DNA of 64,000 nucleotides from IMG/VR virus record IMGVR_UViG_2775507096_000001, positions 34,757-98,756 of that record; one strand, written 5' to 3'. The translations under genes were made by a program, and so were the position numbers. The notes under the pieces were generated by a model. That model was given only the letters and a program-made list of their open reading frames with translations. It was not told the origin of the DNA and ran no database searches. Shown piece by piece: positions 1-64,000 of this stretch. The stretch is from a virus (taxonomy: Duplodnaviria; Caudoviricetes). Each line of letters begins with the position of its first letter. Position 1 is the stretch's first letter.

Positions 1-269
1 TGATCGCCCTCGCCGAGGCCCTCGGCCTCGAACCGCTTGACCTCGACGAAGCGGTACACGACGCCGCCGCCCGCTACGCCAGCGACGAGAGCAACACCGG
101 CTCGTGGGACGACGTCGACTCCGACGCCGCCTACGACGAAGCAGGCAGGCAGGCCGCCGACCTCAACAACAGCGGCATGGACAACCAGATCCGCTACCTG
201 GTGGCCCAGTGCGGCGCCGACCGTACCGAAGTCCACATCCGGGCCGCCGCCGGCCAGCACCACGCCTGA
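1..269 (+). CDS. Hypothetical protein, 5'-truncated by the window edge
   Basis: Open frame from nt 3 (IALAEALGLEPLDLDEAVHDAAARY...HHA*) with strong GC3 bias; TGA at 267-269. Confidence 0.7.
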   Translation, partial: IALAEALGLEPLDLDEAVHDAAARYASDESNTGSWDDVDSDAAYDEAGRQAADLNNSGMDNQIRYLVAQCGADRTEVHIRAAAGQHHA

Positions 270-341
270 GACCCGCCCACAGCGCGGCGCACCGCACCCC
301 TGCGGTGCGCCCCCTTCCACCCCTCCAAGGAGACAGAAGCC

Positions 342-641
342 ATGAAGGACCCCGTCAGCTTCCACAACCTGGACGTGCCCCCCTTCACTCCGTACGACAT
401 CGCGAAGGCCGCCCTGACGTACCTCGGCGACCAGTGGGGGGCAGACCCCGGCCCCTGGGCCACCACCGGCCACCTCCGGGCCTGGGACGGCACCCCGTTC
501 ACCATCGGCGCCCAGCCGACCGGCGAGCTGTTCCTGCGCAACGACCAGCTCGGCGACACGCTCGCGCTGCCGGTCAAGCCGACCGACGACCTCGACACCA
601 TCGCCCGCGCGGTCGACGAGACCGTAGGCCACCTCTACTGA
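342..641 (+). CDS. Hypothetical phage protein (99 aa)
   Basis: AAGGAG RBS upstream; GC3-biased codons. Confidence 0.8.
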   Translation: MKDPVSFHNLDVPPFTPYDIAKAALTYLGDQWGADPGPWATTGHLRAWDGTPFTIGAQPTGELFLRNDQLGDTLALPVKPTDDLDTIARAVDETVGHLY

Positions 642-691
642 TCTAAGCCCCGTTCAGGGGGTCAGACCCCTATCCATCCAGGAGGAGTCCG

Positions 692-1519
692 ATGGAGATC
701 CCAAGCGGCGTCTACGACGTCCTCACCGACGAGCGCACGGTCATCGCCGGCGACCGCGTGCAGATCCCGTTCGAGCTGGACAGCGCCGTCTACAAGCAGG
801 TGAACAAGATGCTGAAGGAGATCGGCGGCCGGTGGGACGGCCGAACTGCGGTCCGCGCTCACGTCTTCCCGTTCGAGGTGGAGGCGTTCATGCGGGCCTG
901 CCTCGCCACCCGCGAGTTCCCCACCCGGTACGAGCAGGGCTGGTACCCGACCCCGCCGCGGGTGGTGGACGAGATGCTGGCCCACGCGGGCATCAGCGAG
1001 GGCATGAGCGTCCTGGAGCCCTCGGCGGGCACCGGCTCCATCGTGGGCCCGGCCGCCGAGTGCGGCGCGGTCGTCGACTGCGTCGAGATCGACGAGCGGC
1101 GCGTCGCAGTCCTCCGCGAGCAGGACGCCGCCCGCCGTATCGTGCACGCTGACTTCCTCGACCTGGACCCGCTCGACTGCCCCCACGGCTACAGCAGAGT
1201 GCTGATGAACCCGCCGTTCGCGGCGGCCGTGCAGCACGTGAAGCACGCGCTGGGCTTCCTCGACGACGACGGCACGCTCGTCGCGGTCATGCCCGAGTCG
1301 GTGATGTGGCACAGCGACCGGGCCACCGTCGAGTTCCGTGAGCTGATCGCCCTCGCCGAGGGCACCTTCGCCCCGCTGCCCGACGACTCGTTCGCGCCGT
1401 CCGGGGCGAACGTGCGCACCGTCCTCCTGGTGGTCGACGCCGAGGCCGGCGGACCGCTGCCCACTCACGGCTGGCACCACAGCCAGCCCCGCCAGCTCGA
1501 CCTGTTCATCACCCCCTGA
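692..1519 (+). CDS. Amino (N6-adenine/N4-cytosine) DNA methyltransferase, gamma-like motif order
   Basis: WYPTP (motif X), VLEPSAGTG (motif I), VEID, DFL, MNPPF (motif IV), LVAVMP; AGGAGGAG RBS. Confidence 0.88.
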   Translation: MEIPSGVYDVLTDERTVIAGDRVQIPFELDSAVYKQVNKMLKEIGGRWDGRTAVRAHVFPFEVEAFMRACLATREFPTRYEQGWYPTPPRVVDEMLAHAGISEGMSVLEPSAGTGSIVGPAAECGAVVDCVEIDERRVAVLREQDAARRIVHADFLDLDPLDCPHGYSRVLMNPPFAAAVQHVKHALGFLDDDGTLVAVMPESVMWHSDRATVEFRELIALAEGTFAPLPDDSFAPSGANVRTVLLVVDAEAGGPLPTHGWHHSQPRQLDLFITP

Positions 1520-1597
1520 CCAGCGTCTCTTTTGGACTTCTTTACCGAATCAGCTTGTGAAAGCTGGCTAGTGCAAGCCGATTCGGGGAGAATGTAA
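1517..1597 (+). promoter_or_regulatory. Early promoter/operator module, copy 1
   Basis: GAATCAGCTTG(1547)-N16-CAAGCCGATTC inverted repeat overlapping TGGCTA(1565)-N17-GAGAAT; close copies at 3974 and 6437. Confidence 0.75.
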
Positions 1598-1629
1598 GTA
1601 GCACTACCCGCAGACCGGAAAGGACGAGG

Positions 1630-2049
1630 ATGGACCTCGCCACCTGCACCTACCAGGAGTTCACGCCCGAGATGGGCGCTCCGATCCGCACCACCGCAGG
1701 CCACCCCAGATTCACGCTCGGCTACGAACTGCGCGGCCACGCCCGGCTCATCACACCGACTCGGGAACTGCTCGCCCAGAACCTCCCCCAGGACGCGTAC
1801 GAGTTCAGCTACCGGCGCATCCTGAACGGCCACGGCATCGACCGCATCTACGCCGAACTGGCCGGCCTCGCCGGCCGCAACGGCGGTGCCCGCCTGGTCC
1901 TGCTCTGCTTCGACCGCCTCGACAAGCTGCCCCCGGCGGACGCCTGGTGCCACCGGCTGCACTTCGCGAAGTGGTGGCTGGAGCAGACCGGCGAGCCGAT
2001 CCCCGAACTCGGCGCCCAGCGGCCGACCCCGCCGCCCTCCCTCTTCTGA
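1630..2049 (+). CDS. DUF488-like protein
   Basis: LVLLCFD...WCHR...AKW motif typical of DUF488; AAGGA RBS. Confidence 0.65.
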   Translation: MDLATCTYQEFTPEMGAPIRTTAGHPRFTLGYELRGHARLITPTRELLAQNLPQDAYEFSYRRILNGHGIDRIYAELAGLAGRNGGARLVLLCFDRLDKLPPADAWCHRLHFAKWWLEQTGEPIPELGAQRPTPPPSLF

Positions 2050-2073
2050 CCACCACCCCACAAGGAGGACGCC

Positions 2074-2253
2074 ATGCCCGGCGCCTACTGCACGTTCTGC
2101 CGCCGCCGCTGCTTCGTCTACCGGATCATCCCCGACGGGCCCCGGAAGGGATGGGCGGGGCACCTCGCCACCTGCGCCCGCGGCATGGCGCACGACCGCG
2201 AGCAGACCGGGCACGACCACACGACGGCCATCAACCCGGCCCAGAGCCACTGA
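2074..2253 (+). CDS. Small Cys/His-rich protein (59 aa; not in ORF track)
   Basis: AAGGAGG RBS; MPGAYCTFCRRRC...HLATC...HDH. Confidence 0.7.
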   Translation: MPGAYCTFCRRRCFVYRIIPDGPRKGWAGHLATCARGMAHDREQTGHDHTTAINPAQSH

Positions 2254-2267
2254 CACAGCCAGCACGA

Positions 2268-2318
2268 CCAGCCGGCCGGAACCCCATGGGGTCCCGGCCG
2301 GACCCACACCCGAAAGGA
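2268..2318 (+). repeat. Hairpin + C-rich spacer + RBS intergenic repeat (copy 1; copy 2 at 2546-2596)
   Basis: CCAGCCGGCCGG..CCCCA(T/C)GGG.TCCCGGCCGGAC.CACACCCG.AAGGA in both positions. Confidence 0.8.
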
Positions 2319-2326
2319 ATGAAGCC

Positions 2327-2536
2327 GTGAGCACAACCCAGGCCCGACCCGAATCGAACCCGGCCGGTGACGAACTCCTCGCTGGCGTCATCGCCCGCAT
2401 CGGCTCCTGGGGCGCCCTCGGCGTCATGCGTTCCGCCGTCGAGCTGTACGGCGAGAACGGCGACCCGAACGACGTCCTGAGCGACACCCAGGTCGAACAG
2501 CTCGCCGCGCTCGCCAAGTACTTCGACCAGGCCTGA
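2327..2536 (+). CDS. Hypothetical protein (69 aa)
   Basis: GTG start after AAAGGA; MSTTQARPES...AKYFDQA. Confidence 0.7.
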   Translation: MSTTQARPESNPAGDELLAGVIARIGSWGALGVMRSAVELYGENGDPNDVLSDTQVEQLAALAKYFDQA

Positions 2537-2545
2537 CGACCGCCA

Positions 2546-2596
2546 CCAGCCGGCCGGGACCCCACGGGATCCCGGCCGGACTCACACCCGGAAGGA
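2546..2596 (+). repeat. Hairpin + RBS intergenic repeat, copy 2
   Basis: Near-identical to 2268-2318. Confidence 0.8.
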
Positions 2597-2601
2597 ACGC
2601 C

Positions 2602-2988
2602 ATGCGCCACCGCGAGGGCTGCAAGGGCCCGCACCTCAACCCCGGAGAGACCGCCATCCCGGCCGGCGACGTCCGCAAAGGCGACATCGTGCTCGCCGCC
2701 ACGATCGAGCTGAACGGCCACACCGACCGGCTCGACCACGCCACCCCGTACACCGCCGACCCCCGGCCCGACGACCCCGGCTGCGGCTGCGCCGGACACC
2801 GCAGCCTCACCGCCGAGGACCGCGCGAAGCCACTCGTCGTCCTGTACGACGGCCCGATCTGGGACGGAGCGTGCGACGTCGTCCCCGCCGACGCGCTCGT
2901 GATCATCCGCGAGCGCGCCGAGGAACGCCCCGCCCCGTCGCGCGAGCAGAGCGGCATGGATGTGCTCCGCGACCTGCTCCGCCTCTGA
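2602..2988 (+). CDS. Hypothetical protein (128 aa)
   Basis: GAAGGA RBS; GC3 bias. Confidence 0.78.
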   Translation: MRHREGCKGPHLNPGETAIPAGDVRKGDIVLAATIELNGHTDRLDHATPYTADPRPDDPGCGCAGHRSLTAEDRAKPLVVLYDGPIWDGACDVVPADALVIIRERAEERPAPSREQSGMDVLRDLLRL

Positions 2989-3057
2989 CCAGACCACCAC
3001 GACGGGCGGGACGCCTCGATGTCCCGCCCGTCGCCCATACCCGGAAGGAACGAACCC

Positions 3058-3681
3058 TTGAGCGAGATCGAGACCAGAGTCTGCATCGACGACACGCTCG
3101 GCCCGTACGACGCGCGGCTGGACCCCGGCCGCCGCTGGAACGGCTTTCTGATGCCCCGCTTCACCCTCGACACCGTCCGCCGGCTCTCCGTCCGGACGCT
3201 GGAACTGGCGGACGAGTACGGCTACGACTCCGTGGAGACGGTGCACGTCATCGACGGCTACTCCGACAGCCCGAGCAGCGTCCACTTCATCGAGGGCGGC
3301 ACCGACCGCGAGGGCAACCCGAGGGGGGCCGTCGCGCACATCCGCTGGCCGTTCCTCGATGAGGACCCCGACAGGGCCGTGTCGTTCTTCACCGGCCGCC
3401 CCGGCGCCCAGGTGAAGCCCGTGGAGCCCGCCGCGGTGGGCGTGCGCCGCACGGTCGTGTTCACCATGAGCTGGCAGTGGTGGGAGGAAGACCGGGGCGC
3501 TGAAGGAATCGCCGACGTCTACCAGCCCGACGATGAGTGCCGCTACGGCATCGGCGGCGGCTCGTGGTGCTGGCACTTCGCCGGCTGGTGGTGCGCCTGC
3601 GGCAGGGACAACGACTGGCACGTCCTAAAGTGCCCGAGCTGCGAACTGCCCCGCGACGCCCAGCCTGCGAAGACCACCTGA
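3058..3681 (+). CDS. Hypothetical protein with RWNG..PRFT motif and C-terminal Zn ribbon
   Basis: TTG start after GGAAGGA (track start 3019); CACG...CPSC near C-terminus. Confidence 0.72.
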   Translation: MSEIETRVCIDDTLGPYDARLDPGRRWNGFLMPRFTLDTVRRLSVRTLELADEYGYDSVETVHVIDGYSDSPSSVHFIEGGTDREGNPRGAVAHIRWPFLDEDPDRAVSFFTGRPGAQVKPVEPAAVGVRRTVVFTMSWQWWEEDRGAEGIADVYQPDDECRYGIGGGSWCWHFAGWWCACGRDNDWHVLKCPSCELPRDAQPAKTT

Positions 3682-3715
3682 CCTCTCCCACCCCAGCAAG
3701 GAGCAAGTTGTGCCC

Positions 3716-3976
3716 ATGATCGCCGCCTTTCCGGCCGAGAAGTGCACCGTCCGGCTCGTCAGCCTCGCCACCGGCGAGGAGATCAAGCCCGGCCAGTTGA
3801 TCCCCGAGCCGTACGGGCGCGGGCAGATCACCTACCTCGGCCCCACCGTCACCCGCGCGGAGGGCGCCAAGAAGGGTCGGCCCGGTCGGGTCGCGGTCGT
3901 CCGGTACTCGTCACCGGAAACCGACTGGGTGTTCCTGCCCGCCGAGCTGAACGCCCGGTACGAAGACCTCGTCTGA
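3716..3976 (+). CDS. Hypothetical protein
   Basis: AAGGAG RBS; start 3710 or 3716. Confidence 0.72.
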   Translation: MIAAFPAEKCTVRLVSLATGEEIKPGQLIPEPYGRGQITYLGPTVTRAEGAKKGRPGRVAVVRYSSPETDWVFLPAELNARYEDLV

Positions 3977-4056
3977 CCTGCGGTTTTCTTAGAAGTTCTT
4001 TTACTGAATCGGCTTGTTAAATCTGGCTAGGGTAAGTCGATTCAGGAAGAATGATC
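3974..4056 (+). promoter_or_regulatory. Early promoter/operator module, copy 2
   Basis: TGACCTGCGG...GAATCGGCTTG(4006)-N16-TAAGTCGATTC; TGGCTA(4024)-N17-AAGAAT. Confidence 0.75.
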
Positions 4057-4096
4057 TTGATCCAACCACCACCCCGACCAGCGACCGGGAGACCGC

Positions 4097-4618
4097 ATGC
4101 GCGCCAACATCCGCCGCACCACCCTCGACGCCCTCCACGCCGACGCGGACGCCGCCCTGGCCCAGCTCAACATCGACGCGGACGCTGCCTACATCTGGAC
4201 CCTCACCATCTGGCAGCCCGGCCAGCCCACCACCGAGCGCACCGAACTGGTCCCCGGCCGTGAACTCGCCACGCTGGTCCGCGTCCAGCTCCTCACCTCC
4301 ATGCACGAGATCGAGCAGGACGAGACCACCGGCACGATCACCACCCGCTGGACCCGGCAGAGCAAGCGGAACAACTACCGCACCCAGCAGGCAGTGTTCG
4401 CGAAGCTCAGCGACGGCCAGGCCGCCACCCTGACCGCCCGCGCCGCCTCCACCCCCCACACCCCCGCCCACGCGCTCGACGACCCCGCCCGGTTTGTCAG
4501 CCGCCGCGTCCTGGCCCCCGCCCCGGCCGCCCGGCCCCGGGCCACCGTCCCCGCCCGCCCGAAGGTCTGCGACCGCTGCTTCCAGGTGCCCGCCGCCAAC
4601 GGCACCTGCGGCTGCTGA
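4097..4618 (+). CDS. Hypothetical protein with C-terminal Zn ribbon
   Basis: GGGAG RBS; ends CDRCFQVPAANGTCGC. Confidence 0.78.
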   Translation: MRANIRRTTLDALHADADAALAQLNIDADAAYIWTLTIWQPGQPTTERTELVPGRELATLVRVQLLTSMHEIEQDETTGTITTRWTRQSKRNNYRTQQAVFAKLSDGQAATLTARAASTPHTPAHALDDPARFVSRRVLAPAPAARPRATVPARPKVCDRCFQVPAANGTCGC

Positions 4619-4690
4619 CCTCCCACCCCGCCCAGCCGGCGCCGCCCCGACCGGGGCGGCGCCCACCCATGCCAGCAAGGAGAGAACGAC

Positions 4691-6439
4691 GTGCCCTACA
4701 TAGACGCCACCACGCGCGCCATGGCGGCGGCGTCCACCGCCACCACCCCCAGCCCCGCCCGCGCGTACAAGCACGACGGCAGCGTGCTGACCGCCATGAG
4801 CTGGTTCTGCGGGGCCGGCGGCGATACACAGGGCGCCGACGCGGTCCCCGGCGTCCAGGTCACCAGAGGCGCGAACCACTGGGACGTCGCGCTCGCCACC
4901 CACGCCTGGAACAACCCGCACTGCGACCTGTGGAAGGGCGACATCCGCCGGGCCCCGGTCGAGAAGTGGCCGGTCTGCCAGCTGTTCTGGGCGTCGCCCG
5001 AGTGCCCGAAGTGGTCGGCGGCCCGAGGTGTGAAGGTCGACTTCGACCGCACGCTGCAAGGCGACTTCGACTTCGACGAGCCCGAGTTCAAGAGCGAGAA
5101 GGAGCGCCGGGCCGCCGAGGAGCGCAGCCGCGCCCTCATGGAAGAAGTCCCGATGTACCTGCGGGGCGTCATCAACCGCGGCGGCCTGGTCCTCGGCGGA
5201 GTCGTCGAGAACGTCATTGACTGCCGGGGCTGGGACCAGTGGGACCGCTGGGTCGGCGAGTTCCACAAGCTCGGGTACCGGACCAAGCTCCTGGCGATCA
5301 ACTCGATGCACGTCGCCCCCCGCACTCTCGACCGCGTCCCACAGTCCCGCGACAGGCTGTACTTCGTCTACTGGCACGAGAGCCTGGGCCGAGACCCCGA
5401 CTTCGACAAGTGGGTGCTGCGGCCGGACGCCTGGTGCTACGACTGCGAAGAGCAGGTCCGCTCAGTCCAGGTCTTCCGCAAGCCCGGCAAGGACATGGGC
5501 CGCTACCGGCAGAGCTACGACTACCGCTGCCCCCGCTCGGACTGCCGGGCGGTTGTTGAGCCGTACGTCCTCCCCGCGGCGGCTGCCATCGACTTCACGA
5601 TCCCGGGAACGCCGATCGGCGACCGCGAGAAGACCGACGACTGCCCCGAGGGCCTGGCCCCGGCCACGATCGCCCGCATCCGGGCCGGCGGCTCCAAGTA
5701 CTGGGGCTGGGGCGCGGACTTCCACCAGCTGGACGGGCAGGACTCGCTGTTCGGCGACGTCGACGAAGAACAACTGCCTGAGGCCCCTGGCAGCCCGCTC
5801 CTCGTCCCAGCCGGCGGGACCTGGCGGGACAAAGCCATCCACCTTGGCCAGCCCATGCCGACCAGGACGACGGTCGAGACCGACGGCATCGCCTTCCCGC
5901 CCCTGCTGATCCCCTGCGAGGGCCGCACCGGAAAGAAGGCCATGCGGCTGGAAGACCCGCTGCGCACCCAGACGGCCCGAGCCGAGACCGCCCTCGCCTA
6001 CCTCCCGTTCGTGGTCCCCATGCGGGGCGGCGGCGACAAGGAGAAGGCCCGTCACATCGGCCACCCACTCCACACCGTCTCGGCCGGCGGCAACCACCAC
6101 GGCCTGGTGACCGCCCCGGATCACCTCCTCGTCCCGTACTACGGCAACGGGCAGGCCCGCCCGGTCACCGACCCGATCGGAGCGCTGCCCACCCGGGACC
6201 GCTACGCGCTGGTCAGCCGGGACTTCCGGATCGACGACGTCCTGTTCCGGATGCTCCAGCCCGAGGAGATCAAGAAGGCGATGGCGTTCAGGGGGAAGTA
6301 CAAGATCCTGGGCTCCAAGCGGCACCAGGTGCGTCAGCTCGGCAACGCGGTCACCCCGGCGGTCGCGGAAGTCCTGTACTGCGCGCTGGTCGAGTGCATC
6401 ACCGGCGAGGAGATCGACCGGTACGCGATGGTCGCCTGA
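4691..6439 (+). CDS. C5-cytosine DNA methyltransferase with long variable region
   Basis: FCGAGG (I), GDI, SPEC (IV, catalytic Cys), ENV (VI), PQSRDRLY (VIII), RML.PEE (IX), QLGNAV (X). Confidence 0.93.
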   Translation: MPYIDATTRAMAAASTATTPSPARAYKHDGSVLTAMSWFCGAGGDTQGADAVPGVQVTRGANHWDVALATHAWNNPHCDLWKGDIRRAPVEKWPVCQLFWASPECPKWSAARGVKVDFDRTLQGDFDFDEPEFKSEKERRAAEERSRALMEEVPMYLRGVINRGGLVLGGVVENVIDCRGWDQWDRWVGEFHKLGYRTKLLAINSMHVAPRTLDRVPQSRDRLYFVYWHESLGRDPDFDKWVLRPDAWCYDCEEQVRSVQVFRKPGKDMGRYRQSYDYRCPRSDCRAVVEPYVLPAAAAIDFTIPGTPIGDREKTDDCPEGLAPATIARIRAGGSKYWGWGADFHQLDGQDSLFGDVDEEQLPEAPGSPLLVPAGGTWRDKAIHLGQPMPTRTTVETDGIAFPPLLIPCEGRTGKKAMRLEDPLRTQTARAETALAYLPFVVPMRGGGDKEKARHIGHPLHTVSAGGNHHGLVTAPDHLLVPYYGNGQARPVTDPIGALPTRDRYALVSRDFRIDDVLFRMLQPEEIKKAMAFRGKYKILGSKRHQVRQLGNAVTPAVAEVLYCALVECITGEEIDRYAMVA

Positions 6440-6520
6440 CCTGCGGTTTCCTTAGAAGTTCCTTTACTGAATCGGCTTGTCAAAACTGGCTAGGGCAAGC
6501 CGATTCGGGCAGAATGAAAG
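6437..6520 (+). promoter_or_regulatory. Early promoter/operator module, copy 3
   Basis: TGACCTGCGG...GAATCGGCTTG(6469)-N16-CAAGCCGATTC; TGGCTA(6487)-N17-CAGAAT. Confidence 0.75.
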
Positions 6521-6562
6521 TAGTTCAAAAACACACCAACCTGCACAGAAGGGCAGCGAGCC

Positions 6563-6766
6563 ATGAGCATCCGCATCACCCCTACCACCGCGAACACCAC
6601 CGCGAACCGCACCCCCGAGCCGCGCCCCATACAGCCCGCGACGCCCACCGTCCCGCCGACCAGCTTCGGCACCTGCAAGGAGTGCACGGCGGAGCTGACG
6701 CCCCTGCTCAACGACAAGGGGCAGGTGCGCACGGTGTTCTGCGAGTACTGCGAGTTCGGCATCTGA
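6563..6766 (+). CDS. Small Zn-ribbon protein (67 aa)
   Basis: CKEC...CEYC; first gene after promoter copy 3. Confidence 0.72.
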   Translation: MSIRITPTTANTTANRTPEPRPIQPATPTVPPTSFGTCKECTAELTPLLNDKGQVRTVFCEYCEFGI

Positions 6767-6902
6767 CCGGCCGGACGGCCCCCGGGCCGTCCCCTGAGCA
6801 GGCGGCGTGACGGGCCCCGGCCCGGTGCGCGCCGCCCGCTCAGGAACCGTCAGCCGCCCCACCCGGGGTCGGCACACCACCACACCCAGAAGGAGCCACC
6901 GA

Positions 6903-7916
6903 ATGGCCACCACCGCCCGCCCCACCCGGATCGGCGTCATCGCCGATGCCGTCCTCACCGAGAGCGGCAACCCCTACAACCTGAAGTTCGCCGTCCTCGA
7001 CGCCCAGCCGGCCGGCGTCCTGGACGACCTCCCCACGCCGAACTACGTGGTCGGCAACGCCCTGTACCGAACCGGCGTGATCGTCGACACCGACGGCCGC
7101 GGCCGGGGAGTCGCCTGGCCCGCCCTGCCGTGCGCCGAGTCCCTGCTGGCCACGGTCTTCCCGAACACCAGTCAGTTCGAGCTGTACGACGGGGAGCCGC
7201 GCAAGAACTGCTCGCGCACGGAAGCGGTCGGATTCCTCCGCCGCCTGCTGACCGCCGGGGTCACGCACCACTGGCGCACGCTGTCCGACTGGGACACCCG
7301 CGAAATGCGCCTCGCCTACCCCGGGGACGGCATGTTCGCGGGACGCATCAGGGGCATCGTCAAGCCGACCGATGACCCGGCGCCGGCCCCGCGAGAGGCC
7401 GCTGAGGGAAGCGCCGTAGCGACCTACACCGCCACCGCCGACCGCGTCCTCACGGTCACCGCAACCCGCTCGCCGGAGGCCTCCCCTTCGTTCTCCATCG
7501 GCGGCCTGCCCGCCTACGCGGCCGAGACCCGCGACCGCATCCGCGCCGCGATCACCAACGCGGGCCACACCTGGCCCACCGGAAAGAACGCCGTCTACGT
7601 CGGTCCGAACTGCACGGCCCCCAGTCCCGCCTTCGACCTGGCCGCAGCCTGCGCGGTCCTCGCGGCCGGAGGCAGCATCGACCCGGCCGCCCTGAAGGGG
7701 GTCGTCCTGATCGGCGAACTCGGACTCGACGGCCGGGTCTTGCCCGTGGCCGACGTCACCGCCCTCGTCCAGACCGCCCAGGCCGCCGGCTACCGGAAGG
7801 TGATCGTGCCCGCCGCGAACTTCGACGAGGCGAGCCGGAACATCGACGTCACCCCCGTCGGCGCCAACACCCTCGGCGCGGCCCTCGACTTCCTGGAGGA
7901 GATGGCCAAGGCCTGA
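6903..7916 (+). CDS. Unknown N-terminal domain fused to a ComM/YifB (Mg-chelatase-like) N-terminal Lon-C-like domain, no AAA+ domain
   Basis: FSIGGLP...ETRDRIRAAI...FDLAAA...IGELGLDGRV...VIVPAAN; ATG 6903 after AAGGAG. Confidence 0.75.
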   Translation: MATTARPTRIGVIADAVLTESGNPYNLKFAVLDAQPAGVLDDLPTPNYVVGNALYRTGVIVDTDGRGRGVAWPALPCAESLLATVFPNTSQFELYDGEPRKNCSRTEAVGFLRRLLTAGVTHHWRTLSDWDTREMRLAYPGDGMFAGRIRGIVKPTDDPAPAPREAAEGSAVATYTATADRVLTVTATRSPEASPSFSIGGLPAYAAETRDRIRAAITNAGHTWPTGKNAVYVGPNCTAPSPAFDLAAACAVLAAGGSIDPAALKGVVLIGELGLDGRVLPVADVTALVQTAQAAGYRKVIVPAANFDEASRNIDVTPVGANTLGAALDFLEEMAKA

Positions 7917-7925
7917 CCGCACCGC

Positions 7926-7956
7926 GGGCCGGGGAGCAGGCAGCGCCCCCCGGCCC
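7926..7956 (+). repeat. GC-rich hairpin repeat, copy 1 of 3
   Basis: GGGCCGGGGAGC-AGGCAGC-GCCCCCCGGCCC; also at 8410 and 9184. Confidence 0.8.
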
Positions 7957-8001
7957 CAGCCCGACCAGCTACCACCAGCACACACGAAGGGACCCACCCG
8001 T

Positions 8002-8394
8002 ATGACCGGCAAAGCCTTCTGGACCGAATACTTCGAGGACGCCTACCGCGACGCCGCCAAGAAGCGGCGCGAACTCCTCGACCGCGGCCTGCTCCTGATC
8101 ACCCACCTGATCCGCGAGGAACTGCCAACCGCTACCGCCATCAGCGTCAACGGCAGCGTCCTGACCACCGTGCACGACGGCGAGACCGTCCTCTGGCGGT
8201 TCAACGACGAGACCAGCAGCAAGCTGAACGACGCCACCCGGCGGCACGTCCGGGACACGCTGCTCGACATGCGTAGCTTCCACACCACGGCATCGCTCCT
8301 CGCAGCCGACTGGAAGCAGGTCACGGACCTGCTCGACACGCTGCGCGTCGACCTTCCCGCCGACCCCGACCGGGACCAGCAGCCCCGCCCGTAG
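8002..8394 (+). CDS. Hypothetical protein (130 aa)
   Basis: GAAGGGA RBS; GC3 bias. Confidence 0.8.
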   Translation: MTGKAFWTEYFEDAYRDAAKKRRELLDRGLLLITHLIREELPTATAISVNGSVLTTVHDGETVLWRFNDETSSKLNDATRRHVRDTLLDMRSFHTTASLLAADWKQVTDLLDTLRVDLPADPDRDQQPRP

Positions 8395-8440
8395 CCGGCC
8401 AGCACACCAGGGCCGGGGAGCAGGCAGCGCACCCCGGCCC
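8383..8440 (+). repeat. 58-bp direct repeat (last codons + stop + hairpin), copy A
   Basis: Matches 9157-9214 with 2 mismatches. Confidence 0.88.
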
Positions 8441-8469
8441 CGCCACCCAACCCCCGGAAAGGGAAACCT

Positions 8470-9168
8470 GTGAACGACTTCCCGAAGACAGCCGTGATCC
8501 GAGCGGCGGCCATCTTCACCGCCGCGTTCAACGCCGTCTACGACGAGGACGACTGGCTGACCATCGGCGTCGACAACGGCACCGGCGCCGAGGTCAACGT
8601 CACCGGCTCGCTGTACGACGGAGCAATCCGCTTCGACCCAGCCGACGTCGTGATGCTCCTGGACTTCCTCACCCGCGTCCTGGCCAAGGACGAGTCCCGG
8701 TACAACCCGTACGGCATCGTCGCCGTCACCGTCCCCAACGGCGACGGCGAACCCAACGCATGGGCCTGGCACCTGCTGCACATGACCCCCCTGACCCACG
8801 ACCAGTCCCGCAGCTGGCTCGGCGGCGAGGTCCGCTACAACGACGGCCTCACCCTGGCACCCGACCAGGTCCGCAGCCCCGACAACACCGCAGTCACCGA
8901 AGAGGTACGCGAGATCCTCCGCGCGCGCGGCCTCACCGCACGACGCCTGCCGGAACACCCGATGGAAGACCCCGACCACGACTGCGGCACCTGCTCCGCC
9001 GACCACCGGCCGATCGTGCCGCCCATGGTCGGCATCGGTCCGTACTGCGCGTGCGGCTGGACCCCCCGCAACGGCTACAGCATCCACGACCACCTGAAGG
9101 ACCAGGGCGCCTGGCCGCCCGCCCCCATCGAGCACTCGCCGCGCGGCCACTTCGGTCCCCGCCCGTAG
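8470..9168 (+). CDS. Hypothetical protein (232 aa) with C-terminal Cys/His cluster
   Basis: AAAGGGA RBS; flanked by the 58-bp direct repeats. Confidence 0.78.
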   Translation: MNDFPKTAVIRAAAIFTAAFNAVYDEDDWLTIGVDNGTGAEVNVTGSLYDGAIRFDPADVVMLLDFLTRVLAKDESRYNPYGIVAVTVPNGDGEPNAWAWHLLHMTPLTHDQSRSWLGGEVRYNDGLTLAPDQVRSPDNTAVTEEVREILRARGLTARRLPEHPMEDPDHDCGTCSADHRPIVPPMVGIGPYCACGWTPRNGYSIHDHLKDQGAWPPAPIEHSPRGHFGPRP

Positions 9169-9214
9169 CCGGCCAGCACACGAGGGCCGGGGAGCAGGCA
9201 GCGCTCCCCGGCCC
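9157..9214 (+). repeat. 58-bp direct repeat, copy B
   Basis: Matches 8383-8440. Confidence 0.88.
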
Positions 9215-9288
9215 TCACGCCTGTTCTACCGCCCCACCAGACCGCAGACCACCACCACCCCCGACCCCGACGAGATAGGACGTCACAG

Positions 9289-9969
9289 ATGGCCACAGGA
9301 TGGACGATCCGCCCGATCCGCCTGCCCGACGAGCACCTGCCCACCGGCACCCGCGAGGGCGACTGGCAGTGCAGGGCCTGCGCCACGCCCTGGCCCTGCG
9401 AGACCGCCGGCGAGTTCCTGCGGCAGGGCCGCTGCACCTGCGGCGCCACCACCTGGTGGGAGACCCGAGGCCCACGGAACTGGCACGTCGGGCCCCGCTG
9501 CTACACGGCGACCGACGTCATCGTGCGCCAGGCCGCCGACCTGAAGGCGTACCGGGAGGCGCACCCGCACTACCCGCCGTCCCACTACTACCCGCCCAAG
9601 CCCAGGCGCGTCCGCCGGCAGAAGCCGCCGCACCGGCACCGCCCGGCCGCGCCCGGCGACATCCGCCCCGGCACCTGGACCTGGGTCAAGCCTGGAGCCC
9701 TGCACCCCGGCTGGGGCGACATCCACCAGCACGCCATGATCACCCGGCCCGGCCTGCCCAAGTGCGAGGTGTGGCTGACACTCGACGGCACCGTGCACGA
9801 CGTAAAGGCAGACCAGCTCATCCTGGCCGGCAGGCCCCGCAAGGACCGGCCCGCCTGGTGGGAATGGACGGTCGCCGCTCACCTCAACCACGACAGACCC
9901 GCAGCCCAGGAGAGCGGGAACCATACCGCGGTCCAACTGGACCTGCTCAGCGGCCACACGGACGTCTAA
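9289..9969 (+). CDS. Hypothetical Trp/Cys-rich protein (226 aa)
   Basis: H...CRAC..WPC and CTC motifs; ends in QLDLL. Confidence 0.68.
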   Translation: MATGWTIRPIRLPDEHLPTGTREGDWQCRACATPWPCETAGEFLRQGRCTCGATTWWETRGPRNWHVGPRCYTATDVIVRQAADLKAYREAHPHYPPSHYYPPKPRRVRRQKPPHRHRPAAPGDIRPGTWTWVKPGALHPGWGDIHQHAMITRPGLPKCEVWLTLDGTVHDVKADQLILAGRPRKDRPAWWEWTVAAHLNHDRPAAQESGNHTAVQLDLLSGHTDV

Positions 9970-10069
9970 GCAGACCAACCCCCCGAGCCTTCCCCCACTC
10001 CAAGACCAGACAACGAGGCCGTCACAGGCGGAACCCCGGACCTCACGGCGCGGACAACGCCCCCATCTG

Positions 10070-10126
10070 CCAGCCTTGCAGAAGTCTCAAACAGGCTTAT
10101 GCAAGGCTGGCAGATGGGGGTACTCT
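10070..10126 (+). promoter_or_regulatory. Probable leaderless promoter and operator of the PadR gene
   Basis: Inverted repeat CCAGCCTTGCA...TGCAAGGCTGG; -10 TACTCT (10121) 6 nt before the ATG. Confidence 0.55.
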
Positions 10127-10132
10127 CGTGTC

Positions 10133-10477
10133 ATGGAACAGAAGGACCTCACGCCCGCGGCGGTGAGGATCGCACAGACCTTCCTGGAAGACCCGACCCG
10201 CCGCTTCTACGCCACCGAACTGATGGAAGCCGCCCGCGTCGGCAGCGGCTCCCTCTACCCCGCCCTCGCCCGCATGCAGAAAGCCGGCTGGGTGGAAGAG
10301 GAGGACGAAGACGAGGAGACCGCCCGGCAGAACAACCGAAGGGCCCGCCGCTACTACTGGATGACCGGCGAAGGCGTCCGGGAAGCGCACTGCGCCCTCG
10401 TTGAACTGAGTGAAAGCGTGCGTCCGCCGGCATCCTCGCCGGGCTGGGGCCTCAACCCGAGCCCCAAGGGGGTCTGA
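10133..10477 (+). CDS. PadR-family winged-helix regulator
   Basis: FYATEL...GSGSLYPALARMQKAGWV...RRYYWMTGEG. Confidence 0.88.
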   Translation: MEQKDLTPAAVRIAQTFLEDPTRRFYATELMEAARVGSGSLYPALARMQKAGWVEEEDEDEETARQNNRRARRYYWMTGEGVREAHCALVELSESVRPPASSPGWGLNPSPKGV

Positions 10478-10482
10478 CCGAC

Positions 10483-11100
10483 ATGCACAACGCGATCGGC
10501 GCCAACCTGGCCACCAAGGCCGCCGAGGGAGCAACCTTCCTCGGCGAGGACTTCAACGGTTGGCGCGTCGCCTTCATCGTCGGAGTCATCGTGCCCATCG
10601 TCTGGGAGCTGGGCACTACCCTGACGCGACTGGCCACGCTAAGGCTCCCGTTCCTCGTGCTCTACGCGGCCCGGCTGAGCACCCCCAAGGAGGACTGGCC
10701 CCACCTCTCCCACGCCTGGAAGAACGAGCTGCACTTCATCCTCGACGACCCCTCGAAGAACTGGGCGCTCCGCTCCCTTAAGGGCTTGCTCTTCGCACTG
10801 CCCCTAGCGATTGGTGCAGCCCGTATCACCGCCAAGGTCGGTCGGGCCCGGGGTGCTTCCCGCCGCCGGAAACAACGCAAGTTGACCTGGTACGGCGAAC
10901 GGGCCAGCAGCATCGTGGGGTTCACGGCAGCCGTCGTATCCGTTGCGCAGTTGATTGGCGTGTCCACTTGGCCGATGATCCTGTTCACCGTACTGGGTTC
11001 CTTTGCGGTGCTGGTGATGTTCGCCGTGATGCTGGCCCGGCCGCGGAAGGTCAAAGGCGGCAGCGGCGACGAGGACTCCGACAAGTCCAGGCTGATGTAA
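10483..11100 (+). CDS. Multi-pass membrane protein downstream of PadR
   Basis: Several hydrophobic segments; lower GC3 in the 3' half. Confidence 0.7.
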   Translation: MHNAIGANLATKAAEGATFLGEDFNGWRVAFIVGVIVPIVWELGTTLTRLATLRLPFLVLYAARLSTPKEDWPHLSHAWKNELHFILDDPSKNWALRSLKGLLFALPLAIGAARITAKVGRARGASRRRKQRKLTWYGERASSIVGFTAAVVSVAQLIGVSTWPMILFTVLGSFAVLVMFAVMLARPRKVKGGSGDEDSDKSRLM

Positions 11101-11144
11101 GCTCCAATTCGGACGGTCGTTCGAGCAGCGGCGCGACCGCCCTC

Positions 11145-11218
11145 GCGCTGGTGCGTGTAAGCAACACGGCCCGACTTCCAGTCGGGCGTTCCAGGTGCAA
11201 GCCCTGGCCGGCGCTCCA
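11145..11218 (+). tRNA. tRNA-Gly (anticodon UCC) with atypical D- and T-loops and encoded CCA
   Basis: Acceptor GCGCTGG/CCGGCGC + T73 + CCA; D-stem CGTG/CACG with loop TAAGCAA; anticodon stem CCCGA/TCGGG with loop CTTCCAG (TCC at 11177-11179); T-stem CCAGG/CCTGG with loop TGCAAGC. Confidence 0.85.
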
Positions 11219-11256
11219 CGAAGGCCCCACCCAAGCCCCCGGGTGGGGCCCTTCGC
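11219..11256 (+). terminator. Hairpin directly after the tRNA (terminator or processing signal)
   Basis: GAAGGCCCCACCC-loop-GGGTGGGGCCCTTC. Confidence 0.55.
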
Positions 11257-11333
11257 ATTCCGTCCCACCGCTGACAATGGGCCACCGAACCCGCAGGTGT
11301 GCGCACTGCGCAGACGGACTTCAGGAGCGGCCC

Positions 11334-12677
11334 ATGTTCCACGGCTCGATACCCGCGCCCCTCCGCTCGATCATCTACGAGCACGCCGGGACCTGGCCCG
11401 GCGAGGACATCTACGTCGGCTGCTCGGGGAATTTCACGATCGAGCGGGTGCTGCACGCCCGGTTCGGCGACTCCCGCCGCGTCCACGGCAACGACATCCA
11501 GGCGTACAGCTGCGCCCTCGGCTGGTACCTCGCCGGCGACCCGCTCAACTACACACTGCGCGCGGAGTACGAGGAGTCCCTGGGCTGGCTCAAGCCCTAC
11601 CTGGAGGACCGCACAGACCTCCTCGCCACCCTGATGCTCGGCACCCGGTTCCTCCAGTACGTCGGCAAGGACGGCGCCTACTACCGGCGGATGATGGACG
11701 CCACCCGCGACCAGTGGGAGCGGATGCACGACAAGACCGCCACCAAGCTGCGCGGCCTCCAGACCCGCCTGGGCTCGTTCTTCGCCGGCGACGTCCGCGA
11801 CTACCTCGACTCCGAGGTGCCCCCGGACGCCCCCGTGGTGATGTTCCCCCCGTTCTACGCGAAGGACTACCAGGCGCAGTTCGCGAGCATCGACGCCGCG
11901 TTCGAGTGGCCCGAGCCGTCGTTCGACGAGCTGACCGAGGACGGCAAGGAACGCATCATCGAGCAGGTCCAGGACCGGCCGAACTGGGTGCTCGGCCTGC
12001 ACATCGAGCGCCCCGAGCTGCGGGACAAGCTGGCCGGCGTCGTACAGACCGCGAACCGCGGCCTGCCGATCTACGTGTACGCCGCCGCCGGCCCCCGCCG
12101 TATCGTCCGGCCCCGGCAGCCCGTCGAGCCGATCCCCATGCCGAAGATCGGGCAGGACGAGGAACTCGGCGACCGCATGACGCTCCACGTCCTCACCGGC
12201 GGCCAGTTCGCGGCGATCCGCTCCCAGTTCATGTCGAAGACCATCAAGCCCGGCAGCCCGCTCATCGCGTGCGGTGTCGCGGTCGACGGCAAGCTCATCG
12301 GCGCGTTCGCCTACCTGCCGCCCAAGTTCGACCCGAACACCGCCTACCTCATGTCGGACTTCCCCGTCTCCTGGACCCGGTACCGGCGCCTGTCGAAGCT
12401 CATCGTGATGGCCGCCTCCACGAAGGAAGCGCAGCTCCTCGTCCAGCGCAGCCTGTCCAAGCGGATCGACGGCTGGGCCACGACCGCGTTCACGGACCGG
12501 CCGAACAGCGCGAAATACGGCAGGGGCATCCCCGGCGTGAAGCTCCAGAAGCGCACCGAGCCCGGCGCCGACGGCATCCACCGCTACCAGCTCCAGTACG
12601 GCGGCCCCCTCGGCCAGTACGACCTGAACGAAGCCCTCACCCTCTGGAAGACCAAACACGGCAAGGACATGCGATGA
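11334..12677 (+). CDS. DNA-modification protein: N-terminal adenine-methyltransferase-like fold + C-terminal GNAT/Mom-like domain (447 aa)
   Basis: ATG after CAGGAG; YVGCSGNF (motif I-like), HGND, GDV, FPPFY (motif IV-like); C-terminal GVAVDGKLIGAFAY..YLMSDF..RRLSKLIV resembles a GNAT core. Confidence 0.65.
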   Translation: MFHGSIPAPLRSIIYEHAGTWPGEDIYVGCSGNFTIERVLHARFGDSRRVHGNDIQAYSCALGWYLAGDPLNYTLRAEYEESLGWLKPYLEDRTDLLATLMLGTRFLQYVGKDGAYYRRMMDATRDQWERMHDKTATKLRGLQTRLGSFFAGDVRDYLDSEVPPDAPVVMFPPFYAKDYQAQFASIDAAFEWPEPSFDELTEDGKERIIEQVQDRPNWVLGLHIERPELRDKLAGVVQTANRGLPIYVYAAAGPRRIVRPRQPVEPIPMPKIGQDEELGDRMTLHVLTGGQFAAIRSQFMSKTIKPGSPLIACGVAVDGKLIGAFAYLPPKFDPNTAYLMSDFPVSWTRYRRLSKLIVMAASTKEAQLLVQRSLSKRIDGWATTAFTDRPNSAKYGRGIPGVKLQKRTEPGADGIHRYQLQYGGPLGQYDLNEALTLWKTKHGKDMR

Positions 12678-13603
12678 CCACCAGCAGCCAGATCAGGCCC
12701 CGCCTCGTCCAGCGCGACCCGCGCCGCCTCACCCGCCTCGCCGTGAACGCGCACTACCAGACCAAGGAGGAGTACGACCGGCTCGTCGCGAACATCCGCG
12801 AGGACGGCTGCCTCACCTCCATCCCGCTGATCTACGGCGCCGGCGAGTACCCGGAGGGCGAGGAGCTGATCGTCTCCGGTAACCACCGCTGCGACGCCTC
12901 GGTAGAAGCCGGCCTGGACGAGATCACCTGCCTGCTCATCGACGACCCGCAGAGCCGCGACCAGCTCATCGCCCGCCAGCTGTCCCACAACGCCATCACC
13001 GGCAAGGACGACCCGGCCACCCTCCAGCAGCTGTACGACCAGATCGAAGACGTGGACTGGCGGGCCTACTCCGGCCTGGACGACGCCCAGCTCCAGCTCC
13101 TCGCCGAGGTCAGCCCCGAAGGGCTCTCCGAAGCGAATCTGGACTTCGCCACCGTGAGCCTGATCTTCCTGCCGATGGAGCTGGAAGCCGCCCGGGAAGC
13201 CTTCGAGCAGGCCCGCCTCGGCCAGAACGAGAGCTGGCTCGCCGCACGCGCCGACTACCAGCAGACCCTGGACACGCTCGCCTCCACGCACGCCGCGCAC
13301 AAGGTCGGCAACGTCGCCACAGCCCTCCACGCCATCCTCGCGATCGTCGAACGCCACCTGGACGAGCTTCAGGAGGGCTACACCGCCCCCGACGGCACCC
13401 ACCTCCACACCGGGCACGTCGGCCTGGAGACCGTCCTCGGCGCCCGCACCCTGCCCGCACCCGCCGCCGTCACCATCAACAAGGCCATCGCAGCCGCAGA
13501 AGGACGCGGCGAGATCGAGCAGGGGCAGGGCTGGCGCCTCCTCGAACGCCTCGCCGGCGAGTACCTGTCCGGCCCGAACCACACCCCCAGCGACCCGGCA
13601 TGA
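12674..13603 (+). CDS. ParB/Sulfiredoxin-like N-terminal domain protein (309 aa)
   Basis: ATGA overlap with upstream gene; YDRLVANIREDG..IP..IVSGNHR..A..AG..I.C..RQLSHN. Confidence 0.8.
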   Translation: MTTSSQIRPRLVQRDPRRLTRLAVNAHYQTKEEYDRLVANIREDGCLTSIPLIYGAGEYPEGEELIVSGNHRCDASVEAGLDEITCLLIDDPQSRDQLIARQLSHNAITGKDDPATLQQLYDQIEDVDWRAYSGLDDAQLQLLAEVSPEGLSEANLDFATVSLIFLPMELEAAREAFEQARLGQNESWLAARADYQQTLDTLASTHAAHKVGNVATALHAILAIVERHLDELQEGYTAPDGTHLHTGHVGLETVLGARTLPAPAAVTINKAIAAAEGRGEIEQGQGWRLLERLAGEYLSGPNHTPSDPA

Positions 13604-13815
13604 GCAGCGTCGGCATCCAGTTCATAGGCGGACCAGCCGACGGGCGAGCCCTCGCCATCCCCGGCGACCCCTGGAACCCACCCCACACCTACGAACTCCG
13701 CAATGTGGAAGGCCAGCGACTCTTCTACCGGCGTGAGGTCAACCCAGGCGACGACGGCCCCCTCTGGCACTACCGCTACGACCGCACCGTGCAACCGGAG
13801 GGACGGGCCACATGA
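13600..13815 (+). CDS. Hypothetical protein (71 aa)
   Basis: ATGA overlaps at both ends; FIGGPADG motif. Confidence 0.72.
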   Translation: MSSVGIQFIGGPADGRALAIPGDPWNPPHTYELRNVEGQRLFYRREVNPGDDGPLWHYRYDRTVQPEGRAT

Positions 13816-14408
13816 GCACCCGCCCACCCATCACCCTCAGCCCCGAACTCGACCCCTGGGAACGTCAGCCCAACGAGACCCCCCACAAACACGGACAGTT
13901 CGCCACCTACCGGGACCTCGGCCGCACCCGCACCCTGACCGAAGCCGCGCAGAGGCTGACACTCGCGTACGGGCACGTGAGGAACCTCGCCGCCCAGTAC
14001 CGGTGGCGAGAACGGGTCGAGGCGTACGACCGGCACCTGGACCGCCAGTACGAGGCGATGTGGCTGGAGGAGCGCCGCAAGGCCGCCGAGACCGACGCGA
14101 AGATCCTCGGCGCGGCGATCGGCAAGCTCGCCCAGCGGCTCACCACGCTGAACGCGGCCGAGCTGTCCGCCGGCGACTTCATCCGGCTGATGGACGTCGC
14201 CATGCGCCACCGCCGGGTGCTGTTCGGCGACCCCACGGAGACCATCGCCGTCACCAGCGAGGGCAGCAACGCGCTCGCGCAGCACTTCGCCGACTTCGCG
14301 CAGATGAGCCCGGAGCAGCGCCGGGCCCGACTCGGCGAGCTGGCGGCGTCGGTGAACCAGCGCATCAAGGCCGTCGACGGTGGCGACGACGAGGACGAGG
14401 AGGAGTAG
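13812..14408 (+). CDS. terS: Terminase small subunit (probable)
   Basis: PWERQPNET..F..YRDLG..R.L...WRERVEAYD helix-turn-helix-type motif; directly upstream of terL. Confidence 0.72.
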   Translation: MSTRPPITLSPELDPWERQPNETPHKHGQFATYRDLGRTRTLTEAAQRLTLAYGHVRNLAAQYRWRERVEAYDRHLDRQYEAMWLEERRKAAETDAKILGAAIGKLAQRLTTLNAAELSAGDFIRLMDVAMRHRRVLFGDPTETIAVTSEGSNALAQHFADFAQMSPEQRRARLGELAASVNQRIKAVDGGDDEDEEE

Positions 14409-14411
14409 CCC

Positions 14412-16004
14412 GTGACGACGGCCGTGGACGAGCTGGAGCACCTGGACGACGCGGAGGTCTACCGGCAGTTGGAGGCCGCGCGCCGCGCGATGAGCGCCGA
14501 CCTGCTACGGGACCCGGTGACGCTCGCCCGCGGCCTCGACCGCACGTTCCGGATGCGCCCGCACCTGAAGCTCATCGGTGAAGCCCTGGCCGAGGTAGGG
14601 CACGGCGGCCCGGACCGGCTGCTGATCCTGACCCCGCCCCAGGTGGGGAAGAGCACGACGGTCGCGGAGTGGTTCCCGTTCTGGTGGCTGTGCACGTACC
14701 CGGGCGACAAGGTCGCGGTCACCTCGTACGGCGACGACCTGGCGCTGCGACGCGGTAAGCGGATCCGCTCGTACGTCGAGGAGTACGGCGAGGAGTGGGA
14801 GCTGCGCCTGAAGGGCGGCTCCGGGGCGATGCAGGACTGGGAGGTCACCAAGGGCGGCGGTGTCCGCTCGGTGTCCGTCGGCAAGGGCCTGACCGGCTTC
14901 GACGTGAACCTGCTGATCATCGACGACCCGCACAAGGACCGCGCGGACGCCGAATCCGAGGCCGCCCGGCGGGCGCTGCACGACTGGTACAGCTCGGCGG
15001 CCCTGACCCGTCTCCAGCCCGACCGCAGCGCGGTGGTGGCGATCCAGACCCGGTGGCACCCCGACGATTTCGCCGGCCGCCGTATCGAGGAAGAGGGCCG
15101 GGTCGAGGACGGCGGCCGGTGGAAGGTGATCCACCTGCCCGCGGTCGCCGACCCCAAGTTCGGCCCGGACCCGCTCGGCCGGGAGGCGGGGGAGCCGCTG
15201 CCGCACCCGAAGATCCCCACCCGGGACGTGGCCCGGCTGCGCGGCTGGTGGGCGCAGAAGAAGGCAACGTCGATCGTCCGGGACTGGCACGCCCTCTATC
15301 AGGGCGACCCGCAGCCCGGTGAAGGAGCACTCGTGTCCGAGGAACTGCTGCGCCTGCTCCGCGACACCACCACACCGGTGGAGCCGCAGAAGATCGCCGT
15401 GTCCATCGACCCGTCCGGCGGCGGCCGGGACACCGCGGGCGTCATCGGTGGCTTCCTCGGCGACGACGGCCGCGTCTGGATCACCGACGACGTCTCGGCG
15501 CCGATGTCGTCGGCGGAGTGGTCCATGGCCGCGTGCCGGCTGGCGTACCGCACGAACGCGTCGATCATCTACGTGGAGTGGAACTTCGGCCGCGACATGT
15601 GCGTGCTGGCGGTCCAGACGTCGTGGGAGAAGCTCCAGCGGGAAGGGGAGATCCCGAACCACGTCCTGATGCCGGCGGTCCTCCCGGTGCGCGCGAAGCA
15701 GGGGAAGCTGCTGAGGGCGGAGCCGATCGCGCAGCAGATGGTGCAGGACAAGGTCCGGCTGCGCGGGGTGTTCACCGACCTGGAACGGGAGTGGGCGACC
15801 TGGCAGCCGACCGACCCCGACAGCCCCGGCCGGATCGACGCCTCCTGTGTCCTGGTGTACGGCCTGATCCCCGAGGCCAACGCGGGCGCGATCGTCCACG
15901 CTCCGCTCCCACAGGCCCCCCAGCCCAGCGGCGCGCGCACCGGCATACCGAGCAGCGTGCAACCGAACCGGCCGGCATCCCCGTACGGGCGTCGTATCGG
16001 CTGA
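14412..16004 (+). CDS. terL: Terminase large subunit
   Basis: Walker A PPQVGKS, Walker B LLIIDDP, QTRWH, LYQG.P, nuclease SIDPS...E.N.G...K..RAEP...SPGRIDA. Confidence 0.93.
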   Translation: MTTAVDELEHLDDAEVYRQLEAARRAMSADLLRDPVTLARGLDRTFRMRPHLKLIGEALAEVGHGGPDRLLILTPPQVGKSTTVAEWFPFWWLCTYPGDKVAVTSYGDDLALRRGKRIRSYVEEYGEEWELRLKGGSGAMQDWEVTKGGGVRSVSVGKGLTGFDVNLLIIDDPHKDRADAESEAARRALHDWYSSAALTRLQPDRSAVVAIQTRWHPDDFAGRRIEEEGRVEDGGRWKVIHLPAVADPKFGPDPLGREAGEPLPHPKIPTRDVARLRGWWAQKKATSIVRDWHALYQGDPQPGEGALVSEELLRLLRDTTTPVEPQKIAVSIDPSGGGRDTAGVIGGFLGDDGRVWITDDVSAPMSSAEWSMAACRLAYRTNASIIYVEWNFGRDMCVLAVQTSWEKLQREGEIPNHVLMPAVLPVRAKQGKLLRAEPIAQQMVQDKVRLRGVFTDLEREWATWQPTDPDSPGRIDASCVLVYGLIPEANAGAIVHAPLPQAPQPSGARTGIPSSVQPNRPASPYGRRIG

Positions 16005-16023
16005 CCCCGGCCGGCTGACCCCT

Positions 16024-16056
16024 TTGAACCCCCTCGGCATCCGCCAGGGGGTTCAA
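16024..16056 (+). terminator. Hairpin after terL
   Basis: TTGAACCCCCT-N11-AGGGGGTTCAA. Confidence 0.5.
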
Positions 16057-16318
16057 GGCTGTCTACGGCCGCTCTCAGCCCGTCCACCGCTGCCGCCTCC
16101 CCTTCTCCCCGCCCCTGGGTCACAGGCCCTCACAGGGCCCCCTATTCGATTCAGAATTCCTTTCCGGAAATTCCAGAATTCCACTGGATCAAGGGTTGTT
16201 TATTGGATAGAAAGTACTTGCACCACTCAACAACTCCCAGTTCCTTGCCAATTGAATAGCAGAATTCGAAAGCCTTGCCCGGCCAGAATGGCCGGGAAGA
16301 ACCAGATGGGAATCCGAC

Positions 16319-16735
16319 ATGGAATTCATCAAGGCCGTCGCTGACCTCCCCGTCGAGGACCGCCAGCAGCTCCGGAAGGCCGGCTTCGCCGCCTGCCTCC
16401 AGTTCGCTGTGGACCACGAGACGGGCTACCTGAAGGACTGCTGGGTCAGGGCACAGAACGCCGTCAAGGACCTCACCACGGACCTCGACCGCTACCACCG
16501 CCTCAGCGACCTCGCATGGGAAGAAGCGGCAAAGCTCCCCGGGATCAAGGACAGCAAGGAATACGGCCAGACCGACTACTTCGTCTGGGGAATCCGCTCC
16601 ATGCTCGAAGACCTCGAACCCGACGACGCCCTCGGCCGCTACTGGCGCGAAGACTTCGACAGCTACGTCAAGCGCTTCCACGCCAAGTTCGGGGACTGCA
16701 CGAAGCTCGGCTACTGCCCCTGCAAGAAGAAGTAA
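16319..16735 (+). CDS. Moron-like hypothetical protein (138 aa) with its own AT-rich upstream region
   Basis: Clean ORF; AT-rich 16140-16310 upstream; strong hairpin downstream. Confidence 0.8.
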   Translation: MEFIKAVADLPVEDRQQLRKAGFAACLQFAVDHETGYLKDCWVRAQNAVKDLTTDLDRYHRLSDLAWEEAAKLPGIKDSKEYGQTDYFVWGIRSMLEDLEPDDALGRYWREDFDSYVKRFHAKFGDCTKLGYCPCKKK

Positions 16736-16739
16736 CCCC

Positions 16740-16774
16740 AAAGGGCCCGGAAGGCACCGCCTTCCGGGCCCTTT
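16740..16774 (+). terminator. Intrinsic terminator
   Basis: AAAGGGCCCGGAAGGC-ACC-GCCTTCCGGGCCCTTT perfect 16-bp stem. Confidence 0.85.
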
Positions 16775-16936
16775 CCCGTACCGCCGATCCGTCGACCCGC
16801 AAACCTCCTCGGACCACCCACGCCGGCCCCGCCGACCCGACACCGGGGGGCTCGCCGTCGCTCGACACGGCAAGCCGCTCCCCAAGCCGCACAGCCCCTC
16901 CTGGGTGACCATCGCCGGGTGTCTACCCTCGGATGT

Positions 16937-17281
16937 ATGAGCACGATTCCGGACGCGCAGCCAGCCCGCCCGTGGCGCGAGGAGGACGGCCCCCGGCCCG
17001 AGGTGTGGACCTGGCCCAGGGCCGACCGGCCGGCGCTGAAGGTGATGTCGGGCGGGAAGTGGCGGCACGCCCCGGTCCTCGCCCGGCAGAACTGGCGCGA
17101 CGGCACGGTCCGCTACCAGGTCGAGGTCGACCTGCTCGGCGACACGACCACCCGGATCGTCACGTACCAGTGGCCACAGCCCGGCCTGCGGGTCGCCCGC
17201 CGCAGCAGCTCCGAGCCCACCAGGGGCGTACACGAGGCATGGCAAGGAGAGATGCCCCACCGCGGCCCCGCACAGGACTGA
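16937..17281 (+). CDS. Hypothetical protein, probably leaderless
   Basis: TACCCT -10 at 16924, 7 nt before the ATG; no SD. Confidence 0.68.
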   Translation: MSTIPDAQPARPWREEDGPRPEVWTWPRADRPALKVMSGGKWRHAPVLARQNWRDGTVRYQVEVDLLGDTTTRIVTYQWPQPGLRVARRSSSEPTRGVHEAWQGEMPHRGPAQD

Positions 17282-17342
17282 CCTGTCGGGCCGTCGACGG
17301 CCCCCGCACCGTAGCGGGCCCGGCAAACTGGTGGGCGTGAAA

Positions 17343-17606
17343 ATGCCCCGCATCGAGTGCCGGGACTGCGGCCGGCCGATAGCCGCCGGCCCAGTCGCCG
17401 GGCGCCTCGCCAAGGGCCGCGTATGGCGGCACGACCCGCCCGGCCGAGTCCGCGAGCCTGGTAGCGCCCTGGTGTCCTGCCCAGGCTCGCTGGCCATCGT
17501 GGACCTGCCGCAGCCCGCCGAACAGCTCTTTGACGACCCCGACACCATCGCTGATGCCAGCCCCGCCCTGGACCAGCACGGCATGAACACGGTGCCGCTG
17601 TTCTGA
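17343..17606 (+). CDS. Small Zn-binding hypothetical protein
   Basis: CRDC...RH...CPGS; start 17331-17343. Confidence 0.62.
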   Translation: MPRIECRDCGRPIAAGPVAGRLAKGRVWRHDPPGRVREPGSALVSCPGSLAIVDLPQPAEQLFDDPDTIADASPALDQHGMNTVPLF

Positions 17607-17633
17607 CCCGCTGCGCATGGCCCTCGGGGGACG

Positions 17634-17966
17634 ATGCTCGCTATGACTGCCGACCTGCCCGAACCCATCGCCGCCGTCCACGCCGCCGGCATGGCCGCCG
17701 TCGAGCCCGGAACCCGCCTCGGGCCCTTCGACCAGAGCATCTGGTTCGCGTACCGCCGTCCCAACGGTCCCGCGTTCGGCCTGGCGCTCGTGGAAGGCCC
17801 CGTTCGTGTGCCGGACATCGGCGAGACCATCACCTTGTGGACCGAGCGGGTACCTCTCCGGGTGGTGGGTATCGAGTCCCACTACGGACTTCTGCAAGCC
17901 GTCCACCCTGACGGCGTCCGGCGGCCCCACGTCAAGATCACGGTTTATGTAGACGCGCTGGAGTAG
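17634..17966 (+). CDS. Hypothetical protein (about 110 aa)
   Basis: ORF with plausible codon usage; start uncertain. Confidence 0.55.
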   Translation: MLAMTADLPEPIAAVHAAGMAAVEPGTRLGPFDQSIWFAYRRPNGPAFGLALVEGPVRVPDIGETITLWTERVPLRVVGIESHYGLLQAVHPDGVRRPHVKITVYVDALE

Positions 17967-18117
17967 TGGTCCCGGCGGTGGTGCCGCCCGGTCGTGGGGC
18001 ACGAGCCGTCATGGACGTGCCGCTCACGCCAGTGGCTGAAGCTGGCCGTCGGCCCGGCCTCGGCCGGTATGCGGCCCGGTACCGCATACCTCGGTACCGG
18101 GCCGTCAGTCCGTGCGG

Positions 18118-18369
18118 TTATCGGCGGACGTTGATGATGATGCGGATGCTGGCGCCGCCGAGGCCGGCGCCCGCCAGGGTTTCCCCTAAGCCTTCCGAGT
18201 AGTTCAGGCCGATGAAGACGCCGCAGATGACGCTGGCGGCGCACAGGGCGAGCTGCGCCCAGGCGAGAGCGGAGGAGGCCCGGGTAGACCTGTCCGTCTC
18301 AGGCGGTCGCGCAGGCTCCGGTGTCGTCGGGTCGGGCACCCGCGGTGGGGTACCTTCGGTCGTGGCCAC
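18118..18369 (-). CDS. Small membrane protein on the opposite strand (83 aa)
   Basis: GTG after GAGAGGA; hydrophobic ALAWAQLALCAASVICGVFIGL. Confidence 0.6.
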   Translation of the reverse strand: MATTEGTPPRVPDPTTPEPARPPETDRSTRASSALAWAQLALCAASVICGVFIGLNYSEGLGETLAGAGLGGASIRIIINVRR

Positions 18370-18850
18370 GCTTTTGTTCCTCTCGATTCTCGAACGGTGG
18401 GACCGTGGCACGGCAGGGAAGCTCTCGGTAAAAGGTGCGTGACGGTGCCACCGAGTGCTTCCCTTTGTCGTTCCACGAATTCGCGGTCACTTCAGAGCCT
18501 AGGGCATACATAACCGTGGTAGGGGAGATACAACGCTGTGACCTGCGGAAACGCGGTTATCGGATCGCAGGGTTCTGTCATTTTTTCGCGTGCGTCTGTC
18601 ATTTGATCGCAGCCGTTTGGTGTTGTCGCAGGTCGCCTATTTACGGGTCTAGCGGCGAGACCGTTACCTAGCCGTTAAGTGGAATTGCCGAGTCCGGTCC
18701 CGGACGTCGCCGGCGACCGTCGCGACCCTGGGCGTGGCAGCGCGGTCCTCTCGTAGCTGGACGCCATTCGGTCCGGTGCGCACTGCGCGCGCACTGATGC
18801 GCAGTATCCTTGCCGCCGTTCTGACCTGGGGATCTAGACGGAGGCGGCCT

Positions 18851-19183
18851 GTGATCTCTCTGCCCATGCTCGCAGTGCTGGGACTGGCGTCGTACAGAGC
18901 GACCCAGCTCGGCGTCCACGACTCGATCCTGGACCCTGCAAGGCAGCGCCTCGGCGCCTGGCACGCCAACAAGATCGACTCCAAGGCGCGCGCGTTCGTC
19001 ATGCAGCTCGTGAGCTGCATCTACTGTCTCGGCTACTGGCTCTCCGGTGTGACGCTCCTCGTGTACCTGATAGCCACCGACAGCTGGGGCGATGCCTCAT
19101 GGATCGTCCACGGCATCGAGTGGTTCGCCGTCGCCGGCATCCAGGCCCTCCTGAACCGGCGCGATGACACCATGGACGGCTGA
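18851..19183 (+). CDS. DUF1360-like small membrane protein with CxxC
   Basis: GGAGG RBS; LASYRATQL..DSI..P.R...LVSCIYCLGYW; about three TM segments. Confidence 0.78.
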   Translation: MISLPMLAVLGLASYRATQLGVHDSILDPARQRLGAWHANKIDSKARAFVMQLVSCIYCLGYWLSGVTLLVYLIATDSWGDASWIVHGIEWFAVAGIQALLNRRDDTMDG

Positions 19184-19186
19184 GCC

Positions 19187-20920
19187 ATGCCCCGGCAGCT
19201 CACCGCGGCAGCAGCCCGTTACAGCGTCAAGACGGCCAACCTCCGCAAGGGCGGCACCAACGCCGGATGGCAGGAAGAGGCGTGGCGGTTCTTCAAGGAC
19301 GTCCCCGAGGTTCGCTTCGCCGGAACGTGGGTCGGCAACGCCATGTCCGGCGCGACCCTGTTCGCGGGCCGGCGTGCCGCTGACGGCACGATCGAACGCG
19401 CCCCCGACAACCACCCTGCGGCGGACATCGTTCGGGAGATCGCGGGCGGCCCCGACGGGCAGTCCACGCTGCTCGGCGACTTCGGTCCGCACCTTGTCGT
19501 CGCCGGCGAGGGCTGGATCGTCGTCCGCCCCACCGTCGACAAGACGAACACGGTCGACGGCTACGACTGGCGGGTGCTGTCCACCCGCGAGGTGAAGCAG
19601 CAGGGCGGCGGGAAGCTGACCGCTGAGATCGACGGCGAGGACGTGGCGATCCCGCCGTACAACCCGGACGCCGAACCTGATCCGCTGGCACCGATCGCGA
19701 TACGGGTGTGGGAGCCGTCCCCGGACCGGCACATCGAGGCCGACAGCCCCGTGCGCTCCAGCCTCACCCTGCTGGAGGAACTCCAGCTGCTGAACGCTGC
19801 CGTCGCCGCCGTTGCCCGCTCCCGGATCACCGGGCGCGGTGTGCTCCTCGTCCCCAAGGGCACGAGATTCCCCACCCAACCCGGGCAGGGCGCCGACGCA
19901 GAGGACGACCTGCTGGAGGTGTTCCTCGACGTCGCCTCGACCGCGATCCGCGAACCCGACAGCGCCGCCGCGACCGTGCCGATCATCCTCGAAGTGCCCT
20001 CCGAGGTCATCTCCGACATCAAGTGGCTGTCGTTCGAGTCGAACTTTGACGAGCTGGCGCTGCGACTCCGCGACGAGGCGATCAGGCGCTTCGCCAACGG
20101 CCTGGAAGTCCCCGCAGAGATCCTGTTGGGCCTGTCCGACGCGAACCACTGGTCAGCGTGGGCCATCAGCGCCGAGGCAGTCCGTCTCGGCGTAGAGCCC
20201 CGCCTGGCGATCGTCTGCTACGCCCTGACCACCCAGTGGCTGCGTCCCCTCCTTGAGGACCAGGCCGTGGAGAACCCGGACGAGTGGCTCGTCTGGTACG
20301 ACACCAGCCAGCTCCGCGTCCAGGCCAACCGCGCCCAGACCGCCCTTGAGGCGTACCAGGCCGGTCTGATCTCCGCTGCCGCAGCCCGCCGCGAGACCGG
20401 CTTCGACGAGTCCGACGCCCCCAGCCCCGGCGAGACCACCCCCAGCGACACCGACCCCCGCCAGGACGAGGAGACGCAGAGCAACGTGACGACGCTGCCC
20501 GTAGGAGAGACGACCAGCATCCCTGACACCCTGCCCGCCTCCTCGGCCCCCCGCATCGCTGAGGGCCTCATAGCCGCCGTCGACGTGCTGATCTGGGCGG
20601 CGCTGGCGACCGCAGGGGAACGCATCCGGAACAAGCCGGCCTGCCCGCGCAGCGAACGCGCACGCGCCCGGGAGATCCGCCCCGGCGAAGTGCACACGGT
20701 GTACCCGGTGGACACCGCGATGATCGACGCCTGGCACCTCCTCGACGGGGCATGGGTTCGCGTCCCCGAGGTCGCCGACCGGTACGGCCTCAGCCCGGAC
20801 TGCCTGAAGGACGCCCTGGACGACTACGCGCGGGCCCTCATCGCCGCCCGCATGGCGCACAGCTACGACCAGACCGAGAAGGTGCTCCGCCTGTCGGCCT
20901 GCCTCACGGAGGCCGCATGA
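19187..20920 (+). CDS. Portal protein (probable)
   Basis: Position between terminase and head genes; WQEEAW..VPEVRF, VAGEGW, LEVPAEILLG..NHWSAW motifs of actinophage portals. Confidence 0.78.
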   Translation: MPRQLTAAAARYSVKTANLRKGGTNAGWQEEAWRFFKDVPEVRFAGTWVGNAMSGATLFAGRRAADGTIERAPDNHPAADIVREIAGGPDGQSTLLGDFGPHLVVAGEGWIVVRPTVDKTNTVDGYDWRVLSTREVKQQGGGKLTAEIDGEDVAIPPYNPDAEPDPLAPIAIRVWEPSPDRHIEADSPVRSSLTLLEELQLLNAAVAAVARSRITGRGVLLVPKGTRFPTQPGQGADAEDDLLEVFLDVASTAIREPDSAAATVPIILEVPSEVISDIKWLSFESNFDELALRLRDEAIRRFANGLEVPAEILLGLSDANHWSAWAISAEAVRLGVEPRLAIVCYALTTQWLRPLLEDQAVENPDEWLVWYDTSQLRVQANRAQTALEAYQAGLISAAAARRETGFDESDAPSPGETTPSDTDPRQDEETQSNVTTLPVGETTSIPDTLPASSAPRIAEGLIAAVDVLIWAALATAGERIRNKPACPRSERARAREIRPGEVHTVYPVDTAMIDAWHLLDGAWVRVPEVADRYGLSPDCLKDALDDYARALIAARMAHSYDQTEKVLRLSACLTEAA

Positions 20921-21111
20921 GTGCCGGCGTGCACCCGCTCGTCACCCCGGTCATGGGCGACGCCCACGCGCAGTGGTGCCCGCGCTGCAAGGCATACACG
21001 GTGGCGTGCGCGCCCCTGTATCTCCTCACGCCCGCCGGTGTCACCCGGGCCCAGTTCTACGCCCTGTGCGAGATATGCGACCTCGACGGGCCGGAGGTGA
21101 CCCGTGGCTGA
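20917..21111 (+). CDS. Small Zn-ribbon protein (64 aa)
   Basis: ATGA overlap; CPRC...CEIC. Confidence 0.65.
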   Translation: MSAGVHPLVTPVMGDAHAQWCPRCKAYTVACAPLYLLTPAGVTRAQFYALCEICDLDGPEVTRG

Positions 21112-21301
21112 GCACTTCCACCAGCTCGACCTGTGCCCCCACTGCGACGGGCTTCGCGTGCTGTCCGCGACTCGGCTGGACGGCGTGAGCATCGACCTGG
21201 ACGCAGGCCCCTTCAGCTTCCGAGGCAAGGCCACGGTGGTGTGGCTGACCCCCCTGTCGGACGACTGCCCCAACACGAGTCTGGAGGTGAACCGTGGCTG
21301 A
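21104..21301 (+). CDS. Small hypothetical protein (65 aa)
   Basis: GGAGG RBS; CPHC; overlaps both neighbours. Confidence 0.6.
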   Translation: MAEHFHQLDLCPHCDGLRVLSATRLDGVSIDLDAGPFSFRGKATVVWLTPLSDDCPNTSLEVNRG

Positions 21302-24300
21302 CGCCGAACAGCAGCTGGCGGCGGCAGAGCAGGCGATAGCCGAAGAGGTGGCCGCTGTCCTGGATGAGGTAGCGGCCGAGATCAGCAGCGAGCTGCGTGA
21401 CGCCACGGAGATCGTCGCCGCGCGGTTCTCCCTCGCCGGTATCGGCCGCATGTGGCGTGCCCGGATGCCGCGCCTCCTGCGGCGTCTCCTCGGCGTCGCC
21501 GAGACCGCCGCCGAGCAGGCCGCGGCCGACACCGGCACCGGCCTGCCGGACGGGTGGGACGACCTTCCCGGCCGGTACGAGCGCGGCGACAGCCTTCCCC
21601 CGTCGCTGGGCGCGTACGTCAACGACACCTGGCACCTGCTACGCGCCGTCGGGGGCCGGCTCACCGCCGCCGCCGTGGCCGAACTCGCCGCCGGCCTCGA
21701 CGCCGGGGAAGACGTCGCCCAGCTCCGCGGCAGGCTGCGACAGCTGTTCTCCCGCGAAGGCGAGCAGCTCGGCGTCACCCGCGAGGCGCGGATCGCGCGG
21801 ACCGAGTCCACCCGGGCGTGGAATGCGGCCACCCTCGCGGCGGCACGAGACCTGACCGGCCCCGACCGGCCCCTGGTCAAGCAGTGGATCACGCAGCACG
21901 ACGCCCGGGTCCGGCACGCCCACGACGCCGTCGACGGGGCGCTCCGCCTCATCGATGAGGCGTTCACCGTGGCCGGCATCCCCATGCAGTACCCGGGGGA
22001 CCCGATGGCGCCCGCCGCGCTCACCGTGAACTGCCGCTGCTACCTGCGATTGGCACCAGAAACCCGCGCGGCGTCCGCAGTATCGAAGGACAGTCCGCGC
22101 GCTGGTGTCTTCGGATCGCAGGAACGCACCGCGGCGGCCGTGCAGCACACCGGCGCGATGATCGCCCTGCTCCCCTCCGAGGAGGACGCGCAGCGCCTGG
22201 CCCTCGCCGACGGTGAACCCGCCGACGAGCTGCACTGCACGCTGATGTTCCTCGGCAACGGCGACGACTGGACGGCCGAGCAGCGCGCCGCCCTCGTCAC
22301 GACGATGCGCGAGTACGCCCCCACCCTGCCCATCTCGGCACGCGCCTTCGGTGCCGCCCACTGGAACCCGCACGGCGACGAACCGGTGTGGGTGTGGAGC
22401 ATCGGCGACAACCGCGAAGACCGTGACCCGCAGGGCCCCGACCTGCAAGACGCTCGCGTGGCAGCGGTCTACGCCGTGGAGGACACCCACGAGTTCTGCA
22501 TCCTGCCCGAGATCCCCGCACAGCACACGCCCTGGCACCCGCACGTCACCGCCGTCTACAGCGCCGACCCCGACCGGTTCCACGACCTGGTCGAGAACGT
22601 CGGCCCGGTGACCTTCGACAGGCTGCGCGTGGCGTTCGCCGGCGAGCACTTCGACATCCCGCTCCGCCCCGCAGAGGAGGACCCACCCATGGCCACCCCC
22701 GTCCAGGAAGAGGCGGACACCCCGCCGCCGCCCGTCCGTACCTGGTCCACCCCCGACGTCGACGGCGCAGCGCTCGCGTTCGAGAACCAGCAGACCGGCG
22801 ACGGCAGAGTCTTCGCGCCGGGCGCCCTGTACTGGGACGGCACCGGCCCGTGGCCGCTCCAGTACGCGGAGGCGATGGGACAGGGCCACGACGGTGCTGA
22901 ACTGGCCGGGTCGATCCAGAAACTCGGCCGGGTCGGCGACCGCATCACCGGCAGCGGCGTGCTGTACCTGACGCAGCCCGCCGGGTACGACGCCGTCACG
23001 CTGCTGGAGCAGCAGGCGCCGCTCGGGGTGTCCGTCGACCTGGACGACGTGGACGTGCAGCTCGTCGATACCACCAGCCCCGGCCAGGAAGCGGGGCCGG
23101 CGCTGGCCGCGTCGTTCGCGTCCGCGAGCGTCATGCGCCTTGATGACGGCACGTGGATGCTCACCGGCCGGGAACGCACCGAGTGGACCGCGTCCGGGAT
23201 CGAGATGGCGCACAGCTCCCGCTCGGTGATGCTGTTCACCAGCCCCGGAGGCCGGATCTCCGCCGCGACCGCCCGCCGTGTCTTCGGTAACCAGATCACC
23301 GCAGCCGCCGGCGACTCCGACCCGGACGAAGGCGTTGTCTTCCACGAGGAGAGGTCCGGGGACTACCTCGTGCGTATCACCCGCGCCCGGCTGCGCGGCG
23401 CCACGCTCGTGGCGATGCCCGCCTACGACAAGGCCCGCATCGTCCTCGACCCGCCCGGCGAACAGACCGCATCCGCGGTGGTGGCCTCGTCCGGCGACGG
23501 GCACGAGCGGCTCGTCACCTACGTGCGCAGCTCCCCGACACCGGTCCGGCCCCGCCACCTGGCCGAGAAGCTCGGCATGTCCCTCGAAACGGTGCACAGC
23601 CACCTGGCCCGTGCGTTGGCGGCCGGCACGGTCGTACGGATCGCCCGGGGCCTGTACGTCGGCGCGTCCACGCTGCCCGAGGGCGACGTCACGGCCGCCG
23701 CGTCCGACGACACCGACCTGCCCGTGCACCCGTGGGGCGACGAGGCGACGGCCGCCGCAGCTCTCGACGCGCTGTACGACGAGCGTGGCGCGCAGATCGT
23801 CGCTTCCGCGTGGCAGGTGATGCAGTCGGAGAAGCCCCTCCCCGCCGCATGGTTCCGCGAGCCCACCCCCGAGGAACTGCCACCGGGCAGCGGCGGCGTC
23901 CACATCGTCGACGGCCGCGCCTACGGCTGGGTGGCGCAGGCCGGCGTACCCCACGCCGTGCACGGCCGGAAGGTGACCATCGAGAAGCTCGCCGCGCGGG
24001 GCCTGGACCTGTCGCACTTCCTACGGGCGAAGTTCCGCCTGGACGACGGCACCGAGGTCCGCGCGGGCGCGATGACGATGAACGTGGGCCATCACCGCGA
24101 CGGCTACGAGTGCGAGACCGCCGTGTGCCAGTTCGACGACACCCGCACCGTCGCGGCGGTGATCACGGTCGGCGTGAACGAGGGCGGCATGTGGTTCTCC
24201 GGTGCTGCCGCTCCCTGGCTGTCGCCGTGGGACCGCACTGTGTTCGCCGCGTGCCAGCCCTCGTACCACATGACGCAGGGCGACGACGGGCGTTGGCAGC

Positions 24301-24689
24301 TCCGCGCCGTCCTGTCCGTGCCGGTACCCGGCCACTCCTCGCCGCTCAGTGCCGCCGCGGTCGTGGACCGGGCGAACCTCGCCCTCACCGCTGCCGCAGC
24401 AGTCATCGACGAGACCGCCACCAGCGAGCCGGCCACGGTCCCGGACGTGGAACCGGAGCCCGAGCACGCCCGCACCCGCGACCAGGCCCCGGCCCCGGGC
24501 GTGGCCGGCGAGGTCACCGCCGCGCTCCTCCAGCCCGCGTTCCTCGACCAGTTCGCCGACGCCCTCAAGGCCCGCGAAGCCGAGCGTGCCGCCGCCGCTC
24601 GCGCCGAACTCGAAGAACTCACTGCCCGACTCGCACCCCTGCGTGCCGAGATCGCCGCCACCGCCGCCCAGCCCCAGGAAGGGAACTGA
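21294..24689 (+). CDS. MuF-like head morphogenesis + 2H phosphoesterase + capsid maturation protease-like fusion (1131 aa)
   Basis: RIARTE..KQW..D.RVRH.H..YPGDP..NCRC (MuF); LHCTL and PHVT (2H); TGDGR.F..LRGATLVAMPAY (protease-like); internal wHTH-like segment. Confidence 0.8.
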   Translation: MADAEQQLAAAEQAIAEEVAAVLDEVAAEISSELRDATEIVAARFSLAGIGRMWRARMPRLLRRLLGVAETAAEQAAADTGTGLPDGWDDLPGRYERGDSLPPSLGAYVNDTWHLLRAVGGRLTAAAVAELAAGLDAGEDVAQLRGRLRQLFSREGEQLGVTREARIARTESTRAWNAATLAAARDLTGPDRPLVKQWITQHDARVRHAHDAVDGALRLIDEAFTVAGIPMQYPGDPMAPAALTVNCRCYLRLAPETRAASAVSKDSPRAGVFGSQERTAAAVQHTGAMIALLPSEEDAQRLALADGEPADELHCTLMFLGNGDDWTAEQRAALVTTMREYAPTLPISARAFGAAHWNPHGDEPVWVWSIGDNREDRDPQGPDLQDARVAAVYAVEDTHEFCILPEIPAQHTPWHPHVTAVYSADPDRFHDLVENVGPVTFDRLRVAFAGEHFDIPLRPAEEDPPMATPVQEEADTPPPPVRTWSTPDVDGAALAFENQQTGDGRVFAPGALYWDGTGPWPLQYAEAMGQGHDGAELAGSIQKLGRVGDRITGSGVLYLTQPAGYDAVTLLEQQAPLGVSVDLDDVDVQLVDTTSPGQEAGPALAASFASASVMRLDDGTWMLTGRERTEWTASGIEMAHSSRSVMLFTSPGGRISAATARRVFGNQITAAAGDSDPDEGVVFHEERSGDYLVRITRARLRGATLVAMPAYDKARIVLDPPGEQTASAVVASSGDGHERLVTYVRSSPTPVRPRHLAEKLGMSLETVHSHLARALAAGTVVRIARGLYVGASTLPEGDVTAAASDDTDLPVHPWGDEATAAAALDALYDERGAQIVASAWQVMQSEKPLPAAWFREPTPEELPPGSGGVHIVDGRAYGWVAQAGVPHAVHGRKVTIEKLAARGLDLSHFLRAKFRLDDGTEVRAGAMTMNVGHHRDGYECETAVCQFDDTRTVAAVITVGVNEGGMWFSGAAAPWLSPWDRTVFAACQPSYHMTQGDDGRWQLRAVLSVPVPGHSSPLSAAAVVDRANLALTAAAAVIDETATSEPATVPDVEPEPEHARTRDQAPAPGVAGEVTAALLQPAFLDQFADALKAREAERAAAARAELEELTARLAPLRAEIAATAAQPQEGN

Positions 24690-24692
24690 CTT

Positions 24693-24851
24693 ATGCCGTG
24701 CTCCTGCCAGAAGAACAAGACGCAGTACGAGGTCGTCGACGCCGCTGGGAAGCGGGTGTTCGGGCCCACCCCGTACAAGACGACCGCCGACGCCATGGCC
24801 GCTCGCGGCACGGGCCGCACCGTCCGGGAGATCAGCAAGGGCGGCGTCTGA
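24693..24851 (+). CDS. Small head-associated protein MPCSC... (52 aa; not in ORF track)
   Basis: GGAAGGGA RBS; TGATG coupling to the next gene. Confidence 0.7.
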   Translation: MPCSCQKNKTQYEVVDAAGKRVFGPTPYKTTADAMAARGTGRTVREISKGGV

Positions 24852-25081
24852 TGGCGTGCGGCTGCAACAAGGGCCGGGCGCGCACCGCTGCCCCGGTGCC
24901 GGGCCGGACCCTGTACCGCGTCGTCCTCGACGGCGGTAACGGCAAGGTCGCCTTCCAGACCCACACCCTGGCCACGGCACAGGCCGTCTCCAGGAACTAC
25001 CCGGGCAGCGTCATCGACCCCGACCCCGAGGCGGCTGCCGCCGGGCAGAGCCCGGCACCCGGCACCGCGGGCGGGGCCTGA
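24851..25081 (+). CDS. Small head-associated protein MACGC... (76 aa)
   Basis: TGATG overlap; same CxC + Y.VV + A.A pattern as the preceding gene. Confidence 0.7.
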   Translation: MACGCNKGRARTAAPVPGRTLYRVVLDGGNGKVAFQTHTLATAQAVSRNYPGSVIDPDPEAAAAGQSPAPGTAGGA

Positions 25082-25133
25082 CACCCCGCGCGTACGGCCT
25101 GCGGTGACGACCATCGCGGGCCGTACGTGCGGC

Positions 25134-25165
25134 TAATATGACCTTCCAGTCGATGGTTTAGGGCC
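25134..25165 (+). promoter_or_regulatory. Late promoter -10 + TGGTTnwGGGCC leader motif (copy 1, major capsid)
   Basis: TAATAT(25134)-N14-TGGTTTAGGGCC(25154). Confidence 0.65.
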
Positions 25166-25196
25166 TGACTCCTGCGAAGCATTCAGGAGTCCTGAC

Positions 25197-26849
25197 ATGC
25201 CCGAGCCGTTCGAGCTCCCCGAAGACCTCAGCGCCCTGGACGACGAGCAGCTTGCCGCCGCCCTTGAGGGCGCCGTCCAGGCATTCGACGCCAAGGCCAA
25301 GTCCAACCTCGTCACCCCCGACGACGTCACCGCGCTGCGGGCCCTCACCACCGGTATCGAGGCGATGCGGCAGGAGCAGAAGGACCGCATCGACGCCGCG
25401 AAGGCCACCGCTGCGGAGATCGAGCAGCTCGCCGCGAAGGTGCGTGGCGAGGACCCGGCGGCGGCCCCGGAGCCGCCGACCGAGCCTGCTGCCCCCGCGG
25501 TCGAGGACACCCCGGCCGAGCCCGTGGCGCCGGTCGAGCCGGAACCGGAGGTGTCCGCGTCGGCGATCCTGGCGAAGCGGCCGGTCCTCAACCTCGCCAA
25601 CGTCCGCGCCTCCCAGCCCCGGGTCCTCCCGGAGCCGCCGGCGCCGGGCACGACCATCACCGCCGCCGTCGACGTCCCCGGCTACACCCCGGGCGCCCCG
25701 CTCGACTTCGGGCAGGTCGTCAGCGGCATCATCAGCCGCGCGAATGCGCTCAAAACCGCTGGTGGCGGGGTGGGGCAGGTCATCTCGTACCGGCATCCGT
25801 TCGCGCAGGACCTGATCGTCACCGACTCCAGCTCGGCGCCCGAGGGCACCACCGTGGCGATCGCAGCGCAGAACCAGGGGCGGCTGCCGCAGGGTGACCT
25901 CGTCGCGAGCGGCGGCTGGTGTGCGCCCTCGGAAACGCTGTACGACATCACCGGCGTGGCCTGCCCGGACATGCTGTGGGACGCCCCGGAGATCCAGCTC
26001 GCACGCGGAGGGCTGAGGTACTACAAGCCGCTCAGCCTCGACGTCTCCAGCATGACGTGGGTCCACACCGAGGCCGACGACATCTCCGGTGCGACGAAGC
26101 CCTGTTACACGATTCCGTGCCCGGACCCGGTCGAGGTGCGCTGCGACGCGGTCGGCGTGTGCCTGGAGGCGGGCATTCTCACCCAGAGGCATTTTCCGGA
26201 GCTGGTGAGCTGGTACCTGCGCAACGCGATGGTCGCGCACGAGATCCGCATCAAGCAGGTCCTGTTCCAGCAGGCCCTGAACACGGCCACCCCGGTCGTC
26301 ATGGCCCCGACCTTCGGTGCGCTGTCGGCGATCTACGCGGCTGTCGCGCTCCAGGCCGCCGACATGATCGAGCGGCACTCGCTGTGCGAGACGATCGCGC
26401 TGGAGGTCGTCTTCCCCTGGTGGTCGCGGAACCTGTTCCTGGCCGACCTGGCGCGGCAGAACGGCGTCAACATCTGCGACCTGTCCCCGACCTGCATCCA
26501 GGACGTGTTCTCGACGCTGGGTGTGCGGGTGCAGTTCGCGCGCGGCCTGTCCCCGGCGGTCCCGGTCGACATCGGTGGTGCCAACCCGGCCACCGAGTGG
26601 CCGGCCGAGGTCAACTTCCTGGTGTACCCGTCGGGTTCGATCCAGATCGGTCGCGGCGAGGAGGTCAATCTGGGGGTCGTGCACGATTCGACCAAATTTG
26701 TCACGAATGATTACACCGCGTTGTTCGCGGAGGAGTGTGTCGCCCTCGTCGACAGGTCGGTGGACACCCGCCTCGTCACCGTCCCGGTCTGCCCGGATGG
26801 CGCGACCGGCGCCCAGCTCGAACTGGTCTGCGCCGCAGGCAGCAGCTGA
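25197..26849 (+). CDS. Major capsid (hexamer-type) protein with N-terminal scaffold-like extension
   Basis: Coiled-coil/Pro-rich N-terminus; ASGGWCAPSETLYD, RGG..Y, GVCLEAGIL, LGVVHDS...NDYT motifs. Confidence 0.85.
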   Translation: MPEPFELPEDLSALDDEQLAAALEGAVQAFDAKAKSNLVTPDDVTALRALTTGIEAMRQEQKDRIDAAKATAAEIEQLAAKVRGEDPAAAPEPPTEPAAPAVEDTPAEPVAPVEPEPEVSASAILAKRPVLNLANVRASQPRVLPEPPAPGTTITAAVDVPGYTPGAPLDFGQVVSGIISRANALKTAGGGVGQVISYRHPFAQDLIVTDSSSAPEGTTVAIAAQNQGRLPQGDLVASGGWCAPSETLYDITGVACPDMLWDAPEIQLARGGLRYYKPLSLDVSSMTWVHTEADDISGATKPCYTIPCPDPVEVRCDAVGVCLEAGILTQRHFPELVSWYLRNAMVAHEIRIKQVLFQQALNTATPVVMAPTFGALSAIYAAVALQAADMIERHSLCETIALEVVFPWWSRNLFLADLARQNGVNICDLSPTCIQDVFSTLGVRVQFARGLSPAVPVDIGGANPATEWPAEVNFLVYPSGSIQIGRGEEVNLGVVHDSTKFVTNDYTALFAEECVALVDRSVDTRLVTVPVCPDGATGAQLELVCAAGSS

Positions 26850-26909
26850 CCCCCACCCCATCCGCAGCCCCGGCCCTCTGCCCGGCCGGGGCTGCCCGGA
26901 TGAGCGGAG

Positions 26910-27752
26910 GTGAGGCAGATGCCAGCAGCCGGACTCCGTAAGCGCGTCGACCCGATCCCGGGCAACCCGTCGCCGTACGGCATCCTCGGTGGCTGCGTCG
27001 AGATCGTCGACGTGCCTGACGTGCACGAACTTCTCGGCACCGAGTGGATGCCGCTGTCGTGCGCTGCCGCACATGACTGGGAGTGGTGCCCCGACGGCAG
27101 CACCACGCCCGGCCCGGCGACGAAGACGTTCGAGCGGCCCGGGGTGTGCACTGCCGCACCCATCACGATCTACGCCGGCGTCACCTGCGGCACGATCGGT
27201 TGGCCGTACGACGAGGCCGTGCAGCACGCCCGCGAGACCCTGCGCATGGGCGAACAGCGGGCGCTCGAAGAGTGGTTCATGCGGGACGTCCTCTGCGACA
27301 TGGCCGTGGACCTCACCCCCGGCGCCGCCGTCCCCGTCGCCCAGGGCGTGGCCGCACTCGAAGGATGGCTCGCCGAGACCTATGGCGGGCAGGGACTCCT
27401 CCACGTCCCGGCCGCCGCAGCGGCGCTGATGGGCTGCTGCAACGTGGTCACCCGCACCCGAGACGACCGCTGCCCGGAGACCCTCATGGGCAACGGCGTC
27501 ATCTTCGGCGCCGGCTACGCCCTGAACGTGGGCGGCCAGGACTGCACGCAGGCCCCGGACGGCGAAGCCTGGCTCTACATCACCGGCCCTATCCGGGTCC
27601 GCCGGGAGGCGCCCGAGATCGTGCCCGGCACCGATGCGGAGAGCTTCCGCATCACGACCAACGACCGTTTCGTCCTCGCCGAGCGCTCCTTCGTCGTCGA
27701 AGTCGCGTGCTGCGAGGCAGCAGCCATAAGGGTGTCGCTGTGCCCGTGCTGA
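26910..27752 (+). CDS. Second capsid protein (pentamer-type, probable)
   Basis: A..LRMGEQRALE, ALEGWLA..YGG.G.LH, T.MGN.V.FGAGY, N....AER; follows the major capsid gene. Confidence 0.65.
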   Translation: MRQMPAAGLRKRVDPIPGNPSPYGILGGCVEIVDVPDVHELLGTEWMPLSCAAAHDWEWCPDGSTTPGPATKTFERPGVCTAAPITIYAGVTCGTIGWPYDEAVQHARETLRMGEQRALEEWFMRDVLCDMAVDLTPGAAVPVAQGVAALEGWLAETYGGQGLLHVPAAAAALMGCCNVVTRTRDDRCPETLMGNGVIFGAGYALNVGGQDCTQAPDGEAWLYITGPIRVRREAPEIVPGTDAESFRITTNDRFVLAERSFVVEVACCEAAAIRVSLCPC

Positions 27753-28192
27753 TGATCACCGTGGAGCCGGCGCGCGCCATGCGCGTGGAGTTCGCCAAGT
27801 GGGCCGTCCGGCAGACGCCGAAGGTCCGCACCTGCTCGCCGAGCGCGTTCGCGGTCCCGCCCGGCCTGTTCACGCACATGCCCGAAGCACTGCTCATCGG
27901 GTCGACCGTCGACGGGCACCCCTACCGGTCCCCCGAGGAAGACGCGGCGCTCGCCGCAGCCTCCCAGTGGCGCACAGCGGTCCCCGGTGAGCCTCTACCG
28001 GAGGTGCCCGAGGCGGCGTACGCCCCGGACGCCGTTCAGCTGCCGGGACCGGAGCACAGGCCGGCCCCGGCTGAGGCCGCGCCCTCAGAGGGGGAGGGCG
28101 CGGCCATCACCTGTGACGTCTGCTCCCGGCCGTTCACCACCGCGCGCGGCCGTGACACGCACCGCCGACAGGCCCACCCGGAGGCGGACTGA
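27752..28192 (+). CDS. Hypothetical protein with C-terminal C2H2 zinc finger
   Basis: TGATG coupling; CDVCSRPFTTARGRDTHRRQAH. Confidence 0.72.
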   Translation: MITVEPARAMRVEFAKWAVRQTPKVRTCSPSAFAVPPGLFTHMPEALLIGSTVDGHPYRSPEEDAALAAASQWRTAVPGEPLPEVPEAAYAPDAVQLPGPEHRPAPAEAAPSEGEGAAITCDVCSRPFTTARGRDTHRRQAHPEAD

Positions 28193-28923
28193 TGGCAGTA
28201 ACGCCCACCCCGTGTGCCTGCGGTGGCGGCGGTAGCGGCGAGCCCGGGGAGGCATGCTGCGCCCCCTCCATCACCTCAACCCTGCTGTGCCGCCCGGACG
28301 GCACCACCGTGCTGCTGCTGGCGCGGTCCGGCTGCACCGCCTGCGGTAGCCCGCCAGCCGAGCCGGAACTGGTCGGCTGGCTCGATCCGGCGAACGGCGA
28401 GTTCACGCACGGCCCGGCGCCCGAGGACGCCGGCCCGTGCGGCACGGAGGACTGCGCGTCCGTCACGGTGCTGCGCCTGTGCGACCAGGACTGTGTGCCG
28501 TTCCTGCGGCACCTGGTCCACGACTGCACCGGCGCCGTCATCAGCAGCGTGGACACCACCCCCGACGGCGTCACCCCGTACACGCCTGCCGGGACGGTCG
28601 GGGACTGCGCGGACTGCCAGCGGTGCGTTCCGGAGCCGATGTGCCCCGGCTTCGCCGGCCTCACGGGCCCGGAGACGTGGACCATCCCGGCCGCCACCGA
28701 GAGCGTCAGCCTCTCCGTGGCGTGCGGGCCGGTCACCGTCTACCCCTGCGCCGGGGCGACGGACGGCGTGCAGATCAACGAGTGCGGGGTCAGCCTCCAG
28801 TGGGTCGCTCCGGGCACGGAATGCCGGCCGGGCGTGCTGTGCGACTCCTTCCGCATCGAAGTGCCGGAGGGCAGTGCCGTCTACGTCTCCTGGCTGTCGG
28901 CGGGATGCGGTGACGAGTCATGA
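28192..28923 (+). CDS. Cys-rich virion surface/decoration protein (243 aa)
   Basis: About 22 Cys; shares the LCD..PFLR..DG.TPYT..GTVG.C module with the next two genes. Confidence 0.72.
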   Translation: MAVTPTPCACGGGGSGEPGEACCAPSITSTLLCRPDGTTVLLLARSGCTACGSPPAEPELVGWLDPANGEFTHGPAPEDAGPCGTEDCASVTVLRLCDQDCVPFLRHLVHDCTGAVISSVDTTPDGVTPYTPAGTVGDCADCQRCVPEPMCPGFAGLTGPETWTIPAATESVSLSVACGPVTVYPCAGATDGVQINECGVSLQWVAPGTECRPGVLCDSFRIEVPEGSAVYVSWLSAGCGDES

Positions 28924-28939
28924 ACGGAAAGGCGGACTG

Positions 28940-31900
28940 ATGGCGGTCAGTGGCAACTTCACGAACTGCAACTGCGGGCCGGACGTGCCCGCGTGCGCGA
29001 ACCCGACGGAGCCGGTTGCCACGGTGGGCCTGTGCCTCACGGACGGAACCCCCATCGCTGTCACCGTGGTGCGGGACTGCGCCGGAGCGGTCACCCAAGA
29101 GGGCTGGATCGACCTCACCACGGGCCTCTACACGGCCGGGCCTCCACCGGCAGGGACGGCGGCCTGTGACACCGGCTGTGTCGACACCGTGTGCGTGCAG
29201 CGCTGCGACGACACCAACGGCGACGGCGCCGCCGACCAGACTTACAGCGAGCTGTGGTGTGTCCGCGCGGACGGCACCGCCACGCTCGTCCTCACCTACC
29301 AGGACGACCCGTCGGTGCCGTACTCGCCGGCCTCCCCGGTGGACTGCGAGTACGGGTGTCCCGCAACCGAGACCCTGCCCCTGTGCGACGACAGCGGCCC
29401 GTTCCTGCGCCGCTACACGTGGCTGAACGGCACGGCCGGGTTCGAGGACTTCGAGCTGGACGGCGTCACCGCGCACGTGGTGACCGGTACCGTCCGCACC
29501 TGCGCCGGGGCCGGCAGCCCGGACACGCCGTGCGAGGCGCAGACGACGCCGGCCGCCACGCTCGGCCTGTGCCTGCCGGACGGGACCCCGATCGCTGTCC
29601 TCGTCACCCGGGACTGCGCTGGCACCGTCACCCAGGACGGATGGCTCAACCTCACCACCGGGGCCTACAGCACCGGAGCGCCCCCCGCGGGCGCCATGGC
29701 GTGCGGCGACAGCCGCGCGTTCGAGCTCGCCGGACTGCTCTGCGACGTCGACCCGACCACCGGGGACGTCCTCGGCCTGGTCCTCGTCGAGTACGAGTAC
29801 AACGTGGACGGCTCCCTGGCCTCCGTACGTCTGGTAGACCCGGCCACCGGCAACACGTACACCCTCCAGGGTGAGCTACGGCACTGCCCCGCTGGTGTCG
29901 CAGAGCAGCCCGAGCGGGACCTGGTGCTGCTCTGCGACACCGCAGCGGACGGCACGGTCACCACCTTCATCCGCGACTACGCCCGCGACGAGAACGGGCA
30001 GATCACCGGCCACACGGACTACCTGCTGGACGGCACCCCGTACACGGCGGTTGGGATCGTCGGCGTCTGCTCCGAGCCAGAGACGGCAGACGTGGAGTCC
30101 TGGCCTCTGTGCGTCGTGGACGCCGCCACCGGTGTCACAGTCGCCCGCGTCCGGCGTGAGACGGTCTACGACGGCAGCGGCGAGGCGCTGACGACGCGGC
30201 TCGTCGACGCGATGACCGGCGCCCCGTACACGCTGCCGACGGGCACGCGGCTCGGCGAGTGCTGCGAGACCACACGGGAAGCTGTGTGCGTCACCCCGCT
30301 GCTGCCGACCTCACAGCGGGTGGTGTCCAACCCCGGCAACAACACCTCCGGAAGAGTCGATCCGGCCTGGACCTGGGGAATGACCCCGGCCGGAGGCCGC
30401 ACCGTCTACGACGTGGCCGGACCAGCGGCGTGGACGACCCCGCGTCCCCCCGGCGGCGGCTGGGTGTCCCTGACCCCGAGCACGGCGACCACGCCGCTCC
30501 CCTCGGGGGCCCCGGCCGACTACTACATGGTTACGGCATTCGAGCTGCCGGACGATGCGGTCTTGGATGCCACCACGATCAAGATCGACACGCTCAACGC
30601 GGACAACGCGGTGCTGGGCTACGCCCTCAACGGCGCAGCGGAGACGCGGACCAACGCACAGGCGACGTGGTTCAACCGGCCGCCGTATACGGAGACGGAG
30701 CACCGCATCGCCGGTGCCGTGCGGGGAACGAACCTCCTCGCCATCCGCGTCACCGAGACGACCCCGCCGAGTTCCGGCGGTGTCCTGCTGGACGTGACCC
30801 TCACCTACCGCGTGCCGGGCGCACCGGAGTACTGGACGGTCGAGCACCGCGACTGCGGCACGACCACGTACATCGACCCGGACGGCAACCGGTACCAGGG
30901 CGGCTTGCCCGACGGCTACATGGCCTGCGGGGGAGGCTCCGGAGGCTCGGCCGCGCCCTGCGGCGACACCGAAACGCTGGTCCTGTGCGACACCGCGGCG
31001 GACGGCACCGTGACGCAGTTCCTGCGGCGCCTGACGTACGACTGCACCGGCGAGGTCGCCACCACCGTGGACACTGAGCTGGACGGCACCACGCCGTACA
31101 CCGTGGCGGGCACCGCCGGCGTCTGCTCCTCGGACGCCGAGCCGTGCCGGAACACGAGCACGCTCCTGGTGTGCGACCTGCCCACCGGTGGCACGCCCAC
31201 GCCGACCGTCACCGACACCGACCCGAACGCGTACGTCGGCGGCCCGCCGACCGTGCCAGTGCCCGGCGGCGCGGCGGCCCTGTGGAGCGGCGGCAGCATC
31301 ACGATCGGGCCGGACCCCGCGCCTGGCCCTCACCCGTCCGGCGTGGTGCGAACCATGGCGGCGACCGTGCAGGCCGCCCGCCCGTCCTGTGACACCGGCA
31401 CCGCGCACGTCAAGCTGTCCGTGGACGTCGCCCAGCTCGGCCCCACAGCAGCGTGCGGACCCACCGGCTGGCTGATGCTTTTCAACGGCACCACGCGGAT
31501 CACCCACCAGGCGCCGCCCAACAACGCCCCCATCGGCTGGACGGGCACCCTGACCGTCGAGGCGGACGTACCGGCCGCCGACCTCGCGGCCGGTCAGATC
31601 GCCGCGGTGCTCGGCTTCGACACCTACGACTCCTGTGACGGCATCACCGCGGCCCGGACCTCGTGGCAGCTCTCCGCGTTCACGGCCGAGACCACCTACG
31701 ACCAGGCCGGATGCCCCACTCAGGTCCTCGCCAACGTCGTCACCGACTGCGAGACCGGCGCCGTGGAATCGGTCACGTACACCACGCTGGACGGCGCTCC
31801 GTACACGCCGACCGGCACCATCGGCCAGTGCGAGACGGCCGGTGGCGGCTCCTGCTGCCCGGAGCAGCCCTGCCCGGCGCAGAACGTGCTTGAGGTGTGC

Positions 31901-32341
31901 CGCTGTGATGACACCACCGGGGACGGAAGCCCGGACAAGGAGTACATAGAACTCCTGGCCGTGGACTGTGAAGGCAACCTCGTCAGCATCGGCACGTACA
32001 GCCCTGACCTGTCCGCGCCGTACACCCCCGTGGCCCCCGTGCCCTGCGAGGCGGGCGGCGACGCGGAACCCGCCCTCGGCGTCCAGGCAGGCCGCGTCCA
32101 GCTCGCGGTGGGCGACTCCTGGAGCGCTGCCACCACGGCGCGGCTCCAGTCCGTCACAGTGACCGCCCACACCGGGCCGGGCCAGATCACCACCAGCGAC
32201 GGCACGTCGACCCTCTTCCAGGGCGAGACCGTCACCTGGTCCACGAACAAGGAGGGGGACGCGCTTCTGACCGGCCCCCTGACCATCACGGCGGTGAGCG
32301 GCATCGTCACCGTCACCTACACCCGGGGAGTCACCCTGTGA
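28940..32341 (+). CDS. Large Cys/Thr-rich repeat virion protein (1133 aa) with inserted beta-sandwich domains
   Basis: ATG after AAAGG; repeated GLCL.DGTPIAV, LCDTAADGTVT and RCDDT.GDG modules. Confidence 0.8.
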   Translation: MAVSGNFTNCNCGPDVPACANPTEPVATVGLCLTDGTPIAVTVVRDCAGAVTQEGWIDLTTGLYTAGPPPAGTAACDTGCVDTVCVQRCDDTNGDGAADQTYSELWCVRADGTATLVLTYQDDPSVPYSPASPVDCEYGCPATETLPLCDDSGPFLRRYTWLNGTAGFEDFELDGVTAHVVTGTVRTCAGAGSPDTPCEAQTTPAATLGLCLPDGTPIAVLVTRDCAGTVTQDGWLNLTTGAYSTGAPPAGAMACGDSRAFELAGLLCDVDPTTGDVLGLVLVEYEYNVDGSLASVRLVDPATGNTYTLQGELRHCPAGVAEQPERDLVLLCDTAADGTVTTFIRDYARDENGQITGHTDYLLDGTPYTAVGIVGVCSEPETADVESWPLCVVDAATGVTVARVRRETVYDGSGEALTTRLVDAMTGAPYTLPTGTRLGECCETTREAVCVTPLLPTSQRVVSNPGNNTSGRVDPAWTWGMTPAGGRTVYDVAGPAAWTTPRPPGGGWVSLTPSTATTPLPSGAPADYYMVTAFELPDDAVLDATTIKIDTLNADNAVLGYALNGAAETRTNAQATWFNRPPYTETEHRIAGAVRGTNLLAIRVTETTPPSSGGVLLDVTLTYRVPGAPEYWTVEHRDCGTTTYIDPDGNRYQGGLPDGYMACGGGSGGSAAPCGDTETLVLCDTAADGTVTQFLRRLTYDCTGEVATTVDTELDGTTPYTVAGTAGVCSSDAEPCRNTSTLLVCDLPTGGTPTPTVTDTDPNAYVGGPPTVPVPGGAAALWSGGSITIGPDPAPGPHPSGVVRTMAATVQAARPSCDTGTAHVKLSVDVAQLGPTAACGPTGWLMLFNGTTRITHQAPPNNAPIGWTGTLTVEADVPAADLAAGQIAAVLGFDTYDSCDGITAARTSWQLSAFTAETTYDQAGCPTQVLANVVTDCETGAVESVTYTTLDGAPYTPTGTIGQCETAGGGSCCPEQPCPAQNVLEVCRCDDTTGDGSPDKEYIELLAVDCEGNLVSIGTYSPDLSAPYTPVAPVPCEAGGDAEPALGVQAGRVQLAVGDSWSAATTARLQSVTVTAHTGPGQITTSDGTSTLFQGETVTWSTNKEGDALLTGPLTITAVSGIVTVTYTRGVTL

Positions 32342-34326
32342 GTGGATGCTGCGGGCAGGGGCCCGTCATCATCAGCGGCAGCGCGGCGGCTACGCCCCGC
32401 GTGGACGTCGAGGCTGTTCTCCTGTGCGACGTCCTCGCGGACGGTACCGTGGCCGGCCTCGCCCTCGTCGAACCGATCTACGACACCAACACCGGCGCCC
32501 GGGTCGGGACACGGATCGTCGACCCGACGACCGGCGCCACCTACACGCCGGCCGGCACGCTCGGTGTCTGCGGATCCCCCAGCGACCAGTGCGCCCGGCA
32601 GATCAGCACCCGTACCCGCTGCGACGACACCAACGCCGATGGCACCGGCGACGTCACCTACGTCGAAGTGTGGGCGCTGGACCCCTGCGACGGCGGCGCC
32701 CCGCAGCTCCTGGGCGCCTACCGGGACGGGGACTTCGCCCAGCCGTACACCCCGACCGCCCCCGCGGACTGCCCGGACGCTACCGCGGACACCCCGGTCG
32801 TCCTGGGAACCGTCTGCTACGACGCCGGCGGCGGAGCGACGCGCACCGCCGCGGTCCTGAAGTGCGCGGCCTGCGGCGACCCGGCCGTCACCTACCTCGA
32901 CACGGAGACCGGCGCGACACTGACCGCGCCCGCGATCGTCCCCTGTCCCGCCGCGACGGACCGCTCGACGCAGCTCCTGTGCGACGTCCAGGCGGACGGG
33001 AGCAGCGTGCCGTTCCTGCGCACGTTCACCAGCGACGGAACGACGACCAGCACGGCCGACACCCGCCTCGACGGCGTCACCGCCTACAGCCCGACCGGCA
33101 CCGTCGGCGTGTGCCTTCCCGTCAACGACTGCGCCTCCCCGACCACTCCGACGACCACGGTCGGGCTGTGCCTCGCGGACGGAACACCGATCGCTGTCAC
33201 CGTCGTGCGGGACTGCAACGGCGCAGTCACCTCCGAAGGCTGGATCAACCTCACCACCGGCACGTTCTCCGCCGGCGCCCCACCGGCCGGGACCATCGCA
33301 TGCGGTGACTCCCGCTCCATCCAGGTCTCGGGGACCTTCTGCGACGTGGACCAGGCCGGCGACGTCGTCGGGCTGGTGCTCGTCGAGTACAAGTACGCCG
33401 CCGACGGCTCGATCGAGTCGGTGCGACTCGTCGACGCCACCACCGGGCAGACGTACACCCCGCAGGGCACGATCACCGTGTGCCCGTCCGGGACCGAACA
33501 GCCCGAGCAGGACCTGGCCGTCCTGTGCGACGTCGCGGCCGACGGCACCGTCACCGCGTTCACTCGGGACTTCCGGCGCGACGAGGCCGGCGCCATCGTC
33601 GGCTTCTCCGACTACACACTGGCCGGGGCCGCGTACACGCCGACGGGGACGGTCGGGGTGTGCGATGCCTCCACCGAGGAGATCGACCACCTTCAGCTGC
33701 TGCTGTGCGACACCGCGACGGACGGCACCGTGACGCAGTTCCTGCGGCACTGGACCGTCGACAACTCCACCGGCACGCTCACGGCCGCCGGGGACACCCT
33801 TCTCGATGGGACCACCGCCTACACGCCGGGCGGGAGCGTCGGCGCCTGCGAGTCCTGCGCGCGGCAGGTCATCGAACGCTGCGGGTGCGACGACACCGAC
33901 GGCGACGGCGTCGGGGACGTCACGTACACGGAGTTGTGGGCCGTCGACCCGTGCGGCGGGGGCGCCCCGGAGTTGCTCGGTACGTATCTGGACGGCGACC
34001 TGACGAAGCCCTACACGCCGATCGCGCCGGTCGAGTGCACCGCGGCAGACCAGCCACCAGGGCCGCTGAGCACGGGCGTTCGGAGCGTGACAGGCACCGC
34101 GGTACAAGACCTCGCCGGAACGTACCCGGGCCTTCAGAGCGTCAGCCTCGCCGTGCTGAGCGACAGAGTCCTGGTGACCATGTCGGACGGCGCGAGCGTC
34201 CCCGTGCCGGCCGGTGCCTCCCTGACATGGTCCGTGGAGCAGGAAGCAGATACCGCACTGGCCGCCGCCTCCTTCGCCGGCGCGTCCGCCGCCGCGTCCT
34301 ACCTGCTGAACTGGACGTACCGGTGA
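32338..34326 (+). CDS. Cys/Thr-rich repeat virion protein (662 aa), paralogous to the preceding gene
   Basis: GTGA overlap; same repeat modules. Confidence 0.8.
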   Translation: MSGCCGQGPVIISGSAAATPRVDVEAVLLCDVLADGTVAGLALVEPIYDTNTGARVGTRIVDPTTGATYTPAGTLGVCGSPSDQCARQISTRTRCDDTNADGTGDVTYVEVWALDPCDGGAPQLLGAYRDGDFAQPYTPTAPADCPDATADTPVVLGTVCYDAGGGATRTAAVLKCAACGDPAVTYLDTETGATLTAPAIVPCPAATDRSTQLLCDVQADGSSVPFLRTFTSDGTTTSTADTRLDGVTAYSPTGTVGVCLPVNDCASPTTPTTTVGLCLADGTPIAVTVVRDCNGAVTSEGWINLTTGTFSAGAPPAGTIACGDSRSIQVSGTFCDVDQAGDVVGLVLVEYKYAADGSIESVRLVDATTGQTYTPQGTITVCPSGTEQPEQDLAVLCDVAADGTVTAFTRDFRRDEAGAIVGFSDYTLAGAAYTPTGTVGVCDASTEEIDHLQLLLCDTATDGTVTQFLRHWTVDNSTGTLTAAGDTLLDGTTAYTPGGSVGACESCARQVIERCGCDDTDGDGVGDVTYTELWAVDPCGGGAPELLGTYLDGDLTKPYTPIAPVECTAADQPPGPLSTGVRSVTGTAVQDLAGTYPGLQSVSLAVLSDRVLVTMSDGASVPVPAGASLTWSVEQEADTALAAASFAGASAAASYLLNWTYR

Positions 34327-34949
34327 TGGCGGGGAGCTGCTGTGGGAGCGTCCGGGCCCTCCCGCGCCTGGACCCGGCCGAGTGCAACACCATGCGACGG
34401 ACTGCGTCCGGGCTCCTGGTGCCGGAAGTGCAGCTTCAGGCCGGGCCGGGTATCGCGGTCACGCCGCCGGCGGACGGGGCGTGTCCGGCGGTGTGGCAGG
34501 TGGCCGCTGACGGCTCGTGGGCGCAGAACGCGACGCTCCAGTTCTCGCACGCCCTGGACGGTGCCGACCGGGTATACGAGCAGGTGACGGAGGTCCCGGC
34601 CCTGACGATCCCACGCGCCGGGGTGTGGGAAGTCGACTACAACGCCCGCGCCACCGCGGGGATGCCCGCCAGTACGACGGGCGCCGAGTACGTCACCACC
34701 GCTCTCTACAAGAACGGCGCGGCGATCGTCGGAAGCGAAGCCATGATCGTCGGCGTGAACGGGGCGGAGACCGGCAACCAGGCGACCGGCGGCCTCAGCT
34801 TCCTGCACACCTTCGCTGCGGGCGACGTCGTCACGCTGTGGGCGTACCGGATCGGGCAGACCGGCACTGCATCCGTCGTCTCGAACGCCGACGGCCGGAC
34901 GCGGATCTCGATGCACTGGATCGGTCCGACGGGAGACACGCCAGCATGA
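34326..34949 (+). CDS. Fibre-tip-like protein with C1q/BclA-like C-terminal domain (207 aa)
   Basis: TGATG coupling; LTIPRAGVWEVDY..LYKNG..AAGDVVTLWAY. Confidence 0.65.
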   Translation: MAGSCCGSVRALPRLDPAECNTMRRTASGLLVPEVQLQAGPGIAVTPPADGACPAVWQVAADGSWAQNATLQFSHALDGADRVYEQVTEVPALTIPRAGVWEVDYNARATAGMPASTTGAEYVTTALYKNGAAIVGSEAMIVGVNGAETGNQATGGLSFLHTFAAGDVVTLWAYRIGQTGTASVVSNADGRTRISMHWIGPTGDTPA

Positions 34950-35416
34950 CCGGAACCGCAGCGGGACTCCGCTTCGTCGAGCATGGATACGCCGTCCTCC
35001 CAGCGCCTGTGAACCTACAACCCACCGCGTCCGGCGTGTGGGTCGACACCGGGTTGCAGATCACGTTGCCGGGCGCCGGGAGGTACCAGCTCGACACCAC
35101 AGTGCGCGGCAACCTCCAGGCGCGCGGAGCCGACTTCAACGTCTGGTTGCAAGCCCGGCTGTGGGACGTCACCGCCGGGGCTGTGGTCCCGGACAGTGAG
35201 TGCATCGTTCAGCAGTACTGGCTTACCCAGGCGGACGTGGCGAGCGTCGGCGGCAACGCCTCAGCCTCGGTACTGATCGAGTACAGCGTGCCGGGCTCTC
35301 GAACCATCCGCTTGGAAGCGGCGCGCATCAACCTACAAGGCGCCTCGATCGAGGCCGGTATCGGAAGTGACACGGTGTCCGGCCGTACCACGATGCGCTT
35401 CGAGCGCGTCGCCTGA
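34946..35416 (+). CDS. Beta-sandwich structural protein (156 aa), paralog of 36466-36936
   Basis: GVWVDTGLQITLPGAGRYQLD..ARLWDVTAGAVVPDSE..GRTTMRFERVA. Confidence 0.75.
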   Translation: MTGTAAGLRFVEHGYAVLPAPVNLQPTASGVWVDTGLQITLPGAGRYQLDTTVRGNLQARGADFNVWLQARLWDVTAGAVVPDSECIVQQYWLTQADVASVGGNASASVLIEYSVPGSRTIRLEAARINLQGASIEAGIGSDTVSGRTTMRFERVA

Positions 35417-35523
35417 ACCCTCACCCTCTTGGAGCTTCCCATGTCGGAAACCAGCGGATGCGTGGCGGCGGCCACGCCGAAGGACGGGCACGAGATCGTC
35501 TCCACCATGAAGGAGGCGTAAGC

Positions 35524-36462
35524 GTGTCAGGGACTTCCGCCGGGCTCTCGATCGAGTGCCCGCAGACGATCGCCTCTGAGTGCTGGAAGGTGCCGGGCTA
35601 CCGGTACGTCACCTACGACAACAGCGCGACCACGCCGTGCGGCATCTCCGCCATCAACGGCACGCCGGCCGGTATCTGCGACCGGCCGAACCTGAAGTTC
35701 ACGTCGTGGATCATCAACGGCCGGAACGTCTTCGCCGCGCCGTTCAACGACGGGCTGGACGAGTGCGGCACACCGCTGCTCTCCGACCTGTGCGCGGTCC
35801 TCAACACGTGGGACCCCTTCGGGGGAAGCTGGATCACGGCCGTCTCGGACCCGTGCGCGTACCACATCAGGTCCCGCGCTCTCCCGCCCACGGGAACGGA
35901 CTATGGCGTCATCACAGCCGTTGACAACGACACCGGGGAGACGCTGACCTTCGCGCCGGCCGAGGTCGTGGTCCCTGACCAGGTCTTCCGTCGCCTCACG
36001 GAAGTGGACTGCGACGGGCAGACCACACAGCGGTGGCTCAACGATGCCGGCGTGACTGTTCCGGCCCCGGACCCGAAACAGATCGTGGAGTGCTCCGTCC
36101 AGACGGTCCCGGACGTGCGAACCTCCCCAACGCAGCGAGTGCGGTCGCGGATCAAGCGGTTCACCGGCACAGCGACCAGCGGCAACATCGACTCGTTCCC
36201 CGCAGACGTCCAGGCGGTCACGCTCACCGTCCTGGCGGGCGCCGTGCGCGTCCAGGCGGCGGGCTCAGGGTCCCGCAACGGGGGAGCCCCGACCACGTAC
36301 GCGGACGACGTCACGGTCCCGGCCGGCGTAACGCTGTCGTGGGGCGTCGACGGGGACTCCTACGACCTCGCCCTGGACGGTTCCCTGATCTTCACTGGCA
36401 CGGCAGCGGGCGCGGACTTCCTCGTCCACTGGACGGAACACGCCTACACGGACGGGGACTGA
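35524..36462 (+). CDS. Structural protein (312 aa)
   Basis: AAGGAGG RBS; C-terminal VQAVTLTVL..VPAG.TLSW domain like the ends of the Cys-rich repeat proteins. Confidence 0.72.
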   Translation: MSGTSAGLSIECPQTIASECWKVPGYRYVTYDNSATTPCGISAINGTPAGICDRPNLKFTSWIINGRNVFAAPFNDGLDECGTPLLSDLCAVLNTWDPFGGSWITAVSDPCAYHIRSRALPPTGTDYGVITAVDNDTGETLTFAPAEVVVPDQVFRRLTEVDCDGQTTQRWLNDAGVTVPAPDPKQIVECSVQTVPDVRTSPTQRVRSRIKRFTGTATSGNIDSFPADVQAVTLTVLAGAVRVQAAGSGSRNGGAPTTYADDVTVPAGVTLSWGVDGDSYDLALDGSLIFTGTAAGADFLVHWTEHAYTDGD

Positions 36463-36465
36463 CCC

Positions 36466-36936
36466 ATGGGGACCTCCAGCAGTATCCAGATCGTGGGCCA
36501 GGGCTACGCCGAGCTACCCGCCGTGGTCGACCTCGGGGCCACCGGTACAGGGGTATGGGTGAACACGGGCCTCCAGCTGACGCTTCCGGCCGCCGGCACC
36601 TATCACCTCGATGCCAACGTGCGCTCCGTGCTGACCGCGTCGGACGGCACCAACGTATGGATCGGTGCCCGGCTGTTCGACGTCACCGCGGGCGTCGTTG
36701 TGCCCGACAGCGAGGTCCTGGTCCAGCAGATCGCCACGAGCGTCTCCCCGGCAACGACGGTCGTCACCCAGGGCACCAACCAGCACGCATCGATCCTCGT
36801 TCCGTACAGCGTTCCCGGCTCGCGCCTCGTCCGCCTCCAGGCCGTGAAGACCTTCAGCGGTCCCGCGCCGTCCGTGGCTCGCATCCAGTCGGACGGCAGC
36901 GGGCGCACCACCCTGCGGTACGAGCGGGTCGCGTGA
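36466..36936 (+). CDS. Beta-sandwich structural protein (156 aa), paralog of 34946-35416
   Basis: GVWVNTGLQLTLPAAGTYHLD..ARLFDVTAGVVVPDSE..GRTTLRYERVA. Confidence 0.78.
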   Translation: MGTSSSIQIVGQGYAELPAVVDLGATGTGVWVNTGLQLTLPAAGTYHLDANVRSVLTASDGTNVWIGARLFDVTAGVVVPDSEVLVQQIATSVSPATTVVTQGTNQHASILVPYSVPGSRLVRLQAVKTFSGPAPSVARIQSDGSGRTTLRYERVA

Positions 36937-36989
36937 GTACCCCGAGCAGCTGACACGGCACCAGGCGCACCAGAACGGAGAGAGAGCGC

Positions 36990-38399
36990 ATGCGCATCCT
37001 GGCACTTCTACCGACGCAGGATCCCCCCGCGTACCTGCGCACTATGGCGGCGGCTGGGCACGAGGTGCACGTCGTCACCACGGTTCGTCGGCGGGAAAGC
37101 CCGCGCGAGGTCGACGGGGTGCGGGTGTGGCCGCTCGGCTACTGGTGGCGGGCCAAGCAGGCGGCTCGCCCCGAGGTGGTTGTGACGGTGGCCGGCGATC
37201 GGCAGGCGGAGCGCCTGGCGCCGAACCTGACGCGGGCACCGCGGCTCGTGCTGCCGCAGGCCGACGCGGACTTCGGCGAGTTCGAGGAGGCGTGCATTCG
37301 GCGCCTGCCCGCGCACCGGAAAGTCCAGGCCCGGGTCACGGTGCCCGCAGACCCGCTCGCCGGGGAACGCATCAAGGTGGTGGCGTGGATCCACTACGGG
37401 GTGCCCTACCGGCGCGCGGGCTCGGAGACGATGCTCCAGACGATGATGCGCGCCCTCCGCGATGCGGGCATGGGAGTGCTCGTGGTGTGCTCGTCGATGC
37501 CCGAGGCGCCACTGTCGTGGGAGGTGGACGGCGTCCCCTACCTGCACCTCTCACCGCACACGGCCGAGCTGCTGTTCCAGTCGATGCGACCACAGGTGAT
37601 GGTGACCCACCACAACTACGCGGCGCGCGCCACCGGCCTGGCTCGGGAGATCGGGGCGCGGTCGGTGCTGCTGATGCACTCCGACCACGACTTCTCGGCC
37701 CGCTCCCTGTGGGCCGGGCCCGACCTGATCGTCTACAACACGGAGTGGGTCAGGGCTTCGCTCGCCACCCGGTACCTGGAGGTCGACCGGACTCCAGCCC
37801 TGGTCGTGCGTCCGCCCGTCCTCCCCGACGAGCACCGGGCGCCGGCTACGGGGGACCGGGTCACTCTCGTCAACCTCAGCTCCGACAAGGGCGTCTACAC
37901 GTGGCGGGCCGTCGCCCACGCCCTGCCCCAGCTGCCGTTCCTCGGCGTGACCGGCGCGCACGGCCAGCAGGTGACCGGGCCGGCCCTGGCGAACATGCGT
38001 GTCCTGCCGCAGACCTCCGACATGCGCGGCGACGTGTGGGCGCACACCAGGGTGCTGCTCATGCCCAGCGTGTACGAGAGCTACGGCATGGCCGCTGTCG
38101 AAGCCCTCGCCTCCGGTATCCCCGTGATCGCCCACCCCACGCCGGGCCTGTGCGAGGCCCTCGGCGAGGCCGGCACGTTCATCGACCGCGACGACCACCG
38201 GGCGTGGGCGGACGCGGTCACGAACCTGTACGCGGAGGGCCCGCGCCGCGCTCAGGCGACCGCTGCGGCGCTGGCCCGCAGCGCGTTCCTCGCCAGCCAG
38301 GCGCGCACCGACCTGGCGGCGTGGACGGACGCCGTGAACGGCCTGGCCGAGAGCGTGCCAGAGCAGCGTGGCGCCCTCGCCGCCGCGGCGGCTGGCTAG
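36990..38399 (+). CDS. Glycosyltransferase, GT-B/GT4-like
   Basis: AGSE, NLSSDKG, LLMPSVYESYGMAAVEALASGIPVIA (E-x7-E motif). Confidence 0.9.
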   Translation: MRILALLPTQDPPAYLRTMAAAGHEVHVVTTVRRRESPREVDGVRVWPLGYWWRAKQAARPEVVVTVAGDRQAERLAPNLTRAPRLVLPQADADFGEFEEACIRRLPAHRKVQARVTVPADPLAGERIKVVAWIHYGVPYRRAGSETMLQTMMRALRDAGMGVLVVCSSMPEAPLSWEVDGVPYLHLSPHTAELLFQSMRPQVMVTHHNYAARATGLAREIGARSVLLMHSDHDFSARSLWAGPDLIVYNTEWVRASLATRYLEVDRTPALVVRPPVLPDEHRAPATGDRVTLVNLSSDKGVYTWRAVAHALPQLPFLGVTGAHGQQVTGPALANMRVLPQTSDMRGDVWAHTRVLLMPSVYESYGMAAVEALASGIPVIAHPTPGLCEALGEAGTFIDRDDHRAWADAVTNLYAEGPRRAQATAAALARSAFLASQARTDLAAWTDAVNGLAESVPEQRGALAAAAAG

Positions 38400-38425
38400 A
38401 CTTTCACTGCCGATGGTTCAGGGCC
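38397..38425 (+). promoter_or_regulatory. Late promoter + leader motif (copy 2, major tail)
   Basis: TAGACT(38397)-N11-TGGTTCAGGGCC(38414). Confidence 0.65.
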
Positions 38426-38455
38426 TGGCTCTCTGCTGTGAGGGAGCTACGGCCC

Positions 38456-39148
38456 ATGTCCTGTCCCCTGATCGCGAACGCGGACGTCCTGCGGATCACG
38501 CGTGTCGACCAGTGCGGTAACCCGGTCTGCGGTGACGACAACGCGTTCGTCGCGGAGTGCTTCAGCAGCATCGCGATGAACAACAACGTCGACGACGGCG
38601 ACGACATCGAGTACAAGGCGGCCAACGGGAAGGTCTGCGGCTACCGCAAGGGCTGCCCCGTGTTCCGTGGTTTCGATCTGGAGCTCAACATCTTCAGCGT
38701 CTCCCCGGAGATCCTGGAGCTGCTGACGGGCCAGCCGGTCGTTCTCGGCTTCGACGGGACCCCGATCGGCATCGACACCTGCGGCGTGGCCTGCAAGACC
38801 GGATTCGCCTTGGAGCTGTGGGCCGAGGTGCTGGGCGAGGAGTGCGCGGACGGCGCCCAGGGCCAGTGGCTGTACTTCTTGATGCCGTGGGTCAGCAACG
38901 GGCTCCTCGGCGATCTGGAGGTCGGCTCGGAGGCGGTGACCCTCCAGATCACCGGCTCGACCCGCGCGGGCGGCTCGTGGGGCGTCGGCCCGTACGACGT
39001 GATGCCGGTCGACGCGGCCGGCACACCGGGCCCGATGCTCACCCCGCTCGGGCCCGACTGCCACCGCCGGATCTTCCTCACGACCACGCCGCCGCCCACC
39101 CCGACGTGCGACTACCAGCCGGTCCTGTGCGGCTCCATGTCGGCGTGA
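38456..39148 (+). CDS. Major tail protein (probable, 230 aa)
   Basis: GGGAG RBS; RITRVD.CG, K.ANG.VC, FALELW, WGVGPYDV motifs of actinophage tail-tube proteins. Confidence 0.75.
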   Translation: MSCPLIANADVLRITRVDQCGNPVCGDDNAFVAECFSSIAMNNNVDDGDDIEYKAANGKVCGYRKGCPVFRGFDLELNIFSVSPEILELLTGQPVVLGFDGTPIGIDTCGVACKTGFALELWAEVLGEECADGAQGQWLYFLMPWVSNGLLGDLEVGSEAVTLQITGSTRAGGSWGVGPYDVMPVDAAGTPGPMLTPLGPDCHRRIFLTTTPPPTPTCDYQPVLCGSMSA

Positions 39149-39855
39149 TGGAGCTCGCGGATCTGGTCGTGCCGGTGCGGGAGGGCGCCAACAATGAGCT
39201 GCTGCGGTACGCGCTGCGGTCGTGGGCGGCGAACCTCCCGCACCGGCATGTGTGGATCGTCGGCTTCCGCCCGTGGTGGGCGGCCGGGGCCCGGCACATC
39301 CCCACCCACCAGCGCGGCAATTCGAGGTACGTCAACACCACGACCGCCATGCGTGCGGCGTGCGAACACCCCGAGGTGTCGGACCCGTTCATCTGGTGCA
39401 ACGACGACTTCTTCGTCATGCGCCCGCAACCGGAGCAACTGCCGGTGTACCACCGCGGCCCTGTGCGGGAGCTGGAGGCGCAGTTCGGGACCCGCTCGAC
39501 CCCCTACCTGGCCGAGATGCGCAGGACGCGGGACTTCCTCGTCGGGCTGGGGCACGACGACCCGGTCTCGTACGACCTGCACGTGCCGCTGCCCGTGGAG
39601 AAGACCGGGATGCTGCTGGCCCTGGACACAGCGCCAGGCCACGACGCCCACAAGCGCACCGTGTTCGGGGTCCTCAACGGCATCGGCGGCACCCCCATGG
39701 CCGACGTCAAGGTGCAGCATCGGGGGCCCCAGTTCGACGCCGGCTCGCCGTTCCTGTCGACGATGCCGGACAGCTTCGCGAACGGCGCAGTCGGCCGGTT
39801 CATTCGCGCGGCGTTCCCGGAGCCCTGCCCGTACGAGACGGGGAGGAGACGCTGA
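39148..39855 (+). CDS. Stealth-like hexose-1-phosphate transferase / glycosyltransferase (235 aa)
   Basis: TGATG coupling; ELLRYALRSW...HVWIVG..PWW and FIWCNDDFF (Stealth CR2-like), later H.P.P. Confidence 0.72.
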   Translation: MELADLVVPVREGANNELLRYALRSWAANLPHRHVWIVGFRPWWAAGARHIPTHQRGNSRYVNTTTAMRAACEHPEVSDPFIWCNDDFFVMRPQPEQLPVYHRGPVRELEAQFGTRSTPYLAEMRRTRDFLVGLGHDDPVSYDLHVPLPVEKTGMLLALDTAPGHDAHKRTVFGVLNGIGGTPMADVKVQHRGPQFDAGSPFLSTMPDSFANGAVGRFIRAAFPEPCPYETGRRR

Positions 39856-40661
39856 TGCTCCAGCCCTACCCCTGCGCGCCGTGGCCGTTCGTGCCGGACT
39901 GCTGCTCGCTACCCGAGGACACCAGCGAGGAGACGGTCGACAGATGGCGGCGCGTCGCAACAAACCTGCTCTGGGCCCTGTCCGGCCGGCGCTGGGGCCC
40001 GCTGTGCCCGTTCACGGTCAGGCCGTGCCGCCGCAGCTGCCTGGACGGCTACCCGCTCGGGGTGCGGTGGGCGACGGCCGGCCCGTGGGTGCCGTACCTG
40101 GGCCGGGACGGGCAGTGGCGGAACGCGTCCGTGTGCGGGTGCGCGAGCGACTGTTCGTGCGGGGAGCTGTGCGAAGTGCGGCTGGAGGGCCCCGTCCACG
40201 ACATCGTGTCCGTCGAGGTCGACGGCGTAACCCTCGATCCGTCCGCCTACCGGGTGGATGCGTCGAACCTGCTCGTTCGCACCGATGGTGAATGCTGGCC
40301 GGACTGCCAGGACATGGCCGCTCCCTGTGGAGCGCCGAACACGTTCTGCGTGACGTACCGGGTCGGGCTGCCTCTCGACGAAGCGGCGCTCGCCGCGTTC
40401 TCCGCGCTGGTCTGTCACCTGGTCAAGGGGTGCGGCGGCTCGTGCGGCTGCAACCTCCAGCGGAACCGGAACCTGAGCAGGGTGTCCCGACAGGGCGTCG
40501 ACCTGGAGTTCAGCGACCCGATCACCATGTACACCGAGAGGCTGACCGGGCTGCCCGAGGTCGACTCCTGGCTCATGGCCGTGAACCCCTACCGGCAGAC
40601 CTCACAGAGCCGCGTGTTCTCCGTCGACCACCGGCGACCCCGAACCACCACCCACCCGTAA
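39855..40661 (+). CDS. Head-to-tail adaptor (probable)
   Basis: LWALSGRRWG.C..TVRPC, WP.CQ, RQGV, TGLPEVD.WL..VNP. Confidence 0.72.
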   Translation: MLQPYPCAPWPFVPDCCSLPEDTSEETVDRWRRVATNLLWALSGRRWGPLCPFTVRPCRRSCLDGYPLGVRWATAGPWVPYLGRDGQWRNASVCGCASDCSCGELCEVRLEGPVHDIVSVEVDGVTLDPSAYRVDASNLLVRTDGECWPDCQDMAAPCGAPNTFCVTYRVGLPLDEAALAAFSALVCHLVKGCGGSCGCNLQRNRNLSRVSRQGVDLEFSDPITMYTERLTGLPEVDSWLMAVNPYRQTSQSRVFSVDHRRPRTTTHP

Positions 40662-40672
40662 GGCAGACACGC

Positions 40673-41266
40673 ATGGCACTGAGCCCGCTGGCGATCGACG
40701 AACTCGCCGAGACCGTCCTGGCGTGCGTGTGCGCCGCCCTCGATGAGGTCGCCACCGAGGTGGAGGGGCATCCGGGCTGCCCGGACTGCCGGCGCTGCGT
40801 CGTCCCCGGCCTGCCCGCCTGGGACGGCTGCGAAGACCCCTGCACCGGCAGCACGGGCGGGCAGCTGTCGGTCAACGTGACCCGCGTCTTCCCGTCCACG
40901 ATGCAGAGCTTCCCGTCGCAGGACCAGACCGTGCGGGACGCCCGGAACTGCCAGCCTCCGCCGGTCACCGCGGTGGAGCTGGTCATCACGGTGCTGCGGT
41001 GCGCGCCCGTCCCGAACGAGGAAGGCTGCCCGCCGAGCTGTGAGGAGCTGCGGGAGGCCGCGAGGATCCTGCACGTCGACGCGCTGGCGGTCTACAACGC
41101 GCTGCTGTGCTGCCTGCCGCACACCGCGCCCCAGGGGCGGCGAGGCCGCCGCTTCGTTCTCGGGCAGCAGCGCACCGTCGGCCCGCAGGGCGGGTGCGTC
41201 GGCATCGAGCAGACCGTCACGGTGGCGCTGCCGCCCTGCTCGCCCTGTGCGGAGGGCCCGGTATGA
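40673..41266 (+). CDS. Head-tail joining / tail terminator protein (probable)
   Basis: WD.C..GQL.V, LRC, GPQGGCVG; position. Confidence 0.6.
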   Translation: MALSPLAIDELAETVLACVCAALDEVATEVEGHPGCPDCRRCVVPGLPAWDGCEDPCTGSTGGQLSVNVTRVFPSTMQSFPSQDQTVRDARNCQPPPVTAVELVITVLRCAPVPNEEGCPPSCEELREAARILHVDALAVYNALLCCLPHTAPQGRRGRRFVLGQQRTVGPQGGCVGIEQTVTVALPPCSPCAEGPV

Positions 41267-41643
41267 GCGCCGAGGTGAGGATGGAACCCGGGCGGATCGC
41301 CCGGTTCCTGCGGCTGCGCGGCGGCCGGGTCGAGCGGAAGCTGCGGGAGCGCACTGCCAGGGTGGCGCGGATCGCCGAGCAGGAGGCGCCTGGGTCGATG
41401 GGCCGGTACATCAGCTGGGACGTCCAGCAGGGGCCCCGCGGTCTTGAGGGTGTCGTCCGGTGCGACCACCCGGCGGTGCTCTACGTGCTGCACGGGACCA
41501 GGCCTCACCTGATCCGGCCGCGCCGGCGTAACGGCGTGCTCCGGTTCGAGGTCGGCGGAGAGGTGGTGTTCACTCGGCTGGTGCGGCATCCCGGCACCAG
41601 GGCGAACAACTTCCTCGGCCGCGCGCTGCGCATGGGCCGCTGA
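41263..41643 (+). CDS. HK97 gp10-like tail completion protein
   Basis: YVLHGTRPHLIRP..LRF..VRHPGT..N.FL.RAL. Confidence 0.72.
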   Translation: MSAEVRMEPGRIARFLRLRGGRVERKLRERTARVARIAEQEAPGSMGRYISWDVQQGPRGLEGVVRCDHPAVLYVLHGTRPHLIRPRRRNGVLRFEVGGEVVFTRLVRHPGTRANNFLGRALRMGR

Positions 41644-41681
41644 TCCCCGTCGGCTTGTACAGGGCCGTTGGGGTGTGCGGC

Positions 41682-41712
41682 TACCCTTCTGGGTGCCGAC
41701 TGGTTGAGGGCC
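41682..41712 (+). promoter_or_regulatory. Late promoter + leader motif (copy 3, tail chaperone)
   Basis: TACCCT(41682)-N13-TGGTTGAGGGCC(41701). Confidence 0.62.
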
Positions 41713-41743
41713 GGGCACGGAGCGGAAGAGAAGGACGAGACCC

Positions 41744-42286
41744 GTGCGGAAGACCATCGCGCTCAACACCGAGCCTCACATCATCGAGGTCGGCCCCCAC
41801 GAGCTGGAGCTGCAACCCGAGGTGTACGGCGACGAGTTCGTGGACGCCTACATGGAGCTTCAGGAGGCGCAGAAGGCGAAGGGCGTCGACCTGGAGAACC
41901 TGGAGGAAGCCGACCCGACGACGCTGCGGAAGACGATGCGCGCGGTCCGGGTGTTCCTGGCCCGGCAGATGCTGCCCGAGTCGGCGGAGTTCTTCCTGCG
42001 CCTGGACGTCGTGCGCGACGGGAAGGTGCTGGAGTCGTTCCAGGACGAGGACCAGGCGCTGGCGTTCGCCGCCGAGCACCCGGGCGCCCGGGCGCAGGAC
42101 GCGCTGCGGCTGCCGGTGCGCGCCGTCGCCGAGATGCTGGAGGCTGTCGTCGAGCTGTACGGCGCGGGTAGTGGGAACCGCCCTACTGGGTCGTCTTCCG
42201 GCTCTGCGCCCAGGTCGCGGCCTGGTGGGACTCGTGGGACGGGACCCTCGCCCTCCAGGGCATCGACCCCCATCAGTGGCCGCTGA
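41744..42286 (+). CDS. Tail assembly chaperone (gpG-like)
   Basis: Upstream of tape measure; ELYG..RPT followed by a low-complexity Ser/Gly tail. Confidence 0.78.
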   Translation: MRKTIALNTEPHIIEVGPHELELQPEVYGDEFVDAYMELQEAQKAKGVDLENLEEADPTTLRKTMRAVRVFLARQMLPESAEFFLRLDVVRDGKVLESFQDEDQALAFAAEHPGARAQDALRLPVRAVAEMLEAVVELYGAGSGNRPTGSSSGSAPRSRPGGTRGTGPSPSRASTPISGR

Positions 42287-42504
42287 AGCGGATGCTGAAC
42301 GCGGCCGAGGCGCAGATCGAGGCCGGCGCGAAGGACGACAGCGAGCGGGCCCGGAGACGGGCGGAGTTGTATGCCCCGCCGAAGGGCTACCGGCCTCGTG
42401 CGGGGGCCGCTGGGCGGCCCAGACCGGCCGGGATGAGCGTCGCCGACGCGCAGGCGCTGATGGCCGCGATGGCGAGCGAGGACGCACGGCTGATGGGCCG
42501 CTAG
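42181..42504 (+). CDS. Frameshift (-1) extension of the tail chaperone (gpT-like)
   Basis: -1 frame open 42172-42504 (PYWVVFRLCAQ..GIDP..MLN..); no SD before ATG 42292. Confidence 0.65.
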   Translation, partial: PYWVVFRLCAQVAAWWDSWDGTLALQGIDPHQWPLKRMLNAAEAQIEAGAKDDSERARRRAELYAPPKGYRPRAGAAGRPRPAGMSVADAQALMAAMASEDARLMGR

Positions 42505-42555
42505 CGGATAATCTGAAGATCGACCGCCCCGCCTGCCGGGGCGGTCCAAGCTGAC

Positions 42556-42567
42556 TGGTTCAGGGCC
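42556..42567 (+). promoter_or_regulatory. Leader motif (copy 4, tape measure)
   Basis: TGGTTCAGGGCC; TAATCT at 42509 with a hairpin (42522-42546) in between. Confidence 0.6.
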
Positions 42568-42597
42568 GGGCAACCACACGCGGAAGCGGGTTGCCTG

Positions 42598-45500
42598 GTG
42601 GCCGGCGAAGACGAGGACTTCGGGTCAGCGCATATCACGATCGACCTCGATGACACCGGGGTCGTCGCTGATGCGCAGCAGCTCGGGCGGCGGATCCAGG
42701 CGGCGCTGAACCGGGCGACGAACGGTATCGCGCGGCAGATCCAGCGGAACCTTCAGAACAGCCTGCGCAACGTCTCGGTGCAGATCCGGGTGGAGCCGGA
42801 CCTGTCCCGGTTCGATGCACGGCTCCTTGCCGGGTTGTCCGGGATCGAGTCGCTGAACATCCCGGTGACGCCGGACGTCACCTTCTTCATGGAGCGGCTG
42901 CGGGCCGCTCTCGCCGGCGAAGAGGTCTCCATCCGCGTCGTCCCCGACCTGGACGACTTCGACGACCGGATACGCCGGCACAACGCGCCCAGCGTCCGGG
43001 TGCCCGCGGACGTCGATACGAACCGGTTCACGCGCTCGCTGGCGGGGCTGGCCGGGATCGCGGGCGGTGTCGGCCGGACCCTGGCGGGCGTCCTCCGGTT
43101 CGGTGCGATCGGTATTGCGGCGGCGGGCGCCGCGCAAGGTGTGGCGGCGCTGGCCGGTGCGCTCGCCCCCGCGGTCGGGATCGTCGCGGCGGCCCCGGCC
43201 GCGTTCCTCGGCGTGCAGGCGGCTCTCGGCACGCTGAAGCTCGCCCTGGCCGGTGTAGGGGACGCGTTCACGGCGGCGCTGACCGGCGACGCGGACGAGT
43301 TCGAGAAGTCCCTGGAAGGACTGTCCCCGGCGGCGCAGGCGGCAGCGAAGGAAGTCCGTGCACTCAAGCCCGCGTTCGACTCGCTGAAGTCGAGCGTGCA
43401 GGGCGCGTTCTTCAAGCCGCTGCGCGGGGACATCGAGGCGGCGGCGAAGGCTCTCGGAGGGCCGCTGAAGGCCGGCATGACCGGTGTGGCCAGCGAGTTC
43501 GGGCGGCTGGCGTCGTCGGTGGCCGGGTTCGCGAAGTCGTCGTCTGCGGTCAACCTCGTCAAGGGCGTCTTCGCCGGACTGAGGACCGAGATAGCGGGGA
43601 TCAAGTCCGACAGCGTCGACCGGCTACTCACGGCCATCGCGCGGTTCACGTCGTCGACGCTGCCCGCCTTTCGGGGGCTGGGCGGCGTCCTGGACGGGGT
43701 GGTCAACAAGGTCGCCTCGTTCCTGGAGAACGCCACCCGGGCGGGCGACGGCCTGAAGTGGATCCAGGGCGCGCTCACCGTCTTCCGGCAGCTCGGTGGG
43801 ATCGCCCAGAACGTCGGCTCGATCTTGTCCAGCGTCTTCAAGGCGGCCGGCGACGTCGGCGGCGGGCTCCTGGCGAACATCCAGACGATCACCGGGCAGA
43901 TCGCCCAGTTCCTGAAGACCGCGTCCGGGCAGTCAGCGGTCCAGAACCTCTTCGGCACCATCGCGTCGATCGCGCAGCAGCTGGGGCCGATCCTGGCCGC
44001 GCTGGTGACGCAGATCGGCCAGATCGCGCCCGCCCTGGCACCGGTCTTCCAGACCCTGGGGCCGGCGCTGACGGGCCTGATCGACGCGCTGGGGCCCGCT
44101 CTGGCGGGGATAGCGCCGAGCCTTCAGGCCATCGCGACGGGGCTGGCCGGCGCGTTCGAGGTGATCGGTCCCAGCCTCGGCCCGCTCGGCGAGGCCATCG
44201 GCCAGGTCATCGAGGCGCTGGCGCCGCTGCTGCCGCTCGTCGGGCAGATCGTGTCCGTACTCGCGACAGCGCTCGCACCGGTGCTGTCCGCGCTGGCGCA
44301 GGCGTTCGAGCCGATCATTGAGGAAGTGGTCGCGCAGCTGATGCCGGTGCTGCCGCCGCTTGCGGACGCTTTCGTGCAGCTCGTGCAGGCCCTGACGCCG
44401 CTCGCCGTGGGGATCGGCCAGGCCGTCGCTGATGTGTTCGCGCAGCTCGCGCCGCTCCTGCCGCCGCTCGCGCAGGCCGTGGGGCAGATCGTCGCGGCGT
44501 TCGTCCCGCTGATCCAGCAGATCACGGCCGCCCTGCTGCCGATCCTGCCGAGCCTGGTCGATGCGTTCATGGCGATCGTCGAGGCCGTGCTGCCGCTCGT
44601 GCAGCCTGTCGCCGACCTCGTCGCCGCGGTCGCCCCGCTGGCCGGGATGCTGCTCCAGATCGTGACGCCGCTGGTCCAGGTGGCGGCGGCGTTCGCCGGC
44701 TGGCTCGTTCTCCAGGGCGTCGTGCCCCTGGTGCAGGGCGTGGTCTCAGTGCTGACCGGCCTGATCACCACGATCACGGCCGTCGTCACGTTCATCACGA
44801 ACCTGCCGTCGATGATCATGTCCGGGCTGTCACAGCTCGGTTCGCTGATCTCCTCGGCGTTCCTGGTGGTCGTCACGTTCTTCCAGAACCTGCCGTCGAT
44901 GATCATGGCGGCGCTGCAAGCGTTGCCCGGCCTGTTGTCGTCCTTGTTCCACCAGTCACTTCAGGCCGTCGGTACCGCCATCGGTACTGGGATCGGCCTG
45001 GCGATCGCCCTCTTCACGCAGTTCCCCGGCATGGCGGTCAACGCGCTCGCCTCGCTCGGGGGCCGGCTCGCCTCGCTGCTGCTGTCGGCGTGGGCCTCGG
45101 CCCGGTCGGCGACCAGCTCGGGCATCGCGAGCGTCGTCTCGTTCTTCTCGCAGTTGCCAGGCCGCGCGGCGTCGGCGATCTCGTCGCTGCCGGGCCGGGC
45201 GGCGGCGGTGCTGCGGTCGGCCGGCTCGTCCATGCTGTCCTCCGCGACCTTGGCCGTCGCGGGGGTCGTGTCGTACTTCGCCGGGTTGCCGTCCAGGGTT
45301 CGGGGCGCCCTGGCGGGTGCCTCGGGAGCGCTGGTCGGTGTCGGCCGGGACCTGGTCGCCGGTCTGATCAGCGGTGTCAGGGCGATGGCCGGGGCGGTCG
45401 CCTCCGCTGCGAAGGACGTGGTCGGTTCGGCGATCAGCGCCGCGAAAAGTGCACTGAAGATCGGCTCGCCGTCGAAGGTGTTCATCGAGATCGGCCGCGA

Positions 45501-46554
45501 CACCGGCAAGGGCTTCGTGATCGGTCTGACCGGGTCGGCCGCGGAGATCAAGCAGACCACCGACAAGATCGCGCAGGACATCCGGAACGCGTTCAGGGGC
45601 AAGAAGACGAAGCTGGACGACCAGCTGTTGAGGCTGGTGTCGGACGGCAACAAGCAGCTGACCAAGCTGGCGGACCAGCGCGACGCCATTGCGAAACGAA
45701 TCGCCGACGCCAAGAAGTTCGCGGCCGACACCGCCGCGTCGGCGTTGCAGGGCTTCAGCCTCCAGAACCTCACCCAGGGCGGCATCAGCAAGTTCGCCAT
45801 CACCGAGGGCCTGGACCAGGCGATCACCCAGGTGAAGAACTTCACCAAGCAGGTCAACGACCTGTCCAAGCGCGGCCTGCGGAAGGATCTGTTGCAGCAG
45901 ATCATCGCGCTCGGCCCGCAGCAGGGCGCGCAGCTCGCCTCGTTCCTGTCGACCCAGTCCACGGCCAGTTTGAAGCAGATCAACTCGCTTCAGAAGAAGC
46001 TCGTCGACGCGACGAACGGCCTCGGCAAGAGCGCGGCCGACGACCTGTTCGACGCGGGGAAGCAGGCCAGCGCGGGCTTCTTGGCCGGGTTGAAGGCGCA
46101 GCAGAAAGACATCGACGATCTGATGCTGAAGATCGCGCTGTCCATGCAGAAGAGCATCCGGAAGGCTCTCGGGATCAAGTCGCCGTCGCGGGTGTTCATG
46201 AAGATCGGTGACCTCACTGGCGCCGGTTTGCAGCGTGGTCTGCTTGGCCGGCTGGGCGACCTGGCGAACTCGGCGAAGGTCTCGGCCCGGCGTCTCAGCG
46301 ACGCGGTCAGTCAGCCGCTGGCCGGCCTGGCGAGTGTGGTTGCCGGGCCGGTGGTGCAGCCGTCGCTCGGCGACCTCACCGCGGCCGGTCTCGTCCTCCC
46401 GGTGCCGGGGCAGCGCGCCGCGAGCGGCCTGGGCGCGGTGCGCAGCCCGATCGGGGCGCAGATCACGAACAACATCACCGTGCAGGCGGCCGACGACCCC
46501 GAGCAGACAGCCCGCGTGGTCCTACGGCGCATCGCGCTGGCGAACCTGACCTGA
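42598..46554 (+). CDS. Tape measure protein (1318 aa)
   Basis: Long Ala/Leu/Gly helical protein with 11-residue Pro-periodic repeats and two I.SPS.VF motifs. Confidence 0.93.
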   Translation: MAGEDEDFGSAHITIDLDDTGVVADAQQLGRRIQAALNRATNGIARQIQRNLQNSLRNVSVQIRVEPDLSRFDARLLAGLSGIESLNIPVTPDVTFFMERLRAALAGEEVSIRVVPDLDDFDDRIRRHNAPSVRVPADVDTNRFTRSLAGLAGIAGGVGRTLAGVLRFGAIGIAAAGAAQGVAALAGALAPAVGIVAAAPAAFLGVQAALGTLKLALAGVGDAFTAALTGDADEFEKSLEGLSPAAQAAAKEVRALKPAFDSLKSSVQGAFFKPLRGDIEAAAKALGGPLKAGMTGVASEFGRLASSVAGFAKSSSAVNLVKGVFAGLRTEIAGIKSDSVDRLLTAIARFTSSTLPAFRGLGGVLDGVVNKVASFLENATRAGDGLKWIQGALTVFRQLGGIAQNVGSILSSVFKAAGDVGGGLLANIQTITGQIAQFLKTASGQSAVQNLFGTIASIAQQLGPILAALVTQIGQIAPALAPVFQTLGPALTGLIDALGPALAGIAPSLQAIATGLAGAFEVIGPSLGPLGEAIGQVIEALAPLLPLVGQIVSVLATALAPVLSALAQAFEPIIEEVVAQLMPVLPPLADAFVQLVQALTPLAVGIGQAVADVFAQLAPLLPPLAQAVGQIVAAFVPLIQQITAALLPILPSLVDAFMAIVEAVLPLVQPVADLVAAVAPLAGMLLQIVTPLVQVAAAFAGWLVLQGVVPLVQGVVSVLTGLITTITAVVTFITNLPSMIMSGLSQLGSLISSAFLVVVTFFQNLPSMIMAALQALPGLLSSLFHQSLQAVGTAIGTGIGLAIALFTQFPGMAVNALASLGGRLASLLLSAWASARSATSSGIASVVSFFSQLPGRAASAISSLPGRAAAVLRSAGSSMLSSATLAVAGVVSYFAGLPSRVRGALAGASGALVGVGRDLVAGLISGVRAMAGAVASAAKDVVGSAISAAKSALKIGSPSKVFIEIGRDTGKGFVIGLTGSAAEIKQTTDKIAQDIRNAFRGKKTKLDDQLLRLVSDGNKQLTKLADQRDAIAKRIADAKKFAADTAASALQGFSLQNLTQGGISKFAITEGLDQAITQVKNFTKQVNDLSKRGLRKDLLQQIIALGPQQGAQLASFLSTQSTASLKQINSLQKKLVDATNGLGKSAADDLFDAGKQASAGFLAGLKAQQKDIDDLMLKIALSMQKSIRKALGIKSPSRVFMKIGDLTGAGLQRGLLGRLGDLANSAKVSARRLSDAVSQPLAGLASVVAGPVVQPSLGDLTAAGLVLPVPGQRAASGLGAVRSPIGAQITNNITVQAADDPEQTARVVLRRIALANLT

Positions 46555-46559
46555 GAGAG

Positions 46560-47897
46560 GTGCCGACGTTGCTGGTCGATTACGTGACGGTGGGCGGCGT
46601 GGAGGTGGTCAACCACGCCCGGCTGCGCCAGTATCTGCGGACGGTCGGCTCGCCGCTGACGAGCGGCGCGGACATCTGCGGTTGCGAGACGCTCACTTCG
46701 GAGGTCCTCGACCCGGACGGGCTGCCGTACACCACGCCTGACGATCCGCTGACCCCGGCCGAGTGGTACGACCCGGACGCCCCGGAGAGCGTCGAGTTCG
46801 CCGGCGTGTTGCTGCTCAGCATCGACGGCATCGACGACTACCCCGTGGAGCGGTCGGTGAGCACCGCGGTGACCGGCGGCGGATCGATCGGTCCGGCCCG
46901 GGTGCAGCCGAGGCAGATGACGTTCACGGCGATCCTCCTCGGCTCCACGTGCTGCGGCGTGGAGTACGGGTTGCAGTTCCTGAAGGCAGCGTTGCAGGGC
47001 TGCACGGGCTCGCAGTGCGGCGGGGACTGCGTGGAGATGTACGCGTGCTGTCCGGGGGAGGAGATGACCCGGGAGGAGTTCAACGCGGCGCACCGGCGGA
47101 CCTTCCGGCGGGTGGCGTTGACGTCCGGACCGAAGGTGACCGGCCGGAACGGGGACGGCTCGTGCGCGGGCGGCACCTGCTCCATGGGAGCCGACATCAT
47201 TCAGGTGGAGTGGACGATGACGGCGGCGAGCCCGTTCGCGTACACGGACCCGGTGGAGCTTCTCGACGTTGGGTTGCCGACCGACACCGACGGCGAGTGC
47301 ATCCAGTGGTGTGTTCATCCGCCGGGCGGGGCGGCCTGCACGGGGTGCCGTCTCGCGGCGTGCGTGGACGCGGAGGACAGCTGCGCGGACCCGTCGTGTG
47401 CCTCCGCGGCCCCGCCGGTGCCGTCGGCTCCGGTGACGTGCTTCTGCAACGCGCTCGCCGTCAACGAGGCGGTGTACGAGATCGACCTGTCCGGCCGGCC
47501 GGGCTGGATGGACGACGTCGCCCAGATATCGGTGTACGCGGGCAGCACCGATCTGCGGCGGCTGACGATCTCGCTGTTCCAGAGGACGAGCGCGGACGAG
47601 GGCCTGACGTGTGAGGAGGTCGCCGAGAAGAAGCGGTGTGAGCCGTACGCCCAGTGGACGGTGTCCTACCTCGCGGCCGGGTCAGAACTCCTCCTCGATG
47701 GGCAGACGGGCCGGGCGGCGGTCTACTGCGGCGGTGAGTGCGCCCCGGCGACGACGGTGTTCGGCCGGGACGGGGCCCCGCCGTCGTGGCCGGTCCTGGA
47801 CTGCGCCGAGTACTGCCTGCTGCTGGAGACGGACAGCTTCGAGCCGCCGGCGGCCGACACCCGGCTGTCGCTCGCTGTGTCCGGAAGGGCCCTGTGA
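46560..47897 (+). CDS. Distal tail / minor tail protein (Cys-rich)
   Basis: Follows tape measure; EVVN.AR, WYDPDAPES.EF.G; about 26 Cys. Confidence 0.75.
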   Translation: MPTLLVDYVTVGGVEVVNHARLRQYLRTVGSPLTSGADICGCETLTSEVLDPDGLPYTTPDDPLTPAEWYDPDAPESVEFAGVLLLSIDGIDDYPVERSVSTAVTGGGSIGPARVQPRQMTFTAILLGSTCCGVEYGLQFLKAALQGCTGSQCGGDCVEMYACCPGEEMTREEFNAAHRRTFRRVALTSGPKVTGRNGDGSCAGGTCSMGADIIQVEWTMTAASPFAYTDPVELLDVGLPTDTDGECIQWCVHPPGGAACTGCRLAACVDAEDSCADPSCASAAPPVPSAPVTCFCNALAVNEAVYEIDLSGRPGWMDDVAQISVYAGSTDLRRLTISLFQRTSADEGLTCEEVAEKKRCEPYAQWTVSYLAAGSELLLDGQTGRAAVYCGGECAPATTVFGRDGAPPSWPVLDCAEYCLLLETDSFEPPAADTRLSLAVSGRAL

Positions 47898-48919
47898 TGG
47901 CCGGCCTCGGGTGCGCGGCCGAGTACACCGCGTACATCTCCGACCGCGGGGGCGCGCTGCTGGCCCAGGCGCAGACCATCACGAAGCTGGAGTGGAACCG
48001 GCTGCTGAACGACGCCTCCACGGCGCGAGTGACGATCGAACCGGATTGGGACTGCTGCGGCCCCTTGGGCGACATGCGTGCGATGAGGCACTGGCTCCAC
48101 ATCTACCGGAACGACGTCTACGTGTGGGGCGGGCAGATCATCCAGCCGACGTGGGGTGTCGGCACGGTGCAGATCGCGGCGGCCGACATCGTGTCGGTCC
48201 TCAACCGGCGCACCCCGCACGAGACCCGGGCGTTTACGAACACGGACCTGACGGAGATCGCCGAGTGGGTGATCGAGGACGCCATGTTCCCGGACGATCC
48301 GGGGCACAGCGTGAAGGTGCTTCAGGAGTCCGGCGTCCTCGGTTCCCGCGCGTACCGGGCCGCCATCGGGCAGAGCGGGGACCACTTGCGGGACCTGGCG
48401 GACTCGGGCCTGGACTTCACGGCCTTCGGGGAGACGCTGCTGCTGATGCCGGATGACTGGAGTGCCAGCGTCGGCCGGCTCACCGACGCGGACCTGCCGG
48501 ACGGGCTGAGTGTCGCGGAGGACGGTACGGCGCTGGCGACGCGGTGGATCGTGTACGGCAGCGACGAGTCGGGCGTCGTGGGCGTCGCGGGCGGCACGCA
48601 CCCGTACTACGGGCTGATCGAGCGCAGCGTGCAGGACACGAGCATCACAGACCAGGCGAGTGCCGACGCGGCGGCCCGGTCGCGGCTGAACGCGTCGCTG
48701 CCGGTACCGGTCTACCTGGACTCGCAGGAGGTCACCCTGTCCCCGGACGCCGGGGTCGACATCGCCCGCCTGGTGCCGGGCTGGTGTGTGGACGTCACGA
48801 CGACCGCGACGTGCCGGAACATCTCGCAGCGGATGAAGATCACCGGTGTGGCAGTGTCGGCGGACGGCGGGGGCGAGCAGGTGAAGGTCCAGTTCGGACC
48901 CGTGAGTGCGGAGGACTGA
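47897..48919 (+). CDS. Baseplate hub / minor tail protein
   Basis: TGATG coupling; W.R.LND.S.A, LHIYR..VW.G, L..LA..GLDFT, LVPG. Confidence 0.72.
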   Translation: MAGLGCAAEYTAYISDRGGALLAQAQTITKLEWNRLLNDASTARVTIEPDWDCCGPLGDMRAMRHWLHIYRNDVYVWGGQIIQPTWGVGTVQIAAADIVSVLNRRTPHETRAFTNTDLTEIAEWVIEDAMFPDDPGHSVKVLQESGVLGSRAYRAAIGQSGDHLRDLADSGLDFTAFGETLLLMPDDWSASVGRLTDADLPDGLSVAEDGTALATRWIVYGSDESGVVGVAGGTHPYYGLIERSVQDTSITDQASADAAARSRLNASLPVPVYLDSQEVTLSPDAGVDIARLVPGWCVDVTTTATCRNISQRMKITGVAVSADGGGEQVKVQFGPVSAED

Positions 48920-49377
48920 TGGCGTACCGGCCGGCGGCGAGACTGATCCCGGACAACCCGATGGCGGGCGTCCTGCGGGAGGCGCAACGGGCGGCGCGGC
49001 AACCGGGGCCGCGCGGCCGGCAGGGAGACCAGGGCGAGCCGGGCCCACCCGGACCGCCCGGACCGCCGGGCGTACAGGGTCCGGCCGGCCCGAGGGGCGA
49101 GCCGCCAGCCGCCACCGTGGTCAGCACCGCGGCTGACGGGCGAGCAACCTGGGTGTACGCGCGCCCGTTCACGCAGCCGCCCGTCGTCACCGCGACCGCT
49201 GTCGACCCCGACCCGAGCGACCCGCGCGGCCTGTTCGTCACCCTGGAAGCCGTGACAGCCACTCAGGCCAGCGTGCGGGTGTGGCAGTCGACCGGCGTCC
49301 TGGTCGGCGGGCAGACCGCAGTACCGGCCGGGGCTGGCGTGAAGGTCCACGTGATGGCGGCCGGCACCCTCACCTAG
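48919..49377 (+). CDS. Minor tail protein with short collagen-like segment
   Basis: (G-X-Y)n GPRGRQGDQGEPGPPGPPGPPGVQGPAGPRGEP, then F..PPVV. Confidence 0.75.
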   Translation: MAYRPAARLIPDNPMAGVLREAQRAARQPGPRGRQGDQGEPGPPGPPGPPGVQGPAGPRGEPPAATVVSTAADGRATWVYARPFTQPPVVTATAVDPDPSDPRGLFVTLEAVTATQASVRVWQSTGVLVGGQTAVPAGAGVKVHVMAAGTLT

Positions 49378-49424
49378 CGTCGGGTCCAGGTGATGACGCC
49401 GGACTGCCCGCTATCAGGCTGAGG

Positions 49425-49724
49425 TCACACGCCGACGTACTTCTCGTACGCCCACAGGTAGTCATCCCTCTGGAACCACCAGTTGCCGTAATCGTTCTGG
49501 CAGTACTGGATGATGTAGAAAGCTCCGCCGCCGCGGGCGGCGACCCGGCTACTGCCGTAGGGCTCGACGTGCCACGGCGTGTTCGCCACGAACTGGTTGT
49601 AGTCACCCGCCACATAGCAGTCTAGCTGCGCGGGTGACGTGGCTGCGGCGGGCGCAGCCAACGCCCCCATCAGCAATCCGATCCCGATTGCGACACTGGC
49701 CAGAGTGCGCCGGACTGTCCTCAC
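49425..49724 (-). CDS. Small secreted protein (99 aa), antisense moron in the tail module
   Basis: GGGAGGG RBS; signal peptide MRTVRRTLASVAIGIGLLMGALAAPAAA; two Cys; aromatic-rich; lower GC. Confidence 0.78.
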   Translation of the reverse strand: MRTVRRTLASVAIGIGLLMGALAAPAAATSPAQLDCYVAGDYNQFVANTPWHVEPYGSSRVAARGGGAFYIIQYCQNDYGNWWFQRDDYLWAYEKYVGV

Positions 49725-50007
49725 GGCTCTCCCCTCCCATGCAGTCGACGTAGCGTCGAACCGCCCTGTCATCTGTGGCTTTTTGGACCTTTCGCGTGAC
49801 TTCTCCTTCGGTGGTCACAAGGGTGGCACGCATGCCCGTCAGCGGGTAAGACGCGATCCGGTCTCGCCGATGGGGTCGTGCTGATGCGGGTGGGGCGGCT
49901 GGGCCGGCCGGGGCGGGCGGCACCCCCGGTGGGGTGGGTCGGCTCGACGCTCCGGTGGTGCCTGTCCTCAGCGTCTCTCCTCGGGCCTCGCCGTCCTGGT
50001 AGCTCGC

Positions 50008-50040
50008 TACGCTGGAGCCGGAAGTCGTTGGTTGAGGGCC
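50008..50040 (+). promoter_or_regulatory. Late promoter + leader motif (copy 5)
   Basis: TACGCT(50008)-N15-TGGTTGAGGGCC(50029). Confidence 0.6.
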
Positions 50041-50071
50041 AGACTACGGAATCGGACATGTGGGGCGTTCC

Positions 50072-50794
50072 GTGTCGAGAGCCTGCGCAGACGGAAACTA
50101 CTTCGAGATCAACGACGACGGTGAGCTGACCATGGTGCCCGGGTCGATGGGCCTGCGGCAGATCCTCACCTTCAAGACGCCGGGGACGTTCACGTTCAAG
50201 AAGGAGAACTATCCGTGGCTCTCGCGTGTCCGGGTCATCGTGCAGGGCGCGGGCGGTGGCTCAGCCGGGGCGAACGCAGCCAGCGGCCAGTGCATCGTCA
50301 GGCCGGGTGGAGCAGCCGGCGGATACGCTGAATCGCTGATCGAGGCGTCAGCGCTCGGCGCGACGGAGACGATCGTTGTTGGCGCGGGCGGTGTGGCAGG
50401 GACAGGCAACGCGGCCGGCAGCGCCGGCGGCAGCAGCTCCTTCGGCGGCTTCGCCATAGCCAACGGCGGAGACGGCGGTACCGCATTCCAGAACTCGGCG
50501 ACAAGCCTCGACGCTGTGTCCGGCGTGACCGGGACGGTCGCGAACACGGGGAATGTGATCGCGTCGGGTGGAGGCGCGGGCGGCGGAGCGATCCGGCTGA
50601 GCGCCACACAGGGGCTGGGAGGGGCCGGCGGAGACAGCCGGCTTGGCTTCGGCGGGCTGGCCAGGTCCACCGAAGGCCCTGGAACAACGTCGCGTGGCTG
50701 GGGTGGTGGCGCGGGCGGCCCGGTCTCCTACGGCGCCGCCGAGAGCGGCGCGGACGGCGGCGGCGGCATCGTCATCGTCGAGCTGTACGGGTAG
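50072..50794 (+). CDS. Glycine-rich minor tail/fibre protein
   Basis: VIVQGAGGG..GGAAGGY..VVGAGG..GGSSSFG..GADGGGGIVIVELY. Confidence 0.8.
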   Translation: MSRACADGNYFEINDDGELTMVPGSMGLRQILTFKTPGTFTFKKENYPWLSRVRVIVQGAGGGSAGANAASGQCIVRPGGAAGGYAESLIEASALGATETIVVGAGGVAGTGNAAGSAGGSSSFGGFAIANGGDGGTAFQNSATSLDAVSGVTGTVANTGNVIASGGGAGGGAIRLSATQGLGGAGGDSRLGFGGLARSTEGPGTTSRGWGGGAGGPVSYGAAESGADGGGGIVIVELYG

Positions 50795-50829
50795 CCCTCG
50801 CGGGCACCTGCTCGTACAGGTGTGCGGGC

Positions 50830-50859
50830 TAGACTTCTGCGAGCCGCTGGTTGTGGGCC
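50830..50859 (+). promoter_or_regulatory. Late promoter + leader motif (copy 6)
   Basis: TAGACT(50830)-N12-TGGTTGTGGGCC(50848). Confidence 0.6.
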
Positions 50860-50889
50860 GGGCCAGGATCACCCGAGAGGGGAAGCATC

Positions 50890-51720
50890 TTGGCCAGGTG
50901 TCAGTGCGGTGGCGGCGGCTGCAACTGCGTCATCGTCGCCGGCGAGAACACGACAGTCACGGGCGGCGGCAGCACCGCGAACCCGTACGTCGTCAACGCG
51001 CAGGTCGACTGTGCTGATGTGCGGCCCTGCATCTCCGCGGGGCCAGGCGCGACGTACGACCCGAACACGGGCGTCGTCGGCGCGCATCTGTCACCGGACG
51101 CGGGTAACAACCTCGTCCTGGACCCGAGCGGCGGTCTGTTCGTGCCGACCGGCGCGGCCACGGTGTCGACGGGCTGCGGTCTCACCGGCGACGGCTCGGC
51201 GAGCAGCCCCGTGCGCGCGCGGACGGGCACGTGGGACTTCCCGTGTGACCTGGACGCGAACGCGGGCCGGGTGTTCTGCGACTCGACGGGCGTGCTGCGG
51301 TCCGAGCCGCGTGGCCGAACCTTCTTCCAGCAGCAGTCGACGACCGATAACAACCCGAACACCCCCGTGCCGGCGGTGTATCCGACGCAGATCGCGGACC
51401 ACTCGCTGACGTTCACGAACCCCGACAGCTGCCGGGACATGTTCGTGATCTGCGAGACGGAGCTGGACATCGATTTCGACCTGCCGCCGGGCTCCGGAGC
51501 TGCGTGGGGCATCGTCGGCGACGAGCAGGGCCGCTTGTCGAACACAGGCAGTTCGACGCAGTTCGACGTGCACGCGCAGCTGACGAAGGTCTTCCACCTC
51601 ACGGTCGGCCCTGGTCAGACCTTCACCCAGCACCTGTATGTGCAGGCCGGCACCGGCTTCGGCGGCGCTCAGTACAACAAGGTCCAGTCCCTCATCAGGG
51701 CCTTCGGGATCATCCTCTAA
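50890..51720 (+). CDS. Minor tail / fibre protein
   Basis: TTG after GAGGGG; MARCQC..CNC..VTGGGS.ANPY, SPDAGN.L....GLFV fibre motifs. Confidence 0.72.
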   Translation: MARCQCGGGGCNCVIVAGENTTVTGGGSTANPYVVNAQVDCADVRPCISAGPGATYDPNTGVVGAHLSPDAGNNLVLDPSGGLFVPTGAATVSTGCGLTGDGSASSPVRARTGTWDFPCDLDANAGRVFCDSTGVLRSEPRGRTFFQQQSTTDNNPNTPVPAVYPTQIADHSLTFTNPDSCRDMFVICETELDIDFDLPPGSGAAWGIVGDEQGRLSNTGSSTQFDVHAQLTKVFHLTVGPGQTFTQHLYVQAGTGFGGAQYNKVQSLIRAFGIIL

Positions 51721-51729
51721 GGAGTCGGC

Positions 51730-52026
51730 GTGCCCACGATCTACTACCGCACCGCGGGTGGCAGCCTCGTGCAGGCGGAGGCGAGCGACGGCGTCCACCT
51801 GGAGGCCCCAGAGGGCGCAACGCCGCTCGACCGTGCCTCGTACGAGGCCGCGCAGGCGGCTGCCAAGGCCGCGCGTGATCAGGAGAGGGCCGCCGCGCAG
51901 GCGGCGGAGCAGGCCGAGGCGAAGGCCGCGCACGACGCGCTGGCGCAGCTGGGCCTGCCGGCGTCTGTCGTGCAGCGGCTGACGGGCTACCGGCCGGCGG
52001 ACCACGAGCCGGACGGGGGTCACTGA
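51730..52026 (+). CDS. Small tail-associated hypothetical protein (98 aa)
   Basis: AAGGAG RBS; Ala-rich helix. Confidence 0.75.
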   Translation: MPTIYYRTAGGSLVQAEASDGVHLEAPEGATPLDRASYEAAQAAAKAARDQERAAAQAAEQAEAKAAHDALAQLGLPASVVQRLTGYRPADHEPDGGH

Positions 52027-52994
52027 TGTCCTGGTGCCCGTTCGCGAAGAAGCTGGAGCTTCAGCCCGAGAGCGACGCGCAGCCGGCGATCCGGCCCACG
52101 CAGTTCATCGCGCACAGCATCGTCGCGCCATGGACGCCCGAGCGTACGTACGAGTACTGGCGCGACTCGACCAACCTGGAGTCGCACTTCGGGCTGGGCT
52201 ACGACGGCAGCCTGGGGCAGTTCATCGGCACGCAGACCCGCGCCGATGCGAATGCGGCGGCCAACCGGCGCCCGGACGGCACGGGCGCGATCTCGCTGGA
52301 GTCCGCGTCCAACCTGGAGGCGTCGGACCCGTGGACGGCCGAGCAGGTCGAGACGCTGATCCGGCTCGGTGTCTGGGTGCACCAGGAGCACGGCATCCCG
52401 CTGCGGCTGTGCCGCTCGGCGGACGACCCGGGGTTCGGCTATCACCGCATGTTCCGGGAGTGGAACCCGGACGGCCACTCGTGCCCTGGCGACGCCCGCG
52501 CGACGCAGTTCAAGGAAGTCGTGCTGCCCGGGATCATCGCGCGCGTCACCGGCCAGACGCCGCAGACAGGAGGGGATGACATGCCCGAGTACGTGAACCT
52601 CGGCATCACGAAGGCGTACCAGCTCGCGCCGGGTGTCTGGGACTCGATCGAGTTCACGCAGGAGTGGACCGACGAGACCGGCGACCACACGCCGAACGGG
52701 GCCGTCGTCGTCCGGGGCGGCGCCCGGTTCACCGGCACGCTCAGCCTCACCGTCACCGGCCTCGCCAAGGGCGAGGTCGTGCAGGCACGCATGAGCGAGT
52801 TCTCCGGGGAGACGCACGTCCAGGACCACCCGATCGACGAGCTGATCGGGACCGACGGCGACACGTTCGCGGTCGTACCAGTCACCAAGCGCATCGCGGC
52901 CGGCCGGACCATCCGCTTCCGGCTGCTGAACCAGGGCGCGAAGCCCGTCAAAGTCACGAGCGCGGTCGGAACCCTGCTCGTGTGGAAGGAGTAG
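52026..52994 (+). CDS. Endolysin, N-acetylmuramoyl-L-alanine amidase (Amidase_2-like) + C-terminal domain
   Basis: FIAHS, ESHFG, ISLES, GYHRMF, HSCPG (Zn ligands His/His/Cys). Confidence 0.88.
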   Translation: MSWCPFAKKLELQPESDAQPAIRPTQFIAHSIVAPWTPERTYEYWRDSTNLESHFGLGYDGSLGQFIGTQTRADANAAANRRPDGTGAISLESASNLEASDPWTAEQVETLIRLGVWVHQEHGIPLRLCRSADDPGFGYHRMFREWNPDGHSCPGDARATQFKEVVLPGIIARVTGQTPQTGGDDMPEYVNLGITKAYQLAPGVWDSIEFTQEWTDETGDHTPNGAVVVRGGARFTGTLSLTVTGLAKGEVVQARMSEFSGETHVQDHPIDELIGTDGDTFAVVPVTKRIAAGRTIRFRLLNQGAKPVKVTSAVGTLLVWKE

Positions 52995-52996
52995 CT

Positions 52997-53290
52997 GTGC
53001 TGCTGATCTCGCTTCTGCGTACCGTCGTCCCGCTCGTCGCCGGGTGGATCATCGTGGCCCTCACCCATCTGGGCTTCAGCCTCGACAGCAACACCGCCCA
53101 GGCGGCTGTGACGCTCGCGGTGGCCGGCGTCTACTACGTGGTGTTCCGGCTCGTCGAGCGGACCGTCGAGAAGTTCGGCGGGCCCGCCTGGGTCAAGGGC
53201 GCGGCCGGCGCGCTGCTCGGCTGGGCCCAGCCGCCCCGGTACAAGCCGACCGACGACGTCGCCGAGCTGGTGCGCCAGAGCCGGTCATGA
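52997..53290 (+). CDS. Holin (probable)
   Basis: After endolysin; SLLRTVVPLVAGWII..YYVVFRLVE..LLG..PP.Y, two TM segments. Confidence 0.75.
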   Translation: MLLISLLRTVVPLVAGWIIVALTHLGFSLDSNTAQAAVTLAVAGVYYVVFRLVERTVEKFGGPAWVKGAAGALLGWAQPPRYKPTDDVAELVRQSRS

Positions 53291-53610
53291 CCACACAGCC
53301 ACCGCCCGATCCCGGCGTCTACATCTCGCTGCCGCAGATGTACCAGGAGGTGCAGCACGTGTCGCGCCTGGTCTCCCGCATGGACGGCAAGCTGGACGGG
53401 ATTCTCGCCGAGAGCCGGGAAATCAAGGGCGACGTGTCCGACCACGAAGCCCGTATCCGTGCGCTGGAGCTAGGCGAGACACCGCGGCAGCAGCGCAACG
53501 ACGCCCGGCTGTCCTCGCTGGAGTCCGGGCGGTGGCCGCTGCCGGCGCTCGGCGCCCTGACCGGACTCGCCGGCGTCGCGACCGGCGTCGCCGCCCTGTT
53601 CATGCGCTGA
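53287..53610 (+). CDS. Lysis-cassette membrane protein (coiled coil + C-terminal TM)
   Basis: ATGA overlap; DHEARIRALE..RWP + hydrophobic tail. Confidence 0.72.
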   Translation: MTTQPPPDPGVYISLPQMYQEVQHVSRLVSRMDGKLDGILAESREIKGDVSDHEARIRALELGETPRQQRNDARLSSLESGRWPLPALGALTGLAGVATGVAALFMR

Positions 53611-53623
53611 CCGTCCCGAGACC

Positions 53624-53661
53624 GAGCCCCGCCCCCTCACCCGCTCCAGGGGGCGGGGCTC
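53624..53661 (+). terminator. Terminator-like hairpin ending the late operon
   Basis: GAGCCCCGCCCCCT-N10-AGGGGGCGGGGCTC. Confidence 0.7.
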
Positions 53662-53676
53662 TGCCATGCTGACGGC

Positions 53677-54066
53677 ATGGACGACGCATCCGACCTCGAC
53701 GAGTGGCTCGCCCGGCTGCCCAAGCCGTCGCCGCGCGAGGCCCTCGCCGAGCTGCTCGCCGCGCGCGAGGCCGCCGCCTCGGCACCGCCGCCCGAGCCGA
53801 CGACGATCCCGGCGCCCGACTACCCGTACCCGCTGGGGCACCCACTCGCCGGCACGCTCCGGTTCTGGTGCCCGCTCGGCTGCGGCTGGTACCACGACGA
53901 ACGGTCGCACCTCGACGCCCCCGCGCAGCCCCTCGCCGTGCCGGTCGACCCGGCCCGGATCTCCCAGGCCCTCACCGAGCAGGCGAACGCCCGCGCGGCA
54001 GCGTTCCGGGCGCGCGTCGAGCAGATGATCGCCAGCCACTTCGAGCAGGCCCACCCCGGCCGCTGA
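53677..54066 (+). CDS. Hypothetical protein, probably leaderless
   Basis: CATGCT -10 6 nt before ATG; CPLGC...H...H. Confidence 0.7.
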   Translation: MDDASDLDEWLARLPKPSPREALAELLAAREAAASAPPPEPTTIPAPDYPYPLGHPLAGTLRFWCPLGCGWYHDERSHLDAPAQPLAVPVDPARISQALTEQANARAAAFRARVEQMIASHFEQAHPGR

Positions 54067-54150
54067 CCGGCCGATGTCAGACCCCCTGAGTAGCGTGGTG
54101 GCGTCCTGTACGAGAAGTGCATCTGGCTGCGTTGCTCTGGATGGACTTTG

Positions 54151-54179
54151 CGCCCCCGCCCGGCTACCGGGCGGGGGCG
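54151..54179. terminator. Hairpin between convergent genes
   Basis: CGCCCCCGCCCGG-CTA-CCGGGCGGGGGCG. Confidence 0.65.
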
Positions 54180-54186
54180 GCATGCT

Positions 54187-54360
54187 TCACGCGGCGGGCT
54201 CGACATCGTCGGCCGTGAGGTCGGCCCACTCGGCGAGCAGCTCGTGGTACGCCTGCGTCCGGTCCTTGCCCGCCGGCTGGCCCATGAGCTGGCGGATACG
54301 GGCGTTGACGTCTTCGAGAGCAGCGCGCAGCGGGCCACAGGGCCGGGACGTGGTGGGCAT
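54187..54360 (-). CDS. Small hypothetical protein (57 aa; not in ORF track), leaderless
   Basis: MPTTSRP...EDVNARIRQLM...YHELLAEW; TACCGT -10 6 nt before ATG. Confidence 0.65.
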   Translation of the reverse strand: MPTTSRPCGPLRAALEDVNARIRQLMGQPAGKDRTQAYHELLAEWADLTADDVEPAA

Positions 54361-54465
54361 GGCCGCACGGTAGAGGCGGCCACCGACATCCGGTTCTGGC
54401 GGGGCTGTCCTATTCTTGTTCGACGCGGCCGATTCAGCCGCGAGCGAGTGGAACAGGACACCCCG

Positions 54466-54666
54466 ATGGCGACGACGTCACCAGAGATCGAGCTGAGCGG
54501 CTACCCGGCGCCTATCTGGACCGAGGCCGAAGCGGGCTCGTGCTCGCGTTGCCAGGCGAAGTGCAAGCGCTACGGCAGCGGCGGCAACCCGTTGTGCCGG
54601 GACTGCTTCGCCTCCGTCGCCGCGCAGTGGGGGCCCGGCGTGCGGCAGAAGAGTTACAACGCCTGA
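54466..54666 (+). CDS. Small Zn-finger protein (66 aa)
   Basis: CSRC..RYG.GGNPLCRDC; CAGGA RBS. Confidence 0.68.
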   Translation: MATTSPEIELSGYPAPIWTEAEAGSCSRCQAKCKRYGSGGNPLCRDCFASVAAQWGPGVRQKSYNA

Positions 54667-54747
54667 GCGTTCCGGACGGCCTGCCGTCCCGGCCGCCGCG
54701 CCCGTACATTGGCCACGAAGGCTCATCGTGGACGTGAGGGGCGCAGC

Positions 54748-55986
54748 GTGGAATTCCCCGAAGAACTGAGCATGGGCGAGCGCATCCGGGCACTGAGGGA
54801 ATCGCGCGGCATGTCCCGCGCCGTCCTCGCCGGCATGTGCAACCGCGGCTCTGACTGGCTCAAGAAGATCGAAACAGGCGAGCGCGAACTCAACTCGCAC
54901 ACCCTGTTGCTGAAGCTGGCGACGGCGCTTGCCGTTTCGGACCTGTCCGTCATCACCGGCAACGCGACCGACGTCGCGGCGACGGTCCCGACCGGGCGGC
55001 TCAACCATCCCGCACTACCGGGCATCTGGGATGCGGTCATGACCCGACCGCTCGTCTTCCGGACGCCGTCGACGCCGCCGGACCCGGCGCAGCTTCAGGG
55101 CCGCGTGGATCAGTCCTGGCAACTGTGGCACTCCAGCGAGCACAACAGGACTGAAGTCGGGGCGCTGCTGCCTGGGCTGATCCGGGACGCGGAGACGACC
55201 GTGCGAGTGCTCGACGGCGAGCAGCGGCGCGCGGCGCTCGTCGCCCTGTCGGACGTTTACCGGCTGACCGGGCAGGCAACGGCGTACATTGCGCCGGCTG
55301 AACTCGCGTGGGTCGTCGCCGACCGGGCGCTGACGGCAGCGCAGGACGCCGACGACCCGGCCGCGATCGCCGCCTCGGCGTGGAACATGGGCAACATCTT
55401 GCGTGAGACCTCGTACCCCGAGGAAGCGCTGCGTGTCGTGGTGGAAGCGAGCGACCTGATCCGCCCGCATCTGGAGTCGGCGCCCGACGACTGGCGTGGC
55501 ATCTACGGCGCGCTTCAGTTGCACGCGGCGGTGACGCACGCCCGTGAGGGCGCCGAGGGTGACGCGTGGCGCTGCTGGGAGAGGGGCCACCAGGTGGCGA
55601 AGTCGCTGCCGGTGTCGTACGTGCACCCGTCGACGGTCTTCGGCCGGGCCAACGTCGACTTCCACCAGGTCAGCGTGCACACCGACCTGAAGAAGGCGCA
55701 GAAGGCCCTCGGGCTCGCCGACGAGATCGACCCCGATGTAATGCCGTCGACCGAGCGGCGGGCCCGGCTGTGGGTTGAGGTCGCGCGGGGCCACCTCCAG
55801 CGCGGTGACCGGACGGCGGCGTTGATGGTGATGCAACTCGCCTACGAGACTGGCGCGGAGACGGTTCGGTTCACCCCGGCGGCCCGGTCCGTGGCGGCGG
55901 ACCTGTGGCGGAAGGCGCCACGTGCGCTGAGGCCGCAGGCGGCGAAGCTCGCCGCGCAGGTCGGTGTCGTCGCTGACGCCGGATAG
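54748..55986 (+). CDS. XRE-family HTH regulator with helical C-terminal domain (candidate repressor)
   Basis: GERIRALRESRGMSRAVLAG..WLKKIETGER; TPR-like remainder. Confidence 0.88.
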   Translation: MEFPEELSMGERIRALRESRGMSRAVLAGMCNRGSDWLKKIETGERELNSHTLLLKLATALAVSDLSVITGNATDVAATVPTGRLNHPALPGIWDAVMTRPLVFRTPSTPPDPAQLQGRVDQSWQLWHSSEHNRTEVGALLPGLIRDAETTVRVLDGEQRRAALVALSDVYRLTGQATAYIAPAELAWVVADRALTAAQDADDPAAIAASAWNMGNILRETSYPEEALRVVVEASDLIRPHLESAPDDWRGIYGALQLHAAVTHAREGAEGDAWRCWERGHQVAKSLPVSYVHPSTVFGRANVDFHQVSVHTDLKKAQKALGLADEIDPDVMPSTERRARLWVEVARGHLQRGDRTAALMVMQLAYETGAETVRFTPAARSVAADLWRKAPRALRPQAAKLAAQVGVVADAG

Positions 55987-56283
55987 AGCACACCGACGGC
56001 CGTTTCGTGCAGTCGCATTCCGCCATTGTTCCGGTCTGTCGCAGGGCGGGGCGGAGGCGGCCACGGGGCGGCCGTTGGCATATGCGGAAGTCGGCGACCT
56101 GCTGAGGACTGATGCAGGGGGCGCGTGCTGGCTGGTCACGCGCCGGGGGAGTAGCGGTCACTGACGGTGTCTGAAACGAAGGGGGCCAAACTGTGACCGG
56201 GGCCCAGTGCGGCCCCGTTACCGATCAGTAGACGCCCTACGGTGACGGACCTCGCACCGTCCGTATGTCACCGGAGGTCAATC

Positions 56284-56520
56284 GTGGACACGCCCTCTGC
56301 CCCCTGGCACGCGTCCCCCCGGCGCGACGCCGCGCCGTACAGCGACGCCCAGACCGGCGAGGTCCGGATCCCGCTGACGCTGTTCAGCGTCGACGAGCGC
56401 ATAAGGGACGTCGACCTCGTGCTGTCGCGGACGGAGGGCGAGACGTTCTTCGAGCAGCTCCGCCCCGCGCTGACGGCGTCCATCGAGAGCGCGGTTCGCC
56501 GGCCGGAGGTCGTGAAGTGA
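56284..56520 (+). CDS. Hypothetical protein (78 aa)
   Basis: CGGAGG RBS; GTGA coupling to the next gene. Confidence 0.65.
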   Translation: MDTPSAPWHASPRRDAAPYSDAQTGEVRIPLTLFSVDERIRDVDLVLSRTEGETFFEQLRPALTASIESAVRRPEVVK

Positions 56521-57137
56521 CCGAGGTCGACGAGATGTTCCCCGGCAAGACGGAAGACGCCGGGGCCCTCATCAAGCGCGAGATGCACGAGCTGGCCGAG
56601 CGGCCCGAACCGCGGGTCGTCACCCGGCTGGAGCGCGAGGCGGCCGTCCGCTCGTGGCTGCTGCTGTCGGCCGCCAGCGCCGACACCTCGCGTATCGACT
56701 GGGACGAGAACGGTATTGCTCTGCTGCGCTGCGGCGCCCTCTTCTCCACGGTGCGCATGTCCGCCGAGCTGGTCGAAGCGGCGGCCGGCTCTAACGAGCC
56801 CGAGAAGGTACGCGACGTCCTGACGGCCGCGCTGTTCGGCGGCCCCGTCTTCGTCGACACGCACAGTGGCCGGTACTACGCACTGGTTCCGGCGAGCACC
56901 GCGAACCGGGCCGAGTGGCGCGAGCGGAGGCACGCGCCGCATGCAGAGATCCGAGGGCGCGACAGCTACGTCGGCGTACCCCGGCCCGGACTGGACGAGC
57001 CGCACCCCGGCCACTTCAGCTACTGGTCTGTGCCGATGCACGGCCCTGCGGACCTGTGCGACCCGGAAGCCGTCTCGCAGTTTGTCGCCCACGGGCGGCA
57101 CCGGCTCACCACGCGGGAGGCCGTAAGTGGGCACTGA
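56517..57137 (+). CDS. Conserved actinobacterial hypothetical protein (possibly degenerate PrimPol-like)
   Basis: ALLRCG.LF..VR, GGPVFVD, YYALVP, YVGVP motifs. Confidence 0.65.
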   Translation: MTEVDEMFPGKTEDAGALIKREMHELAERPEPRVVTRLEREAAVRSWLLLSAASADTSRIDWDENGIALLRCGALFSTVRMSAELVEAAAGSNEPEKVRDVLTAALFGGPVFVDTHSGRYYALVPASTANRAEWRERRHAPHAEIRGRDSYVGVPRPGLDEPHPGHFSYWSVPMHGPADLCDPEAVSQFVAHGRHRLTTREAVSGH

Positions 57138-57543
57138 GAAGGCCGAACCGGGCAGCGAGCAGGCTGTGAAGGCGGCGTGTCACCGCGTGCTGTGGGACAT
57201 GAGGCCCTTCGGCGCCGACGAGGCGCGGGAGCTGCTGGCGGAGCTCGACGAGCACGTACGGGCGCTCAGCCCGCAGGTATCCGCGCTCGTTCCGGAACTG
57301 GGCGGCGAGGACCGTGAGACGGCCCTCCTCGTGCTGCGGCACGTTGACAGGGTGCTGCACCCGGACGCGTCGTTGACGGACGGGCAATTGCGGCTGCACG
57401 AACTCGCGGTCGTCGCGCGGGCGCTGAGCGAGCTGATCGTCCTCGGACGTCGGCGGGTCCGCGGGGAGCGGCCGGCCGGCGGGGACGCCGAGAACGGCTC
57501 GGCCGATGCTGCGGGCTGGCTCGCCGCCGGGGCGGGGACCTGA
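57127..57543 (+). CDS. Helical hypothetical protein (DUF6415-like)
   Basis: L..HV..L.P.V ... LA...RAL pattern; GGGAGG RBS. Confidence 0.6.
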   Translation: MGTEKAEPGSEQAVKAACHRVLWDMRPFGADEARELLAELDEHVRALSPQVSALVPELGGEDRETALLVLRHVDRVLHPDASLTDGQLRLHELAVVARALSELIVLGRRRVRGERPAGGDAENGSADAAGWLAAGAGT

Positions 57544-57545
57544 CC

Positions 57546-57740
57546 GTGGAACGGTCGTGGGTCATCGGGGACTGCTGGCTCGGCTGCGGGCGGACCGGCG
57601 TCCGGGTGCTCTGGCTGGGGCCGGTCCAATGGGACGGGTACACCGCGCCGTTCATGTCGTGCGCGTCGTGCCTGGCCCGGCTCATGGCCCAGGCCCGCGC
57701 CTACTGGCTCAGCCGGCTGCGTATCGCGGCCGGGGCATGA
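57546..57740 (+). CDS. Small Cys-rich protein (64 aa)
   Basis: GDCWLGC.R..V.VLWLGPV..AP..SCASC. Confidence 0.68.
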   Translation: MERSWVIGDCWLGCGRTGVRVLWLGPVQWDGYTAPFMSCASCLARLMAQARAYWLSRLRIAAGA

Positions 57741-58021
57741 AGACCCCCGCACGGGGCTTGGCGGCGACCTGCCCCGTGCGGGACGGCGGCCCGGCCCGTC
57801 CGCTAAACCCCCGAGGTGGATGGGCCGGGGCCGTCGGCTCTGCCGGTGTCGCTCTCAGGTTGGGCGATCCTCACGTGGGGGGAGACGAGCCAATGACCGG
57901 CAGAGGGCCCGTGCGGCGAAGCCGAGTCGCGAATACCTACGGCCCGCGTCGGCTGCCTCTCCGGTCCGATCCCGGACACGGGCACACCCCCCCTTCGTTT
58001 TGCTACTCAGGAGAGAACTTC

Positions 58022-58753
58022 GTGAACGCGCCCACCGATGCTGTGCCGCCGGTCCCGCTGCGGCCGGCCGCTCCCTTGCAGCCGATCCTCAGGCGCGCCC
58101 TGGAGGAGGCGGATTTCGCAGCGGACGTCGCAGTCGACGGTCACTCCCTGCTGGTGTCCGTCCTGACCATCCGGGTGCCGTGGTGTCCGACGACAGCTGA
58201 GGCCGCCCAGGAGTGGATGCGAACGGCCGGTGTGCAGGGCGACGCCACGTGGGATGAAGGGGGCATCGTCGTCCTCCACCTCCATGAGGCGCCCGCGGTA
58301 TACCAGTTCATGACGGTGCTGGAGCCGCAGATCAGCGCGCACAAGATCGCCGCCGGGCTCAGGCGCGTACTGGGCGAACTCGGCGTGGACAGCGTGACGG
58401 ACGCGAGCCGGGACGTCATCGACGTGCGGCTCGGCGGTGACGACCTGAGCGCGGTGGTGGTTCTCGCGGAGCGGTTCGGCGCTCCCCATATCGCTAAGGG
58501 CTTGGAGCTGGGGCGGTCCCGTGGTCTGCGACGTCTCGCCGAGCGGTTCCGGTACCTCCTCACGGGCGTCGTGGGCTCCCTGGTCGACGACGTCTACGAG
58601 CCGGGGTGCGCCCACGAAGGGGAGAGCCTGACCCTGTACCTGTCCCCGGCGCAGGCGGGCCGTCTCCTCCAGCGTCTGAACCGCAACGTCCTCGACGGCT
58701 CCAGGCCGGCCGATGTGAGGCGGCTCGTCGTGCACTCGGGGGAGGGCTCGTGA
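58022..58753 (+). CDS. Hypothetical protein (243 aa)
   Basis: AGGAG RBS before GTG 58022. Confidence 0.68.
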   Translation: MNAPTDAVPPVPLRPAAPLQPILRRALEEADFAADVAVDGHSLLVSVLTIRVPWCPTTAEAAQEWMRTAGVQGDATWDEGGIVVLHLHEAPAVYQFMTVLEPQISAHKIAAGLRRVLGELGVDSVTDASRDVIDVRLGGDDLSAVVVLAERFGAPHIAKGLELGRSRGLRRLAERFRYLLTGVVGSLVDDVYEPGCAHEGESLTLYLSPAQAGRLLQRLNRNVLDGSRPADVRRLVVHSGEGS

Positions 58754-59166
58754 AGCATCGCCCCACCCTGCGCGTGGAAGTGCGGGAGCCGGACCGGCGA
58801 GATGAATGGGAGCTGTCCTGGTACCGGGAGCGGCTCGCTGACCCGACCCTGCTCGACTACGCGGTGGTGATCGTGGTCGACGGCACCGGATACCTGGTAG
58901 TGCCGCGCTGCGGACGGCGCCGCGGCGGCTATGTGAGCGCCAACGACGCGGAGGTCATCTGGCATCTGTGCGACCAGCTCCGCGCGCTGCCGCGCTTCCC
59001 GGACGTCCGAGTGCGCTGGTCGACGGACCCGGACGTCTGCCATGCCGTCGAGTGGGGCGACCCAGTGCCCAACACCCCCGATGACCGTGTGCGCGGCAAG
59101 TTCTACGGCTACAGCGACGAGGCGATCGCCGAGTACGCGGAGGAGGTGGACGGCCGTGAGCAGTGA
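58750..59166 (+). CDS. DUF6302-like hypothetical protein
   Basis: YRERLADP.L...YLVVP...RRGGY...VEWG...FYGY. Confidence 0.62.
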   Translation: MKHRPTLRVEVREPDRRDEWELSWYRERLADPTLLDYAVVIVVDGTGYLVVPRCGRRRGGYVSANDAEVIWHLCDQLRALPRFPDVRVRWSTDPDVCHAVEWGDPVPNTPDDRVRGKFYGYSDEAIAEYAEEVDGREQ

Positions 59167-59356
59167 GCCGGGCGAGACCGGGCGGGACGACGCCGGGCAG
59201 GCGCAGGCGACCGACCGGCCGGTGTGCGCCTTCCACCGGCTGTTCGACCAGTTCGTTGAACTCGACGGCGCCGGCCGGTGCTGGCGGTGCCTCTGTGCGC
59301 CGACGGAAGAGGACAACGACCCCGATGAGGACGAGGGTGAGGACTGCGGCAAATGA
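59156..59356 (+). CDS. Small acidic Cys-containing protein
   Basis: GGAGG RBS; CAFH...CWRC. Confidence 0.5.
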   Translation: MSSEPGETGRDDAGQAQATDRPVCAFHRLFDQFVELDGAGRCWRCLCAPTEEDNDPDEDEGEDCGK

Positions 59357-59463
59357 ACGAGCCTCTCCCCGCCACATAGACCCCTGCCCGGCGGCCGGGA
59401 TGCCACTGAGCCCCGGCTGTCGGGCAGGCACCATGCACCACCCAACCGATGAAGGGAAGTGCA

Positions 59464-60042
59464 ATGACCCAGTTCGAGATGCCCGCCGTGGACGCCGTCG
59501 CCGGCGCCGCGCGGGAGATCCTGGACACCATCAAGAGCGACCGCGAGTTCCCGGCGTTCCGGGCCGCCAGCCTGGAGTACTCGGAGGATTGGCAGTGTTT
59601 CACGGGTTTCCCCGTCGTCGAGCGGTGGAACCTGGAGGCGGACTCGGCGCCGCTGTTCGAGGAGGGCCTGCGGGCCCTGGCGCTCAAGGCCGCCGTCTGG
59701 GGCGCCACCGGCGACGACCAGGCGGCTGAAATCCCGATCGCCGTCCCGGTCGACGAGATGACGCACGCGATGCTGGCCCAGTCGCAGCTTCTCGCGCGGA
59801 TCGCCGCCCGCTCCGGGGTCAGCATCATCCACCAGACCGACCAGGAGCACACCGACTACCGCGCGGGCGGGTACACCCACGACTGCTACCGCGCGGCGTG
59901 GGGCGAGCCGCCGGCCCGGTACTGGCTCGACCACGAGGAAGTCGTCAGGCGCCGCGACGTGCTGGCCGGGCTGTACCAGAGCATCGGCATGGGCCGGTCC
60001 GGGCGCGAGCACGGCATCACCTTCGCCCCGGCCGCGGCCTAG
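59464..60042 (+). CDS. DUF1399/glycine-rich-domain-like protein (divergent)
   Basis: VDEMTHAML...IIH...T..CY..AWGEPP..YW. Confidence 0.6.
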   Translation: MTQFEMPAVDAVAGAAREILDTIKSDREFPAFRAASLEYSEDWQCFTGFPVVERWNLEADSAPLFEEGLRALALKAAVWGATGDDQAAEIPIAVPVDEMTHAMLAQSQLLARIAARSGVSIIHQTDQEHTDYRAGGYTHDCYRAAWGEPPARYWLDHEEVVRRRDVLAGLYQSIGMGRSGREHGITFAPAAA

Positions 60043-60446
60043 CCGAGCGCGGCGCGCAGAACGGCCGTGATGTCGGTCTCCGGGTCTGCGGCGAGCAGGA
60101 TGTCCGTCGCCTGACGGATCACGTCGTCGCAGGCTTCGGGCGGGGCCGCGTCCAGCGCTGCGCGTACCCAGGCGGGGACCTCGCCGGCCTGGACCGGCGG
60201 CGGGGTCTCCCAGGGCAGCGGCAGGCCGTTCGTCGCGTACGGAGCGGCGGGCAGCCCGACGCGCTCGGGATGCACGCATACGGGGACGCCGGCGGAGGTG
60301 AACCGGTGGCCGGTAGCGGGGTCGAAAGGGCAGTCTCGTGAGGGGCGCTCGACGACGTCGAACCGGCCGCCGGGCAGGCGTAGGGACGGGCATACGCCAC
60401 ACACCGGCCGGCCGTCCCGCGCGAACGGTTCGCCCTGCTCCGCCAT
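60039..60446 (-). CDS. Hypothetical protein on the opposite strand
   Basis: CGVCP..RPSRDCPFDP.TG.R..PVCVHP. Confidence 0.65.
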   Translation of the reverse strand: MAEQGEPFARDGRPVCGVCPSLRLPGGRFDVVERPSRDCPFDPATGHRFTSAGVPVCVHPERVGLPAAPYATNGLPLPWETPPPVQAGEVPAWVRAALDAAPPEACDDVIRQATDILLAADPETDITAVLRAALG

Positions 60447-60623
60447 CCCCGCATCGCCTCCCGTCACTTGCTGGTTAGCACGGTAGCCGACATGGGCCAG
60501 TCGCTCCCTCTCCCAGAAGACCCCTCAGAGACCCCCGCCCCGGAACCGGGACCTGGACAGTCGAGCCCCGGGGCGGGTCGCACCACCAAGCACGGCACCG
60601 ACGAACCCGACGAAGGGAAGGTC

Positions 60624-61124
60624 ATGACCGTCACGCTGGAACAGCCCGCGAGCACGACGACGCGGGACCCGAAGGAACTGCTCAACGCGGTCGCACCGCA
60701 CATCACCGAGCTGACCGTGAACGTGTTCGACTCCGGGATGTCCCTCTGGGACCGTGAGATCGCGCTGCTGCTGCGCGACCACACGATGGTCCGGGACATG
60801 GCCGAACGGATCCTCGGCAACGCCGTCATGTACGTCATGGGTTCCATCGAGAACCCGGACGTCCACCTCGGCGTCGGCAAGCTCGTCGACATCGGCGTGC
60901 ACCAGCTCATCCTCGACACGCCCGTCTGGTGGGGCATCTGCCGCCTGTACAACGGCGGCCGGTTCAAGCACCACGCCCCGTTCATCGAGCGCCGACGCGA
61001 CGGGCTGTGCCTGCGCACCGGGGAGTTCCTGCGGTCCCAGGGCTGGCCGATCGACGAGGAGCTGTGGGCCATCGACGGCACGGACTGCTCGCCGTGTGAC
61101 GACAAGGTCCCCGACAGCCACTGA
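60624..61124 (+). CDS. DUF1399/glycine-rich-domain-like protein
   Basis: VDIGVHQLILDT..W..IC..G.F.HH.P...IDEELW..C..C. Confidence 0.7.
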   Translation: MTVTLEQPASTTTRDPKELLNAVAPHITELTVNVFDSGMSLWDREIALLLRDHTMVRDMAERILGNAVMYVMGSIENPDVHLGVGKLVDIGVHQLILDTPVWWGICRLYNGGRFKHHAPFIERRRDGLCLRTGEFLRSQGWPIDEELWAIDGTDCSPCDDKVPDSH

Positions 61125-61201
61125 CCCCGCTACAGTCGCCCCCGTCCTCGCTACCGCCCGGAGGGCGGGGGCCCCGCCCACTCGAACCAGAGGAACTCGC
61201 T

Positions 61202-61861
61202 GTGCCCGTACCCCACGACATCGAGGCAGAGACCGAACTGTGGGACACCTTCGCGGAGTCCGCCTTCAAGGACGATGCGGAACCCAGCTTCTGCTGGACC
61301 CAGTACGCCGGGCACGGCCCCGGCCCCGAGCTGCTCGGCAACCCGCGCAGCGTGCTGGAGATCGGTTGCGGCACCGGCCGCGCCCTCGCCTTCCTCGCCC
61401 GCAGCGGTGTTGAGGCTCACGGCGTCGACCTGTCCCCGGTCATGGTGAAGAAGTGCAGCGAGCGCTGGGCGGACACCGGCGCCACCTTCGACTGCGGTGA
61501 GGTACTGGAGTGGCTCGCCGACTGCCAGACCACCTATGACGCGGTGTACTCCATCTTCGGCGCGGCCTGGTTCACCGATCCGTCCCGGCTGTTTCCCCTG
61601 GTGGCGGCGCGTCTGAATCCCGGCGGGGTGTTCGTCTTCTCCCAGCCGCCGGCCATCCCCGGCGCGTACGGCCCGCAGGGCATGTACAAGGGCGGGTTCG
61701 CGGGCAAGGCGATGTTCACCTACCGATACAGCTACAAGCCCGCCGTGTGGGAGCGTCACCTGCGTCGGGCTGGATTTACGTCGGTGGAGGCCGACGTGGT
61801 CGACGCACCGACGCCTGGGCACATTGGCACGTTGCTCGTCCGGGCCTGGTCCGCCGCCTGA
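61202..61861 (+). CDS. Class I SAM-dependent methyltransferase (small molecule/protein type)
   Basis: VLEIGCGTG, GVDLS, YDAVYS, LNPGGVFVF. Confidence 0.88.
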   Translation: MPVPHDIEAETELWDTFAESAFKDDAEPSFCWTQYAGHGPGPELLGNPRSVLEIGCGTGRALAFLARSGVEAHGVDLSPVMVKKCSERWADTGATFDCGEVLEWLADCQTTYDAVYSIFGAAWFTDPSRLFPLVAARLNPGGVFVFSQPPAIPGAYGPQGMYKGGFAGKAMFTYRYSYKPAVWERHLRRAGFTSVEADVVDAPTPGHIGTLLVRAWSAA

Positions 61862-61876
61862 CGGTGGGACGGCACT

Positions 61877-61913
61877 GGCCCCGGCCGCCCGCTGCTGCGT
61901 GGGCGCCGGGGCC
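61877..61913. terminator. Hairpin between convergent methyltransferase and excisionase genes
   Basis: GGCCCCGGC.GCCC...GGGCGCCGGGGCC. Confidence 0.55.
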
Positions 61914-61927
61914 GTCGTGTGCTCGGC

Positions 61928-62164
61928 TCAGGCGGCGTCGTCTGCGGGCGCGGTGACCTGGAGCACGCGGCGGAGGTCGGCGGTCACGACGCGGTAGGCG
62001 CGGCCCGCCGGGATCACCTGGCAGGGGAACTGCCCCTTGCGGACGAGCTGGTACGCGAGGGTGCGGCCGATACCGAAGGCCCGAGCTGCGGTCTCGACGT
62101 CGATGGTCGGAGGCAGGTCGAGCAGGTCGGCTGTGGTGAGGGCCTGGACGTCGGTTGCGGTCAC
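61928..62164 (-). CDS. xis: Excisionase / recombination directionality factor (HTH)
   Basis: LPPTIDVETAARAFGIGRTLAYQLVRKGQFP; divergent from the integrase. Confidence 0.78.
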   Translation of the reverse strand: MTATDVQALTTADLLDLPPTIDVETAARAFGIGRTLAYQLVRKGQFPCQVIPAGRAYRVVTADLRRVLQVTAPADDAA

Positions 62165-62371
62165 TGCGTGGCTCCCGTGGTCTCCTACTGCGTACTGCGC
62201 ATCACTGCGCGGAGTACTGCGCACGGTACGGCATGAGTTGTCACGGCACAACACGGCAGTTACGTTGACCTATCCGACGAGATCGCGCGGCACGGCTGTG
62301 GCCGGCCGCTCGTCGGCGTGGACGCATATCGGCCCCCGGTGGCGATCGCTGCGGGCCACAGGGGAGGGACC

Positions 62372-64000
62372 ATGCCCGGAGCCAGACGGGCCGGCAGTAT
62401 CACGAAGAGGTGCGAGTGCCGAGGCGAGGACGGGAAGCGACTCGGACAGAGCTGCCCCGCCTTGCGGAAGCGGTCGCACGGCACTTACCAGCTGCGGCAG
62501 GAACTGCCGGCTGCCGCCGACGGCACGCGCCGCATCTTCCGTCGCACCGGGTACACAGCGGTCGGTGACGCGCAGTCGGACCTCGACAAGCTGCGCGCGA
62601 TCCTCGACTTGATCGGCGACGACGAGCACTACGGCCACCAGATCAGCGACCTGCTCGCCAAGGTGCAGAGCGACCGCGCGGACATCCCTGACGCCGGCGA
62701 GGTGAAGCGGCGCCTGGCCGGTGGCGTCGCGCTCAGCAGCGATATGACGGTCGGCGAGTGGCTCGACGCCTGGCTCGCGGCCAAGAAGACGAAGCGCCGC
62801 ACGACGTCCAGCTATGAGTCGCATATCCGCGTGCACCTGCGGCCGGGGCTGGGGCACTACCGCCTGGACCGGCTGAACATCGGCCACGTGCAGGCGTTTT
62901 TCGACGGCATCGACGAGCGCAACGAGGTGATCCGAGCCGAGAACACGGCGCGCCGCGAGCAGGAAGCACGCTGCAAGTGGGGGAAGCCCGGGGCGCCGCC
63001 GCCGGACGTCTCGGCGCGACTGGCGGTCGAGCGGGAGAAGCTCGCGGCGATGCCGCCGTATCGGTACATCACGGGGCCGGCGACGAAGCAGCGGATCAGG
63101 GCGACGCTGCGAGCCGCGCTGAACGGCGCGATCCGACGGCAGTTGATCACGTTCAACCCGGCGCAGTGGGTGGAGCTCGACTCGGGCAAGCGGCCCAAGG
63201 CCCGGCTGTGGACGGCGCAGAACGTCGAGTACTGGCGGCGTACGGGCGAGAAGCCGTCACCGGTCATGGTGTGGACTCCCGAGCAGCTCGGTCACTTCCT
63301 GGACGAAGCCGAGCCGTCCAGGTTGTACGCCTTCTTCCACCTGATCGCGTTCCGCGGACTGCGCCGCGGCGAGGGCGTGGGTCAAGACTGGCTGCACGTC
63401 GACCTCGACGCCGGGCTCATCACCCCGGCGAAGAACTTGATCGTGGACAACTGGGAGGTCTTCGAGGACGCCCCGAAGACCGAGGAGTCGGCGTCGACTA
63501 TCGCGCTCGACTCGCTGAATGTCGAGGTTCTGCGCGAGCACCGGCAGCGGCAGCTTGCCGAGCGCGACGAGTGGAACCGGCGCGCCGCAGAGCAGCGCGC
63601 GGCTGGAAAGGACGTCCCGGACTGGCAGGACACAGGGAAGGTGTTCACCGACATCGACGGGTCGTGGCTGCACCCGGAGAAGGTCAGCGACGAGTTCCGT
63701 CGGATCGTGGCGCGCGCCGGGCTGCCGCCCATCAACCTGCGCGACCTGCGCCACCTCGCGGCGACGCTCGTGCACGCCGGCGGTGGCGACATCTTCGCCG
63801 TGCAGAAGACGCTTCGGCACGCCTCGGGGCAGCTGACGTCGGACACGTACACCGAGCTACTGGAAGACGTCGACCGGGACATCGCGGAGAAGGCCGCCGG
63901 TCTGGTGCCGCGCGCCCGGCGCAGCGCTGAGAGTGCGCCCGCCGGGCAGGACCAGGACGAGGCCGCCGACGATGGCGACGAGCCCGGCGAGGCGGCGTAA
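62372..64000 (+). CDS. int: Tyrosine recombinase / phage integrase
   Basis: GGGAGG RBS; GLRRGE (R), PKT (K), LRDLRH (HxxR variant), LRHAS..T.DTY (H, catalytic Y); TAA at the window end. Confidence 0.93.
   Translation: MPGARRAGSITKRCECRGEDGKRLGQSCPALRKRSHGTYQLRQELPAAADGTRRIFRRTGYTAVGDAQSDLDKLRAILDLIGDDEHYGHQISDLLAKVQSDRADIPDAGEVKRRLAGGVALSSDMTVGEWLDAWLAAKKTKRRTTSSYESHIRVHLRPGLGHYRLDRLNIGHVQAFFDGIDERNEVIRAENTARREQEARCKWGKPGAPPPDVSARLAVEREKLAAMPPYRYITGPATKQRIRATLRAALNGAIRRQLITFNPAQWVELDSGKRPKARLWTAQNVEYWRRTGEKPSPVMVWTPEQLGHFLDEAEPSRLYAFFHLIAFRGLRRGEGVGQDWLHVDLDAGLITPAKNLIVDNWEVFEDAPKTEESASTIALDSLNVEVLREHRQRQLAERDEWNRRAAEQRAAGKDVPDWQDTGKVFTDIDGSWLHPEKVSDEFRRIVARAGLPPINLRDLRHLAATLVHAGGGDIFAVQKTLRHASGQLTSDTYTELLEDVDRDIAEKAAGLVPRARRSAESAPAGQDQDEAADDGDEPGEAA

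Follow-up and report, generated by a model that had tools for sequence, protein, structure and literature searches.

Staphylococcal non-proteinogenic tRNA-Gly(UCC) species supply the FemXAB peptidoglycan transferases, and thus serve a purpose outside translation. To our knowledge, Mom is so far the one enzyme shown to modify DNA in a tRNA-dependent manner, and it uses a host tRNA. Mom moves glycine from Gly-tRNAGly to the N6 of adenine in dsDNA (Silva et al. 2026, PMC13219725), and the sequence-only reading of the DNA analyzed here had named this donor correctly. In another described system, a ParB homologue activates a phage thymine dioxygenase: 5mYOX176 needs its cognate ParB176 on dsDNA (PMC13229309).

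A tRNA-Gly-like gene, a fusion enzyme gene and a ParB-like gene form a linked set at positions 11145-13603 of the window, the 64-kb stretch of actinobacterial phage DNA analyzed here. Roughly 130 related loci in phages and prophages share this three-part kit, and a literature search found no publication on the combination. The features of the window discussed below are the following.

1630..2049, plus strand: DUF488-like gene, 139 aa (HMM of a ~155-aa family, E = 9e-36)
11145..11218, plus strand: tRNA-Gly(UCC)-like RNA gene, 74 nt, with encoded CCA (ARAGORN, covariance model, fold)
11219..11255, plus strand: GC-rich hairpin directly 3' of the CCA end (MFE fold of 11145-11260)
11334..12149, plus strand: Dam-like N-terminal domain of the fusion enzyme, residues 1-272 (PF22555)
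12171..12677, plus strand: GNAT-fold C-terminal domain of the fusion enzyme, residues 280-447, stop codon included (PF22559)
12674..13603, plus strand: ParB/Srx-like partner, 309 aa (PHROG ParB-like matches)
13812..14408, plus strand: 198-aa protein in small-terminase position, context gene (homologous family after the ParB-like gene)
14412..16004, plus strand: large terminase subunit, context gene (PF03237 Terminase_6N, 2.7e-8)

The ORF 11334-12677 encodes the fusion enzyme of 447 aa, 115 nt separate it from the tRNA, and its stop codon overlaps the start of the ParB-like gene in an ATGA. The earlier description of a 74-nt tRNA 115 nt upstream of a methyltransferase-like/GNAT-like fusion was reproduced in coordinates and gap by ARAGORN and the ORFs. 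Likewise, Pfam, PHROG and structural matches support a methyltransferase-fold/GNAT fusion with an ATGA-coupled ParB-like partner.

The sole tRNA that ARAGORN finds in the window is the tRNA-Gly(tcc) at 11145-11218 on the plus strand. Its acceptor stem GCGCUGG/CCGGCGC gives the pairs G1-C72, C2-G71 and G3-C70, followed by U73 and an encoded CCA, and its anticodon loop is CUUCCAG. The T-loop reads UGCAAGC, the D-loop UAAGCAA is without GG, and pair 51-63 is A-U. The sequence-only reading had listed these identity elements and loop departures, all of which are present, and had predicted a low tRNA-model score together with a Gly-TCC call. This is what was found: with a 181-nt slice searched at E<=10, the Rfam tRNA model (RF00005) still left the RNA unmatched, and ARAGORN names it tRNA-Gly(tcc). 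A covariance model of the module tRNAs (R1) recovers it with 74 bits (E = 2e-13) as the sole match in the window. Folded together with the 3' hairpin, the RNA adopts a cloverleaf (-67.4 kcal/mol, z = -5.2), in whose MFE form the anticodon arm is an 8-bp stem closing to a UCC triloop. The hairpin itself has a stem of ~14 bp and is terminator-like without a T-run in the MFE fold; a simple terminator scan did not call it, because there is no T tract. Comparable hairpins lie 3' of the tRNA in Gordonia phages.

The association between tRNA and enzyme was followed across 170 homologous loci from IMG/VR contigs, cultured Mycobacterium and Gordonia phages, and Streptomyces and Micromonospora prophages. 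The tRNA was found in 134 of them, and 127 of these copies share the strand of the enzyme gene and precede it by 0-400 nt (median 76 nt). Counted by enzyme clusters, it is present in 28/46 at 70% identity and in 13/19 at 50%. The upstream placement persists among homologues with as little as 33% protein identity, and the hosts and sources range from Mycobacterium through low-GC metagenomic phages. Within 563 kb of homologous viral loci, all tRNAs called by ARAGORN are Gly-type or have a Gly-like anticodon loop, and nearly all sit just upstream of the enzyme gene. The linkage is far beyond chance. The module tRNA is the only tRNA in the window, in the phages Jeon and Clawz, and in the two viral contigs examined (62-111 kb); in the latter four genomes the Rfam search found no tRNA. 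Cultured carriers are the Mycobacterium phages Jeon, Taptic, D12 and PR, and the Gordonia phages Clawz, Jollymon, Soos and Sting. GenBank annotates a tRNA-Gly(tcc) directly upstream of the enzyme homologue in Mycobacterium phage Jeon, and in the Gordonia phages the tRNA is present and unannotated. No tRNA was found within the fetched flank of 36 of the 170 loci (21%). The tRNA is therefore an accessory rather than a requirement, and the enzyme either can act without a private tRNA or needs no tRNA.

Conservation within the tRNA family separates two sets of positions (116 distinct module sequences unless noted, some counts being made on subsets of 63 and 53). The cloverleaf is under structural constraint, as 18 of 22 pairs show compensatory changes among 55 sequences. 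In the same alignment, the acceptor pairs 4-7 covary freely and the pairs 1-3 are unchanged in all. The glycyl-tRNA synthetase (GlyRS) identity set G1-C72, C2-G71, G3-C70, U73, C35 and C36 is invariant in the tRNA alignment; in the 116 distinct tRNAs, C36 and U73 occur in all, and C35 and G1C2G3 in 115 each. The rest of the anticodon loop behaves differently. Position 34 is U in 73, C in 25, A in 15 and G in 3 sequences, and tRNAs from related prophages that are otherwise near-identical can differ there, with U, C or A. U33 is kept in 83 sequences and lost from the other 33, a pyrimidine occupies position 37 in 21, and positions 32 and 38 are Watson-Crick partners in 110. A canonical decoding loop (7 nt, U33, purine 37, non-Watson-Crick 32/38) is seen in 3/116 module tRNAs, whereas all 15 distinct chromosomal tRNA-Gly genes of five carrier genomes have U33, A37 and A38 in canonical loops.

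The other arms are less uniform. The UUCRA T-loop is kept in 86/116 sequences, with G55 in 22/116, and the D-loop GG in 57/116 (26/63 and 31/53), against 14/15 for the D-loop GG in the host genes. A51-U63 occurs in 35/63 and G51-C63 in 1/63 of the module tRNAs, compared with G51-C63 in 12/15 host genes. The Rfam threshold (RF00005, 29 bits) is reached by 8 of 20 diverse module tRNAs. With 86 normal T-loops and 57 GG-containing D-loops, translation-related features are not all lost.

By these counts, what deviates throughout the family is the anticodon loop, with its 32-38 pair and free positions 33, 34 and 37, and not the T- and D-loops; the UGCAA T-loop is, on the same alignments, a clade feature. 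This divides two of the earlier claims. The claim that GlyRS identity is kept and translation features are lost stands for the identity set and for the anticodon loop, but the loss of T- and D-loop features is not family-wide. A conserved upstream tRNA-Gly among homologues was likewise found (134/170), but its UGC T-loop is restricted to a clade. That the tRNA is a conserved and structurally constrained partner of the enzyme gene is supported by linkage, covariation and covariance-model matches alike.

The staphylococcal tRNA-Gly species resemble the module tRNA in keeping charging identity while departing in the D- and T-loops and at A-U 51-63, and in serving a non-ribosomal aminoacyl transferase, a role that is putative for the phage RNA. 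They differ in that the module tRNA is encoded by the phage and physically linked to the enzyme gene. The phage departure, moreover, is mainly in the anticodon loop, which should abolish decoding and not just weaken EF-Tu binding. The partner matches PF22559 and no Fem family in Pfam, and its presumed acceptor is DNA instead of a peptidoglycan precursor.

The N-terminal domain of the fusion enzyme matches PF22555 (DAM-like-phage1; residues 2-272, 1e-106). Its AF2 model (pLDDT 93.6) has T4 Dam (1yf3) and E. coli Dam (2g1p) as top structural matches, with Z = 13.2 and 189-191 residues aligned. The tRNA methyltransferases TrmN, Trm14 and Trm11 reach Z = 12.1-12.7, and several tRNA/rRNA methyltransferases come within 1 of Dam (Z = 12.7), so that RNA may be the target. 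Aligned lengths are 189-199 residues for Dam matches, which include the helical insert characteristic of DNA adenine methylases, and ~150 for the RNA methylases. The domain shares with Dam the fold and the order of motif I, helical target-recognition insert and motif IV; in the model, the helices 57-140 between strand 2 and motif IV correspond to the Dam-type insert. Further likenesses are the PP core of motif IV, a motif I-like loop of the form G-x-x-G, and D54, which follows strand 2 and never varies. The loop, VGCSGNF, and D54 resemble a SAM pocket, but the loop does not follow the FxGxG consensus; among 45 diverse homologues both are well conserved (G32 45/45, C30 44/45, D54 45/45). What differs is the catalytic D/N/S before PP, which is F or Y in the phage domain, as well as the fusion to a GNAT domain and the lack of a MethyltransfD12 match in Pfam. 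In the window enzyme, motif IV is MFPPFY instead of DPPY. P172 and P173 are invariant or nearly so in the 45 homologues, 43 of which have (F/Y)PPF (position 171 F in 32 and Y in 11, position 174 F in 37). In some homologues an intein lies directly after FPPFY, marking a critical site; a single homologue carries a fused Vsr/REase-like domain.

Methylation by this domain is unlikely, since F or Y stands where DPPY has its polar residue. Conservation of D54 and of the motif I-like residues nevertheless suggests that SAM or another adenosine ligand may still be bound, in which case methyl transfer would be possible. The role of the domain is probably base flipping or targeting and not methylation.

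The C-terminal domain matches PF22559 (GNAT-phage-like; residues 280-443, 5e-58), and its model has a pLDDT of 89.4. An exhaustive PDB search is led by 1y9k (Z = 11.4), 3bln (11.2) and Mom 8bv8_B (11.0), a Mom score statistically tied with those of ordinary acetyltransferases. VIA-align superimposes Mom 8bv8_B over 139 residues (Z = 10.9-11.0, rmsd 2.9 A), and Foldseek returns hundreds of GNAT matches, many of the best being acetyl-CoA enzymes. The beta4-alpha3 loop has no Q/RxxGxG/A CoA (pyrophosphate) motif, and the absence of this usual CoA-binding glycine loop from a GNAT fold is a likeness to Mu Mom (PF25680, 8bv8). The phage enzyme also resembles Mom in the glycine tRNA implicated as putative co-substrate and in a likely late-expressed, DNA-protective role. 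In sequence the two have no detectable relation: hhalign of the enzyme-family alignments against Mu Mom gives a probability of 0.3-0.4%, a Pfam scan at E<=10 gives PF22559 alone for the C-terminal domain and PF25680 for Mu Mom, and a profile search of PDB sequences did not find Mom 8bv8. Fem chains are absent from the best 50 matches listed in the exhaustive structure search, which leaves room for a distant relation to Fem. The earlier reading of the C-terminal part as GNAT-like is right in fold (Foldseek, VIA-align), but the domain does not belong to the Mom or Fem sequence families. Mom's catalytic S124 falls at S354 (S in 36/45) and its R111 near S341/D342, in an alignment whose register is non-significant. 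The phage domain model shows no extra helix-turn-helix between the late strands; Mom has an essential HTH-like insertion (residues ~175-209), which the fused Dam-type domain may replace. The phage enzyme also differs in being always paired with a ParB-like gene, and in that an aberrant tRNA of its own usually accompanies it, where Mom relies on the tRNA-Gly of its host.

Among the PHROG families, ParB-like ones match the partner protein with E-values of 1e-8 to 1e-9, and phrog_7405 does so with 8e-61; Pfam ParB_N (PF02195) stays below cut-off (E = 0.11). Its gene is downstream of the enzyme gene in 84/84 loci tested, and SGNHR (GxxHR-type) and QLSHN motifs are invariant among 31 homologues. 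As with 5mYOX176/ParB176, a ParB/Srx-fold protein is encoded beside a phage DNA base-modifying enzyme, putative here; partner enzyme and chemistry differ.

We consider it fairly probable that the tRNA does not serve translation and is instead a private donor of glycine for the modification of DNA. Because every bacterial glycine identity element is kept, the host GlyRS probably charges the RNA with glycine. Because its anticodon loop is closed or scrambled, the charged RNA would probably be unable to decode, providing a private pool of Gly-tRNA. The Dam-type domain would bind DNA and flip out the target base, presumably adenine, and the GNAT domain would move the glycyl group from the tRNA 3' end to this base, by analogy with Mu Mom. 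The ParB-like protein could be an activator or a DNA-loading helper, as for the ParB homologues of thymine dioxygenases. Phage DNA would be modified before packaging and thereby shielded from host nucleases, and the position of the kit just ahead of the terminase genes fits such timing. It is an even call whether this is a new, Mom-unrelated class, in which a phage tRNA taken out of translation is a dedicated glycyl cofactor for disabled Dam-type base-flipping and GNAT domains with a ParB-like helper. More speculatively, the SAM-type pocket of the Dam-like domain may now hold the aminoacyl-adenosine end of the tRNA.

The close linkage would suit a substrate equally well as a donor, and the RNA could be the enzyme's target or a non-donor cofactor, with no glycine moved to DNA. 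The enzyme would then methylate or acylate this RNA; or its substrate would be the tRNA-Gly of the host, the phage copy being a decoy or antidote; or else the RNA would be a scaffold or guide. The near-equal scores against TrmN, Trm14 and Trm11 (Z = 12.1-12.7, Dam 13.2) speak for such a role, as do the GNAT toxins acetylating charged tRNAs that are treated in the Mom paper (PMC13219725). We regard it as unlikely, since the longer Dam alignments (189-199 residues with the helical insert, RNA methylases ~150), the ParB-like neighbor in 84/84 loci and the REase-like fusion point toward DNA. Moreover, invariant GlyRS identity with a free position 34 is what a charged donor needs, a binding target has no obvious need of U73 or acceptor pairs 1-3, and the RNA is missing at 36 loci. 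A conventional donor, SAM via the Dam-like or acyl-CoA via the GNAT domain, would leave the tRNA as a cis-element only, either a signal for transcript processing or stability, or an integration-site remnant. A SAM-type pocket may survive, given the invariant motif I-like residues and D54, many acetyl-CoA enzymes are among the best GNAT matches, the terminator-like hairpin could punctuate transcription, and the tRNA is missing in 21% of loci. This is nonetheless very unlikely: the methyl-transfer motif is without its polar residue ((F/Y)PPF in 43/45), the GNAT CoA-pyrophosphate loop is missing, and a processing signal has no need of invariant C35, C36, U73 and G1-G3 in RNAs whose remaining positions are free to change. 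An integration remnant is opposed by the full-length cloverleaf, which is not a 3' tRNA fragment and lies inside the phage beside packaging genes, and by the integration flank of the record, which carries other tRNAs (Asn, Asn, Met).

Least probable of all, with only a slight chance, is an ordinary decoding tRNA-Gly that aids GGN reading or evades host anticodon nucleases and is a mere gene neighbor. Phage tRNAs are frequent, GenBank labels the RNA of Jeon a tRNA-Gly(tcc), and many copies have a canonical T-loop (86/116) or pass the Rfam threshold (8/20). However, a canonical anticodon loop is found in 3/116 compared with 15/15 host genes, with U33 replaced in 33, a pyrimidine 37 in 21 and the 32-38 pair in 110. 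Position 34 changes between U, C and A in near-identical prophage tRNAs, these phages have no other tRNA, and the place upstream of one gene is held to 33% protein identity across diverse hosts.

If the private glycine donor is real, a second and widespread enzyme family besides Mom would make aminoacyl-tRNA a recurrent donor for DNA hypermodification, and viruses would be able to turn tRNAs to uses outside translation. An anti-restriction system would then lie behind many genes of actinobacteriophages that are labeled 'phage tRNA-Gly' or 'hypothetical protein / methyltransferase'. The tRNA sequence pattern is a natural experiment separating charging features from decoding features.

The genes flanking the kit also recur. 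The family of the 198-aa window protein, unmatched in Pfam, directly follows the ParB-like gene in 34 loci, and a second family, with HTH and Terminase_5-like matches, takes this position in 31. Directly upstream of the tRNA, 48/84 viral loci encode a DUF488-like ~155-aa family with weak Pfam matches to DUF488-N3a and DUF488. The sole match of its HMM in the 98.7-kb record is the ORF 1630..2049, a possible fourth component of the kit, located ~9 kb upstream in this phage.

The window carries a gene kit made of a tRNA-Gly-like gene (the module tRNA), a gene for a Dam-like/GNAT fusion enzyme and a ParB-like gene.

Components of the gene kit in the window
11145-11218, + strand: module tRNA
11334-12677: fusion enzyme ORF, 447 aa
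Enzyme residues 2-272: Pfam DAM-like-phage1 (PF22555), 1e-106
Enzyme residues 280-443: Pfam GNAT-phage-like (PF22559), 5e-58
12674-13603: ParB-like gene, 309 aa, its start overlapping the enzyme stop codon as ATGA

Pfam catalogues both enzyme domains without a function. In existing annotations the tRNA of Mycobacterium phage Jeon is recorded, and the enzyme is named "hypothetical protein" or "methyltransferase". A full-text literature search, which was not exhaustive, found no description of PF22555/PF22559, the gene kit or its tRNA. We propose a likeness of the kit to the tRNA-dependent DNA modification by Mom, and its tRNA resembles the non-proteinogenic tRNA-Gly of the Fem system. Two elements are new: (i) what is, judging by its sequence, probably a decoding-incompetent, virus-encoded tRNA physically tied to its enzyme gene, and (ii) the Dam-like/GNAT architecture, which is without sequence relation to Mom.

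ARAGORN finds a single tRNA in the 64-kb window, a tRNA-Gly(tcc) on the + strand, separated from the enzyme gene by 115 nt. The remaining tRNAs of the virus record (98,756 bp, 70.6% GC) are Asn, Asn and Met, all at the far left end.

Features of the window tRNA
Acceptor stem: GCGCUGG/CCGGCGC
3' end: U73 and encoded CCA
Anticodon loop: CUUCCAG
T-loop: UGCAAGC
D-loop: UAAGCAA
Pair 51-63: A-U

The sequence-only reading had described a tRNA with intact glycine identity elements and a deviating T-loop, D-loop and 51-63 pair, and all these features are visible in the sequence. Its expectation of a low score was also borne out, as the Rfam general tRNA model gave no match in a 181-nt slice, even at E<=10. 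The predicted fold is a cloverleaf, with an anticodon arm able to close into 8 bp around a UCC triloop, and a strong GC-rich hairpin is predicted 3' of the tRNA. We rejected the possibility of an integration-site remnant, given the full, covarying cloverleaf, its location inside the phage, and the Asn, Asn and Met tRNAs at the flank of the record, with the same trio beside a related prophage. In the virus record the trio is found at bases 465-869, which the window does not cover, and beside the prophage it is at L161:1069-1474; it likely marks the integration region of this phage group.

Homologous loci were drawn from cultured phages, from IMG/VR contigs found with either a single protein or an alignment as query, from bacterial genomes (one for each species), and from a few individual contigs. 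Besides the window, the viral set of 84 loci contains three records of cultured phages and 80 IMG/VR contigs, and the ParB-like gene lies 3' of the enzyme gene in all 84. Jeon, whose enzyme homologue is 43% identical to the window enzyme, has an annotated tRNA-Gly(tcc) that precedes the enzyme gene by 36 nt. In the Gordonia phages Jollymon and Clawz, the module tRNA was missed by ARAGORN and by the annotators; inspection by eye shows the same acceptor stem together with U73 and CCA, and a covariance model recovered the gene. This model, R1, built from 55 sequences, matched 68 of the 84 viral loci and 65 of the 80 bacterial-genome loci, the latter mostly prophages of Streptomyces, Micromonospora, Kitasatospora, Actinoplanes and Nonomuraea.

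Conservation of the tRNA upstream of enzyme homologues, which the sequence-only reading had singled out as a check, was found widely: the module tRNA is present in 134/170 loci, always Gly-type, and 127/134 plus-strand copies lie 0-400 nt upstream of the enzyme gene (median 76 nt). When enzyme sequences were clustered to limit pseudoreplication among loci, tRNA-bearing loci occurred in 28/46 clusters at 70% identity and in 13/19 at 50% identity. All ARAGORN tRNA calls in the 563 kb of the viral loci were Gly-type or had a Gly-like anticodon loop. Two "tRNA-Arg(cct)" calls, 89 nt long, on the minus strand and inside GC-rich coding sequence, were read as false positives. The Gly-like gene is not part of a tRNA array, because no Rfam-detectable tRNA occurs in the whole genomes of Jeon, Clawz and two viral contigs of 62-111 kb. 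Among nine loci of more distant clades, from single-protein scans and contigs, only one has a tRNA-Gly, located downstream. A Gly-like tRNA follows the enzyme and ParB-like genes in two loci (L028:2760-2833 and L196:5768-5841); linkage is thus retained, but gene order is not fixed. Two other loci carry tandem duplicates of the module tRNA (L050:1478-1626 and L060:2261-2424), and the L060 copies differ in their anticodon loops (CAUCCUG versus CUACCCG).

The consensus fold of the module tRNAs is a cloverleaf with compensatory changes at 18/22 pairs. Acceptor pairs 4-7 covary freely (25-35 double changes each), and pairs 1-3 are invariant.

Features of 116 distinct module tRNA sequences (63 from viral contigs and 53 further from bacterial genomes)
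C36: 116/116
C35: 115/116
U73: 116/116
G1-C2-G3: 115/116
U33: 83/116
Position 34: U 73, C 25, A 15, G 3
Pyrimidine at position 37: 21/116
Watson-Crick pair 32/38, mostly C-G: 110/116
Canonical decoding loop (7 nt, U33, purine 37, unpaired 32/38): 3/116

The kept positions are exactly what we take to be the bacterial GlyRS identity set. Closely related Streptomyces prophages have near-identical tRNAs with A, C or U at position 34, and C33 in all. As a matched control we used the chromosomal tRNA-Gly genes of five complete kit-carrying genomes (15 distinct genes), which have U33, A37 and A38 in 15/15, the D-loop GG and the UUCGA T-loop in 14/15 each, and G51-C63 in 12/15. The 63 module tRNAs of the viral set include 35 with A51-U63 and a single one with G51-C63. 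When 20 diverse module tRNAs were scored, only 8 came up to the Rfam tRNA threshold. The T-loop anomaly (G55, UGCAA) emphasized in the sequence-only reading is a recurrent clade feature (22/116) but not a family rule, as UUCRA is kept in 86/116. Because of this pattern of kept and lost positions, we infer that selection on the module tRNA preserves the requirements of the synthetase and has relaxed those of the ribosome.

An additional tRNA-Gly(UCC), whose T arm is unusual and whose anticodon loop is normal, is present in each of two Streptomycetaceae chromosomes (L183; L189/L194). One of the two has UGCAA in place of UUCGA, and that of L183 lies on the host chromosome beside tRNA-Gly(GCC) genes. 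They may be host cell-wall (Fem-type) glycine tRNAs, unrelated to the phage kit.

The AlphaFold model of the fusion enzyme is confident (pLDDT 93.6). Its N-terminal domain has the alpha-class order of motif I, helical insert (residues 57-140) and motif IV, and structurally matches T4 Dam and E. coli Dam best, with Z = 13.2 over 189-191 aligned residues. The scores of several RNA methylases lie within 1 Z unit of this, but over only about 150 aligned residues. A set of 45 diverse homologues keeps both the motif I-like VGCSGNF, with G32 in 45/45, and D54, likewise in 45/45; motif IV reads (F/Y)PPF and lacks the polar residue (D/N/S) whose normal contact is N6 of adenine. Longer homologues (678-770 aa; L024:1211-3322, P0005, P0010, P0021 and P0133) have an insertion, about 250 aa long, immediately behind FPPFY, and P0133 has an HNH domain in addition. 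In L024, the insertion begins with Cys (CLSPE...) and ends with HN followed by Ser, in sequence terms an intein signature; inteins typically occupy functionally critical sites.

The C-terminal domain was compared exhaustively with 48,161 PDB representatives, which confirmed the GNAT fold of the predicted structure, as suspected from sequence. Two acetyltransferases head the list of matches, at Z = 11.4 and 11.2, and phage Mu Mom (8bv8_B) is third at Z = 11.0, with an rmsd of 2.9 A over 139 residues; the Mom match is a statistical tie with the acetyltransferases and suggestive only. HMMER and hhalign gave no sequence relation of the enzyme to Mom, Dam or any solved structure. In the beta4-alpha3 loop, where Q/RxxGxG/A serves GNATs to hold the pyrophosphate of CoA, the sequence here is x-P-T-x-Y-K-R-L-S-K, with no glycine. 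In the GNAT domain, D342, F343, K355, L356, K394, Y395 and R397 are (nearly) invariant among the 45 homologues. One homologue carries an extra Vsr/REase-like C-terminal domain.

Mom, a GNAT, takes glycine from Gly-tRNAGly and attaches it to adenine N6 in dsDNA, after which the glycyl-dA rearranges to N6-carbamoylmethyl-dA (Silva et al., PMC13219725). Furthermore, a phage thymine dioxygenase needs an adjacently encoded ParB homologue for activity on dsDNA (PNAS 2026, PMC13229309). Taken with the kit anatomy, these precedents suggest a five-step mechanism, which as a whole we moderately favor. The phage RNA would be charged by the host GlyRS, and its closed or scrambled anticodon loop, possibly with the altered T-stem and elbow, would keep it off ribosomes. 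The Dam-like domain would bind DNA and flip out an adenine, onto which the GNAT domain would transfer the glycyl group. Before packaging, the ParB-like protein would activate the enzyme or load it onto DNA. The 21% of loci without the tRNA might use host tRNA-Gly instead, as Mu does.

Other roles for the RNA are conceivable. It could be a target of the enzyme or a non-donor cofactor, which would agree with the RNA methylases among the structural neighbors and less well with the kept synthetase positions; we consider this unlikely. It is rather improbable that the RNA is only a cis-element and that the enzyme uses conventional donors. The hairpin 3' of the tRNA, the loci without a tRNA and the acetyltransferase matches would suit this reading, but the invariant tRNA positions, the altered motif IV and the glycine-free loop would not. 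An ordinary decoding tRNA, as annotated in Jeon, appears very improbable given the rarity of canonical decoding loops.

In the window, the ParB-like gene is followed by one small ORF, then by a gene at the place of the small terminase and by the large terminase gene, and in most viral loci an HTH/small-terminase-like gene comes after the ParB-like gene. Immediately upstream of the kit (window 9289-11100), a PadR-like regulator is the only Pfam or PHROG match. At the start of its gene (10076-10477) lies a near-perfect long hairpin of about 80 nt (10049-10130), which on either strand is matched below threshold by several models of microRNA precursors. A possible fourth part of the kit is a DUF488-like family of about 155 aa, encoded directly upstream of the tRNA in 48/84 viral loci. 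Its sole member in this phage lies at window 1630-2049, with inserted methylase cassettes between it and the kit. The family consensus in those 48 loci ends in ...EEQLSLF, a beta-clamp-binding-type motif, and the window copy ends in ...PPPSLF. Directly upstream of the DUF488-like gene, a methyltransferase (692-1519) with an NPPF motif has QLDLF just before its stop, in line with clamp-binding motifs in the methylase cassette.
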